Shown here: piece after piece, positions 1-64,000 of the stretch
Numbering within the stretch: the stretch's first letter is position 1
Layout: each line of letters starts with the position of its first letter
Assembly: GCA_030390025.1 (NCBI GenBank)
Contig: CM059431.1
Coordinates: 123,320,001-123,384,000 of the forward strand
Source of the DNA: Squalus acanthias
Lineage: Eukaryota
Direction of reading: 5' to 3'
DNA: 64,000 nucleotides
Notes under the pieces: generated by a model
The model's database searches: none
Seen by the model: the letters and a program-made list of their open reading frames with translations, nothing else
What the model was told of the DNA's origin: nothing
Program-made: the position numbers and the translations under genes

Positions 1-1519
1 GAAATGGAAATCTTTATTGCATAGCGTCCAAAATCATGAAGTACATGTCATAGGTGCAAATTAACGAGAGTACAAGTATACATACATTCATAAAGCTTGG
101 TCTATGGTAATGAAGAACGCACGGCACATCGTAAAAAGGGGAACACATTATACTTTATCCTTAATAAAACCACCCTCCCCTATCAATACCTACACTACAT
201 CTAGATTTGTAGGATAGGGAAACATGCTCACCACTCGTGATACTTCGGAGAATTTTAAAGTGAGGCACTCGGCTCGTTTCGCTGCAGCGCCTGACTGTCA
301 CGTGTTTGGAGGGGTCTCTGTACCCCACTTGTTTATCTTCGCTGCTGCGGCAAGCAGGCTGGGCTCCCCGTTGTCATGAAGAAACTCGACAGCACTCGGG
401 CCCGGCTGTAGAATTCAAAGAAAAGTCTTCCTGTACCGACACCAGTTGTCGGTAGAATTCAAAGAAGAGTCTTTAACCGGTTCGTGCAGTAACTTGTAGA
501 GTTCAAGAAATGGGTCGTATATTTTCGGGCGCGGGCGGGGTTTACTGACCGCGGCGGCACGTGGATTCTTCTTCTTCTCTTGTCATTTCGTCTTGTCTTG
601 TTGGGCCTTCGGGTCCAAACACCGTTTACCGACTCTTGGGATGGTGCACCCGGTCACTGGCCTTCGTCGAGGCGACTCGTTCCAATTGAGCCCCACCCAA
701 CATTCGAATAACCGTCCAGTGCGGCTAAAGTCCAGAGTCAACAGAGTCCAGAGAAAACACAGAAGGCTGCTCGTCCAGCAGAGCGATACCCGAGGATCGG
801 AATGGGAGAATAAAAGTTCAGCCCGAGTCAAGAGTCCGCAGAGATAAGAGAGTCAAGCGAATAAGAGAGCGATGGACATTTGTTCACTATAGTTATAGTA
901 CTGTGTTCCCTTATCTCCCGCCCAAATCTTAATGTTTGTCCTTTGTGAAATATTGGCGCTCAAAACTCCCAGCATGGGGTGATTCTTGTCTTTAACGGGT
1001 TTCGGTAGCACCTGAGACTGGCCAACTACCCGTTAATGTTTTCCCCATTGTTGGCCCAGCCAGGATCGTATGAATCGTCTCCCTGACTGGTTTTGGGGGC
1101 CCCCGAATACTTGTTTAATCACCCGAGAATGGCTCTCTCATTGTAGAGCCGTGGGGGTATTTGTATTTTGATGTGTCTGGATGGGCCTTCGATTGCCCAG
1201 TACAATGGTCCTTACTTGTGCATGGAAAACGATTCCAGCACTCATATCTTTTGCTATTGTCACAAATGCAAACAGGTTGCATCCTGTCTTTATCAGTGCT
1301 TATCGAGTATGATCCCGTCTTATTTTTAAAAATGTTTATTCGAACGCCATCTTGTCTGCCCACTGTACTTCTGGAAGCTTCTGCCACGATGCTCGGCGGC
1401 CATTTTTTTACAGGCTTCTGTGTCCTTTATATCATGACAGCATTTTGTTTAAATAAACTGATCAAACGAATCTGCTTCTATCTTGTTATTTCGAATCGCG
1501 ATAATTGCGAAACTTTACA
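1..1519 (-). mobile_element. Long LTR (solo or 5' LTR), runs off the left edge; same family as 62257-64000
   Basis: The minus strand begins TGTAAAGTTTCGCAATTATCGCG at 1519, identical to the + strand start at 62257. The two copies are colinear as reverse complements out to position 45 vs 64000. AATAAA lies on the minus strand at ~13-18 and a TATA-like CTATAACTATAG at ~887-898. No coding content. Confidence 0.75.
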
Positions 1520-1916
1520 TATTGTTCTAATTGGTGAGTCACAACTCCTAATACCTGAGAGTGTCGATTCTTACTTAGAGATGTAGGTAAGTAAAGTACC
1601 TGAGAAAACAGTGAGAAAATCCTGTTTGGTAATTACTATAAGCTACTGGAGTATCCTATGTCTCTTGTGGACTATTTTGTTCAGTCTTCAAAAGTGGAGG
1701 AGAAGCACAACAGACTTGTTTCTTAACTTAATATATCGAGTGAGTTTATTAAACAGCAAACTAATTAACAATCTATAGTGATATCATACAGTCATGTTTA
1801 CAGTAGTCAATATTTTATCTAACTACTTGAGTAGACAAAATAATAAGTCATAATCTGATACTAAGCCTTCTAATAAATGTAGTCCTTTTTATTTTTACAA
1901 TCTTTTTTAAATTCAG

Positions 1917-2109
1917 GAGTTAGCTGATCTACCTCATCAACTCATCAAACAGATCCAGCCAATTAAATACTGGCTGCCATGGTGTGTTTCTATTTTTCAT
2001 AATTAACAGATTCAAAATAATTAGCTGTCATGCATTTAACAGAGCAGATCATACTATCTGTGTATGCTCAAATTTAGATTGTTTTTTTTCCCGCAGGCCT
2101 ACATTTTGA
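1917..2109 (+). other. Possible terminal exons of an unidentified gene (1917-1981, 2097-2109: ELADLPHQLIKQIQPIKYWLPWPTF*)
   Basis: Polypyrimidine-rich acceptors (tttttaaattcag, tttttttcccgcag), a GT donor at 1982, and an in-frame join ending at TGA 2107-2109. The protein is not recognised. Confidence 0.2.
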
Positions 2110-2938
2110 AAAGCAATTTGAACTGACATTGCAATATAAGTATCAAAATAAGCTTGATACAGAGATCTGAACTGCATTTACATTTACTAAATTGCTTACG
2201 TAGAGTGACTGGATTAAAAAAAAGCCATTAACTGAAACTGGAGAAAAATACGTAATTGTTCCTACTTTCTTGATTAGCATCAGTGTTCAGTGGTTAGAGG
2301 AGAAAATTGGCCAGGGTTCAGGATCTTGAGTACTATCCAGTTATGCCTGCTGGGAATGCAAATATGTAGATGCCAGGTGGGGACAGGATTGAAGCTGTCT
2401 GTGATAGCCTCTTTAGTTAAATAATCTATTGACACAGAGGCCTGGATTTTGCCTTGCAAAATCATATATTTCTGGGTGGTTTTGCATTGTTAAGAAGAAG
2501 GAAATCAGGCAGTGTAGCTTACTGCTGCTATCACATCCCAAATAAAGGCCACCGACATTTTGGTCAGAAAACACCATGGGGTAGAAATTAGGTCGCGCCC
2601 CATTTGGGGCGCAAATATCGTCTGGACGCAAATATTAGCGCCTGGCGCTAATTATCGGCACTGACAGGAAACTTCACTTTTACCACCCCGGGACGTGAGT
2701 GGAGCGCTAAAGCAGGCGCTGCACACCTGTCTTAAGGCGCAAAGGCCAAGGAGTGAGGCGCTAACTCAGCGCGCGAGCGCAGCGCAGCTGCTGCCAGTTA
2801 GCGAGGGAACACAGACACACTGGCGCCGGACACTTCTTAAAGCGGGGGGGGGGGGCACTTGCTCCCCAGCCACACCCTGCTCATTGCAGCCTTGAATCTC
2901 AGCCTGGAGAGACCTGTGAATCCATTTTGCTGCCAAGC

Positions 2939-4814
2939 ATGGAGAGGGTGAGAGAACGCGCTCATCGCTTCACCGAGCGGGCCTTGGATGCTCTGGTTGG
3001 CGCAGTGGAGCGCAAACGATGTATGCTGTTGCCTGAGAGTGGCAGGAGGCCTTTGCCACGCGAGTTCAGAAGAGTATGGAGGGAGGTGGCTCAGAGCGTC
3101 TCCTCCAGGAGCATGGTGCCCAGGACCCATACTCAATGCCGCAAAAAGTTCAACGACCTCACTCGGGTCGTCAGGGTGAGTGGCTTTTTCTCAATACCTC
3201 TCCATCCCTCCATCTCAACCTCACTCTATGGCCAGAGGGTCTTAAAACCCCAATGCACAACACTCATCCAACACCTATGGCCCTTTCATCAAACACACAC
3301 ACACATTCCACACTTTGCATACAGTAAGGGCTATTCACCTATGGGAGGCACATCAGGCAAGACCATGGCTGTATACAGTAAGGGCTATTCACCTATGGGA
3401 GGCACATCAGGCAAGACCATGGCTGTATATTGTAAGGGCTATTCACCTATGGGAGGCAAATCAGGCAAGACCATGGCTGTATATTTACTCAGATGCTGTC
3501 CTTTTTCTTGCAGGCTAAGCTGGTTCATAATAGGAGACAGCAGCAACGGACAGGTGGAGGGCGGCCTCAGCTGCAACCCCTCAGCGATCTGGAGGAGCGC
3601 GTCCACAGGATTGTGGCAAGCCGGGTGATCGGTCCCGTCGCCACTGGAGACGCCGACCCGTTCTGGACAGCAATGGTAAGGTCATCACCTTTTTGTCCTC
3701 TGTCCTTCCACTTGTCCCTCACAACACCAGCCTTTGACACTTTCAATCCAACTTGCTAACTCGCTGCACTTATTCCTCCCTTACTGCCACCCTGTCCTCA
3801 CGCTAAAGCCACTCTTGTACCTCCCTGCTTTCAGATGGTGATTCACCAGCTGAGGAGACGGGCCCTCAAGCTGCCACTGGGAGTGATGCTGCAGCTGAGG
3901 AGGAAGAGGAAGCCAGAGTATCAGTGCCACCCTCTCCCGAGGAAGCCCATGCCCACACTGGGAACACGCCTTCCCCGGAGGGGAGCAGGGGGGAAGGGGC
4001 TGATGAGGGTGAAGCTCCAGGACCCAGCGGGCTGCAGCAACGCCATGGGGGGGGTAGGGAAGAACGGGGGCCTTCTCCCCAGAGGGAGAGTATGCCAGAC
4101 ACTCCTACTGCAATGGACGCAGAGGAGGAGCGGCTGATTGCAGAAATGAACACCCAGGCGGTGGGCATGCACACTGAGCTCATGGGTGCAGTGGGAAGGG
4201 TGCCCAAATGCATTGAGTCACTGGCAAGGAGTGTGGAGCACTTCGCTGTAGCACAGGCGGATGCCACACTAATGCTTAGTGCTGCAATTCAGTCACTGGC
4301 TGCCGTGATCTCATCTCTGACTGCTCTCATACAGACTCAGATTGAGGCCACGCGAGCACAGACTGCTGCCAACCTCGATGGTTCGTGCACATGTCCCCGG
4401 GGCTGTCACCGCGCCGCAGCAGGCCAGCAATCTGTTCTCCGGCAGATTGCTCCGGATGCTGAAGTGCTGCCCCGTGGGAGTGCCAGTGTGTCGGGCGAGC
4501 AGGGAGTTGCTGTCCTCTCTCACGATGACAGCATTCCTGCTGCCAACACTGTCACTTCTCCACTGCACTTGCCACCGCCTGTAGGACAGACTGCTGCCGC
4601 CCATGCAGAGTTGGTGCAGTCTGCAGCCGGGCCCTCCAGGCCCAGAAGTGGTCGAGGCCGTCCTTCAGGGGCATCTGCAGTGTCAGGGTCTGACGAGCAG
4701 CAGCCTTCCACCAGCCTTGCTGCAGCCACTGAGGTCCCATTACGGAGGAGCAGTCGGGTTAGAAGGGGGGAAGTGCGCAAGGGAAGGAGATCACCCTCGA
4801 AGGGCAAAAAGTAG
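2939..4814 (+). pseudogene. Harbinger Myb/SANT-like DNA-binding protein, 3 exons (2939-3175, 3514-3675, 3835-4814), 1-nt frameshift near 3658
   Basis: Exon 1 reads MERVRERAHRFTERALDALV...VWREVAQSV...RTHTQCRKKFNDLTRVVR (trihelix/Myb_DNA-bind type), with donor GTGAGT at 3176 and acceptor TTGCAG at 3513. Exon 2 reads AKLVHNRRQQQRTGGG, with donor GTAAG at 3676 and acceptor TTTCAG at 3834. The long exon 3 frame (ORF 3924-4814) needs phase 1 but exon 2 ends in phase 0. Confidence 0.85.
3320..3481. repeat. 54-bp tandem repeat x3 in intron 1 of the Myb-like gene
   Basis: TACAGTAAGGGCTATTCACCTATGGGAGGCACATCAGGCAAGACCATGGCTGTA at ~3320, 3374 and 3428. Confidence 0.95.
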
Positions 4815-5106
4815 GAGGTGTGACAAAATGCTGGTCATTTTTTTATTAAAGGCCGAGGTTCATGGTCCAACTTTTGTTTAGTGTTTTGGACATTATCTCC
4901 AGGTTGTGAGAACCAGTTATGTTATTGACTGTTTTTTTGTGTTTATTTCTATGAGTTTGTCATGAGGAATTGACACACAGAGTTTGTAAAATAAATAAGT
5001 TTCTGTATTCAAAATATACATGGCTGGTGGTTGGAATTATTGGTGCCTTGGCCGGCTTAGGGGTTGCGTGCTGGGTTGATTAATGTTGGTAGCAATGGCA
5101 GGGTCC

Positions 5107-6266
5107 CTAGAAGTGGCTTGCTATTAGCCGTTGACGGACGGCCCTTGCAGTTTGACCATTGTGGGCCGCCCTCCCGCCTTGGTGCTGCTGATGATCATCA
5201 TCCTCGTTCTCTTCCTCCTCTTCCTCCTCCTCCTCTGGTGGTGCTACAAGGCCTGGTGGCATTGGCTGGGTCCTGAGGATTGCCATGTTGTGCAACATGC
5301 AGCACACGACTACGAAGTTCGATACTTGCTCAGGCGAGTACTGCAGGGCTCCTCCGGAATGGTCCAGACAGCGGAACCGTTGTTTCAGCACGCCGATTGT
5401 GCGCTCAATAATGTTCCTGGTTGCTTGATGGCTTTCATTGTACCACAGCTCAGCAGGGGTGTTTGGCGTACGGAGCGGTGTCATCAGCCAGGTGCTCAAT
5501 GCGTACCCCTTGTCCCCGAGAAGCCAACCAACTGGCTGATGCGGTGCCTCGAAAACTTCTGCCACAGTAGTCTGGCGCAGGATAAAAGCATCGTGGCAGC
5601 TGCCAGGATAGTGGGCATTGACAGCGAGTATCACCTGTCTGTGGTCACAGACCAACTGGACATTCAAGGAATGGAACCCCTTTCTGTTCCTGAATTCCTC
5701 TGCATTCTCACGCGGAGCACGCAAAGCCACATGCGTGCAGTCAATGGCGCCCTGCACCATGGGGAAGCCCGCTACCCTCGCAAAGCCCAGAGCGCGGTCA
5801 CGCTGCTTGTCTGGGGTCATAGGGAAAGAGATGAACTCTCGTCTCCTTCTGAAGAGGGCATTGGTGACCTGCCGGATGCAGCGATGCACCGCGAACTGGG
5901 AGATATTGGCGAGGTCCCCAACAGCAGCTTGGAATGAGCCAGTGGCGTAGAAGTTCAAAGCCACGTGACCTTCACTGCCACTGACAGAGACGTCCTGGAC
6001 CTCAGCTGAGGCTGCAGATCTGGCTGCAGCAGGTGGCAGAGCTCAGTGACCACCTCCTTGCTGAATCGCAGCCTTCGCAAACACAGCTCCTCGGACATAT
6101 GGATGTAGGAGAGCTGTTCACGATATACCCTGGGAGGGTAAGCTCTCCTGTACATGCGCCTGATAGCCCTCCTCCGTCTGGCCATCATTGCCACTCTCTC
6201 TCTGCGTCTCTGTATCCTCCGATTCAGCTGGAGCAGGACGACGCCCCCAATCAGTGCAGCCCCCAT
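5107..6266 (-). pseudogene. PIF/Harbinger (HARBI1-like, DDE_Tnp_4) transposase, 1-nt frameshift at ~5965
   Basis: Motifs GAIDCTHV, FRNRKGFHSLNVQLVCD, PGSCHDAFIL, LLGDKGY and RNIIERTIGVLKQRFRCL. The N-terminus MGAALIGG...CLRRLRFSKEVV...LSVAVKVT is in the adjacent frame. The junction GTC AC- GTG GCT TTG AAC lacks one base. Confidence 0.93.
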
Positions 6267-6369
6267 ATTCTCTTTGCCAGAAAAGTAATGAGGGACAGCA
6301 ACTAAAGTAGCAACAAAGTTAGGATGAATAGGCAAAACTACCTCACAAAGCGTTGAGTCAATGTAGAAG

Positions 6370-6407
6370 TCTCTCTCTCTCTCTCTCCGAATCTCTCTCT
6401 CTCTCTC
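6370..6407. repeat. (CT)n microsatellite
   Basis: Two (ct)n runs interrupted by ccgaat. Confidence 0.9.
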
Positions 6408-6463
6408 AGAACGAGTGGTGCATAAATGTCGACCACAGAAAAAGACAGGAAGAGGCCCCCTTT

Positions 6464-6895
6464 AAACATAGAAACATTGAATCTAGGAGCAGGAGTAGGC
6501 CATTCGGCCCGTCGAGCCTGCTCCACCATTCAATACGATCATGGCTGATCATCCAAATCCAGTACCCTGTCCCTGCTTTAATCCCCACAGTACACATATC
6601 CCACCCTACCCCCGTAACCCCACGTATTTAATTCCCCCTAACATATCCCATCCTATCCTCATAAATACACATATTTAATCCCCCCCTAACACTAAGGGTC
6701 AATTTATCATAGCCAAATCAACCTAACCCGCACATTTTTGGACTGTGGGAGGAAACCGGAGCACCCGGAGGAAACCCACGCAGAAACGGGGAGAATGTGC
6801 AAACTCCACACAGACAGTCACCCGAGGTCAGATTCGAACCCGGGTCCCTGGCGCTGTGAGGCACCAGTGCTAACCACTATGCCACCGTGTTGCCC
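6464..6895 (-). mobile_element. HE1-type V-SINE inserted inside the Harbinger element
   Basis: tRNA-like head on the minus strand (GGTGGCATAGTGGTTAGC...GGTTCGAATC), V-domain (ggaaaccggagcacccggaggaaacccacgcag), and a CR1/HER1 3' tail (ggagcaggagtaggccattcggccc) shared with the CR1 copies at 19466 and 37743. Confidence 0.88.
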
Positions 6896-8099
6896 ATTAA
6901 ATAGCGCCCCCCCCAGCCCCACAGCGATTGATAGCGTTCCAGTCTTCCGGTCGTTGGAAGCGCCAGGCGGTAAGGCAGGGGGCGCCACTCAATTTCCGCT
7001 CCGGGGCGCCCCAAGGGCGTTGCACCATGGAATGATGTCATAATCTGCGCGCGCAGGTGGTCGCAGCGGTAAGTTTTAGCGCCGCCGTACAATCTCAAGT
7101 TAAGTTCTCGAGCGGCGCAAACATCGCTGCGCCCGGGCGTTAGCGGCTTTGCGCCCCATTAGCGCCCTCTTAAGGCGCTAACGGGAGGCGCAACCAAGTG
7201 AATTTTTACCCCCATCAGTCCCCATTACCATCATGCTTTGAGCCTGCCCTGCCACATGTAAATAAGGATGTGCGGACATCTCCCAATTAATGCAGCTAAC
7301 CTGAGAATGGGAAACAATGCGCTTATATAAGTGGCAGTATGAGCAACAAAATGGCATCCCTGAGGCAGATATCGTACAGTGAAGGCCATTGTTTGAGAAC
7401 TTACAGAACCAAAGATGTTTGTTTCTTTGGGTTCTGTAGCTTGACTGAAGAGTTATCCATCCATTTAAAGTGAACACCAGGCAAAGTTAAATTATGGAGT
7501 GGGGAAATGGACTTCTGTAGAGTAATCCCTCACACCCTATATTATGAAGAACATAGATTGAGGCATCAGAGAAGACATTTGTTCCTAACATGTTGATAAC
7601 CACTGCGTAGAGTTTATAGATTTCTTCCTGGAGGCAATTATGCACGCTGCTGGCTGAAGAGCTGTAGCCCATGTCAACAATACAGCATTATCTGTAGCAA
7701 TGAAAGTTGGCAACACATTGAAATTTTGGGGCACTGGTTCTTTCCATGCAGCTTCAGATGACCTTTGTCATATTTCAGGCACCATCTCACCACTGTATGA
7801 AGATGACCAATGATGCTCTATTCAAGTGGGCTTCTGTTTATTAGTTTTCAATGGAACCTGTAAAACAAAGCGAGTAAGCAGTCCAATTTTCTAGATTAGG
7901 TGCAGAAAACATTTGACCGTACACATGTAACCTTGAAAATCTGCTATGACAATTCATCTGAAATTTAATTAAGAGAAAGGGATTTCATTCCATTAATGTC
8001 CAGCAAGTGTGTGGTGTCAATCACCTTTTTCTACATGTTAAGCTGTCATGATGAATTTATCTTGTGTTAGTCCGTCCACCACACCAGCCCTGATGAGTA

Positions 8100-8400
8100 A
8101 AAAACATGTATCAGGATGGTTAATTGGCTGCCCCCTTCTCACATGCCTAATGACTTCAGTACAGCATCTTCAGACAGATTGGGAGCAACAGATATAATGA
8201 GGCCCATGGGACTACAAAAAGTATGATGTAGCAGACCATTGGAATTCTGAAGTCTTGTTTTAGGTGCCTGGACAAAGCAAGCAGAGCCCTGCAGTACAGT
8301 CCAGCAAGAGTGTCCAGAGTTATATTGTTGCTATGCAGAGAGGCTTGCTACCTCTGTAAGCAGAAGAGGACGAAGATGAGGAAGAAGAGGAGTGCCCTCC
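8100..8400 (+). pseudogene. Degenerate Harbinger transposase C-terminal remnant
   Basis: Translates with stops as ..YNEAHGTTKSMM*QTIGILKSCFRCLDKASRALQYSPARVSRVI.., homologous to YNESHQATRNIIERTIGVLKQRFRCLDHSGGALQYSPEQV of the 5107 ORF. Confidence 0.75.
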
Positions 8401-8852
8401 ATCTCTATATTTTGAAGAGTTTGCACAGGAGGGGGTTGAGCTGAACCAGAGAAAGGAAGCATCAATTTATCGATGGCTGTTTTTAGTAAATAAAACCTGA
8501 GAATAGTAATAAAAATCCTTCCCTCATGGCTGCTTTGTCTCATCCTCCCAACTGCTTCTTTAAGATCAACATTTTCAAAAGTAGCTGAACCTTACCTCAA
8601 TAATACAAAATGCAAAATCTTATAGTTGATCAACTCAGTCCACTCAGGGGCATGCATCCAGAAACATGCACTATGAAGACTATGTGATCAAACAATTTTT
8701 ACATTCTTTAACAACCTCTTCTAATGGAATCCAACAATTTTAAACACTGTAAATACAATTGCATCTTATCACGGTGCCTACCTCTTGTGCCAACTAACTT
8801 ACATGCTCAAGCTCCTATTCTGCTACTGCGAAGCCCTCCCTGAATGTTACAA

Positions 8853-9629
8853 TGATGTGGAGATGCCGGTGTTGGACTGGGGTGGACAAATGTGAGAAGT
8901 CGCACAACAGCAGGTTATAGTCCAACAGCTTTATTTGAAATCACAAGCTTTCGGAGCGCTGCTCCTTCGTCAGGTGAAGTGAAGAGATGTATATAGGCAC
9001 AGCATATATAGTCAGAGAACACAGCCAGATGATTACAGTTAATCTTTCCAACTGCCCTTTATCACACCTCGGCAGAGAGATAATCACGGCAGTCAAAGAT
9101 GTGGATGGTGTCCAAACAGGTCAGTCAGGAAAACATTACATCAAAGACAATGTGGCAGATGCTGGGGTCTGTATGGAAAACAAAAAACTTTTTTTGCTGG
9201 AAATCACAACAGGTCCGGCCGCATCTGTGTAGAGAGAACAAGCCAACGACGACTCGAGTCTGGATGACTCTACGTCAGGTGGGGTTACATGTAGCGTGAC
9301 ATGAACCCAAGATCCCGGTTGAGGCCGTCCTCATGGGTGCGGAACTTGGCTATCAGTTTCTGCTCGACGATTTTGCGTTGTCGTGTGTCTCGAAGGCCGC
9401 CTTGGAGAACGCTTACCCGAAGATTGGAGGCTGAATGTCCTTGACTGCTGAAGTGTTCCCCGACTGGGAGGGAACACTCCTGCCTGGCGATTGTTGCGCG
9501 GTGTCTGTTCATACGTTGTCGCAGTGTCTGCATGGTCTCGCCGATGTACCATGCTCCGGGGCATCCTTTCCTGCAACGTATGAGGTAGACAACGTTGGCC
9601 GAGTCACATGAGTACGTACCATGTACCTG
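8853..9629 (-). mobile_element. 5'-truncated Penelope-like element (GIY-YIG C-terminus + pseudo-LTR)
   Basis: ORF 9285-9680(-) reads NVVYLIRC..WYIGET..LRQRMNRH..VGEHF..EQKLIAKFRTHEDGLNRD, a PLE GIY-YIG domain. Flanking duplication GTTACAA at 8846-8852 and 9630-9636. Confidence 0.88.
8941..8977 (-). ncRNA. Minimal type I hammerhead ribozyme motif (Penelope pLTR)
   Basis: Minus strand TCAC-CTGACGA-A-GGAGC-AGC-GCTCC-GAAA-GC-TT-GTGA gives the CUGANGA/GAAA core, helix II GGAGC/GCTCC, helix I TCAC/GTGA and a palindromic AGCT in place of helix III. Confidence 0.75.
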
Positions 9630-12600
9630 GTTACAAGGTTGAGAAATTAGTGGCTGGAATGGTTTGCCTGAAGCCTTCAAGGAGTGAGGTAATTCTCATT
9701 TCAGTGAAGCTGTTGTCACTACAGGACCCGCTTCCGGTACCCTTTCTTTTGCTATGTCAAGGAGAGGTAGACCCAGGTCAGAAGCTCCCTCATGTACTGA
9801 CTTTGGAGGAATGAAGGGGGTGGTGATGGTTAAGAAAGTCAACTCATTGTCATTATCATGAATAACAGCAACATCTGTTACCACTCCTTGCAGCCCACTG
9901 TTGGGAGTGCAGGCTGAGATGTGCTTTTAATCAGTGTGTGAACAGATTAAGCAGTTCTGATTATGTCCTGGAAACCTTGTGAAATTATCATTCAGGCATC
10001 TATCAAAGCAGTAGCAGGTGCCATTCTGGAAGCCATCAAAGTCCTTAGTATTTCCTCATGTTGCCTTGTTGCTGCAGATGTCTCCTGGACTGTCACTCTT
10101 TACAGGTAGTTGTGCATTACATGGCTAACCTCTCATATAGTGTTGCAGATGTCAGCATCCATACTATTATTATAATGTCCAGCAGGTCCAGACTCCCTTT
10201 AAACACTTCAAGACTAGCACAATCCTCTTGTGACATGCAATGTATGGTGTTAGCAAGGTGCATCATTGTTTCCAGAGGTTTCTTGCAAATAGTACAATTT
10301 TCCTTTCACCCAGGAAATGAGACTAAGAGGGCATGAGAGATAAGAAGGTGAGTAATGCCTCTATCATTCTTAGAGGATGTGCTTAGGGGCCAGAGCGTCA
10401 CATAACTTAACTAACCTTGTGAGGTAATTAAGCTTCTTCCTGCACTGTATGGCAGTTCATGGAATGGTGTAGGTTTCATTGAATACCTCAGTCACCTCCC
10501 TGCATAAGGTCTACAGTACCCTCTTATGGGGCTTCTTGCCCTCAGTCGCCAGGAATCGTTCCCTTCATGCCATTATTTCTGCAAGTAATACATCAACTGA
10601 TGTATCTGAAATCCTGGGGATTCTTCCTGATGCTGACCCACCCCTCCCCTCCTCCTTCACCCGAGGCAGCTGCTTCTTGACTCATTCTTTTACCATGATG
10701 AAGCTCTCTACAAAAAGCTCTGGCCATTTAATCAGCTGCAGCATTCTAAACACTGTAGCATGACTGAATTTCCCTCCCTACCAGCATCGGTGAAGAATTT
10801 TGGACTTTTCAATATGGACTTTTAATACTTGTTTTTAAAGAAGATCAAAAGAATGGACTTGAAACCATTGATTACTTGGTAAAAGAACACACAACTGCCA
10901 GCTTGACCAAAATCAGAGTGCATGATGGTCTTTGATTATTGTCCAGAATGTTTGGAGAGAGAAACGTATGTGTCAGCATTACTGGATGGAGCTTTGGTAA
11001 ACTACAAGACCTGAGTAACTAATAAGAAAAAACAATGCTGACAGTTACAGAGATAAGAAACAAGGCCAGCAAACTGATAAAGAAATTCTTTATTGTTAGA
11101 ATTAGAAAACAACCCATAAATGTTATGATGTTCAACGGCAGATTTTAAAGAGAAAAACATATAAAATAATCCATTCCAAACAAAGGTTTTCAGGAGAACC
11201 ACATGCGATGTTAGAACAAATGGATTAGGAGAGGAACCTTCATTCTCCTAAGAACGAGGGACTTCATCAATCATTTGCCTCGAGTTGTACTCGCTAGAAA
11301 AAGGTTGCATGAGAAGCTACTACTTGCTTGCTGGTAAAAACCAATGTGTCTGTATGTCAAATTAAATTCTATAAAGTTAGAAAATAACTAGTGTCTTGAT
11401 TGATTCTTGGCCTTTTTGTATTTTGAACCAGCTGATAAAGATATCCTACAGTGGTAATCCAAGAAGCATTGGTTTTACCAGCTACAAGCACATAATGAGG
11501 TCGCTTTAAGAAAACACAGTGGATTAACAGCAGTATTGTGGGTTAACCTGCCTATCTGAGGAAATCCAGCTCTTACTGTCTCGGCTCACCCATGAAGAAT
11601 GCTTCACTGGGCAAAGTATTAGACCATTACTGTCTCCTGTGGTGATAAACCCCAGCATGAGGCACCACGTTTGGAGGAGGAGGAATGGAGGGAGAAAATT
11701 GGAGGCAAAACTGGAGGGGAGAAAAAATAAATTTAATGGTACATATTTAGAACTAATGTTAAAGTTTTAGGTCCATCTGAAAATATTAAAGTGGAATTAT
11801 GATCTGTGTTTTTTAGACAAATATATTTAAATTTTACGTACTGGGTAATTTTCCAATCAATGCTCCTGGCAGATGAGGTTCCCTGCTTCCAGCCAAACTC
11901 AGAAAATGGCCCCCAGTGATTAATCATCAGTTCACAGTTTGGCTGCAATTTATCTTTATTTTTGGCCATTACGAAGTATAAAATCTGTGATGTCAGAAAT
12001 ACGAATCAGTCAGTCACGGTTCAGTCAATTTGATCCAACAGTGATTTGACATTTTTAGTGAAAAGAGGAATGAGTTTTTTTTTCAGAGGCTGCTGTGAGC
12101 TGAAGGAAGTACACCAGTCAAATAAAATAACTCTTACGGACATTTTACTGATGTAGACAGTCATATTGTGGAGTATATCAACAACAAGGAAATGAAAAAG
12201 AAACTGAAAATGGAGAAGAGCAGAGATTAGTTTGTGGTTTTTTTTGGTGGAAATTTCTTTCTTATCCAGACAGTTCACTAGCAGCAGTCAAGATGCCTGA
12301 CAAAAGATAGCAATAACAATAAGATAATAAGAGAATGAATTTTGTCAGCTCAGTATAATGTTCAACTGTCCCAGGAAGACATTGGAGTTGTCAACGGTCA
12401 CAGTGATGTAAACCAGTTTCCTGGTCAGTCAGACTATCAACCTGAAGCTGGCCTTTAAGTTTCCCACTGTGGAATTGATATTCCCACTGCAGCTGGGCCC
12501 TGTTTCTTCTGACAAGATTGATATCATGACGGAGAAGTTAAAACATTTCTTGTTAGCCCTTCACCAGAGAGCTGTGAGAAGATTTTTTTTACATAGCTCT

Positions 12601-13073
12601 TCTTCCATGATGCAGAATTCATGGAGGCAGATAAAATGACAATCAAAGGGCAGCTACAAGTTTTTTTTTATTATTCATATCAGGATAAGTTTGGATATGA
12701 CCTTCTCAAACAACATTTACGGTATTAAATCTCAGGATATAAAAGCTCGAAAGGAGTGGGGGGGGGGGGTTTCTTCCCGTTCATGTTGCTGAAATGTACC
12801 TGTATAATACAACATGGACACCACTAAAGCATAGCTTCTTTTGGAAACAAATTGTTTAATTTCTATTTCAGGGCAAAAATGTGAAGGAATCATCATTGAA
12901 TCTATTTTATGCAGCTTTCAGCCTACTTACAATCAAACGGGCTATTTTGGAAAGTTACATATCTGCCTTTTCAACTTGTATATTCCTACAAAAGTCACCT
13001 GCATCATTAAAGTAAATCCAGCTTGTGTGTTCACTGCAGTAAATGACACCACTATGTCCGAACACAGATTATT

Positions 13074-13813
13074 GGCCCGGATCTTCCGATCCCTACGGGT
13101 GTGTACGCGCTATGTACACACCTGTAGGGACATCGGAAATGCCGGTTTCAGGCATGCCAAGCGCACGCGCTGAAAACCAGCATTTCCGATCTGTCAAGAA
13201 AGCTCTTGACAGATCGGACGCCTGCCCTGGAGAAGGGCCTCTGCGGGCGGATAGTTCCGCTTTCTGGAGAACCTCTGCCCGCAGAAAACCCTTAGAAATC
13301 TTACGCCTGATAAAAGCAGGCGTAAGGCCTGCTTTTACCAGCATAAGATTTAAAAAAGAATTTTTTTTTTATTTATCATTTAAAAATACTTTAAAAAAGG
13401 TAAGTTTATTTTTAGCCCCGTAAAAAACTTTAATTATTTTTTTCAAAAGATTAAGTTTTTTAAAAAAATATTTAATTTATTGTAATTTCAACTAAATTTA
13501 AAAATGTGTTTTTATTTTATTTAATGTTTTAAAGTGTTTTTGGGGTGATCTCCATTCATATATTTGACAGTTCTATCTGTCAAGTGTATGAAGGGAGATT
13601 CGCTTCTTTGATTGGCTCCCCATGGCCCACGTGATCCCAGGGACGCTTGCGAACCGCATGCGCATCTGGGATATGTGGGCCCTGCACATTTCGAGTTGGA
13701 GAGGCCCAGGAGCGGAAGTGTCCGGGCTTCGGGAGCCCTCAGGTAAGGGTGTAGATTTTTTCCAGATCGGAGGCCTCTGCACGCAGGAAGCCTCCGATCG
13801 GAAAATACGGCCC
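13074..13813. mobile_element. Harbinger-type MITE (GC-rich arms, AT-rich core); relative of 45671-46425
   Basis: Imperfect TIRs GGCCCGGATCTTCCGATC / GATCGGAAAATACGGCCC. Colinear with 45671-46425 (ccctacgggtg, gatctgtcaagaa, gcaggcgtaaggcctgcttttaccag). Confidence 0.8.
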
Positions 13814-13912
13814 AATGTCATATTTGTGGCTGACAATGCAGTACTGGCATAGAAATGTTATGTAGCACATTGTGTTGATCCTACATAATAAAGCAAGATT
13901 GCATATCATTCT

Positions 13913-14240
13913 TGGCTCGGTGGTAGCACTCTCACCTCTTAGTTAGAAGGTTGTGGGTTCAATTCCCACTCCAGACAGTGAGCACATAATCTAAGCTGGC
14001 ACTTTTGTGGAGTACTGAACTGTTGGAGGTGCCGTCTTTCAGATGAGACTTTAAATCGAGGTCCCATCTGTTCTCTCAGCTGGATGTAGAAGATCCCACG
14101 TCACTAATCGAAGAAGAGCAGGGCAGTTCTCCAGGTGTCCTGGCTAATAATTATCCCTCAACCAACATCATTAAAAATAACTGATTATCTGGTCATTATC
14201 TCATTGCTGTGTGTGGGTCTTGCTGCTTGCAAATTGGCTG
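13913..14240 (+). mobile_element. Deu-domain SINE (SacSINE1-like), 3' truncated
   Basis: tRNA-like head, then Deu core ggaggtgccgtctttcagatgagac...gaagatccc...gaagaagagcaggg. Confidence 0.8.
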
Positions 14241-16545
14241 CACTGGGGTTCATTTCTAGAAGGGTAGAATTGAAAAGCAGAGAAGTTCCGTTAAACTTGG
14301 AAACTTGGTTAGCCTGCACTTAGAGTGCACAGTTCTGGTCTCCATATTACAAAAAGGATATAGAGGCACTGGAGAAGATGCAAAAAAGATTTACAAGTAT
14401 GATACGGGAACTGAGAGGTTAGCCGCGATTTCCCCTACCTCGGCAGATCCGGTGCGGCCGGGGTCGGTGGTGGGTTGCCTTGAGCTCGCTGTCAAAAGTG
14501 ACCTTACGCTGATTGGGCTTGTTAAGCCAGCCCAGCGAGTTTCCCGGCCAATTGAAGGAAGTGGGTCTGATAACATCACTTGATGCATTGAGGTGCTACA
14601 AGCACTGCACAGAGGTGCACGGCTGCACCCAGGCACTCCCAGGACTCCCTCCATATGCTTATGGAGGAAGTCACAGCACGCAGGGAGGTCCACTTCCCTT
14701 CCAATGGGTGGAAGAGACTTCCCCAGAGGATCAACGCAGCCTGGTGGCACATTGCACAGGAGGACACAAGCAGGGATGTCGTTAGGAGGACCAGGCTGCA
14801 GTGGCGCAATCCTTTCAATGATCTCAGTAGTTCACGAAACGTTACTGCAAAGCCACACTCAACCTCATCCTGCTGTGCCACTCATCACATCCCCATCACT
14901 CTGCCTTCCCTACCCCACTCCTGCACATCCTTACTCACACCAACTTACCTTGCACCTCCACCCATCCCTCTCTATCTACATTATCAATACCCCATCTCAC
15001 TAGCCACCCCTCACACTCACCCTCATCCTAGTCTAATCATACCAACTAACAACATACAATGGGAGGCACTCGGGTGTTTTAACCAATGTTCATGTGACGT
15101 TTCTGGTAATGTGCTGTCAAACATTGAAATCTTTATTTTCAACACTTTGCGTTCTTGGAAAGATTTGTGTGAACCTTTGGAAGTGGCTTAGTGAGTTGCA
15201 GTGAATGGTGAGACATAACAGTACCCCCCGCAATGGCGAGGAGTGTGGAAGGAATGGCTTGGACATTGTATGGATGCTTTACGGTGTTGGTATGGGATGG
15301 TGCCAACCTGGTGCATCATGTGGCAGCCAGGGTGTACAGCGTCAAGTGAAGTAAATCTGGCTATGGTGAGGCCATCCCTGGCCTCCTGAGCAGCAATGTG
15401 GTCGGGTGCTGATGCCCTGTGTCCTTTGCAGCATCAGTTGATTGCAGAGAAGGTTGGTGTTGTTGTTGGTGCTGCTGTTTGCCTGATGCTGCTGGTGTTG
15501 GGGCTGATTGTGGTGTGATTCTGAGGAGCAAGGTGAGAGAGTATAAAAGGCACCCATGCTGATGTAATAGATGGCAGGTGAAGTTGAGATGACAGGAGCG
15601 ATGAAAGAGGTTGTTCCAATGAGGTGACACTGGATACAGAGTTTGCTCCAAACACTTGCAACCTGCATAAAGCTCAATATGTCTTCCAAATGCAGTAAGC
15701 AACAGCTTCTGACCTTGGAAAGTGAACAGCTGTGAGATGGGAGCTTTTATAGCACATTTGCAGCTGTCAAGTAAAGAAATGATATCATGTTGACACAACT
15801 CCCGACCTGCTGAGCTGACATGATCCCCGAGCAGCGGGGAACACGAGGACGACCTCATAAAATTTAAAGGTGAGCTCAAAATAGTTTTTAAGTGCCTGTT
15901 AACAAGCTCTTAATCATCTAATTTGCCTCCCCCGCCGCTTGGTGTCAGGTTTGTTCAGCGATGACAGACCCGACATCTGGGATATTAACATGGCGGCGGG
16001 TTGACAGCGGGTTCCCTACACGCTGTCAAAAAAAAACTTTCCCCACCCGACCCGCCACCGAACGAGCCCACTTACCCCCCAAAATATTCCCCCTGTTATA
16101 ACTATCAGGAAAGATTGATTAGCTTAGGGCTCTTTTCTCTCGAAAAGTGAAGGTGGATGGGTGAGCTAATACAGGTATATAAACTTATGAAGGGGTTTGA
16201 TAGGGTAAACGTAGAGAAGCTGTTTCCACTTGTGGGGGAAGTCGAAAGGGGTCTTAAATATAAGATAGTCACTAATAAATCCAATAAGGAATTCAGGAGA
16301 AACTTCTTTACCCAGAGAGTGATTAGAATATAGAACTTGCCACCGCATGGAATAGTTGAGGCGAATAGCATAGATGTATTTAAGGAGAAGCTAGATAAGT
16401 ACATGAGGGAGAAAGGAATATAAGGATATGCTGATAGAATTAGTTGAAGTAAGGTGGGAGGAGGTGTCATCTGGAGCATAAACACCGACATAGACCAGTT
16501 GGGCCGAATGGCCTTGTTTCTGTGCTGTAAATTCTGTGTAAAAGC
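14240..16545 (+). mobile_element. CR1 3' fragment split by a Harbinger derivative (14240-14421 and 16096-16545)
   Basis: CR1 ORF2 end remnants (cagttctggtctcc...aaggatatagaggcactggag; ggagaaacttctttacccagagagtg) are continuous across the insertion, with TTA duplicated. Confidence 0.7.
14422..16095 (+). mobile_element. Non-autonomous Harbinger deletion derivative (Myb exon-1 remnant + deleted transposase remnant), copy 1
   Basis: ORF 14655 reads MLMEEVTARREVHFPSNG..AAWWHIAQE..RRTRLQWRNPFNDL (Myb-like). Homologous to 25795-27889 and 41628-45410 in reverse orientation. Flanked by TTA. Confidence 0.8.
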
Positions 16546-16892
16546 TGAGGCCCCAGTACAAATCCTTGGGGAACACCACGTCATATACCCAATAATCAGA
16601 GAACTGTCCCTTTATCCAAACTCTATCTCCTATCTCCCAACCAATTACTAACCCATGTCAGAATGTAACCTCCAATTTGTGAGCTTTCATTTTTGTTAAT
16701 AATCTCCTGTGCGGTACCTCGTCAAAAGTTTTCTGGAAGTTGATATCGATATCCCCCATCGACACTCTTCTGTCCACCATGCCAGTGATTTCCTCAAATA
16801 ATTCAGCTCAATTAGTCAGGCATGACCTTTCCTTCACAAATTCAAGCTTTCACTGTGAGCATACTCATACTTGTCCAGGTGCTTAGTTATTC

Positions 16893-17750
16893 TGGGGGTA
16901 ATTTTAACCCCCCAAAACAGGTGGGTTTGGGTCAGGTGGGGAGTTAAAATTCTTAAGGTTTCAAACCTGAACCCAACCTGCCTCAAACCCATCCAGTTTT
17001 AACGGATGTGGTACGGAGGTGGGTGACTAATCACTCTCAGGAGGCGGATTGGTCATTAAGATCCTCCTTATTAACCAGTTTTCTATTTTTAACTCACGTT
17101 GGCCAGGTTTCCCGGGCCTTGGGAAACCCAGCAGGTAAAAGGAGCGACAAGGGCTGGATCCATGAGCTAAGTGCATTTACAGCACTGCTTGTGGGCCAGG
17201 ACAATCAGGGGTGTTTTCTCCAGGCCCAACAAGCTTACTTGTAATCCCCACGTGATTTGTCCAACCCCCCACTTCCACAATCACCGACCCCCCGATCTCA
17301 CCCCACCTCCACAATCACCGACCCCCCCGATCTTACCCCACCTCCACAATCACCGACAACCCCCGCAATCTGTCTGTTCCCCCATGATCTCGCACGCCCC
17401 CATGACCACCATTTTGCCACCCTGCAACCACCACCTCATCCCGTGACCACCATCTTGCCCCACCCAATGTCCACATTCTATCCCCCGCGACCGCAATTTC
17501 ATCGCCCCGTGATCTTCCTCCCTCCCCCACCCCCCGCGATCTCTCTGTCCCACACTGCCTTACCACTGGACCTACCTGCTCCTCCAGTGCACCCTTCTGC
17601 TGCAGGCTTTCCCAATCGACAAGCACCCGGCCAATCAGTAAGGCTGTCTGTCGGGCGGGAAAGCTGGAGAAAAAAACTGCAGGACGTTCGGGGACCATAA
17701 CTCTTCCCCTCGCTCTGAACGCACGTCTCGGTAAATATAATGGCCTTTGT
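16893..17750. mobile_element. Harbinger-like non-autonomous element with a C-rich low-complexity core
   Basis: Starts GGGGTAATTTTAACCCC. The left arm resembles 19138-19465, and it has internal cacaatcaccgacccc repeats. Confidence 0.55.
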
Positions 17751-18001
17751 CTCTGCTCATAGATTCCGGTAAATTATGTTAAATTGATGGGCCTTTTGTT
17801 GACTAGTTTCTCCACCCCCACCCACCCCTGGCTTTTCTTAAATATTGGAGTGATATTTCCAATTTTCCAATCCAAATAATTTCTGAATCTAGAGCCACAA
17901 TGAAGTTAGCTGCTTTCATTTTCCCTTCTGTTGCAGCAGCCATTTCATTCATTTTGCAAGTGCCTGCTCACCCCATTAACTGCATGCAGCCCTTTAAGGT
18001 A

Positions 18002-18364
18002 CAGGAAACTCTTTATTAACCGGCACCCAAATATCCGGAAATCTCTCTTAACCGGCAAAATTCTTGAGTAGGTAACCGGGGTTTTCCTTCATCTCTCGTT
18101 TAAGATAACTTAAAAAAAAACCCCGATGCGTTTGCCTTGTATCGGAGCGTGTAGATTGGGAGGGGAATGTGCAGCCCGGGTAGGCAGCGGACACGACAGA
18201 TGGTCAGCTGGCGGTCCCCGGGGAGACGGAGCTCCGAATGCAGGCGCATGTCAATGTGTACGGGGCTCTCGTACGTTGGTAGATATAACTCTCCGTTATC
18301 CGGACTTTTTGATAAACCGGCACCACGCTGGTCCCGTCGGTGCCAGTTAATAAAGAGTTTCCTG
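18002..18364. mobile_element. Tc1/mariner (pogo/Tigger-type) MITE
   Basis: TIR CAGGAAACTCTTTATTAACCGGCACC / GGTGCCAGTTAATAAAGAGTTTCCTG (one mismatch), with TA TSD on both sides. Confidence 0.9.
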
Positions 18365-19465
18365 TACAATGTTGCACCCTTGCCATGCCCCCCTCTCAAA
18401 TTCTGCCTGTCTCCGCTGCATCTGATCTACTGGGGGTGGGACTTATGGACTCATGCTCTTGTCCTGCCAGCATTATGGACATTTGCTGAAGCTGGGATTT
18501 GTGACGGGTTAGGTCTCCTTGACTTTTGGCTGGGCATAAGTCCCACCCCGCCACATTTAGACTGCTGCCTCAAGGACCCAGGAATATTGGGCACACAGTA
18601 TTTTGGGTCTAGGATTCAAACGTAGCCCACCCTGATTGCAAATCCTCTGCTCGGCTACTAGAGTCATCAAGCCACCTGATTTGACATACAATATTATGTA
18701 CTAGGCACAGCCTTATAAATCACATACATGTTGTCACTTTATAATATTTAGATTTACTTCCACAATTTTTTTTAAATGCATTCAATCTACTCAGCTATAT
18801 TCTTTTCTAAATAATCACTGCACTAATTAAAATAGAAGCTTGTGACTCACACACTGGCAGCATGTGCACTCCCCTGAGCCATTATGCAGACAGCAGTAAT
18901 TTTGAACTGAAGAAGAGAATGCAAATAAAAGTGTGTAATATCGTGCACTAGAAATTAAAATAGCTCAAGGAGAAAGCAGATTTTGAGCTGTGCACTGAGC
19001 ACGCATAATCTTCTTGTCTCACAGAAGTGAGAACAGGTAAATTTAAGTTCATCCTCAAGCACAGAGGGACGTGTCGTTTTACTCATTAAAAATTAAAACA
19101 ATGCACATCAGCGAAGGTGGGGTGGGGCGGGAGTGGATTTCAAACCGCCACAACGGGGAGGAGAGGGTCGGTGTGGGGGTGTTAAAATTTAAAAATTCTG
19201 GAACTCGACCCCAACCCGCCTCAAACACGCCCACATCCAGTTTTAACGGGGGCGTGTTGGCGCACGGGCAACTAACCTGCTCTCCAGAGGGGGGTCAGGC
19301 ATTTAAATATGCTAATGTTGCTGCGTGCCTCACGTTTTCACAGACTTGCAGATTAAAGTGCTGCGGGCTGGGTTTCCCAGGGCTTGGCAAATCCAGCAGC
19401 TGAAGAGAGGCGAGAAGGACATGATCCAGCAGTTAAGTGCCTTTCCAGCACTGCTTGCTGACCTG

Positions 19466-20557
19466 GAAACATAGAAACATAGAAAAATAGGAGCAGGAGT
19501 AGGCCATTCGGCCCTTCGAGCCTGCTCCACCATTCAATATGATCATGGCTGATCCTCCATCTCAATACCATATTCCCGCTCTCTCCCCATATCCCTTGAT
19601 GCCTTTTGTGTCTAGAAATCTGTCTGTCTCCTTCTTAAATATATTCAGTGACTTGGCCTCCACAGCCTTCTGTGGTGGAGAATTTCACAGGTTCGCCACT
19701 CTCTGAGTGAAGAAATTTCTCCTCATCTCAGTCCTAAATGTCCTACCCCGTAATCTAAGACTGTGACCCCTCGTTCTAGACCCCCCCAGCCAGGGGAAAC
19801 ATCCTCCCTGCATCCAGTCTGTCTAGCCCTGTCAGAATGTTATATGTTTCAATGAGATCCCCTCTCATTCTTCTAAACTCTAGTGAATACAGGCCTAGTT
19901 GACCCAATCTCTCCTCATACAACAGTCCTGCCATCCCAGGAATCCGTCTGGTGAGCCTTCGCTGCACTCCCTCTATGGCAGGTATATCCTTTCTTAGGTA
20001 AGGAGACCAAAACTACACACAGTACTCCAGGTGTGGTCTCACCAAGGCCCTGTATAACTGTAGTAAGACATCCTTGCTCCTGTACTCAAATCTTCTTGCA
20101 ATAAAGGCCAGCATACCATTTGCCTTCCTAACTGCTTGCTGCACCTGCATGTTTGCTTTCAGTGACTGGTGTACAAGGACACCCAGGTCCCTTTGTACAT
20201 CAACATTTCCCAATCTATCACCATTTAAATAATACTCTGCCTTTCTGTTTTTCCTACCGAAGTGGATAACTTCACATTTATCCACGTTACACTGCATCTG
20301 CCATGTATTTGCCCACTCACTCAACTAGTCTAAATCACCTTGAAGCCTCTTTGCATCCTCCTCACAACTCACAATCCCACCCAGTTTTGTGTCATCAGCA
20401 AACTTGGAAATATTACATTTGGTTCCCTCATCCAAATCATTGATATATATTGTGAATAGCTGGGGCACAAGCACTGATCCCTGCGGTACCCCACTAGTCA
20501 CTGCCTGCCACACTGAAAAAGACCCATTCATTCCTTCTCTCTGTTTCCCGTCTGTTA
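19466..20557 (-). mobile_element. CR1/HER1 LINE 3' fragment (RT C-terminus + 3' UTR)
   Basis: [41 protein letters not shown] and RMRGDLIETY, ending in a gaaacata tandem tail. Confidence 0.93.
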
Positions 20558-20599
20558 CTTGCTGCACTTCTGGTATCAGCCGATCCACCCGGAATCCGA

Positions 20600-21410
20600 A
20601 GCCCCCCCCACAGCAATCTCCCCCCCCGGCCTCCACGATCTCCCCCCCACCCCATACTTCACGGTCTTCCCACAATCTCCACCATCTCCCCACAACCTCC
20701 ATGATCTCCTCACAACCTCCTCCCCGACCTCCATGATTTCTCCCCAACCCACGATCTCTCCCTGACCTACGATCTCCTCCAAACCTCCAAGATCGCCCCA
20801 CGACCACCACGATCTCTCCCCATCTGCCCCAACCTTCACGATCTCCCCCCCAACTGCCACGATCTCGCCACAACCTCCACGATCTCCCCCCGACCGCCAC
20901 AATCTTCCCTGATCTCCACAATCTCCCCACCACCTCCAAGATCTCCCCCCGACCTCCTCGATCTCCCCCGACCTCCCCCCGACTCACAATCTCCCCCTGA
21001 CCCACAATCTCCCCCCACCCAACCTCCAAGATCTCCCCCTGACCTCCAAGATCTCCCCTCGAACTCCATGATCTCCTCCCAACGCACAAGCTCCCCTGAC
21101 CCATGATCACCCCCCGACCCACGATCACCCTCTGACCCGTGATTCTCCTCAACCTCCACGATCACCCCCTGACCCACGCTCTCCCCCCGATCTCCACGAT
21201 CTCCCCTTGACCTCCACAATCTCCCCCTCGATGTCCACGATCTCCACCGACCCACAATCTCCCCAGACTCATGATCTCCCCAGAGCCATGATCTCCCCAG
21301 AGCCATCATCTCCCTAGACCCATGATCTCCCCAGACCCACGAGCTCGCTCCGATTTTCACGATCTCCCCATGACCGCCACAATCTCTCCCTCCCTCATTC
21401 CAGCTCCCCA
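20600..21410. repeat. Degenerate minisatellite (CCACGATCTCCCC-like units)
   Basis: Dozens of cacgatctcccc / cacaatctcccc / ccaagatctccc variants. Confidence 0.9.
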
Positions 21411-21759
21411 TGTAAGGTGTACCAGCCCAGGCCTTCCCACTCAACAGCCAGCCTGCTGGCTGCTGGTTGGGAAATAGATTTTTTTTAATGTGGTCCTGCC
21501 GTTAAATTTGGAAGGCTCTCTGTGTTACCCGCATTTCCGAGTTTCCTGGCCATTACGACCACCCCCGCCCCCCTGTACCCCAATAGTGAGGACAGTAATA
21601 TGTGCAGAGTGTTGCTGTAGGAGTAGAAGGCGGTGGACTGAAGAATTCTGCAGTGATTGGAGGACAGTGATAGGAAGCGAGGAGTGAAGGTTTGTGAGTG
21701 CAGGGGCAACAGGTCGTGCAAGGCTAAGCAGAGAGTAAAGAAAGATATGAGTTAGGAGG

Positions 21760-22284
21760 CTTACCTTCGCCAAACTTGACCTTTTTTCAGTATTGCAGCC
21801 ATGTCCCGAGGTTTATGCTTCTGGTATTGACCCACTAAGCTACCTCTGCCCAGTCATGCCGGGCAGCTTGCCTGGATGTCTTACTGCGGCTTGATGGAAA
21901 GAAGATGGCGCTCCCCCTGCCAACCTCCTCCACCAGTATCTCCAATATACTGTCAACAAAACAGTGGGGGGGTCTTGCAGCTCCTGCTCTGCCTGCCATT
22001 GTCAGAAACATTAAATGACAATTGCCTGCAACCAAAGTGCATCTCCCCTTTAAGAGGTGCAGGCTACCTTTAAATGGCATCAGGAACACCGTGATATTGA
22101 CAGCCCCCCTCCCCCCGCCCCTTTAGGCGAGATGCCAATGAAAACCGCTGGTAGCCCACCTGTTCTATTTAAATGAGGCAGATAAACCAATTTGGGGAAT
22201 TGTTGCGTCAATGTGATCAAGCGCTCGCTCCAAGCATGCTGGCCCTTCTGCGCCTGAAAACAGGCTTAAACCAATTTCTACCTC
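21760..22284 (-). mobile_element. Old Harbinger terminus with a Myb exon-1 remnant
   Basis: ORF 21835-22089(-) reads PHCFVDSILEILVEEVG..IFFPSS..DWAEVA. Ends in a TIR-like ccaatttctacc (compare GGGGTAGAAATT). Confidence 0.6.
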
Positions 22285-23619
22285 TCTGTCTTGAGTTCAC
22301 CTATAGTACCAGTCACAGGATCTTCATTTGTCTAACCAAACGCCGCCAAACCTGCGATAAGTCCAGAAGAGGAAAGTGAGTTAGAGTGCCATGCTGCTTC
22401 CCAAAGGCGTGAGTTAAGGAGACACTTGTGTTAAAGGTAGGCCTCACTTTCCTGTCATATGTCTGACAGTGACAGACTGTGACTGACACAACGAGAAAGG
22501 TTAATGTTACAAGTGGGCTGCGAGCACTTTTGGGTCACCAATAGGCGGCATTACCATCAGTTCCAAGTCTAACAACAGGTCCCTAACGCGGGATTAAGGG
22601 CACTGCTGGGCAAAAGCAAAGGCTTAGGCCACTGCCAGGTCTGGAGCAAACACAAACTATTATCCTTAGATAATGCGAATTCAACAACCATTTCTATAAT
22701 CATGAAAAGAAACATTAATTAGAGTATAGTTAATTGTCTTGCACATATGCATGAAGACACATACTTTATTATTGTAAATTCAATATTCATTTTTAACTGC
22801 TGTTTTCCACTCTATTTGAATTTCAGAAGACAAGGCTGCTCTTCGCGATAATGAACATTGCACCTACCATTTCCCATTCCAATGATTGGTACTCAGGATT
22901 TTTAGGACGGTGTTAGCAGTACCACCTGACATTTCAGCAGCCACTGCTTATCATGTTATTAACCACTGGATGCACATGCAGTTGATAATGATCTACCACG
23001 GATGTGACCACATTATGTCGAGGAGACCCACTCCTGATTCTTAGCTTCAAGAACTGGTACAATGATCAGGGTAAAACAAAAGCTGCTTTTAACACCAAAA
23101 CTGTAACAAAAATCAGTTCTTCTCTTCCTTGAAATAGTTACAATGGGATTCATGTCCTCAGTGACTTAGGAGTTCAGTTTTGTGAATTCATGGGAGTTCA
23201 ACTCCTGGATGTGTGCCTCTGTTTTCTCTTCTACCAGAGATATTCATCAATTTGAATATTAAAAAGGCTTGAATGTGGGCAGCAAGAAATTTAAATACAT
23301 TCATTATTAAAATCCCTTACCTCTGGGACCAGAAAATAGCAGTGGCGAACACCGTGACTATTCTCTGTGAGTAATAAATTCTTCTGCGTGTCCATTGGAA
23401 AATTCCCCCTAGAATAGTTCCTGCCTGTCCCACTATTTTTCTAATTACATCACATACTGGCAGCATGGTTACAATTTTAAAATTGCATTGTGTTTCCTTA
23501 ATTAAATGTGACAGCATCTTCGTTAAACTTTTGATTAGAAACAAATAACATGTAACATTCTCCTGATCATTTTCTGGCAAGAAAATATTTATCCATATAA
23601 TATAAAAGAAAATAAAGTA

Positions 23620-23973
23620 AGACGTCCCAATGAAGCACTTTTCTTTGACATGTAGGCACTGTTGTAATGTAGGAAACATGGCAGCCAATTTGCGCACAGC
23701 AAGCGCCCACAAACAGTAATGAAATAAATGACCAGATCATCTGCTTTAGGTGTTGCTTGAAGGATAAATGTTGGCTAGGACAGCAGTAGAACTCCACTGC
23801 TCGTCTTCGAAATAATGCCATGGAATCTTTTACGCCCACCTGAGAGGGCAGACAGGGCCTCGGTTTGACACCTCCACCAAAAGACAGCACATCCGACAAT
23901 GCAGCACTCCCTCAGTACTGCACTGGTGTGTTAGCCTAGATTATGTGCTCAAGTCTCTGGAGTGGATCTTGAA
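23620..23973 (-). mobile_element. Deu-domain SINE (SacSINE1-like)
   Basis: Reverse complement of the Deu core (cacctgagagggcagacagggcctcggttt...gcagcactccctcagtactgcactgg). Confidence 0.85.
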
Positions 23974-23989
23974 TGTGGCCAACCCACTG

Positions 23990-24740
23990 TATTTTCACTT
24001 GATTGACCTTGTTGAGCCCGCCCAGTGGGCTCAGCAGGCCAATTAAGGGCCACCAGGCAACAGGTGACATCACAGATTGACATTTCACCTGTCAAGAACT
24101 TTTGACAGATGAAATATCAGCGTTTGACAGCTCTGTGAAGATGTCAAACACTGACAATCTGTCTTCTAACTTGAGTCCTTCCTCTGAGGCTGAGTTAGAA
24201 ATCATTCCAGCACAGAAAACAGAGGCTGCAGTTTTTGACAGCACCACGGCCATTCTGCTTTCTGTGCCGGTGAGATTTCTGACTCCCGAGACCTGAAGGG
24301 CTGACACCTGCAGGAGGAAGTTATGGTAAGTAAAACTTTTTCCCACACTTTACACTTACCTTACACACTTACCTCTGCACACATGCACTCATCACTCACC
24401 TGCCCACCGGACATATCGACCCCTCCAACCCCTGCAGACCCACGGTCCGCCTCGCTAACTTGGCGTGGTTGGGACCTGTCGGGAAGCCCACATTTCACGA
24501 TTCCAAATAGGGATTAGGCAAAAAACTGCCTGTTAACTACCTGTTAACAGGCAGTTTATTGCCACTAATCCCCTTCCCGCCTCGGGGAGGCGGCTCCCAG
24601 CACAGGTAAGGTACCCGCCTCCAGCGAAACTGGCGTGGAGGCGGGTTGGGGGCGGGATGGGTTCGGGACTCCCGAATCTGCAACTTTAACCCCCCACACG
24701 CCTCCAAACCCGCCTCCACGGGTCAATGAAAATCCAGCCC
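23990..24740 (-). mobile_element. Harbinger-type MITE fragment; terminus shared with 31016
   Basis: The end cgcctccacgggtcaatgaaaatccagccc is near reverse-complementary to gggcagaattttcattgacccgtggagg at 31016. Confidence 0.6.
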
Positions 24741-24744
24741 AAAA

Positions 24745-25794
24745 AGTCTCTTCAGACGAGCATTAGAATAACTGGATAGATGCTTAGAATCTGCTTGTGT
24801 TTTGGTTCTCTGCGGAAGTTATAGCATTCCGCACTGCGACGGTCATAAATAATCTGGCTTTCAAGCTAATTATCTGCTGTTTTCAAGTTAGGATTTATGT
24901 TTATGTATCTCTAATTGGACCAACTAAGGCTCAATGACTACGTTTCTTCTATTATTACTAATAACCATGATACAATGCTAAGGTAGCAATTGGAGTTAGC
25001 TTAACAAAACTGCTTGTGAAGATAATTAAAAGTTAATTAGTATAAAAAGACTTAGAATGGAAGGAACTTGGGGAGGTTAAGGTATCCATCTCAGGATGGA
25101 GCGGTTTGCTAGATGAAAGTGAGATAATGACTGGCTGAAGTGGGACAGCTCTGGCTTGGGTCTCATGATTGAAAGGGTACAAGGCCAGGCCTAGTACCAA
25201 TTGTACCAGGGAGGATAGGGACCAGGGAGATAAGACACGAATTTGAAAGGAAGAACCTTCACAAAGATTAAACAATAAGACAAATTGGCTGAGATCATGA
25301 GACCCCTGTAGGGGAGGGCCTTCATCCAAAAATTGAGACAAAGAACTCGACGCCCCATTGGGTACTGAGGTTTTAGGGGAAACTCTATAGTTTAAATGGT
25401 CTTGTCAATAATTTGACCTCAGGCCCAATGCTAAAAAGAGAATAAAGTTAACACCCTGAGTGCTTGCCCATACAAACAGTGGAGGGAAGAGCCAAGCAGA
25501 AGTTGGGCTGGTTGAACGCTCTTTTGAGAGCGATCCCATGCTCACCAATTCGGAGGTTCTAGACGAGAGGAAGAGCGGCCGCAAACCAGAGAACTGTTCA
25601 CGCACACCAGCCATCTGTTCGATCGGGACTGGTACCAGCTGCTTGTCACGGTCGTATGTTTTTGCTGTATAACTATCATGTTATATTCTGTCTTAAACTC
25701 TGATTAAACACAATATACCCACCATATTGGTTTGCAGTCGATCCTGATTATTAGAAAGACTAGAGATGAGCTACTAATTGGCTTAATCTCTACA
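24745..25794 (+). mobile_element. LTR-like fragment (5' end missing)
   Basis: TATAAAA at ~25041, AATAAA at 25441, and an end ...TCTACA that abuts and truncates the Harbinger derivative. Confidence 0.45.
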
Positions 25795-26434
25795 CACCTC
25801 ATTGGAACAACCTCTCTCACCATTGGCAGATCGCTTCTGTCATCTCAACCTCACCAGCCATCTATTCCATCAGCATCGGTGCCTTAGAAAATATCTCAAC
25901 TTGTTCCTCAGAATTCCACCACGATCAGCCCTAACACCTGCATCACTGGGCACAACAGCAGCAACAACAACAACAACACCAACCTTCTCCGCAATCAACT
26001 GATGCTGCACAGCACACAGGGCATCAGCACCTAACCACATTGCTGCCCGGGACGCCAGGGATGGCCTCACCATAGTCAGATTTACTTCACTTGACCTTGT
26101 ATACCCTGGCTGCCACATGATGCGACAGCATCAAGCATCCCTACAATGCCCAAGCCATTCCTTTCACACTCATCACCATTGCGGGGGGTACTCTTATATC
26201 TCACCATTCACTGCAACTCATTAAGCCACTTCCAACGGTGCACACAAATATGTCTAAGAACGCAAAGCGTTGAAAATAAAGATTTCAATGTTTGACAGCA
26301 CATTACCAGAAACTTCACATGAACATTGGCTAAAACACCCAAGTGCCTAACCTTGTGTGTCATTAGTTGGTATGATTGGACTAGAGTGAGAAGTCGCACA
26401 ACATCAGGTTATAGTCCAACAGCTTTATTTGAAA

Positions 26435-26471
26435 TCACAAGCTTTCGGAGCGCTGCTCCTTCGTCAGGTGA
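26435..26471 (-). ncRNA. Minimal hammerhead ribozyme motif
   Basis: Identical to 8941-8977. Confidence 0.75.
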
Positions 26472-27112
26472 AGTGAAGAAATACAAATGGGCACAGCATA
26501 TATAGTCAGAGAACAATGCCAGACAACTACAGTTAATCTTTCTAACTGCCCTTTATCACACCTCGGCAGAGAGACAATCACGGCAATCAAAGGTGTGGAT
26601 GGTGTCCAACCAGGTCAGTCAGGAAAACATTACATCAAAGACGATAGCAAAATACAACAAAGACAATGAGGTGGGGTCACAAGGGGTCAAATGTGGCAGA
26701 TGCTGGGGTCTGTATGGAAAACAAAAAACTATCACAGCAGGTCCAGCCGCATCTGTGTAGAGAGAACAAGCCAGTGACGACTCGAGTCTGGATGACTCTA
26801 CGTCAGGTGGGGTTACATGTAACGTGACATGATGCGGCCGGACCTGCTGTGATAGTTTTTTGTTTTCCATACAGACTGCAGCATCTGCCACATTTGACCC
26901 CTTGTGACCCCACCTCATTGTCTTTGTTGTATTTTGCTATCGTCTTTGATGTAATGTTTTCCTGACTGACCTGGTTGAACACCATCCACACCTTTGATTG
27001 CCGTGATTGTCTCTCTGCCGAGGTGTGATAAAGGGCAGTCAGAAAGATTAACTGTAATCATCTGGCAGTGTTCTCTGACTATATATGCTGTGCCGATATG
27101 TATTTCTTCACT

Positions 27113-27150
27113 TCACCTGACGAAGGAGCAGCCGCTCCGAAAGCTTGTGA
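27113..27150 (+). ncRNA. Minimal hammerhead ribozyme motif
   Basis: TCAC-CTGACGA-A-GGAGC-AGCC-GCTCC-GAAA-GC-TT-GTGA. Confidence 0.75.
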
Positions 27151-28716
27151 TTTCAAATAAAGCTGTTGGACTATAACCTGGTGTTGTGCGACTTCTCACT
27201 TTTGTCCACCCCAGTCCAACACCGGCATCTCTGCATCATGATTGGACTAGGATGAGGGTCAGTGTGAGGGGTGGCTTGTGAGATGGGGATGTGATAATGT
27301 AGATGGAGAGGAAGGAGTGGAGGTGCAAGGTAAGTTGGCGTGAGTAAGGATGTGGTTGAGTGTGGCTTTGCAGAAATGTTTCGTGATCTACTGAGATCAA
27401 TGAAAGATTTGCACCTCTGCAGCCTGGCCCTCCTGACGACATCACTGCTTGTGCCCTTCTGTGCAATGTGCAACCAGGCTGCGTTGATTTCCTGTGGAGG
27501 TGTCTTCCACCCATGGGAAGGGAAGAGAGCCTCCCTGCATGCTGTGACCCCCTCCATAAGCATATGGAGGGAGTCATGGGAGAGTCTGGGTGCAGCCGTG
27601 CACCTCTGTGCAGAGCTTGTCAGTGTTTGCAGCACCTCAATGCTGACAGCAGAATTGTCAAATTACATTTGGACATGGTCCCTTTAAGGAAACCGGCTGA
27701 TGACGTGTCATCAAATGACGTCATCAGATCCTTTTCCTTTTAATTGGCCGGGATCTTCGCAGGGCGGGCTTAACAAGCCCAATCAACGTAAAATCACTTC
27801 AACAGAGTGGAATGGAGCCAACAGCAGGGTCAGGACCCGCCACTGACCCCGGCCGCCCCAGACCCACCTCGGTAGGCGAAATCGCAGCTAAAGAGAGGGA
27901 GAGAAGGATTGGATTAAGAGCAAGAGGAAAAAGAGACAGAAAGGAAAACAATTTACGACCTGCAGGGCTGAGACTCCACAGTTTCAATTGTTCCTTTTGT
28001 GGGCTTTCAAGTTTGAGTGGCATGTGAGGACCATAAATCACCCCAGTAACAGAGTCCTTACACTATGAAATTGCAGCCCTAACTTTCTGTGGCAAGTTTG
28101 ATTCATATTTATGATGCAACTCCAACAATGTGTTGACACTCATGGGGAGGTTGACGACAAGCTCCCGTTTTAGGGAGGCTAACGCCAATTTGTGGCAATT
28201 CGCTACTCACGGCGTATCTCTTCCTTGCCACAAATTGCTGTTTTTTTTATGCCTTGATAATGGTGTGCACCATGAACTCGGACATTATATTTCCAGCAAA
28301 TGCTGGGCCAATAGTTTAAGGGCAATCATTTTACTATGCTTACGATCTCTGTAATCCCAATTTATTCTTGCCTGGCAAAATGCCATTAAATTCTTTAATG
28401 CAATCCAAGTGCTTTGTGTGCACTGGGAATATTTGTCCTTTGCTTTATGGTACAATGATGAAACATATTAAAAAATATCTAAGTTGACATTTATAACAAT
28501 AACTAGTGTATGTGAGATCAGATGTGGCTTGAAAAACTCCTGCAATAGCACAAATACCAAAAATTTATACAGGAGGATCTGAGACAACATCTAATATTAT
28601 ATTTATCTTCATGGCTAATATTTATCTTCATGGCTAATTAATATTAGTATGTATTACATATTTAATAACATCTCTCTATTGTCTGCATACTATTTGCTAC
28701 CTGACAGTATTAATGT

Positions 28717-29468
28717 GGGCCTGGAGCTTCCGCTCGACTGCACTGATTTTTTTTGGAAAAATTCGGCCAAAATCGTCATAAATAGTGCAAAAGATAGCGG
28801 AATTTTAAGCGCTATTTGCGCTCAGTGCAACTCAAGTTTCCGCGATATTCTGAGCTAGATATAAAAATATCATGCTAGAACCAGGCCCCGCCCACAAAAC
28901 TGGCCACACCCTCAGGGTGAATTAATCACCAATGGGAGTTTCTGCTAATTGCGCTCGTTTGCAGGGCTTTGAGGAGGCTTTAAAAATTAAGGTGGTTCAT
29001 TTGGGCGCAAGGACACTAAAAGGAATGTTTTGAAAGCTTTTAAATGTGATTTTTATTTAAATTTACTAATACACTGACTAATGTACCCCAATATAACTAG
29101 AAAATAGTTTTATATATTTTTAAAAGTGAATTTCAGTCATTTAAAATCGGGTAACTCGGAGGTGGTGGATTGAGACTGTGATTAAAATTGCTTATTTTTT
29201 GTGATAAACCTATTTTCAGCTGTTTTACTCAAACTTCATCAAGTTAGCGCTTTTAAATATGTGAAGGAAAAAGTTTTAAAGCAACATTTCTTTTAAGTTT
29301 AAAACCGCTGCCAGATTGCGCTGGTTCATGACAAATTTTGCGTTCGCCGATATGCAAATAAGTTTGAGCAGAAACTCGGGGGAAAGAAACACTTTTCAAA
29401 ACGGGCGCAATTTTAGCCGCAATTTGCGGCAGAATCGACAATTGCACCTGAAGCAGAAACTTTACCCC
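28717..29468. mobile_element. Harbinger-type MITE (GC arms / AT core)
   Basis: Degenerate termini gggcctggagcttccgctc ... gaagcagaaactttacccc, with repeated ttgcgc/gcgcaa motifs. Confidence 0.55.
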
Positions 29469-29759
29469 GTAATGTTTGCAAAATTAGTTAGGTTATGCCT
29501 GAATGCATATTAGAGATTCTTTAGATCCTCATGTTCATTCAAAGCTTTAAATATATTATTACTAATTGCTTTACTATATATTGCATACCACGTCAAAATG
29601 CACACATTTAGTTGCAGTTTATACATGATATAGGAGCCACATTCTGTTTCTACAGTGGAAAATAATGACCACCATTGATTTTAATGGGGGAGGAGCTATG
29701 ATAATTAAATTCTCACTCTTTTTTGCTAGGATAATGGGGAAGTGGCGCAATTAATAGCG

Positions 29760-31955
29760 TAAGCTCCTCCCAGAGTTGCAATGCGGATTCTGCCCACTAA
29801 GGGGCACAATGGACATGATCATCACCGCACGTCAACTACAAGAGAAATGCAGGGAACAGCACCAACTGCTGTACATGGCCTTCTTTGATCTCATAAAGGC
29901 CTTCAACACTGTCAACCATGAGGGATTATGGAGTGTCCTCCTCAAATTCAGCTGCCCTCAAAAGTTTGTCACCATCCTCCGCCTGCTTCATGATGATATG
30001 CAAGCCGTGATCCTGACCAACGGATCCACCACAGACCCAATTCACGTACAGACCGGAGTCAAGCAAGGCTGTGTCATCGCACCAACGCTCTTCTCGATCT
30101 TCCTTGCTGCAATGCTCCATCTCACCCTCAGTAAGCTCCCCGCTGGAGTGGAGCTAATCTACAGAACAAATGGGAAACTGTTCAACCTCCGTTGCCTCCA
30201 GTCCAGATCCAAGGTCATCCCATCATCTGTCATCAAATTACAGTATGCAGATGACACACTCTGAGGTCGAACTCCAAACCATTGTTAACACCTTCACCGA
30301 AGCATACGAGAGCATGGACCTTACACTAAACATCTGTAAGACAAAGGTCCTCTATCAACCTGCCCCCGCCACACAGTACTGCTCCCCAATTATCAAAATC
30401 CATGACAAGGCTTTGGACAACGTGGACCACTTTCCATACCTCAGGAGCCTACTGTCAACAAGGGCAGACATCGATGACAAAGTCCAATACCGCCTTCAGT
30501 ATGCTAGTGCAGCCTTTGGTGGCCTGAGGAAGAGATTGTTTGAAGACCAGGACCTCAAACCCAGCACCAAGCTCATGGTCTACAGACCAGTAGAGATACG
30601 CGCCCTCCTGTATGCTTCAGAGACATGGATCATGTACAGCAGGCACCTCAAAGCATTGGAGAGGTACCACCAATGCTGCCTCCGCAAGATCCTGCAAATC
30701 CATTGGCAGGATAGGCGCACCAACGTCAGTGTTCTCGCTCAGGCCAACATCCCCAGCATCGAAGCTTTGACCACGCTCGATCAGCCCCGATGGACGAGCC
30801 ACATCGTTCGCATGCCCGATATGAGAATCCCAAAACAAGCGCTCTACTCGGAGCTACGACATGGCAAAAGAGCCCCAGGTGGGCAGAGGAAACGCTTCAA
30901 GGACTTCCTCAAAGCCTCCTTGAAAAAGTGCAACATCCCCACCGACACCTGGGAATCCTTGGCCTAAGACCACACGAAGTGGAGGAGAAGCATCCGGGAA
31001 GGCGCCGAACACCAAGGGCAGAATTTTCATTGACCCGTGGAGGTCGGTTTAGAGGCGTGTGGGGGGTTAAAATTGTGAAAACTGGCGGGCGGGCACAAGC
31101 CCGCCTCCACGCAATTTTCATTAAATCGTGTCTGCTGGTCCCGACTCTGTCTCGTCTCTAAGAGGCGGGTTAGGCTGTTAAGGCCCTTAACATGTACTAA
31201 ATTGCCTCTATAATGCCATTTTGAGAGGCCTTTGTGCTTTTAACCCTTTTTCTACGTGAAGCATGCCTGTTCTGAACCACGAATGTGAAACCTGGCGGGA
31301 GCACATTTCGATAGCTGACTATCAGCTGGGGTCCACTATTACAACGGAGATGTTGTAGTAGTAGTAGTAGTAGCAGTAGGAGGAGGACGAGGAGGAGGAG
31401 GAGGAGGAGGAGGAGAAAAAAATATCTGGGAGTGGTGGTACAAAAATACCTGGGAGCAGACTTAGGGCTGCTGCTGCTCATTTTGCCTCCAGGTCCTCTC
31501 ACAGCAAAGGCCAGGCATTCTTTGCAAACCTTCAATACAGCAGCAATGATGACATCATCAGAGGCGACTTTCTGACTGAAAACACTAATTGGGTCATGGG
31601 TTCCCACATGCTGGAACTCAATTGCCCAATTAGGTGAAAATTGCATCAATCTCCCACATCCAATTGCAGTCGGGTGGATAACACGAAAAGTGGATAACAC
31701 GACCCCAGCCCACCCCAGTATCAAAATCCAGCGCCTTGAGTCTCTTCGCTGGGAGCAAGCGGAAGCCAAGCGCAAACATCGGAAGGAGCGCACGTCAACC
31801 GAAGCACCCCACCCACCCGCCCCTTCAACCACCGTCTGCCCCACCTGTGACAGAGACTGTAGGTCCCGCATTGGACTCATCAGTCACCTGAGAACTCATT
31901 TTTAGTTTGGAAGCAAGTCATCCTCGGTTCCGAGGGACTGCCTAAGAAGAAGAAG
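29760..31955 (+). mobile_element. RTE-clade LINE 3' portion (frameshifted RT to C2H2 finger), split by a MITE at 31014-31732
   Basis: QCGF..RGTMDMI..ARQLQEKCREQ..LYMAFFDL.KAF, GVKQGCVIAPTLF, QYADD, RIPKQALYSEL, CPTCDRDCRSRIGLISHLRTH, and an (AAG)n tail at ~31944-31955. Confidence 0.93.
31014..31732. mobile_element. Harbinger-type MITE inserted in the RTE; contains a (GTA)n(GGA)n tract
   Basis: Termini gggcagaattttca ... tcaaaatccagc. RTE sequence resumes at cttgagtctcttcgc. Confidence 0.75.
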
Positions 31956-32093
31956 TAATTTACTCCGTAATTTCCTCTTTCTTTTACAAGTGTCCCCACA
32001 CCACAGTTATGCCATTACAATGGCGCAAGTCCCCAGGAAAATCTGGGCCTACACAGCATTAATGCATAACAAATATAATCCCATGCAATTAGA

Positions 32094-32545
32094 AAGAAAG
32101 AAAGACTTGCATTTATATGACGCCTTTCACGACCAACGGATGTCCCTAAGCGCTTTACAGCCAATGAAGTACATTGAAGTATAGTCACTGTTGTAACGTA
32201 GGAAATGTGGCAGCCAATTTGCACGCTGCAAGCTCCCTCACACAGCAATGTGAAAATGATCAGATAATCTGTTTTAGTGATGTTGATTGAGGGATAACTA
32301 TTGGCCAGAACACCGGGGATAGCTCCCCCGCACTTCTTCAAAATAGTGTCATGGGATGTTTACATCCACCTGAGAGAGCAGACAAGGCCTCAGTTTAACA
32401 TCTCATCCGAAAGATGGCAGCTCTGACAGTGCAGCACTCCCTCGGCACTGCACTGGATGTTTGAGCTCAAGCTCAGAAGTGGGATTTGGAACCCACAACC
32501 TTCTGACTCAGAGTTGAGAGCTTGACCCATTGCGCCGCAGCTGAC
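32094..32545 (-). mobile_element. Deu-domain SINE (SacSINE1-like), near full length
   Basis: L2-type tail (gaaagaaagacttgcatttatat), Deu core and tRNA-like head. Confidence 0.88.
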
Positions 32546-33220
32546 CATAAAATCATACAATGATTTTAAAATTTTTAGTGTACCATTCCAGTTGTTTTAG
32601 CATTGTTGGCTATTTTGGGCCTGAACATCTATGGGGCTTTCATCGCTTTCCCACTAAACTCACATGGGAGATCGGCAGAACAACAGAAAAAGCTAGTGGG
32701 AAAGGGAAGGAGTAAGGAAAATGACTGGGGCTGGGAAGTGGGCTTGAAAATAGTTGGAGAAGAGGCAGAGACCTGATGCGGCAGCAGGATATAAAACGTA
32801 CTGCGGGGAAGCAGGCAAAGTGGTCGACAAGTATGGTGGCCAGATCACAAAAAAGCAAGCAGCAAACTTCAGGGAGCTGGGCCAGCATCACATTTCTGCT
32901 TCCACGTGCCTGTTGTGCCTCCATTATAGGGACATATATCGGGAATGCCCATAGTGAACCCAATGGTAAGGGCTCCATGACCCAAGGCTGGAAGGTAGCT
33001 TGTAGAATCCTGCACAGCTGAGAATAAAATCTCAGTCAAAGTTGATGTTTCAGACAATGTTTGTGGGCATTCAAAGTCTGTGAGCTCAACCACTTTGACA
33101 AATCGTGAAGGTAACGTACTCCTCTTTACTCCAGATTTAACTTAAGTCAGGTGAAATTCTGGTGTAAATAGCAGAATTTCTGGGACAGCAGCTTTTGCCC
33201 TCATTATCTTGCCACTTCCA

Positions 33221-33570
33221 TTTTTTTTATTCGTTCATGAGATGTGGGCATCGTTGGCAAGGCCAGCATTTATTGCCTTGAGAAGGTGGTGGTGAGACAC
33301 CTTCTTGAACCACAGAGGGCAGTTAAGAGTCAACCACATTGCTGTGGGTCTGGAATCACATATAGGCCAGACCGAGTAAGGACGGAAGATTTCCTTCCCT
33401 AAAGGACATTAGTGAACCAGATGGGTTTTTATGGCAATCCGATAGTTTCATGGTCACCATTACTGATACTAGTTTTTAAATTCCAGATTTATTTAATTAA
33501 ATTTAAATTCCTCAACTGCCTGTGGTGGGATTTGAACTCACATCTCCAGATCATTAGTTCAGGCCTTGGG
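33221..33570 (-). mobile_element. tRNA-derived SINE, common shark family
   Basis: Poly-T end, gggcagttaagagtcaaccacattgctgtgggtctgg core, and a B-box-like gggatttgaactc. Confidence 0.65.
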
Positions 33571-34989
33571 ATTTGAGGTGCATCCTCTGCCAGTATCCAA
33601 ATATACTGGAATTTATTGTGTATTTTAGAACAGGTAAAGCTCTGGTGTATACAACTTATACCCCAAATTCTGATCCCCTAGGGCAGTTTTACACCAGAAA
33701 TGTCTTGGAAGTTTGGGCCCTAAATTTATTGGGCTCCAAAAGTCCATAGTCATGCTCACTGGTGCCCTCCAGCACTGACTCCATTGGATTTTGCAGGCTC
33801 AGTGAGCGGGCACCTCATTGCATGGGGCTGTCGAGCATCCATGCCAATGCAAGTTCATCTCCAGTGCCTGTTTGCCCCATGCAGCCGGAAAATCTGGCAT
33901 TGGCTCTGTTTCCCCCTCCCCAAGGCTCCATGGAGCCTCCCTCAGTCTTATGTCTGAGGGGACCAATTCAAATAATTTAAAAAAAGCAATTGACCTGTTC
34001 TTCTGGATTCCTGGTCACTTCTTTTGCCTGGATCCCCTTCCCTCCTGATAAGACTAACTTGCATGCTTCTGGAGTCTGGAGTGTTTCATAGCAGCCTCCA
34101 GTGTTCGGCTGAGTCCTTTCTGAACCAAGGAATTGGGAACTCCTGGCATGAGGACTCTCCGCCCTCTTTGGGTTACTGGCCTTGTAAGGGGCGTGCAGAC
34201 GTTCTACCCCTTATAAAACTGACTGGGAGCTACCAGTGTTGGTAGTAATTCAGCAGAACCCTTGAGGAAACTATGGGTCATTTTCTTTCTGTCTGAAAAT
34301 ACTACTAATTAACCAAATTAAATCAGTGTTAACAAGTGAATATAGGTCAAAGGATTTTGATTTTAGTTTTTATTTGTATGCCTTCATCTAAAGCAATTCT
34401 GTCACTTCTAGTGAATAAGCACTTTGATTTTTTTTTAATTATTTTGATTAAAATATGTTACTGACCTAATTATTTTGCCTGTGTTGAAGCATAATTAAGC
34501 TCTCGGGCCTTTTTAAACATTTATTTATTGTATAACTAACATGATCCTTGAGTCACAACTATAAAGCCTCAACAAAAAAAATCCATCGCAAAACTGCCAT
34601 CCAAATTAATGCTTTGTCACATCACAAGCCAACAGTATTTATTTTTGTGTGCTTCTAATGCAGTAAAACCCAAATCTCTTGTCGGCTAATCAATTGTATT
34701 GCTAGTATCTAATAACAGTATGGGGAATTAAAATTCATCACTGTTGCCAGTCCTATGGCGACACTGTTTGCCGGGCCGCTACTACCTCTAATCCTGCCAA
34801 TGTTAATGTTGCCTCTCCAGACACTAATGTTGATCATTGTTCAGCCAAACTTATTGTTGCCAATTATGATATTACTACTGCTGTAATGGGCATTTCTGAT
34901 GCAATTTGTATCCTGTTTGATCAGCTCTGGTTTCTGCCTTACTAGGCAGAGGACGACAAGCAGACACTGTCTAGGGAAAAAGGGAAGAG

Positions 34990-35500
34990 AGAGGTTCGGA
35001 GGGAGCAAAAGCATGGTCAAAGAGAAAACAGGAAGGGATGAGACAAGGCAGATGTGAGATAAGGTGGAGCTCCAGCGGGTGGAGGTATGGTGGCTGAAGG
35101 AATGGCTTCAGTTGGTGGAGTGAAGTGGGCAGGGAACAAAAAGCAGAAAAGTGTCTCAAAGAAATGGAGGCTACGCACAGGGTTATATGGCTGGAGGAGA
35201 TCACAGCAGCATTGAGGGCCATGAACATGGACTGATTTGAAGGTAAGGAATTGAATCTTATAGCCAGTTTTCTGGGGCATGTGAAGCCAATGGAGCTTCA
35301 TGAGAAGAAGGATGATGGGATTGCAGACCTTAATGCGGGTAAGAACACATTCTGGATGATTCGTAGCTTATGAGGAGCAGAACCGAGGTTGCTGGCTGGA
35401 GAATATTGGAAAGATTCAGCCCCAGGGTGGTAAAGGTATGGACTAGGGTTTCAGCAACAGAGAGAAGTAAGGGTAGAGGCGGGTGATGTTTGGGAGCTAG
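34990..35500 (-). mobile_element. Old L2 LINE fragment
   Basis: Minus-strand AETLVHTFTT..L and KLHWL..YKIQFLTFKS, typical of the L2 ORF2 C-terminus. Confidence 0.65.
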
Positions 35501-36500
35501 CTGATTCTTCCTCATCTGGATATGATGAAACCAATTCTTGTGTCTCCACCACCAATACCAACTGAGATTAGTTACTCAGCCCAGACCAAAAATTGAACCT
35601 TAGACTTTGCTGATCAGTATCATTCAATACTACACCAAGCAGTAAATTTACTCACTGAGTCGCTGAGTTGGACATTTTGTCAATACTTTCCACAAAAGTT
35701 GATTTGGAAGTGAATACTAGAACATGGATAATTAATCAATCCAGGAGTGCATTGTAAGAAAATGTTTAAAAGAATCAGCTATTGCTACAATATAATTGAA
35801 ATGTGACAGCTTAGTAATGTAAGTATCGACCAATACATTGCTACATGTATTGATCAGATGGAAGTAATCAACAGACCATGGAGTGGACTAAAAATGCTTG
35901 ACCTGTTTAGCAGTGTAGCTGGGTTAGATCAAGGTTCAGAGAGATGGAGTTGGACATTAAAGCAGCTTTTAATTTACACACAAATAAATCAGGCACCCTC
36001 TGACTACCCTGACAGACAATACACACCATCGCTGAAGGTTAGAATTTGGCAAAGCTCTGCTTAATCTAAATCCCTCAACAACCAGAAGCATCACGGATCA
36101 GGCATGCTGACCTCCGTGCTTAATGCTCCGATTCAGGCCCCTGTCAAGCGAGGCTTTGCACCGAAAGAGCAGCCTTGCAAAACTTAACAGTGATACATTG
36201 CAAGACACTTCATAAAGTGTGAGATCAAACACCGAGCAGGAACAAGGAGAGGATTAAGGGAGCTGATTGGAGGTGTATCTAAGAGGTAGGTTTTGAGGAG
36301 GCTCTTGAAGGTGGAAGAGATGCAGCAAAGCAAAGGAGTTGAAGATGATAATTCCAGAGTACAGGGCTATGTTGGCTGAAGGCTCAGTCACCAGTAAAGG
36401 AAGGGGGGTTGTAGGATGCACAATCATCTGGACTCGGAAGAGCAGTGCACCAGAGTTTAACATTGGGGTGGTGGAGATTGCAGTCGGAAGCCTGGAGGAT

Positions 36501-37742
36501 CAACAACAACAACAACAATGGCTTGTATTTATATAGTGCCTTTAACATAGTAAAACATCCCAAGTCGCTTCACAAAAGCGTTATCAAACAATATTTGACA
36601 CCGAGCCACATAAAGAGATATTAGGACAGGTGACCAAAAGCTTGGACAAAGAGGTAGGTTTTAAGGAGGGTCTTAAAGGAGGAGAGAGAGGTAGAGAGAC
36701 GGCGAGGTTTATGGAGGGAATTCTCGAACCTAAAGCCCAGGCAGCTGATGGCATGGCTGCCAATGGTGGTGTGGTTAAACCTGGTGATGCGCAAGAGGCT
36801 AGAATTGGAGGAGTGCAGCGATCTTGGAGGATTGTAGGGCTGGAGGAGGGGCGAGTCCACGGAGGGATTTGAAAACAAGGATGAGAATTTTAAAATCGAG
36901 GCATTGCCGGACCGGGAACCAATGTAGGTCAGCAAGCATAGCGATGATGAATGAACGGGCCTTGGTGCGAGTTAGGATACGGGCAACAGAGTATTGGATG
37001 AGTTCAAGTTTATGGAGGGTGGAAGATGGAAGGCCGACCAGGAGAGCATTGGAATAGTCAAGTCTAGAGGTAACAAAGACATAGATGAGAGTTTCAGCAG
37101 CAGATGAGCTGAGGCAGGGGTGGAGATGGGCGATGGAAGTAGGCAGTCTTGATGATGGCGCGGATATGTGGTCGGAATAGGATGGCAAGGTTGCGAGAGG
37201 TCTGGTTCAGCCTCTGACAGTGAACAAGGAGAGGGATGCAGTCGGCAGCTAAGGAACAGAGTGTGTGGCAGGGGCCGAAGACAATGCCTTCGGTCTGCCA
37301 AATATTTAGTTGGAAATTTCTGCTCATCCAGAACTGGATGTTGGAGAAGCAGCGTGACAAATCGAAGGCAGCAGAGTGGTCGAGAAAGGTGGTGATGCGG
37401 TAGAACTGGGTGTCATCAACGTACATGTAGAAGCTGATGTTGCATTTGCGGATGATATCACCGAGGGGCACCATGCAGATGAGAAATAGGAGGGGGCCAA
37501 GAATGGATCTTTGGGAAACTTCAGAGGTGGCGGTGCATGAGCGGGTAGAGAAGCCATTGCAAGTAATTCTCTGGCTACGACTGGTTAGATAAGAATGGAA
37601 CTAGGTGAGAGCAGTCCCACCCAGCTGGATGATGGAGGAGAGGCGTTTCAGGAGGATGGAGTGCTCAACTGTGTCAAAGGCTGCAGACAAGTCGAGAAGG
37701 ATGAGGAGGGATCATTTACCATGGTAACTGTCACACAGGATA
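36501..37742 (-). mobile_element. L2 LINE 3' portion (continues at ~40484-40542 beyond the CR1 insertion)
   Basis: PLGDIIRK..FYMYVDDTQFY and ETLIYVFVTSRLDYSNALL..LADLHWFPV, with a (TTG)n tail at 36501. Confidence 0.88.
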
Positions 37743-40482
37743 TAGAATCATAGAATCATAGATGATAGGAGCAGGAGTAGACCATTCGGCCCCTCTAGAC
37801 TGCTCCGCCATTCAATGCGATCATGGCTGATCATCCAAATTCAGTACCCTGTCCCTGCTTTCTCCCCATATCCCTTGATCCCTTTAGCTTTAAGAAATAT
37901 ATCCAACTCCTTCTTGAATCTATTTAATGAATTGGCCTCTACTGCCTTCTGTGGCAGAGAATTCCACAGGTTCACCACTCTCTGGGTGAAGAAATTCCTC
38001 CTCATTTCTGTCCTAAATGGCTTACCCCTTATCCTTAGACTCTGACCCCTGGTTCTGGACTCCCCGACCATCGGGAACATCCTTCCTGCATCTAGTTTGT
38101 CCTGTCCTGTCAGAATTTTATAAGTTTCAATGAGATCCCCTCTCATTCTTCTAAACTCCAGCGAGTACAAGCCCAATCGACCCAATCTCTCTTCATACTT
38201 CATTCCTGCCATCCCAGGTATCAGCCTTGTGAATCTTCGCTGAACTCCTTCCATGGCAAGAACATCCTTCCTCAGATAAGGCGACCAAAACTGCACACAG
38301 TACTCAAGGTGTGGTCTCACCAAGGCCCTGTACAACTGCAGCAAGACATCCTTGTTCCTGTACTCAAACCCTCTCGCTATGAAGGCCGACATACCATTTG
38401 CCTTCTTAACCGCCTGCTGCACCTGCATGCTTACCTTCAGCGACTGGTGCACAAGGACACCCAGGTCTCATTGCACTTCCCCTTCTCCCAATCTATTGCC
38501 ATTCAGATAATAATCTGCCTTTCTGTTTTTGACACCAAAGTGGATAACCTTGCATTTATCCACGTTATATTGCATCTGCCACGCTTCTGCCCAATCACCC
38601 AACCTGTCCAAATCATCCTGGAGTTTCTCGGCATCCTCCTCGCAACATACCATCGTAGTTTCCTTTATTTAAATTCAGGACCCTAGTCTCTGATTCAACT
38701 ACTTCACTCTCCATCCTAATGAAGAATTCTATCATATTATGATCGCTCCGACCCAAGGGGCCTCGCACAACAAGATTGCTAATTAATCCTTTCTCATTGC
38801 ATAATACCCAGTCTAAGATGACCTGATCTCTGGTTGGTTCCTCGACATATTGGTCCAGGAAACCATCCCGTAAACACTCCAGGAATTCCTCCTCCATAGT
38901 ATTGTTACTAATTTGGTTAGCCCAATCTATATGTAGATTAAAGTCACCCATGATGACTGCTGTGCCCTTATTGCACGCTTCTCTAATTTCCCTTTTAATG
39001 CCATCCCCAACCTCCACATTACTGTTTGGAGGTCTATGTATCACTCCCATTAACGTTTTCTGCCCCTTGTTATTTCTCAGTTCAACCCATACAGATTCCA
39101 CAACGTAAGAGCTAATATTCTTCCTTTCAATTGTGTTAATCCCCTCTTTAACCAGCAATGCTACCCCACCTCCCTTTCCTTTTTGCCTATCTTTCCTGAA
39201 TATTGAGTACCCCTGGATGTTGAGTTCCCAGCCTTGGCCACCCTGGAGCCATGTTTCGGTAATCCCAATCAAATCATAATAATTTACCTCTATTTGCGCA
39301 GCTAATTCATCCACCTTGTTCCGAATGCTCCTTGCATTGAGACACAAAGCCTTCAGGCTTGTTTTTTTAACACTCTTAGACATATTAGAATTAGTATTTA
39401 CTGTGGTCATGTTTGATTTAAGCCGTTGTTTTCTCTGACTGCCACTTTTGTTTTTCTCCTTCCTATCTTTTGCTTTTATCCTTGTTTCCCTTTCCTCTGT
39501 CTCCCTGCTCAGGTTCCCAACCCCCTGCCATTTTAGTTTAAACCCTCCCCCAGAGCACTAGCAAACACTCCCCCTAGGACATCGGTCCCGGCCCTGCCCA
39601 GGTATATACCGTCCGGTTTGTACTGGTCCCACCTCCCCCAGAACCGGTTCCAATGCCCCAGGAATTTGATCCCTCCCCCTTGCACCATTCCTCTAGCCAC
39701 ATATTCATTTGAAATATCCTTCTATTTCTACTCTGACTAGCACGTGGCACTGGTAGCAATCCTGAGATTACTACCTCTGAGGTCCTATTTTTTAATTTAC
39801 CTCCTAACTCCCTATTTTCTGCTTTTAGGACCTCATCCCATTTTTTACCTATATCGTTGGTACCTATATGCACTACGACAACTGGCTGTTCACCCTCCCC
39901 TTCCAAAATGTTCTGTAGCTGCTCTGAGACATCCTTGACCCTTGCACCAGGGAGGCAACATACCATCCTGGAGTCTCGTTTGTGGCCACAGAAACACCTA
40001 TCTATTGCCCTTACAATAGAATCCCCTATCACTATAGCTTTCCCACTCTTTTTCCTCCCATCCTGTGCAGCAGAACCACCTACGGTGCTAGGAAGTTGGC
40101 TGCTGCTGTCTTCCCCTGATAAGCCATCTCCCTCAACAATATCCAAAGCGGTATATCTGTTTGAGAGGGGGGTGGCCACAGGGGACCCCTGCACTACCTG
40201 CCTGCACCTATTACTCTGCCTGGTGGTCACCCATTCCCTTCCTGCCTGTACACCCTTTACCTGCGGTGTGACCAACTCCCTAAACGTGCTAGCCACGATG
40301 TCCTCAGCATCGCGAATGCTCCAGTATGTATCCATCCGCAGCTCCACTTGCAATGCGGTCTGTCAGTAGCTGCAGCTGGATACACCTCCCGCACACATGG
40401 TTGTCAGGGACACAGGAAGTGTCCCTGATTTCCCACATAGTGCAGGAAGAGCATGTCACAGCACCGAGCTGTCCTGCCATGA
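37743..40482 (-). mobile_element. CR1 LINE with SGNH-esterase ORF1, APE endonuclease and ORF2 C-terminus; RT core deleted
   Basis: ORF1 39574-40353 has AIVIGDSIVR and VVVHIGTNDIG. EN 38613-39410 has LNARSIRNK, GITETWL, MGDFN and LGRSDHN. This joins directly at ~38650 to post-FADD sequence CEEDAEKLQDDLD, then LVRPHLEYCVQFWSP. Confidence 0.92.
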
Positions 40483-40544
40483 CATATCATTTGTGACTTT
40501 GGTAAGGGCCGTTTCAGTGCTATGGCAGGGTGCAAATCTGATCA

Positions 40545-40820
40545 TAGAATCAATCATAGAATCATACAGGACAGTAGGAGGCCATTCAGCCCATTGTGCT
40601 TGTGCTTGTGCTGGCTTTTTGCAGGAGCTGTCCAATTAGCAACAGCTCTTTCCCTATAGCTCTGCAAATTTTTCCTTTTCAAGTATACATCCAATTTCCT
40701 ATTTGAAAATTACTATTGAATCTACTTCCACCACCCTTTCAAGCAGTGCATACAGATCACAACAACTCTCTGCCTATTTATCTCATCATCTCCTCTCTGA
40801 TGCTTTTGCCATATCAATAT
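40545..40820 (-). mobile_element. CR1 3' end fragment
   Basis: catagaatcatacag...ggaggccattcagccc tail. Confidence 0.65.
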
Positions 40821-40919
40821 ACTACCCACTTCAAGCTCACTGAATAAGACCAGTAGGAAGAGAAGTATAGAATATTGCCAAACACAGCTGAGGTGAATCC
40901 TAGACACGAAGATATTTAG

Positions 40920-41330
40920 TAGGAAAGATCATTTAGCAGGCTGAAGACTCAGTGAAAGTCGGTGAGCACTGAAATGATGGGACCTTGTACAGGATATGTT
41001 GTGGCAGCAGAATTCTGGATGAGTTGGGGTTTTGTTGGGTGGTAACTGGGGAAATGATCTAAAATGGTATTTGAAAAGTTAAGCATGGAGGTGAGAAAGG
41101 TATGGCTGAATGTTACAATGGTGGTTGGAATCATGTAGAGGCAGAGCTGGCAATGTTTTAGAGGTGAAAACAGATGGTCTTGGTGATCGACTGTATGTAG
41201 AGTTTGAAGTTCATCTCAGGGTCAAACCGTATATGGAGGTTGTGTAATTTTGGGGTTAGCCTGAGTAAAGAGCTAGAGTGGGTGATAAAATTGCAGCAAA
41301 ACTGAGGAATTTCTAGCAAGGACTCAACAG
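40920..41330 (-). mobile_element. Old L2 fragment
   Basis: FDPEMNFKLYIQSITKTICFHL and QLIQNSAA..ISVLTDFH. Confidence 0.65.
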
Positions 41331-41627
41331 GATAAGACACTAATAATTAACACGGCAAGGGGTAGCTACAGTATAAAGCAAGTAGTGATCATTGTCTTTC
41401 CTGTTAAACATCTCCCTGTCTGGGATTCACCTCAGTTGTGTTTGGCCTCAAATTCAAGCCTATAATTTCCTTCACACTGGTCTTATTCAGTGGGATTGAA
41501 GTGGGCAGTATGTTGATATGGTGACCTTTGTGAATATCATAGCTTTCTGGTTTTGAATACATCGTTCTGCTCTCTACATATCACCCAATTCTGAAATTCA
41601 AGAACGTTTTATGCATGTATTGCCTCT

Positions 41628-44600
41628 TAGGCTGCGATTTTGCCGGCGCTCAGAGGGCGGGTGCGGAGGCGGATCCGCTGTCATAATCAAAATGATTGAC
41701 AGTGGGTTGGGAAGTCGTTCTGAACCCACCTCCATGGAAGTTTCCAAAGTGTCGGGTCTGCGATTTCAGAACAGACCCGACATTAAGCAGCGGGAGAGGC
41801 ATTTAAGATAGTTACATGCTTGTTAACTACTATTTTGCCAGCCTTCTTATACTTTACCACTTTTTTAATGAGGTTCTCGTCGTTCGGAGATCACGTCAGA
41901 TAAGTAGGTCGGGTTGTCTATGTCTCAGCATTGTTGTGAATAGGTGACAGCTGCAAAAGTGGTATAAATGCTACCATTTCACAGCTGTTCATTTTCCAAT
42001 GTCAGAAGCTTCAGCCTTCAGGACTTGGAGACACTTTTGAGCTGTATGCAGTTTGGAAGTGTTTGGAGTAATCTCTCTATCCACTGTCATCTCCTTGGAA
42101 CAGCTCTCTCACCATTGACAAATCGCTTCTGTCATCTCAACTTCAGCTGCCATCTATTCCAGCAACATCGGTGCCCTTGAAAAAAATCTCACCTTGGTCC
42201 TCTGAATCCCTCCATGATCAGCCCCAACACCAACAACAACACCAACCTTCTCTGCAATCCACTGATGCTGCACAGAACACAGGGCATCAGCACCCGACAA
42301 CATTGCTGCACGGGAGGCCAGCGATGGCATCACCATGGCCAGATTTACTTCACTTGACGCTGTACACCGTGGCTGCCACATGATGCGCCAGGTTGGCACC
42401 ACCCCACCATAAAGCATCCCTACAATGTCCAAGCCATTCTTTCACACTCATCACAATTGGGGAGGGGGGGGGGAAAGTTATTTCTCAACATTCACTGCAA
42501 CTCACTGATACACTTCCAATGGTGAGCACAGATTTGTCCAATAAGGCAAAGTGTTGAAAATAAAAATTTCAATGTTTGACAACACATTAACAGGAAATTA
42601 ATATGAACATTGGCTAAAACACCCAAGTGCCTACGCTTGTGTGTTGTTAGTTGGTATGCTTGCATTAGGATGAGGGTGAGTGTGACAGGTGGCTACTGAG
42701 ATGGGGAAGTGATAACATAGATAGACAGGGATGGGTGGAGGTGCAAAGTAAGTTGGTGTGAGTAAAGATGTGCAGGAGTAGGGTAGGGAAGGCAGCGTGA
42801 GGGGAATGTGATGAGTGGCACAGCAGGATGAGGTTGTGTGTGGATTTGCAGTAACGCTTCGTGATCTACTCTGATCATTGAAAGGTTTGCGCCACTACAG
42901 TCAGGTCCTCCTGACGACATCCCTGCTTGTGTCCTCCTGTGCAATGTGCAACCAGGCTGCGTTGGTGTCATGGGGAGGTCTCTTCCACCCTTGGAAGGGA
43001 AGAGAACCACCCTGCGTGCTTTGACTCTCTCCATAAGCATATGGAGGGAGTCATGGGAGAGCCTGGGTGCAGCCATGCACCTTTGTGTAGTGCTTGTCTG
43101 TGTTTGCAGCACCTCAATGCTGTAGAACACTGACAGCACAACTGTCAAAATGAACATAAGAACATAAGAAATAATAGCAGGAGTAGGCCAATCGGCCCCT
43201 CGAGCCTGCTCCGCCATTCAATAAGTTAATGGCTGATCTGATCCTAACCTCAAATCTAAAGAACACAAGAAGTAGGAGCAGGACCCGGCCACTCAGCCCC
43301 TGGGCCCGCTCCGCCACCCACAGGGCCTTGACCGATCCGAACTCAGCCTCATGTCCAATTTCCTGCCTGCTCCCCATAACCCCTAATTCCCTTTACTTCT
43401 AGGAAACTGTCTATTTCGGTTTTAAATTTATTTAATGATGTAGCTTCCACAGCTTCCTGGGGCAGCAAATTCCACAGACCTACTACCCTCTGAGTGAAGA
43501 AGTTTCTCCTCATCTCAGTTTTGAAAGAGCAGCCCCTTATTCTAAGATTATGCCCCCTAGTTCTAGTTTCACCCATCCTTGGAAACATCCTTACCGCATC
43601 CACCCGATCAAGCCCCTACACAATCTTATATGTTTCAATAAGATCGCCTCTCATTCTTCTGAACTCCAATGAGTAGAGTCCCAATCTACTCAACCTCTCC
43701 TCATATGTCCACCCCCTCATCCCCGGGATTAACTGAGTATACCTTCTTTGTACTGCCTCGAGAGCAAGTATGTCTTTTCTTTAGTATGGACACCAAAACT
43801 GTATGCAGTATTCCAGGTGCGGTCTCACCAATACCTTATATAACTGCAGCAATACCTCCCTGTTTTTATAATCTATCCCCCTAGCAATAAAAGCCAACAT
43901 TCCGTTGGCCTTCTTGATCACCTGCTGCACCTGCATACTAACTTTTTGATTTTCTTGCACTAGGACCCCAGATCCCTTTGTACTGCAGTACTTTCCAGTT
44001 TCTCGCCATTAAGATAATAACTTGCTCTCTGATTTTTCCTGCCAAAGTGCATAACCTCACATTTTCCAATATTGTAATGCATCTGCCAAATCTCCGCCCA
44101 CTCACCCAGCCTGTCTATATCCCCTTGTAGGTTTTTTATGTCCTCCTCACTTTCTACTTTCCCTCCCATCTTTGTATCATCTGCAAACTTTGATATCTTA
44201 CACTCGGTCCCCTCCTCGAAATCGTTAATATAGATTGTAAAGAGTTGGGGACCCAGCACCGACCCCTGCGGAACACCACTGGCTACTGGTTGCCAGTCTG
44301 AGAATGAACCATTTGTCCCAACTCTCTGCTTCCTGTTAGATAACCAATCCTCCACCCATGCCAGAATATTACCCCCAATCCAGTGATTTTTTATCTTGAG
44401 CAATAATCTTTTATGTGGCACCTTGTCGAATGCCTTCTGGAAGTCTAAATACACTACGTCCACTGGTTCCCCTATATCCACCCTGTACGTTATGTCCTCA
44501 AAGAACTCAAGCAAATTTGTCAGACATGACTTCCCCTTCATAAAGCCATGCTGACTTTGTCCTATTAAATTATGTTTATCTAAATGTTCCGTTACTGTCT

Positions 44601-45410
44601 CCTTAATAATAGACTCCAAAATTTTACCACCACAGATGTTAGGCTAACTGGTCTATAATTTCCAGCCTTCTGCCTACTACCCTTTTAAATAAGGGTGTTA
44701 CATTAGCAGTTTTCCAATCTGCCGGGACCTTTGCTGAGTCCAGGGAATTTTGGAAAATTATTACCAAAGCATCCACAATCCCTACACCACTTCCCTCAAG
44801 ACCCTAGGATGTAAGCCATCAAGTCCAGGGGATTTATCCGCCTTGAGTCCCATTATTTTACTGAGAACCAATTCCTTAGTGATTTTAATCGTATTTAGCT
44901 CCTCCCCCCCTAGAGCCCCCTGTTTGTCCAGTGTTGAGATATTCTCAGTGTCCTCTACCGTAAAGATTGAATCAAAATATTTGTTCAGCATTTTTGCCAT
45001 CTCCATGTTTCCCACCATTAATTTCCCGGTCTCATCGTCTAAGGGACCTACGTTTGCCTTAACCACCCTTTTTCTTTTTATATAACTATAGAAACTCTTG
45101 CTATCTGTTTTTATATTTTTTGCTAATTTATTTTCATAATCTATCTTCCCTTTCTTAATCAATCCTTTAGTTACTTTTTGCTGTCTTTTGAAGACTTCCC
45201 AATCTTCTATCCTCCCACTAAGTTTGGCTACCTTATACGTCCTTGTTTTTAGTTGGATACTATCCTTAATTTCTTTACTGTGGACATGGCCCCTTTAAGG
45301 AAACCGGCTGATGACACATCATCAAATGACATCATCAGACCCACTGTCTTTTAATTGGTTGGGCTTAACAAGTCCAATCATCGTAAATTCACTTCAACAG
45401 AGTGGCGGGT
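41628..45410 (-). mobile_element. Non-autonomous Harbinger deletion derivative, copy 3 (contains CR1 43152-45280)
   Basis: Left end ggctgcgattttgccgg. Body colinear with copies 1 and 2. Resumes at tggacatggcccctttaaggaaaccggctgatgac (45280), matching 27670. Confidence 0.8.
43152..45280 (-). mobile_element. CR1 LINE 3' ~2.1 kb (RT domain)
   Basis: [41 protein letters not shown] and KFADDTK. (ACATAAGA) tail. Flanking tgaacat/tggacat duplication. Confidence 0.93.
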
Positions 45411-45670
45411 CTCCCAGTACATCTCGTGATAAATTTGACTTTGTCTGACAACCTCTTCAGCAAGCAGATTTTTTTCCCTCACAAGATGAAATGCCCACAA
45501 TGATTTTATCTCAGAGAGGCCTCCTTTTGTCATTCCAGTGTGTATTCGATCATATTAATATATTATGGCATCCATTTGTCTCAGACTCTGACTTGGATTT
45601 ATATAACGGTTTATCACGTCTCTCACAATTACTTCGAAGTGCAGTCACTGTTGTTATGTCAATAAACACA

Positions 45671-46425
45671 GGGCCGTAATTTGCGGTCCCTACGGGTGCG
45701 TACGAGGTGAGTACGCTCCTGTAAGGGCCATGCAAGTTACGGGTTTAGGTATGCGCTGCGCATGCGCTACAACCTGGAACTTGCGATCTGTCAAGAATCT
45801 TCTTGACAGATCGTAGCCATTCCCAGGAAAAGAGCATCCGCAGGCGGAGAGTTGGGGTATTTGCCCAACTTCTGCTCAGTGAATGCCCGTGAAATTCTTA
45901 GCAGGCGTAAGGCCTGCTTTTACCAGTGTAAGTTTTAAAAAACAGAAAAATAATTTTTTTTCATTCACTTAAAATTAAAACACATGTACAATAAGGCATG
46001 GATATTTTTAGCCGCTTTAAAACATTTAAATTTATTATTCAAAAAATGAAATTTTTGTTTTAAATGTTTAATTATATTTTATTTTAAATAATGTTAACTA
46101 TGTAATTAAAAAAAAAAGTTATTTCATGTGTTCGTGTATCTTTTAAGTGATCCCCATTCATACATATGGGGATTCCTAACGTACGGAACTCCAATAAGTA
46201 TGAAGGGGGATTCTCTTCTTTGATTGGTTGGGCTGGCCCACATGATCCATGGGGCGCTTATGAACCGCATGCGCCCCCTGGGATACGTGGGCCTCTGCAC
46301 AGGCCTACGCATAGAGGCCCAGGAGCGCAAGTCGTCGTGGATCCCGAGGCAGGAGGTAAGTTCGTAGATTTTTTGCTGGTCAGAGGCATCTGCCCGTGGG
46401 AAGCCTCCGACCGCAAATTGAGCCC
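45671..46425. mobile_element. Harbinger-type MITE, same family as 13074-13813
   Basis: TIRs GGGCCGTAATTTGCGGTC / GACCGCAAATTGAGCCC. Confidence 0.82.
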
Positions 46426-47029
46426 AAAGAAGCCATTTGCATGCAGCAAGGTGCCACAAACAGCAATGACATGGATGACTAGTTAACCAGTTGAAGAAGC
46501 AATATTGGCCATGACATTCAGAGTTCCTTACTTTTCTTCAAATAGTGCCATTGTATCTTTAGCCATGGGGGTATTATAAGTAGCATTAGTGTCCCCATAT
46601 AAGGAGAAAAAAACACTCAGGTTCCCCCTCTTGGTTGTTAACCAGTGACTTCTGTTAGGAAGTGTGAATGTGTTGAATGTAGAATTGAGTCTGCTGTGAA
46701 TCAACCATTTTCAAATGTACTGTTCAACCAGTACCAACCACGGTGTCAGAAAGCCAGCTGGGTTAGACTACACCGGCAGCATCCGAAGTGTTGCAATCTT
46801 AAGCCGAGCACTCGGAAACTTGAACACACAGCAGTCACCAGCCAAAAGCTTCTGAAGGGTCCCCACATGAGCAACAGCAGCCTTCCACCAACTCTGCTGA
46901 AGGCACTAGGGGAGCATCTTGTACGGAAAAGCACTATGGGTTGATCACATTCGCAACAAAAGAATTCAGCCCAATATTGTGTTTGGAATTCAATTCATCA
47001 CCATTTTCACAGTTAAAATGTTGTCCAAC

Positions 47030-47300
47030 TCGTTCTATAATTTCTGGGCTGCCTCCGCTGATTTCACTGCCCTCCTAGTTTGGTATCATCTGCAAATTTG
47101 ACATAATTACATTAAGTTTCTGAATCCAAGTTATTTATGTAAATTAGAAACAATATTGGCCCCAGCACTGAGCTCTGATGCACCCCGTTCAGTACTTCCC
47201 GTGACTCTGACATAAATCCTCTGATGAGTACTCATTGTTTTCTAACCCTTCGTCAGTTTCTTATCCATTCCAGGGATAACCCTGAACACACACAGCCTTG
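47030..47300 (-). mobile_element. Ancient CR1-like RT fragment
   Basis: Minus strand ..[22 protein letters not shown]. Confidence 0.65.
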
Positions 47301-47997
47301 CAGATTAGTCAAGGAACATGCCCATCTTTGATAATAAATATCACGAAAAATGTTCGAATTCAGTAGTTGTCAGGCATTATTGGGCTCGGAACTGCCAAAA
47401 GCTGTCAGCCTCTCATACCCCTATCAATAATGTTACTGGTACTGGTAAACATGCAAAACAGTCTCTTTCTGTTTCTCCTTCATTTGTTTCTTTTACTGTT
47501 CTTCTCCACCTCTGTTCATCTCGCCTTCATTTCTGCCTTCTTGCTTCTCCTTGTCATTCACTTCTGTCTCCCTCTCTTCCTTCACTTCTGTCTTTGCTTC
47601 TTATTCTAAATCTAACATCTTATCAAAAACAGAAGCTGCTACTGAGCATTTGGTTGAATGTTATCTTTCTTTCCCAACTTCTAGGACTGATGCAGTTAGC
47701 ATCATTTTTTGTAATCACAATGATCTTTTTCTGTGGGACTGGTATAAATGATACTGTATTTGACCAACATTTGATAAAGTGTTCCCCTTTGAAAAATGAA
47801 CATAATGGTACAATGAGGAGGACATACTTAAAGCTTTTAGAATTCATGCAATTTGCAGTTCATTGTGGCGTGGTTAGTAAAGGTTCACTTTTTAAGTACA
47901 GTATCTCAACTCACAATGATTAATTTCACCTACTAACCAAAAGTGGTTTTGTATTGATTGTGGGACAGTTTCCATAATATTCTGCATATGTAAGTGT

Positions 47998-49358
47998 TGT
48001 AGGGGGTGGTGTGGTAGGGTCAGCTTCACCTCTGACTCAGTGAGCGGTTCGAATCGCTCCCACGCCCCTGGTTCTAGACCTTGGACTTATTTGGGGGTCG
48101 TGAACAAAGGTGCAGTAGACAACAGGTGTTGATGAAAGAATTTCGATCTTTATTCAAGAAAGTAAAACACAACACAAACACTCTTAACACTCTAAAAGTG
48201 GGGAACACTTCGGTACATGCGAGGGAAATAACATTAGAAGAATACTTCACCCCTCCCAATCCCACTTCACTAGCTAGGTTAGACTCTGGAGAACCAGGGA
48301 TAATGCTCACCAAACGAATCCTTGACAGTTAAGAGTTAGGGCTTAGAGTCTTTTGAGTAAAAGGTTTCGTAAGGCCCTTGTTGCCGCGAGGTGTCCGATG
48401 GTCACTGAGGCGGTCGCTCTGGTCACTTCTTGCGTGTCGGCCTACTTCTGGAGCTGTTGGCTTTCTTTGTTGAACTGCTTTCTGTTTAAACTGTCTTCTT
48501 CCAAGCTGTGGAACTGCCTTCTTGCAGAACTGTGGAAACTGCCTTCTGCCTGCTTGTTGAACTTGAACTGTTTTACTGGAGAACTGGAGAACTCCCTTCT
48601 TACTGAACTGTCTTCTTTAACTGCCCAACTTGCTTCTCCTGAACTCTGTAATTCCAATACTGACTTCTGCTGAAAAACAGGCTTTCAAATTGAACTCCAA
48701 AACTGCAGAACTGCCTTCTGTTGAACTTGAACTGTTGTTACTCCTGAACTGCTTGATGGGCCTTCAATTATACTAAACTGAAGTGGCCTTATCAAAACCA
48801 AATGAAATCCCGGTCATTGTAAGACCTCGTTAACAGTAACGACTTTACTAGCGTGTTAACTGGTTTTGTAAATGTGTGAAATGGTTTCAAAATAGCTCCA
48901 TCCTGTCGATCTGTTGTTTAATTGGAGTTTGAATTGTCCTCATGTTTTGGGTTTCTTGACTGCGCCTAGGACTTCGATCGAATATTTGCTTTATGCATGT
49001 CTTTAATGGGTTCTGTAATCGATTTGATGGGACCTGTTGTTTTGGGTGGGGCTGTCTCCTCCTAGGGTCTATTGTCAAAATATTAATGCTTGCTGGGGCT
49101 TGAGTAAGGTCATCCCGATTCCCCAGACAATGCAATTTAACTGCAATACCCAAAACTGCTTTTGCAGAGGTCGACCCCAACTTCCTTCATAGCCTTTTCT
49201 CCCTTTACAGGCCCAGACATGCTTTTAAAATGCCAAAACTTGGTTTTTGGTCTTACAGTCTCTTAGGTTAGGCCCAAATGCATTTTTATCATTCTGAGGA
49301 AGTTCCAAAGTCCTTTTTCCTTAGGTTTTGGGGATCTGCAAATTTTGGAAACATTACA
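47998..49358 (-). mobile_element. Solo LTR (1361 bp)
   Basis: TGTA...TACA termini with 5-bp flanks AGTGT / AGTGG (TSD with one mismatch). Minus-strand AATAAA at ~48149-48154 and TATAA at ~48768-48772. Internal AACTG(CCTTCT) repeats. Confidence 0.8.
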
Positions 49359-49555
49359 AGTGGTAACAGAGAGGTTTGAATTGAGTCTGTAAAATAATTA
49401 TTAAAGCAGGGTTTCTGGCATTCAAAATAAGTTATCATTCAACATTGTTTAGACTTGTTGTGGCAAAAACCCAAATTTGAATATTTTGTTATCATTCATA
49501 AAGATGATGCTAGTTATAAACGTCCTTCATTTTTGAGGTAACAAGATTTTGGATG

Positions 49556-50017
49556 AAAGAAAGACTTGCATTTATATAGCGCCTTTCACGAGCACCAGAC
49601 ATCCCAAAGCACTTTACAGCCAATGAAATACTTTTTGAAGTGTAGTCACTGTTGTAATGTGGGAAACACAGCAGCCAATTTGCACACAGCAAGCTCCCAC
49701 AAACAGAAATGTGATAATGACCAGATAATCTGTTTTTTTGTTAAGTTGATTGAGGGATAAATATTGGCCAGGGCACCGGGGATAACGCCCCTGCTCTTCT
49801 TCAAAATAGTGCCATGGGCTCTTTTACATCCACCTGAGAGAGCAAACAGGCCTCGGTTTAATTTCTCATCCGAAAGGCAGCACCTCCAACAGTGCAGCAC
49901 TCCCTCAATACTGCACTGGAGTGTCAGCCTAGGTTTCGCGCTCAAGTCTCTGGAGTGGGACTTGAACCCACAAACTTCTGACTCAGAGGCGAGGATGCTA
50001 CCAACTGAGCCATTGGC
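49556..50017 (-). mobile_element. Deu-domain SINE (SacSINE1-like), full length
   Basis: L2-type tail, Deu core and tRNA head (ggacttgaaccc..ccaactgagcca). Confidence 0.9.
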
Positions 50018-52636
50018 TGATACAATGATCGTAAGAAGCTGTAGTACATAATTTTTATAAAATGACATATATGAAACTATACAAAAGTCTAAAGTCTACA
50101 GACGTAGGCTGGGATTTTCCAGTTCCTGTTGATCGAAGCGCATTGCCAGCCACCTTAAGCAGATGTTAGGCCCCTTACTTATGTAAATTAGGTGCCTCAG
50201 GCCTGTTTTAGGCCCGCTATGCACGTTTACTTCATATTAATGCACAGTTAATGAGCGCATTAGCACAAGCACACAGTGGGATGGTAAACATGCTGCTTGT
50301 TCACTAATCTTAACAGCAGTATGAACATTAACTCAAGGAGGATTCTGCACCCTAACCAAAGGCAGCTGTAAACATTTTCCATTTACCATATGTAGAATTC
50401 CCTGAGACCCAGTGTACTACTGTACATCAGTCTTTGTTGCCTCTTCAGAGAGACCAATTATATGTTCATTATGCTCTTGCATTACTTCAAATTGAGTTCA
50501 GAAAAGTGACCATTGTATTGAAGTTTTCTGAAACATTTAAAACAGAAATACTGGGTCAGGTTTTCTCTCTGTACTTTTCTGCCCCTTCAAAATGTTGCTT
50601 CTTAGCGAGTCTTAGATAAGGAAAAAAATAGCAAAAATTCAAAAGTTGAGAGAAAAAAAAATCCGATTTCAGAAAAAGATCCATTGTTCAAGAACTATAC
50701 CTGCATTGACTTTTGAATCTTTAATTAATACTATTATTAAGCTCACATGTTATTGACTCCAGGCCCACTTGAAGGTTCATTACAATTGTCATCACCTAAA
50801 ATTTAGATAATTTGCTGACTATTGTTATTGGTATTCATTTGCAGATCTGACAACGATCTAGCACTTCATAAACCAGCCTGGCCTTTTACACTGCAGGAAG
50901 TCTTTGCAGCTTTTCTGCAGTATTTGTACCTTATGGTTGCTGTTACCTTTATCTCTATAATGCTATGAACCCATTTTTTTTTTCCAGATCGTGATTCCAG
51001 ATTGTAACTAGCCTCTTCTGTCACTGAGCCCAAAGGGCATGAAAGGCCTTCATAGGGTTCCCACACAGGCTGTCATCTCACTGCATCCTGGGCATTGAGT
51101 TCTTTGCTGAAGTGTCTTAGGGTATAAAAAAAAATCCTTCTCATAATGGCCAGAGATAAATCTATTAGAAAATCATTACTTGGAGTGTCCCGGTGGCTCA
51201 GTGCATTAATAAACTGAATAATGTAGAACTGAGTCATATAGACTAGGAATTTTCAGGTTTGTGGTGAGGTAATTTATAACTTATGTCAACTGGCTCAAAG
51301 CCACACTTGGCTTGAGCATCCCTCCGTTAGGGAAAATGAATCATGGCTCCCATTTAACATTGCTATCCAGTCACATTAGCTGGATTCCTAACTTTCCTAC
51401 ATTTATTAATTTTAACAGAAGTAGACATGAATAAAATATGGTGGAATATCAGTAGAAAGTACTTACTAACTGTCTGTGCTCAATGCTGCTCTGACCAATC
51501 CCAGCCCTCCAAAAACATGATTCAACAAATCTACCATAAAGTGAGAAAGAAGGTACTTTTACTTGTTACAGCCATTAACGAAGAACTTGCAGATACACTG
51601 TCAAACTGAAAAGTGAATATGTTACTCCAGGTCAAACCTTGTATGTGGGAGCTCAATAAATACATTTGGAAGAAACAGAATTGAATAGTACACAGGAGAT
51701 CTTTTTGTCAGAAAGAGTGTACCAGCCATAAACGACATATCACAGTGGATTAGAAAAAACAGGAAGAGAAGCACTTTAGGAGCACAGAGGGCACGGCTTG
51801 TAGCAGGTGTACCATCAAGCAGGGGGTCTACTGCAGGAACGTCCTCAAAGCAGTAGTAGCTTTGAAAACTCAGGTTCACAAAGAGGCTGCCATCTAATCC
51901 ACAAAGACCTACAGGGACACTCGACAATTCATGCTGCACTAGCAGTGACAATGAATGCTACCATTTTCCTCAACTTTAAATGCACCAGGGTGTATTAAAC
52001 ATCCAGAAAGACAACTCAAGATTCAACTTCTTTGTTTGTTTGCCTTTTGGACAACTGATGATGGTGTTCCCAAGATATTGCGGCCTTCCCAATAGTAGAG
52101 GTTGTAGATTAGAGAGGTGCTGTAAGTCACCTTGGTGAGTTGCTGCAGTGCATCCTGTACATTGTAAATACTGAAATAGGGCTGGATATTGAATCCAATG
52201 GCAGCATTGTCTCCCGCAACTGCTGGAGCTTCTGTTTAGCAGTGAGTCCTTCTTCAGCTCTGTAAAGTGCACTTCTCTGATTCCTCATATCATTCAGAAT
52301 AAACTGACGTGTCAAATGGGCCTCTCGAAACTTTACTTCCTCCATCAGCAGTGCAACTGCACACTCTATAGCTGCACATACCTAATTTAGGAGTTACCAG
52401 GTAATCCAGGCAATTCTGTGCCATTATTGCAGATATAGTTCTGATCAGATGCTCAAGAGTGCATGAGTTGAAATATATGCTAGCTCCAGAAATTCTTTAT
52501 TGGAGTAATTTTGTGGATTCATATTGTCAGCAGGGAGCCTTGCCAACTGTCCATATGTAACAGGAATTGTAGCCTCATTGCCACTGTTTTCTCTCCAGTA
52601 CAAGTAATGCAGGAAAATCATGGCAGCAGGCCCATC

Positions 52637-52762
52637 GAAAGGTCATCGACCTGAAACGTTAACTGTGTTTCTCTCTCCACAGGTGCTGTCTGACCTGCTG
52701 AGTATTTCCAGCATTTTCTGTTTTTATTTCAGATTTCCAGCATCCGCAGTATTTTGCTTTTG
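52637..52762 (+). mobile_element. Penelope pLTR fragment of a second family (partial hammerhead)
   Basis: gaaAGGTCatcGACCTgaaacgtt followed by ctctccacaggtgctgtctgacctgctgagtatttccagc. Confidence 0.6.
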
Positions 52763-55119
52763 CCCTAATTTCTCAATATGCTCTGCTGGTGTGGAATCTC
52801 CCTACCAGCAATGTTAAGTCGGACAATCAGCCCTAATGAGTAAATTCATGTGTTCCATCAAGTGTGCGAATAAAGGAGAGAGAAAAACAGTATTCCCATT
52901 TAACACAAAGTCAGCTTGAACAATTGAAACCCCTGAATCTATTCACTTACGTAGTTATTCAAATAACCCAGGATACTTCAATTTAGGCTTCAGAAAACAT
53001 CAAAGATATCAGGATTTTTGATGTGTAATAAGTATATTGGGCCTGAAATTCTTCAACCCCAATCTGTTGGTGACCTGTGCTTCTGGTCACTGAGCTTTTG
53101 GGGTCATTCAGGGTCATTTTACTTAAATAAATCGTGTGGGCATCCGTGCCAGAAAGGGTGAATCTTGGGTACAGCTATTGGGGGAGAAGGCAACACGAAC
53201 AGCTGAAAATTGCCTTACTTGGATGCTGCCGACAATCTTGTGGGTGTTCCAAGCCAAGACCCAGGCCTGGAGACTACCATAGGCCCCACTTCTGCAGCTC
53301 CAGTGACCTGAACACCAGATTTTTGCCAGTGGCGCTTGGCATAAAGGAGACAGGAACTGCAGGAAAGCCAGTCAGTGACACCATCCCTCTGGCCCCGCTT
53401 CCTTGTATGCACCAGGCCGTCTATGGGTGGAAAGAACTTCTGTTTGCACTTGGCCCCAATGGAACTCCTCCTTTGACAAGTGGGTGTGGGAAATCGGGTG
53501 GGACCTAATGTTTCCAGGTCTCACCTGAGTTCTCAAGCCCGCCAGCTGTCTCCAGTCCATTTTATACTGGATCTCACCCCAGGCCTTTTTTCAAGCACAA
53601 TTTATATTGCTTTTAAAAACTGCTTTTAAAATATAAAAGTAGGTAATAGATCAAAAATGTTCAGTTCTTATCACAACAAAAATACAATTGTAGTACAAAT
53701 GCATGGACAAGGTTAGAAAACTTTACATCATGTAATTTTGTCAAGCAGAAGAATAATTTGTCACCTTTTATTCATAATAAAACACACATACAATTAAAAC
53801 TTTGTAGCAATTGTAATTACATTACTTGTAAGAGAACTAATCATTTATGAATGCTGTTAATATGTATAAAACGCATTATCCAATTGAGTTATGATCCTTT
53901 TCCTCTATTAGTGGTGTTAATTGAAACAAACCTACTTTTTAATTTAAATTTTAATATCTTTATGATTTTACAATGTTACAATGTTAATATTAAGGCCAAT
54001 TTTTATTAACTTACTGTAGAAGCCATTCAAAGATAAATCTCATATTATTTATGGCTTAATTAGATGTTATAGTATGACTTTCTGTCTAATTATATGATAC
54101 AATATCACACCAGGTTCAATCATGAGGGGCAAAACCAGAAACAAATGTCCATCATAATTCCACCAAGGGCAAAAAATAGATAGAAAATACATGACAAGAT
54201 TCCTATTTATTGTAAAGAATAGCATCCTCTATAATCTATTAAAAGGCAGTTAGACATCTCAAGATAGAAATTAGATTGGAAAATCATCGCCACATTTGAT
54301 GTGCTACTGGCTGGTAGCACACTCCAGACTGAGCCCTGATATTCCTCTTTGTGGAAGCTGGAAAACACAGAGGAAGAGGAGGTAGTTGCCAAAGACCTGG
54401 ACCTGTGCCAATCCCTACATGAGATGCAACACAAAGGCAGCCATGGAAATGAGGCGGAGGGCATGGGTTGATGACTGGCCCTCCTGCCTCAGGTTCCTCT
54501 ATGTGCAACCAAAGGGTACTCATTTTGAAGAGTGCCCAAAGATGCTCAAATTAGGTCTGAGGGGGCCAGGACATAGGACAAGGCAGTCTTAAGAAGGCAA
54601 GTGGAAACTTACCTTGCAGCCTCCCCTCCGGGAGGCCTGCAACTGTGGGACAGGTGTCAGAGCCTTCTGGGTGCACTTCTCCATATAAATGACCTAATTT
54701 AGATGTTCTGGAACTAGTTCCAACACACATTGGGTTCACTACACTTGTCCAGTGCCCAAGAAAAGGGAACGATTAGTATTGGGGCCTATTAAGAATTTGT
54801 TTTCAATAGCATTATAGCATATGTTCAAAATTTGGGTGTGTTTGATTTATCTTAATCATGTTTTAGAAAATAACCTTTTTTGTAATAAGTTATAATTTGA
54901 TTGATTCAACAAAACTGCATTTTAAACACAGTTTCTCTTTCTAGCAATTGGAAAGCACAACGTAACCTGCTTTAAAAAAAATAATTTAACCACATAATAT
55001 GAACTAGCATCTTTTAAAATATAAAGGAAACATATAATTATTTTGCTAGTTATTCATGTGAAAAGTAATAGTCATTTTGCTAATGCTGACCTTAAATATA
55101 GACAGTCACATGATTAACT

Positions 55120-55555
55120 AGAATCATATAATCACACAGTGCAGCAGGCCATTAGACCCATTTGCCTGTGCCAGCCCTTTGAAAGAGCTTTCCAATTAGT
55201 TCCACTATCCCTGCTCTTTCCCAATAGGTCTGCATTTTTTTTCTCCTTTGAAAGTTGCTATTCAATCTGCTTCCACCACCCTTTCAGGTAGTGCATTCCA
55301 GATCAGAATAAATCACTGTGTTTTGAAAATTCTCCTCATCTCCCCTCTGATTCTTTTGGCATTCATCTTAAATCTGTGTCTTCTGGTTACCGATCCTCCT
55401 GCCAGTGGAAACAGTCTCTCCTTATTTACTCTCAGAAAATCCATCATAATTTTGAACACTTCCATTAAATCTCCGCTTTACCTTCTCTGCTCTAAGGAGA
55501 ACAATCCCAGCTTCTCTAGTCTCGCCACATAACAGGAGCCCCTCATCCCTGGTTA
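55120..55555 (-). mobile_element. CR1 3' fragment
   Basis: tagaatcat tail; ttccaccaccctttcaggtagtgcattccagatc; ctaaggagaacaatcccagc. Confidence 0.7.
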
Positions 55556-55714
55556 CCATTATATAAAACTACTTCTGGCAGTTTCATTATTAGAAAGCAA
55601 TTATTTTCAAAGTTTAAATATATTATTAAATGAAATATTTTTGTTCAATAAAAGCTCTGCGTAGTTAGAGAGTAGAAAATATTTTAATAGGACATGCAGG
55701 GCCAAAGATTAGTC

Positions 55715-55946
55715 CTATTCCCTTGAGTGTAGAAGATTAAGGGGTGATCTGATTGAGATGAAAGGAATTGCATCTTTAGATAGTGAGAAACTTATTATGA
55801 GATTTATAGATTTTTGTTAGACAAGGGTATTAAGGGTTAGAGAACCAAGGGGGGTAGATGGTATTAAGATACACATCAGACATGATCTAATTGAATGGAG
55901 GAAGAGGCTCGAGGGGCTGAATGGTCTACCTCTGTTCTTATGTTCC
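55715..55946 (+). mobile_element. CR1 3' fragment
   Basis: agattaaggggtgatctgattgag ... gctcgaggggctgaatggtctacc. Confidence 0.65.
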
Positions 55947-57344
55947 TATTATGGGATCAGTATTTGCCTCCTTTTATTTCATTTCAATATTCATTTTCAT
56001 CAAACAACAAATATTTTTCAGTTATTCGGTGCACGCAGAAGATAAGTACACAGAAATAATCCATAGCTCAATGTTTCTCACACAACCATTTCCCCATGAG
56101 ACGCATCTGCTTCACTGACAGATCTAATGGGAATCCAAATCATATGGCTGCATTTTGTCGCCAATTGCACAGTCAACCTTATACTTGTCATGTAACGATG
56201 ATATGTTGAACTATATAAAATCAATATCTAAAATTGCTGCCGAAGTCTTTAAACTTGTACTGTGGATTGACTTTTCCATTCTCACTGCTATTTAATTGCT
56301 GCAACTAATTGAGTTGACAGTCGGACTCTGTATCCTCTCCCTGTTGTTGACATCACAGAAGCAAAGGCTGGGCCACAGTAACAGATGGGAAACTGTACCA
56401 GCTCTATAAACAGCTGTATATTATAAATAATTGATTTTAAAAGTTGGTGTAGGAATCTAATTGCAATCCAGATGGGACATATAAACGCTGGCGATGAATC
56501 AGAATAAGTAAAACTGCATTTTTCATTCAAATTACCTCTTTTAAACTTTAGTAATAGTTTCATTTGCATGTAGTTAACCAAGTAGTGTAACCTTTTGCGA
56601 TTAGTTTTAATTAGCTTTTTTCATGAACTGATAAAGTGTAGCGATTGCATGGTTGTTTGAGAAGATTATTCATAACCTTGTGCGGTTTCCACATTATCAA
56701 CCCCACTCTGTGCAGCTCAGTTGGTCAGTTTTGCATCTACTTTTCACCTAATGTGAACTTGGTGTTTCAAATGAGTTAATTAGTTTAATTCATAGGCACT
56801 TAGAAAATACATTAGTGCTAATCAGGATCACTGCATGTACATTGAATGATATTTGCATAATAGGAGTGATTTGGTAAAGAGAATATTTAGACTCAATAAA
56901 GATTCTCTTATTAAAAGGTTTCCATTATATCACTTCCATATTAACAATTCACATGAACTAAAATCCTTAGACATGTACTTAAATATACCACTTTAAGTAC
57001 ACAATTTAATTTACATTTTAAAGTACTTAATGCAATATTTTTTATCCAAATCTGTGTGTCTGTGTAACACATTATTCTCAGTCATGCTGATGTCCATTAG
57101 ATAGGTGAATCACCTGTGAAGCAAATGTACTGTATTTTCATTTAATTACTCTTTTTAATGTCCATTGTAAGTCTGAAATGTATCGCTGACCTTGTATCCT
57201 GTAAAGAATAAAACCTTGGACTATATGCATGCCTTGACGGAGCTAATCTCATTGTCAATGGTAGAAAAAGAGGTCAGACTGGCCTTTTATGCCTCCGGTA
57301 GCACTGCCACAGAAAAGGACAATCAATTATTGATATTAATTATT

Positions 57345-57900
57345 GATATCCTGGCTGGCCGCCCACATTCTACCCTACACAAACTTGAGGTGATCCAAAA
57401 CTAGGCTGCCCATGTCATAACTCGCACCAAGTCCCGTTCACCCGTCACCCCTGTGCTCGCTGACCTACATTGGCTTCCGGTTAAGCAACGATTCAATTTC
57501 AAAATCCTCATCCTTGTTTTTAAATCCCTCCATAGCCTCGCCCTTCCCTATCTCTGTAATCTCCTTCAACCCCACAACCTCCCGAGATATCGGCACTCCT
57601 CTAATTCTGCCCTCTTGAGCATCCCTGATTATAATCGCTCAACCATTGGTGGCTGTGCCTTCTGTTGCCTAGGCCCTAAGCTCTGGAATTCCCTGCCTAA
57701 ACCTCTCTGCCTCTCTACTTCTCTTTCCGCCTTTAAGATGCTCCTTAAAACCTACCTCTTTGACCAAGCTTTTGGTCACCTGCCCTAATTTCTCCTTATG
57801 TGGCTTGGTGTTAAATTTTTGGTCTTATAATACACCTGTGAAGGGCCTTGGGACGCTTTACTACGTTAAAGGCGCTATATAAATGCAAGTTGTTTTTGTT
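57345..57900 (+). mobile_element. L2 LINE 3' fragment
   Basis: LADLHWLPVKQRFNFKILILVFKSLH..KLWNSLP..FKMLLKTYLF, with tail ggcgctatataaatgcaagttg. Confidence 0.88.
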
Positions 57901-58084
57901 AAATACTCGTTTATGGAGCTTCCACAGTTTCCTCAGCTGTTACTGTAGACTAGCCTCCATTTCAGTGATGTCAGCAACAAAGGGAGTGTGCAGTTCTACA
58001 TTATCAACTCAAATTAGTTGCAGCAATTAAGCATGTGCCCCTTTATCAACTGACTGTTCCTTTCCCAAGATCAGGATCTTCCTG

Positions 58085-58548
58085 GGATCAGCCGTAGCTC
58101 AGTAGGTAGTACTCTTACCTCCTGGGTCAAAAGGTTGTGGGTTCATGCCCCAAACCAGAGACTTAAGCACAACATCTAGGCTGACACTCCAGTGCAGTAC
58201 TGAGGGAGTGCTGCACTGTCGGAGGTGCCGTCTTTCCAATGAGACATTAAACTGAGGCCGTGTCTGTCCTCTCAGGTGGATGTAAAAGATCCCATGGCAC
58301 TATTTTAAAGAAGAGCAGGGACGTTATCCCCAGTGTTGTGGCCAATATTTATCCCTCAAAAAATGTCTAAAACTGATTATCTGGTCATTATCACGTTGCA
58401 TTTTGTGGGGCCTTGCTGTGTGCAAATTGCCTGCTGGGTTTCCTACATTACAACAGTGACTACACTTCAAAAGTATTTCATTGGCTGTAAAGCGCTTTGG
58501 GACGACCCGAGGTCATGAAAGGCGCTATATAAATGCAAGTCTTTCTTC
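58085..58548 (+). mobile_element. Deu-domain SINE (SacSINE1-like), full length
   Basis: Head gtagctcagtaggtag; core cagtactgagggagtgctgcactgtcggaggtgccgtctttc; tail ggcgctatataaatgcaagtctttc. Confidence 0.9.
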
Positions 58549-58577
58549 CTTTTTCAAGATCCCATGCTGCAGATAAT

Positions 58578-59319
58578 GGCCCAGAAATTGATCTCGCTCT
58601 GTTCCCGCGGGGGTAAGGCTTCCCCACGATCTCTCACCTCGCTTGTGCTTTTTCAGATCCAGCTCGCACAAACTTGATGTTCCAGACATCAGCTGGGCAG
58701 TGCTTGCGTATCCCAGCGGCGTAGTGAATTCGTGCGAGCTGTTGGATCACGTGACTCAGTTAGAGCCAATGGCAGCACACCATCTTCCATTCATAAGTTT
58801 CACATACGTGCTGTGAAATCTATGAATCTTACACCCCCCCAAAATAACAGCTAAACCTCAATTAAATTTAAAAAAAAACCATCACATTAATAAAATAAGT
58901 ATAGTTAAATAAATTAACCATTTTAAATAAAAAATTAAATTTTGAAAAAATTTAAAATCTTTTAAAAAGTTATAAAAATAAACTTACCTGTCTTTAAAGT
59001 CTCTAAAAAAGATATACCTGTTAAAAAAAATTCAAAAAAATACTTAATTCACTACTTACCTTGTTAAAAGTGGGTCTTACTCCTCCTTTTTCCATTTCTA
59101 AAATCTTCAGTACTTACCTGCGCGTCCAAAGCATGAAGTGCACAGCGTGCGCGCAGCCTGTAGCGCGCACGCGATGCATCGAGGAACCGCCCCCTTTTCA
59201 AAAGAGCAATTGCCGGTTTTCAGCGCATGCGCAGGGCATGCAGAAAACCGGCAATTGGAGTGGGAATACGCGAGAGTACGCAGTGCGTACTCTCGCGTCG
59301 CGGGATGAATTTTCGGCCC
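58578..59319. mobile_element. Harbinger-type MITE (GC arms / AT core)
   Basis: Termini ggcccagaaattgatctcgc / gcgggatgaattttcggccc. Shares gccggtttt..cagcgcatgc motifs with the 13074 family. Confidence 0.7.
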
Positions 59320-59331
59320 AATAACTATCTA

Positions 59332-59684
59332 CAGGAAACTCTTTCGTATCCGGCACTGATGGGACCAGGATGGTGCCGGTTGATTAAAAATTCGGATAAC
59401 GGAGAGGTATATCTACCGAGGCTATTTTTAACAAACAAAAATAAAAAAATCAAGAAATCTGCAGTATAATTGGGTACTCCCCTACAGAATGCTGTGTTAA
59501 ATGGATGGTGGAAGATGCTGATTAAGTACAGTAATGCCGGTTGAGGGTAATCCATAACTCTTTAATTTCTTAACAGTAAAACAAAACTTATAAACGACTG
59601 TATACTGTAGTTTTCGGAGTATGAATTCTGCCGGTTATTAGAGAATTCCGGATATTTAAGTGCCGTTTAAACGAGAGTTTCCTG
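59332..59684. mobile_element. Tc1/mariner (pogo/Tigger-type) MITE, related to 18002-18364 in opposite orientation
   Basis: TA|CAGGAAACTCT ... AGAGTTTCCTG|TA. Confidence 0.88.
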
Positions 59685-60605
59685 TACTGCTAATAATTAG
59701 GAAAGAGAAAAACAATCTTTTGTTTGCTGTTGCAAGATTTTTATCCCCTATGTCATCATATTTTTTATTTCAAGCAATAGAAAGGGAATTCTGTACTTTA
59801 TCATCTAATGCCTTCCATTAGTCTAAACCATGTGCTGTTGTGCAAAAAATAATAAATTGATGTTTAGGAGGTTGTACACTAATGTAGTTCATTTATTTCA
59901 AGTTCCAGGTTTTATATTCTAAATGCTAACCTCCATTATTTAACAGCATTTTCAGGTGAGCAGGTAACAAGCTACTAAAATATTGAAGGTTTCTGGTCTC
60001 CTGCCACTTTACTTGCTTCAATGGCCTATTGTTTAATGGCTATGTTGATTCATAAAGGTAAGCAACATTTCTGCATAGTACAAGCCATAATATGCAGACC
60101 ATGACATTTAGATTGCTACATCATAATAACTGAAGCTACAAAACTGTACTGGTGCCAAAGAAGTTGTCATTTCCACTCAACTTCATAATTAAATGTTCTA
60201 ATTGTGGTTTCCCATAGGAATCTCATTAGTCACAATAGTACAGTGATACATAAAACATTAGCTATATTACCAAGACAGAATGCAGGGCACATGTTCTTTT
60301 TATAAAAATTATTCACATATACCGTATGAAGAATGTTATGACTATGTGTCATTGAAAAAACTAGAAATAGTTTTACAAATGTAGAACAAAATGATTACCA
60401 GTTCCTAACTGGGAGGGCAAAGCACACAAGAGGGGTCATTTTATCTGTGCGACATATAATGGCTGATATCGAATTGACTGCCTATTATACACCATGCCCA
60501 ATTTCTGTTCCATTGACTATTGGGTGTGGTGTATATGGGCATCCATTTTGATATCAGCCATTTTACACCGTCACCCAAAATTAAAATTACCCCCAAGATA
60601 AGAAA

Positions 60606-60830
60606 TTTCCTCTGGAATTCCCTCCCTAAACCTCTCCGCCTAGCTACCTGTCTTTCCTCCATTTAGATGCTCCTTAAAACCTACCTCTTTGACCAATCTT
60701 TTAGTCATCTGCCCTAATATCTCCTTATTCAGCTTGGTGTCAATTCTTTTAAGATAACACTTCTGTGAAGTGCCTTTGGACAGTTTACTACGTTAAAGGC
60801 GCTATATAAATACAAGTTGCTGCTGTTGTT
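60606..60830 (+). mobile_element. L2 3' end fragment
   Basis: ctctggaattccctccctaaacc...ggcgctatataaatacaagttg. Confidence 0.8.
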
Positions 60831-61542
60831 GAAATCACTTGCACATATTTGCTTATGTGTTCATCAGAAGTTCCTTACCTTGTTATCATGATTCTTAATA
60901 TGTGGCAGATACATCGGCTATAGTCATTGCATTATAATAACCTTTGATATTTAAGATGAGGGATTGAGGTTTTTGAACATTATCCCATTCTTGTCCCTTT
61001 ATTAACTGACAGAAACACTTATTTCCTTTTGAGTAATTATTTTCATTGACTTATCGAGTCTAAGAATCGTATGAATCCTACATATAAACGATACACTATT
61101 AAATCACTGTAAGATATCAAGATAATTTTTGTCAGCAAATCCTTTTTTAATGAATGAACTACTCCTAATCTTAATGACAATTCTATTTTGTTTGGAAGTA
61201 CTAAATAGATTCAGACTATCAGTTCCAGATAATTTGTGTCACATCATCAAATTTAAACAAGCTTTTTGTTATGTATAACCAATCGCTGGACCAAAAATAA
61301 ACTTCTGCCAGTAATTGAAGTCAGTTTATTTACAAGATACCTCCCGCAAAGAATGATTGTCAATGTATTACAAATGAGCATGGGGCGTGGGGTTGATCTG
61401 AGTCTTGTAAAGTCATACCATGTTAATACATGCATATGCATATTGCAAACAAGGGACCACGTACACCTTTTTATAGTCGTCCAACCCACATCAAATGTTG
61501 TTTTGTATCATTCATAGGACAACTATTTGGAAAAAATATCAT

Positions 61543-62256
61543 AGGCCTGAAATTCTGACAATGCCATTGTGCCGTTGGGACTGAGGCAGAACAGAACTTC
61601 TGCCCACTTTGAGGTCATGGTGCTGACACTGTTATAAATTGCAGGGTCAGCTAATTTAAATATACAAACAGTGTAAATACACCTCAGAGCATGATGGGGG
61701 TGGGGGGGCGGAGGGTGCAGATTGTGAAGAGGTGGGAGTTAGGCCCCAAATGAGCCATGATTGGATAGAAGAGTGGAGGGCCCGGTAAACACCCAGAGAG
61801 GGGGAGTGTATGGAGGGTGGGCAAGGGGTTGGATTAGAGTGAGGTGGAGAAGGGGCAAGTGGGCAGTGGGGGCTGGAAAATACCATGAGGAGAGGCAGAG
61901 ATCTGGTTTTATATCCTGTTGCTGCTTCATGGGACCGTGGCAGTACTGGAAGAAGGAGCAATTCTGAGCTAAAAGGCTGGCAGCCGGATTGAAGAAACAA
62001 GCAGCAAGCTTTAGGGAACCAGACAGACATGTCCGAATGGACATAGGAAGCAGAGGGAATAGGTTGTTCGGCGTTGAGGCAAGAGACCCACCAAGAATGT
62101 GATATGTATTTTGTGGAGGGAGGTGGTTTTGTACAGTGAGTGCTGTCTTTTTGATTCCCCAGGACTCTTTAAAAATACAAGAAGAAGGTTAATGATCTCA
62201 CCAGAGCAGCCACGGTAAGTTAACTACTCATCCTGGCCCTTCTTTGCAGTCTCTTT
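61543..62256 (+). mobile_element. Old Harbinger left end with a Myb exon-1 remnant
   Basis: Starts ggcctgaaattc. 62158-62220 reads PRTL*KYKKKVNDLTRAAT then GTAAGT, like RT..QCRKKFNDLTRVVR|gt. Confidence 0.55.
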
Positions 62257-62342
62257 TGTAAAGTTTCGCAATTATCGCGATTCAAAATAACACAAGAGAA
62301 GCAGATTCGTTTGATCAGTTTTATTAAACGAAATGCTGTCAT

Positions 62343-62718
62343 AGAGCAGAAACTGATAGCCAAGTTCCGCACTCATGAGGATGGCCTCAATCGCGATATC
62401 GGGTTCATGTCACGATACAGAACGTGACTTGACATCATGGCCGGTCTTTCCAGGTTTTTTTTAAACCCAAATGGAGAGGATATGCAGCCAGCAGGTGTTT
62501 TGACACGTTGGACCCCCTGGGACACATCTCATTGTCTTGGCTGTGCTCTTAGTGTGTCTTTGATGTAGGGAAAGATTTGAATACATTTTTTCTGTGTTTA
62601 TATTGTGAATTCTGGGAGATTCTCTCACAGCTACCCTACCTGAAGAAGGGGCGACAGCTCCGAAAGCTTGTAATTTTAAATAAATCTGTTGGACTATAAC
62701 CTGGTGTTGTGCGACTTC
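62343..62718 (+). mobile_element. Short Penelope-like insertion within the LTR
   Basis: IEQKLIAKFRTHEDGLNRDIGFMSRYRT* followed by the pLTR end (ctgttggactataacctggtgttgtgcgacttc). Absent from the LTR copy at ~1430. Confidence 0.88.
62637..62672 (+). ncRNA. Minimal hammerhead ribozyme motif
   Basis: TAC-CTGAAGA-A-GGGGC-GACA-GCTCC-GAAA-GC-TT-GTA. Confidence 0.7.
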
Positions 62719-64000
62719 TGATAATAAAGGACACAGAAGCCTGTAAAATGGCCGCTGAGCATCGTGGCAGAAGCTTCCAGAAACACAGTGGGCAGACAAA
62801 ATGGCATTGAATATACATTTAGTATAAGATTGGATCATACTCGGTAAACACTGATAAAGACAGGATGCAACCCGTTTGCATTTGGAACAATAGCAAAGAT
62901 ATAAGTGCTGGAATCAGTTTTCCTATGTACAGAAAGGATCATTGTACTGGGCAATCGAAGGCCCATCCAGACACATCAATACACAAATACCCCCCCGGCT
63001 CTACAATGAGAGAGACATTGACGGGTGATTAAGTCAGTATTCGGGGGCCCCCAAAACCAGTCAGTGAGACGATTCATACACATCCTGGCTGGGTCAACAA
63101 TGGGGAAAACATTAACGGATAGTTGGCCAGTTTCAGGTGCTACCGAAACCCGTTAAAGAAGACAACCGCCCCATGCTGGGAGTTTTGTGCGCCAATATTA
63201 CACAAAGGACAAACATTAAGATTCGAGCGGGAGATAAGGAGGACACATCACTATAACTATAGAGAACAAATTTCCATCGCTCTCTTATTCGCTTGCCTCT
63301 TCATGAACTCGCTTGACTTGTGGGCTCTTGATTTTCTCTCTGGACTTTGTTGACTCTTGACTTTAAGCCACACTGGTCGGTTATTCAAGTGTTGGGTGGA
63401 GCTCAATCGGAACGAGCCGCCCCGACAAGGGCAAGTAACAGGGTACACCATCCCGAGTGTCGGTAAACGGTGTCTGGACCCGGAGGCCCGAAGAGACGAG
63501 ACGAGACGAGAAGAAGACGAGAAGAATTCACGTGCCGCCACGGTCAGTAAACCCCGACCGCGCCCGAAAAATATAAATAAAGAACTTTTCTTTGAGTTCT
63601 CCCGACAACCTGTATCGAGCACAGGAAGACTCTTCTTTGAACTGTGTCCGAGGTCTGTCGAGTTCTTCATGACAACAGGGAGTCTGGCCTGCTTTTCGCA
63701 GCAGCGAAAGTAAACAAGTGGGGTGCAGAGACCCTTCCAAACACGTGACAGTCAGGCGCTGCAGCGAAACGAGCCGAGTGCCTCACTTTAAAATCTCCGA
63801 AATTAAACGAGTGGTGAGCATGATTTCCGATCCTACAAATCTAGACGTAGTGTAGGTATTATTAAGGGAGGGTGTTTTAATAAGGTTAAGATATAATGTG
63901 TTCCCCTTTCTACGATGTGCCGTGTGTTCTCCATTTTCCACAGACCAAGCTTTATGAATGTATGTATACTTGTACTATCGTTGATTTGCGCCTATGACAT

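Follow-up and report, generated by a model that had tools for sequence, protein, structure and literature searches.

Two head-to-head truncated copies of a Penelope-like element, probably placed by a single insertion event, form a hammerhead-bearing fold-back in the Squalus acanthias genome

The window analysed here is a stretch of 64,000 nucleotides of the Squalus acanthias genome (assembly GCA_030390025.1, contig CM059431.1, positions 123,320,001 to 123,384,000 of the forward strand), and all positions refer to it. An 853-base insert at 26385-27237 interrupts an older interspersed repeat and is bracketed by an exact 13-bp target site duplication (TSD), ATGATTGGACTAG, at 26372-26384 and 27238-27250. 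The insert is composed of two copies of the 3' end of a Penelope-like element, facing each other across an inversion junction. The features of the locus are as follows:

25795..27891, no strand: older interspersed repeat hosting the insert, with paralogues at ~14.4-16.0 kb and ~41.7-43.1 kb
26372..26384, plus strand: left copy of the TSD, 13 bp, an exact repeat with its empty site in the paralogues
26385..26832, minus strand: left copy, 448 nt, a 5'-truncated 3' end of the element that spans from the close of the ORF to the tail-less terminus, colinear with the sibling copy at 8853-9629
26435..26471, minus strand: minimal type I hammerhead found by descriptor, predicted cut after 26439, helix III a palindromic AGCU
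26471..26504, minus strand: putative TATA-like plus initiator-like motif found by pattern, facing left, out of the element
26754..26830, minus strand: unpaired spacer, 77 nt, the extra 5' part of the left copy, identical to the sibling in 76 of 79 nt
26813..26830, minus strand: the RT-GIY-YIG ORF's final five codons with its stop (MSRYM*), from comparison with the sibling
26831..26832, no strand: inversion junction, a 2-nt overlap common to both copies in the sibling alignment
26831..27237, plus strand: right copy, 407 nt, the 5'-truncated 3' end of the element with its tail, from comparison with the sibling
27080..27113, plus strand: putative TATA-like plus initiator-like motif found by pattern, facing right, out of the element
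27113..27150, plus strand: minimal type I hammerhead found by descriptor, with cleavage predicted after 27146 and an additional C in loop II
27201..27237, plus strand: tail, 37 nt, on this arm only and also present on the sibling at 8853
27238..27250, plus strand: right copy of the TSD, an exact repeat

The chance of such a TSD is about 7e-6 with 10 nt of slack granted at either end. Its sequence is single in the two host-repeat paralogues of the window, near 15.0 kb (12/13 identity) and near 42.7 kb (10/13 identity), and the empty form is also found in contigs from two DNA runs, where one flank runs straight into the other. The 13-bp duplication is therefore a true target duplication. Loose contig ends in two DNA runs number 10 and 11 at 26384, and 40 and 43 at 27238. 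The original prediction of a single insertion with a perfect 13-bp TSD is upheld, as the duplication is exact, one TSD encloses both copies, and the site is single in the empty paralogues. A 24-nt inverted repeat (88%) at 24000-24023 and 27762-27785 brackets the host repeat and perhaps represents the subterminal repeats of a non-autonomous DNA transposon.

The inverted arms, 26385-26753 (369 nt) and 26831-27200 (370 nt), differ by 12 substitutions and one indel over 370 columns, in agreement with the arms of ~370 bp proposed for this locus, whose coordinates were right. The arms are 96% alike and contain perfect paired runs of up to 99 bp; seven of the 13 differences cluster within 65 nt, which is not significant (p 0.064). 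The sequence between the arms had been taken for a loop of ~77 nt. Its length is indeed 77 nt, but it is no separate loop: the spacer is the 5' continuation of the left copy and agrees with the sibling in 76 of 79 nt. It also carries five codons and the stop of the ORF at 26813-26830, so that the earlier description of the insert as consisting of pLTR sequence only is slightly off, while the absence of a usable ORF stands. The left copy has 77 extra nucleotides at its 5' side and the right copy 37 extra nucleotides at its 3' side; as neither arm is contained in the other, one was not simply copied from the other. Alignment with the sibling shows that the right copy begins 77 nt further downstream in the element than the left copy, and that the two overlap by 2 nt at the true junction, 26831-26832, which refines the position of ~26815-26845 given before. 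The junction is not palindromic. The 37-nt tail at 27201-27237 is unpaired and confined to the right arm, and was absent from the earlier description.

Two further Penelope-like copies in the window, recognised by sequence comparison, serve to identify the family:

8853..9629, minus strand: sibling copy, plain 5'-truncated, with the GIY-YIG coding end, a hammerhead, a tail and a 7-bp TSD, and no inverted arm
62343..62719, plus strand: more distant Penelope-like copy with a hammerhead and a tail-less end, no inverted arm and no visible TSD

The coding end of the sibling at 8853-9629(-) is open, and this copy has a 47-nt deletion relative to the arms of the insert. Its endonuclease fragment matches PF01541 (GIY-YIG) at 22.9 bits against a cut-off of 22.6, and is 94% identical to a protein of Heptranchias perlo that also holds an RT domain. 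Most named protein matches of the fragment are from sharks; a PDB sequence search with it returned no matches. Several annotated isoforms of shark genes (e.g. XRCC5, septin 5a, USP8) contain part of the endonuclease, as either exonised copies or annotation artefacts. The insert can be placed among EN+ Penelope-like elements by an RT plus C-terminal GIY-YIG family, the TSD, the inverted 5'-truncated copy and the tail at one end, and the original assignment to a Penelope-like insertion in which an inverted segment is combined with minimal hammerheads is borne out in both identity and layout. The closest homolog has, read by eye, a CX4CxxC linker and CCHH in the endonuclease, the window copies being truncated before the linker. 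A CX2-5CxxC motif within the linker that connects RT with EN is described as marking the Neptune and Nematis clades (PMC8557442), and judging by the homolog the family of the insert looks Neptune/Nematis-type.

The distant copy ends tail-less, 5 nt from the end point of the left copy, and the tailed (8853) and tail-less (62719) ends each recur separately within the window. The fold-back is one of three Penelope-like insertions in the window; the other two have no inverted arm, and neither carries the 26831-26832 junction. The distant copy was inserted in an LTR-like repeat. Inverted copies of this ~1.5-kb repeat, 81% identical and with TG...CA-type ends, occupy 45-1519 and 62257-64000 and are possibly solo LTRs; the copy at 45-1519 provides the empty site for the insertion at 62343.

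The hammerhead motifs of the insert, 27113-27150(+) and 26435-26471(-), occur one per strand, with H17 at 27146 and 26439. With a full descriptor of the minimal hammerhead, four matches are obtained in the window, located at 27117(+), 26467(-), 8973(-) and 62640(+); 30 shuffles each give zero. By this measure the coordinates first given for both motifs, and the predicted cut after 27146(+), are right. All four motifs in the window sit in Penelope-like ends. The bare core pattern is not above chance in the window (6 matches against 4.8 expected). Rfam yields no hammerhead match around the locus at E up to 10 and no match of any kind at gathering level across the window; none of the four weak matches around the locus is a hammerhead, and that to mir-1791 reflects the hairpin only. 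On inspection, the conserved core, the extra base after A9, the G10.1-C11.1 pair, the palindromic remnant of helix III and a short helix I are all present, and the distant copy at 62640 displays a compensatory change in helix I, from CAC/GUG to UAC/GUA. With the bare core and Rfam giving no signal, the identification relies on the descriptor, the context and this one compensatory change.

Two bases only separate A15.1 from U16.1, and helix III therefore cannot close in the monomer, while the AGCU palindrome permits a dimer. The dimer fold is predicted to be possible (-23 and -21 kcal/mol) but not to be the minimum (-32 and -31 kcal/mol). When the full insert is folded as a transcript of either strand, helix II has a predicted probability of 0.0, each motif being paired with the opposite arm. 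Nothing stands out in the fold predicted for the beginning of the outward transcript, 27110-27250 (z -0.82), and the hammerhead does not form in it. We regard the hammerheads as passengers of the pLTR sequence. By the folding models, transcription of the whole insert would bury them in the hairpin, and in transcripts running outward from the putative promoter motif of the pLTR only a dimer could cut.

In each arm this motif comprises a TATA-like element 30 nt before an initiator-like element, placed shortly before the hammerhead and pointing outward. The search pattern was modelled after the description in PMC3846280, according to which rotifer pLTRs have the same TATA/Inr-like arrangement. 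The pattern is present in the three close copies and occurs 10 times in the window against 2.3 expected. It recurs in two copies of the host-repeat family, at 15720-15751(-) and 41963-41994(+). Going by their orientation, transcripts from the putative outward motifs would leave the element and form no hairpin. As the motifs of both arms face outward, a hairpin RNA would need read-through from outside.

We interpret the insert as two head-to-head, 5'-truncated 3' ends of one family, produced in one event by priming on both target strands, with the hammerheads as passengers and the whole as an inert, single by-product; to this account in its entirety we assign a probability of about 0.85. An RT-GIY-YIG protein would have cut both target strands 13 nt apart. 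The bottom strand would have primed at the outer start site, giving the tailed copy, and the top strand at the inner start site, giving the tail-less copy; both cDNAs would then have stopped early, annealed over 2 nt and been filled in. The available text of PMC11167929 describes a purified lizard PLE protein that cleaves and extends both strands, with reverse transcription starting at two sites that bound the tail. It presents the PLE hammerhead as dispensable for insertion in vitro and inactive without the protein, and does not count inverted insertions among the reconstituted products. The biochemical mechanism is borrowed by analogy from an element of the Poseidon clade, whereas the family of the insert appears to be of the Neptune/Nematis type. 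The last eight TSD bases, 26377-26384, match six of the eight element bases just past the tail-less end, as do 0.57% of the 8-mers of the window; the match came to notice only afterwards and carries no weight as evidence here, and primer-template pairing at the left junction is a possible explanation of it. Later gene conversion could be hidden among the 13 arm differences.

The inversion might have arisen in other ways: by a self-primed fold-back, in which the cDNA copies itself, by two separate insertions, or by a later rearrangement. Self-priming on an antisense template has been proposed in PMC3846280 for head-to-head Penelope inversions with palindromic junctions, and the 96% likeness of the arms speaks for it, but the junction here is no palindrome. 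The geometry also runs against it. The spacer is colinear with the tail-less arm, opposite to what the fold-back of a tail-primed cDNA would give, and the fold-back of a tail-less cDNA cannot supply the tail; since, in addition, neither arm is contained in the other, simple self-copying fits worse than dual-strand priming. Two insertions sit poorly with the presence of both copies inside one TSD. We regard this group of origins as unlikely. A by-product origin is retained in another proposal, that read-through of the insert yields a 370-bp hairpin which feeds siRNA or ADAR pathways and helps to silence the family. The predicted hairpin is stable (-715 kcal/mol for the plus and -730 kcal/mol for the minus strand, with perfect runs of up to 99 bp), and in Penelope-carrying strains of Drosophila siRNAs are reported to map precisely to the inverted regions of rearranged copies (PMC3681739). 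The promoter-like motifs of the insert, on the other hand, face outward, so that transcription from them would not cover the two arms together. A search for host exons nearby recognised none, with no match to Pfam among 150 short frames (140 of 166 candidates of 62-119 aa and 10 longer ones), which is a weak test for an intron; the domains otherwise recognised in the window are those of transposons only. Such a dsRNA function is possible on the folding models and has its Drosophila precedent, but it needs read-through from outside, and we hold it to be quite improbable. The original prediction had gone further, to a hairpin RNA with a ribozyme near its 3' end. This combination fails, as the hairpin transcript has no free ribozyme and the outward transcript no hairpin.

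The prediction had also allowed for a non-autonomous, retrozyme-like unit copied whole with the exact junction, which we consider very improbable. The hammerhead cores and the ends are intact on both arms, cis sequences consisting of the pLTR only can support mobilisation in trans according to PMC3846280, and an origin of animal retrozymes from pLTRs has been argued for (10.64898/2026.07.22.740005). Two tandem hammerheads of the same sense are needed, however, as described in the same source, while the insert has one per strand, head to head. Both are of the type that requires a dimer, and the folding prediction places both of them fully inside the hairpin, helix II having a probability of 0.0 in the full-length transcript. 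A recopied unit would be expected to homogenise its arms or to share arm variants among its copies, and there is no second copy in the window. Within the element, the bin containing the junction has the lowest summed contig depth in two of three runs (30,944 in run X1, where the next-lowest bin has 104,114; 291 in run X15, where it has 2,132) and the third lowest in run X3, where summed depth is no copy number and the Logan contigs contain under half of the sampled words of the stretch. Run X15 is RNA by guess only; the contigs show neither strand nor locus, and arm depth is not locus-specific. The junction is bridged by none of the 24 pieces listed out of 57,790, and 15 of 272 contig joints are listed. 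The depth at the junction speaks somewhat against a unit of high copy number and is no proof either way for a small family. Contigs of viruses, prokaryote genomes and metagenomes gave no match to a 27-nt family pattern, which is what one would expect of shark DNA, and raw reads of another organism (run X21) contributed 11 partial reads, too distant for use.

Within the account of dual-strand priming, the two arms may have been copied from two different family RNAs in one event, by a dimeric RT-endonuclease priming both target strands. We put this forward tentatively, at somewhat less than an even chance. With a single template for both arms, each difference between them ought to be a private mutation. 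The three of the 13 sites that fall among the 40 of 51 variant rows listed suggest otherwise, as at these the letters of both arms look common in the family by contig depth. Summed contig depth is noisy, and ties between the arms blur the assignment to either, which qualifies the following proportions, given for runs X3, X1 and X15: at 27040 the left-arm letter amounts to 73%, 50% and 54% of the right-arm depth, the remainder being listed as no other letter; at 26489/27095, where three letters occur, left-arm contigs show the right-arm letter in 3%, 25% and 25% and right-arm contigs show the third letter in 62%, 78% and 82%; at 26486 the right-arm letter amounts to 85%, 27% and 4% of the left-arm depth. 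A CpG that has decayed may account for the difference at 27040. Gene conversion would leave the same picture as two templates, and so would a tandem source whose two pLTRs had diverged. The sibling base matches the left arm at five of the 13 differences, the right arm at six and neither at two, a split that alone does not separate age from two templates. An incomplete collection of the literature on twin priming in Penelope-like elements contained no earlier report of arms from two templates. If the proposal is true, shark fold-backs are fossil records of a two-template twin-priming step, and the way in which Penelope-like elements come by their inverted repeats would be settled by the arm types of thousands of such fold-backs; arms of single insertions that routinely come from different subfamilies would favour priming by a two-template dimer over self-priming. 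Shark genomes hold enough copies for a computational test of arm origin.

The layout of the insert is already published for endonuclease-bearing Penelope-like elements, and the insert adds another instance. Descriptions in PMC3846280 and PMC8557442 include an inverted 5'-truncated copy, a TSD of 8-10 bp (in rotifers) and a tail of 30-40 bp at one end. The insert resembles the canonical EN+ unit in its inverted 5'-truncated copy, the tail at one end only, the TSD and the TATA/Inr-like motif in the pLTR. It departs from that unit in the truncation of both copies, which leaves hardly any ORF, and in its non-palindromic junction; its TSD is 13 bp long, against 8-10 bp in the rotifer examples of PMC3846280. 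Pairs of minimal hammerheads lying 100-700 bp from each other on opposite strands were reported in metazoan PLEs in 2014 (PMC4209133), with no cleavage by the single motif and low cleavage by dimers. The pair in the insert, 650 bp apart, lies within the range given there, while its helix II has 5 bp against 7-8 bp in Schistosoma in the same account. Sharks are not named in the available main text of PMC4209133, and the supplementary alignments of the cited papers may already list shark motifs.

Like PAc, the Poseidon element of Anolis carolinensis described in PMC11167929, the insert indicates two RT start sites separated by the tail. It differs from PAc in clade, its family having the CX2-5CxxC linker, and in its left junction, which matches at six of eight bases where PAc is described as priming without homology. 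The similarity to twin priming of L1, as presented in PMC11702581, lies in the priming of a second cDNA by the second target end, the joining by microhomology and the preserved TSD. L1, in contrast, inverts an upstream, non-overlapping part of one RNA, whereas both cDNAs of the insert cover the same 370 nt, so that two templates or two pLTR units are needed. With the non-LTR retrozymes described in 10.64898/2026.07.22.740005 the insert shares its non-coding nature, its derivation from the pLTR and the type I hammerhead; those, however, are head-to-tail tandems with a hammerhead per unit, and the insert is a head-to-head pair. The insert is likely an ordinary, one-off insertion scar and not a working ribozyme device. 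By itself the locus matters little, being a further Penelope-like insertion of the truncated kind. It offers a clean example, in which the empty site, both start sites and the junction are all readable, of inverted repeats whose mode of formation in Penelope-like elements is described as still undefined in PMC8557442.

Other mobile elements are found elsewhere in the window. Remnants of decayed LINEs, with domains for RT, apurinic endonuclease and an esterase-like ORF1, lie at 19466-21392, 29758-30264, 37745-40362 and 43270-44643. A Myb/SANT-like frame at 2765-3628(+) and a DDE_Tnp_4 transposase frame at 5107-6042(-) face each other, and we take them to be the gene pair of a Harbinger-type transposon.
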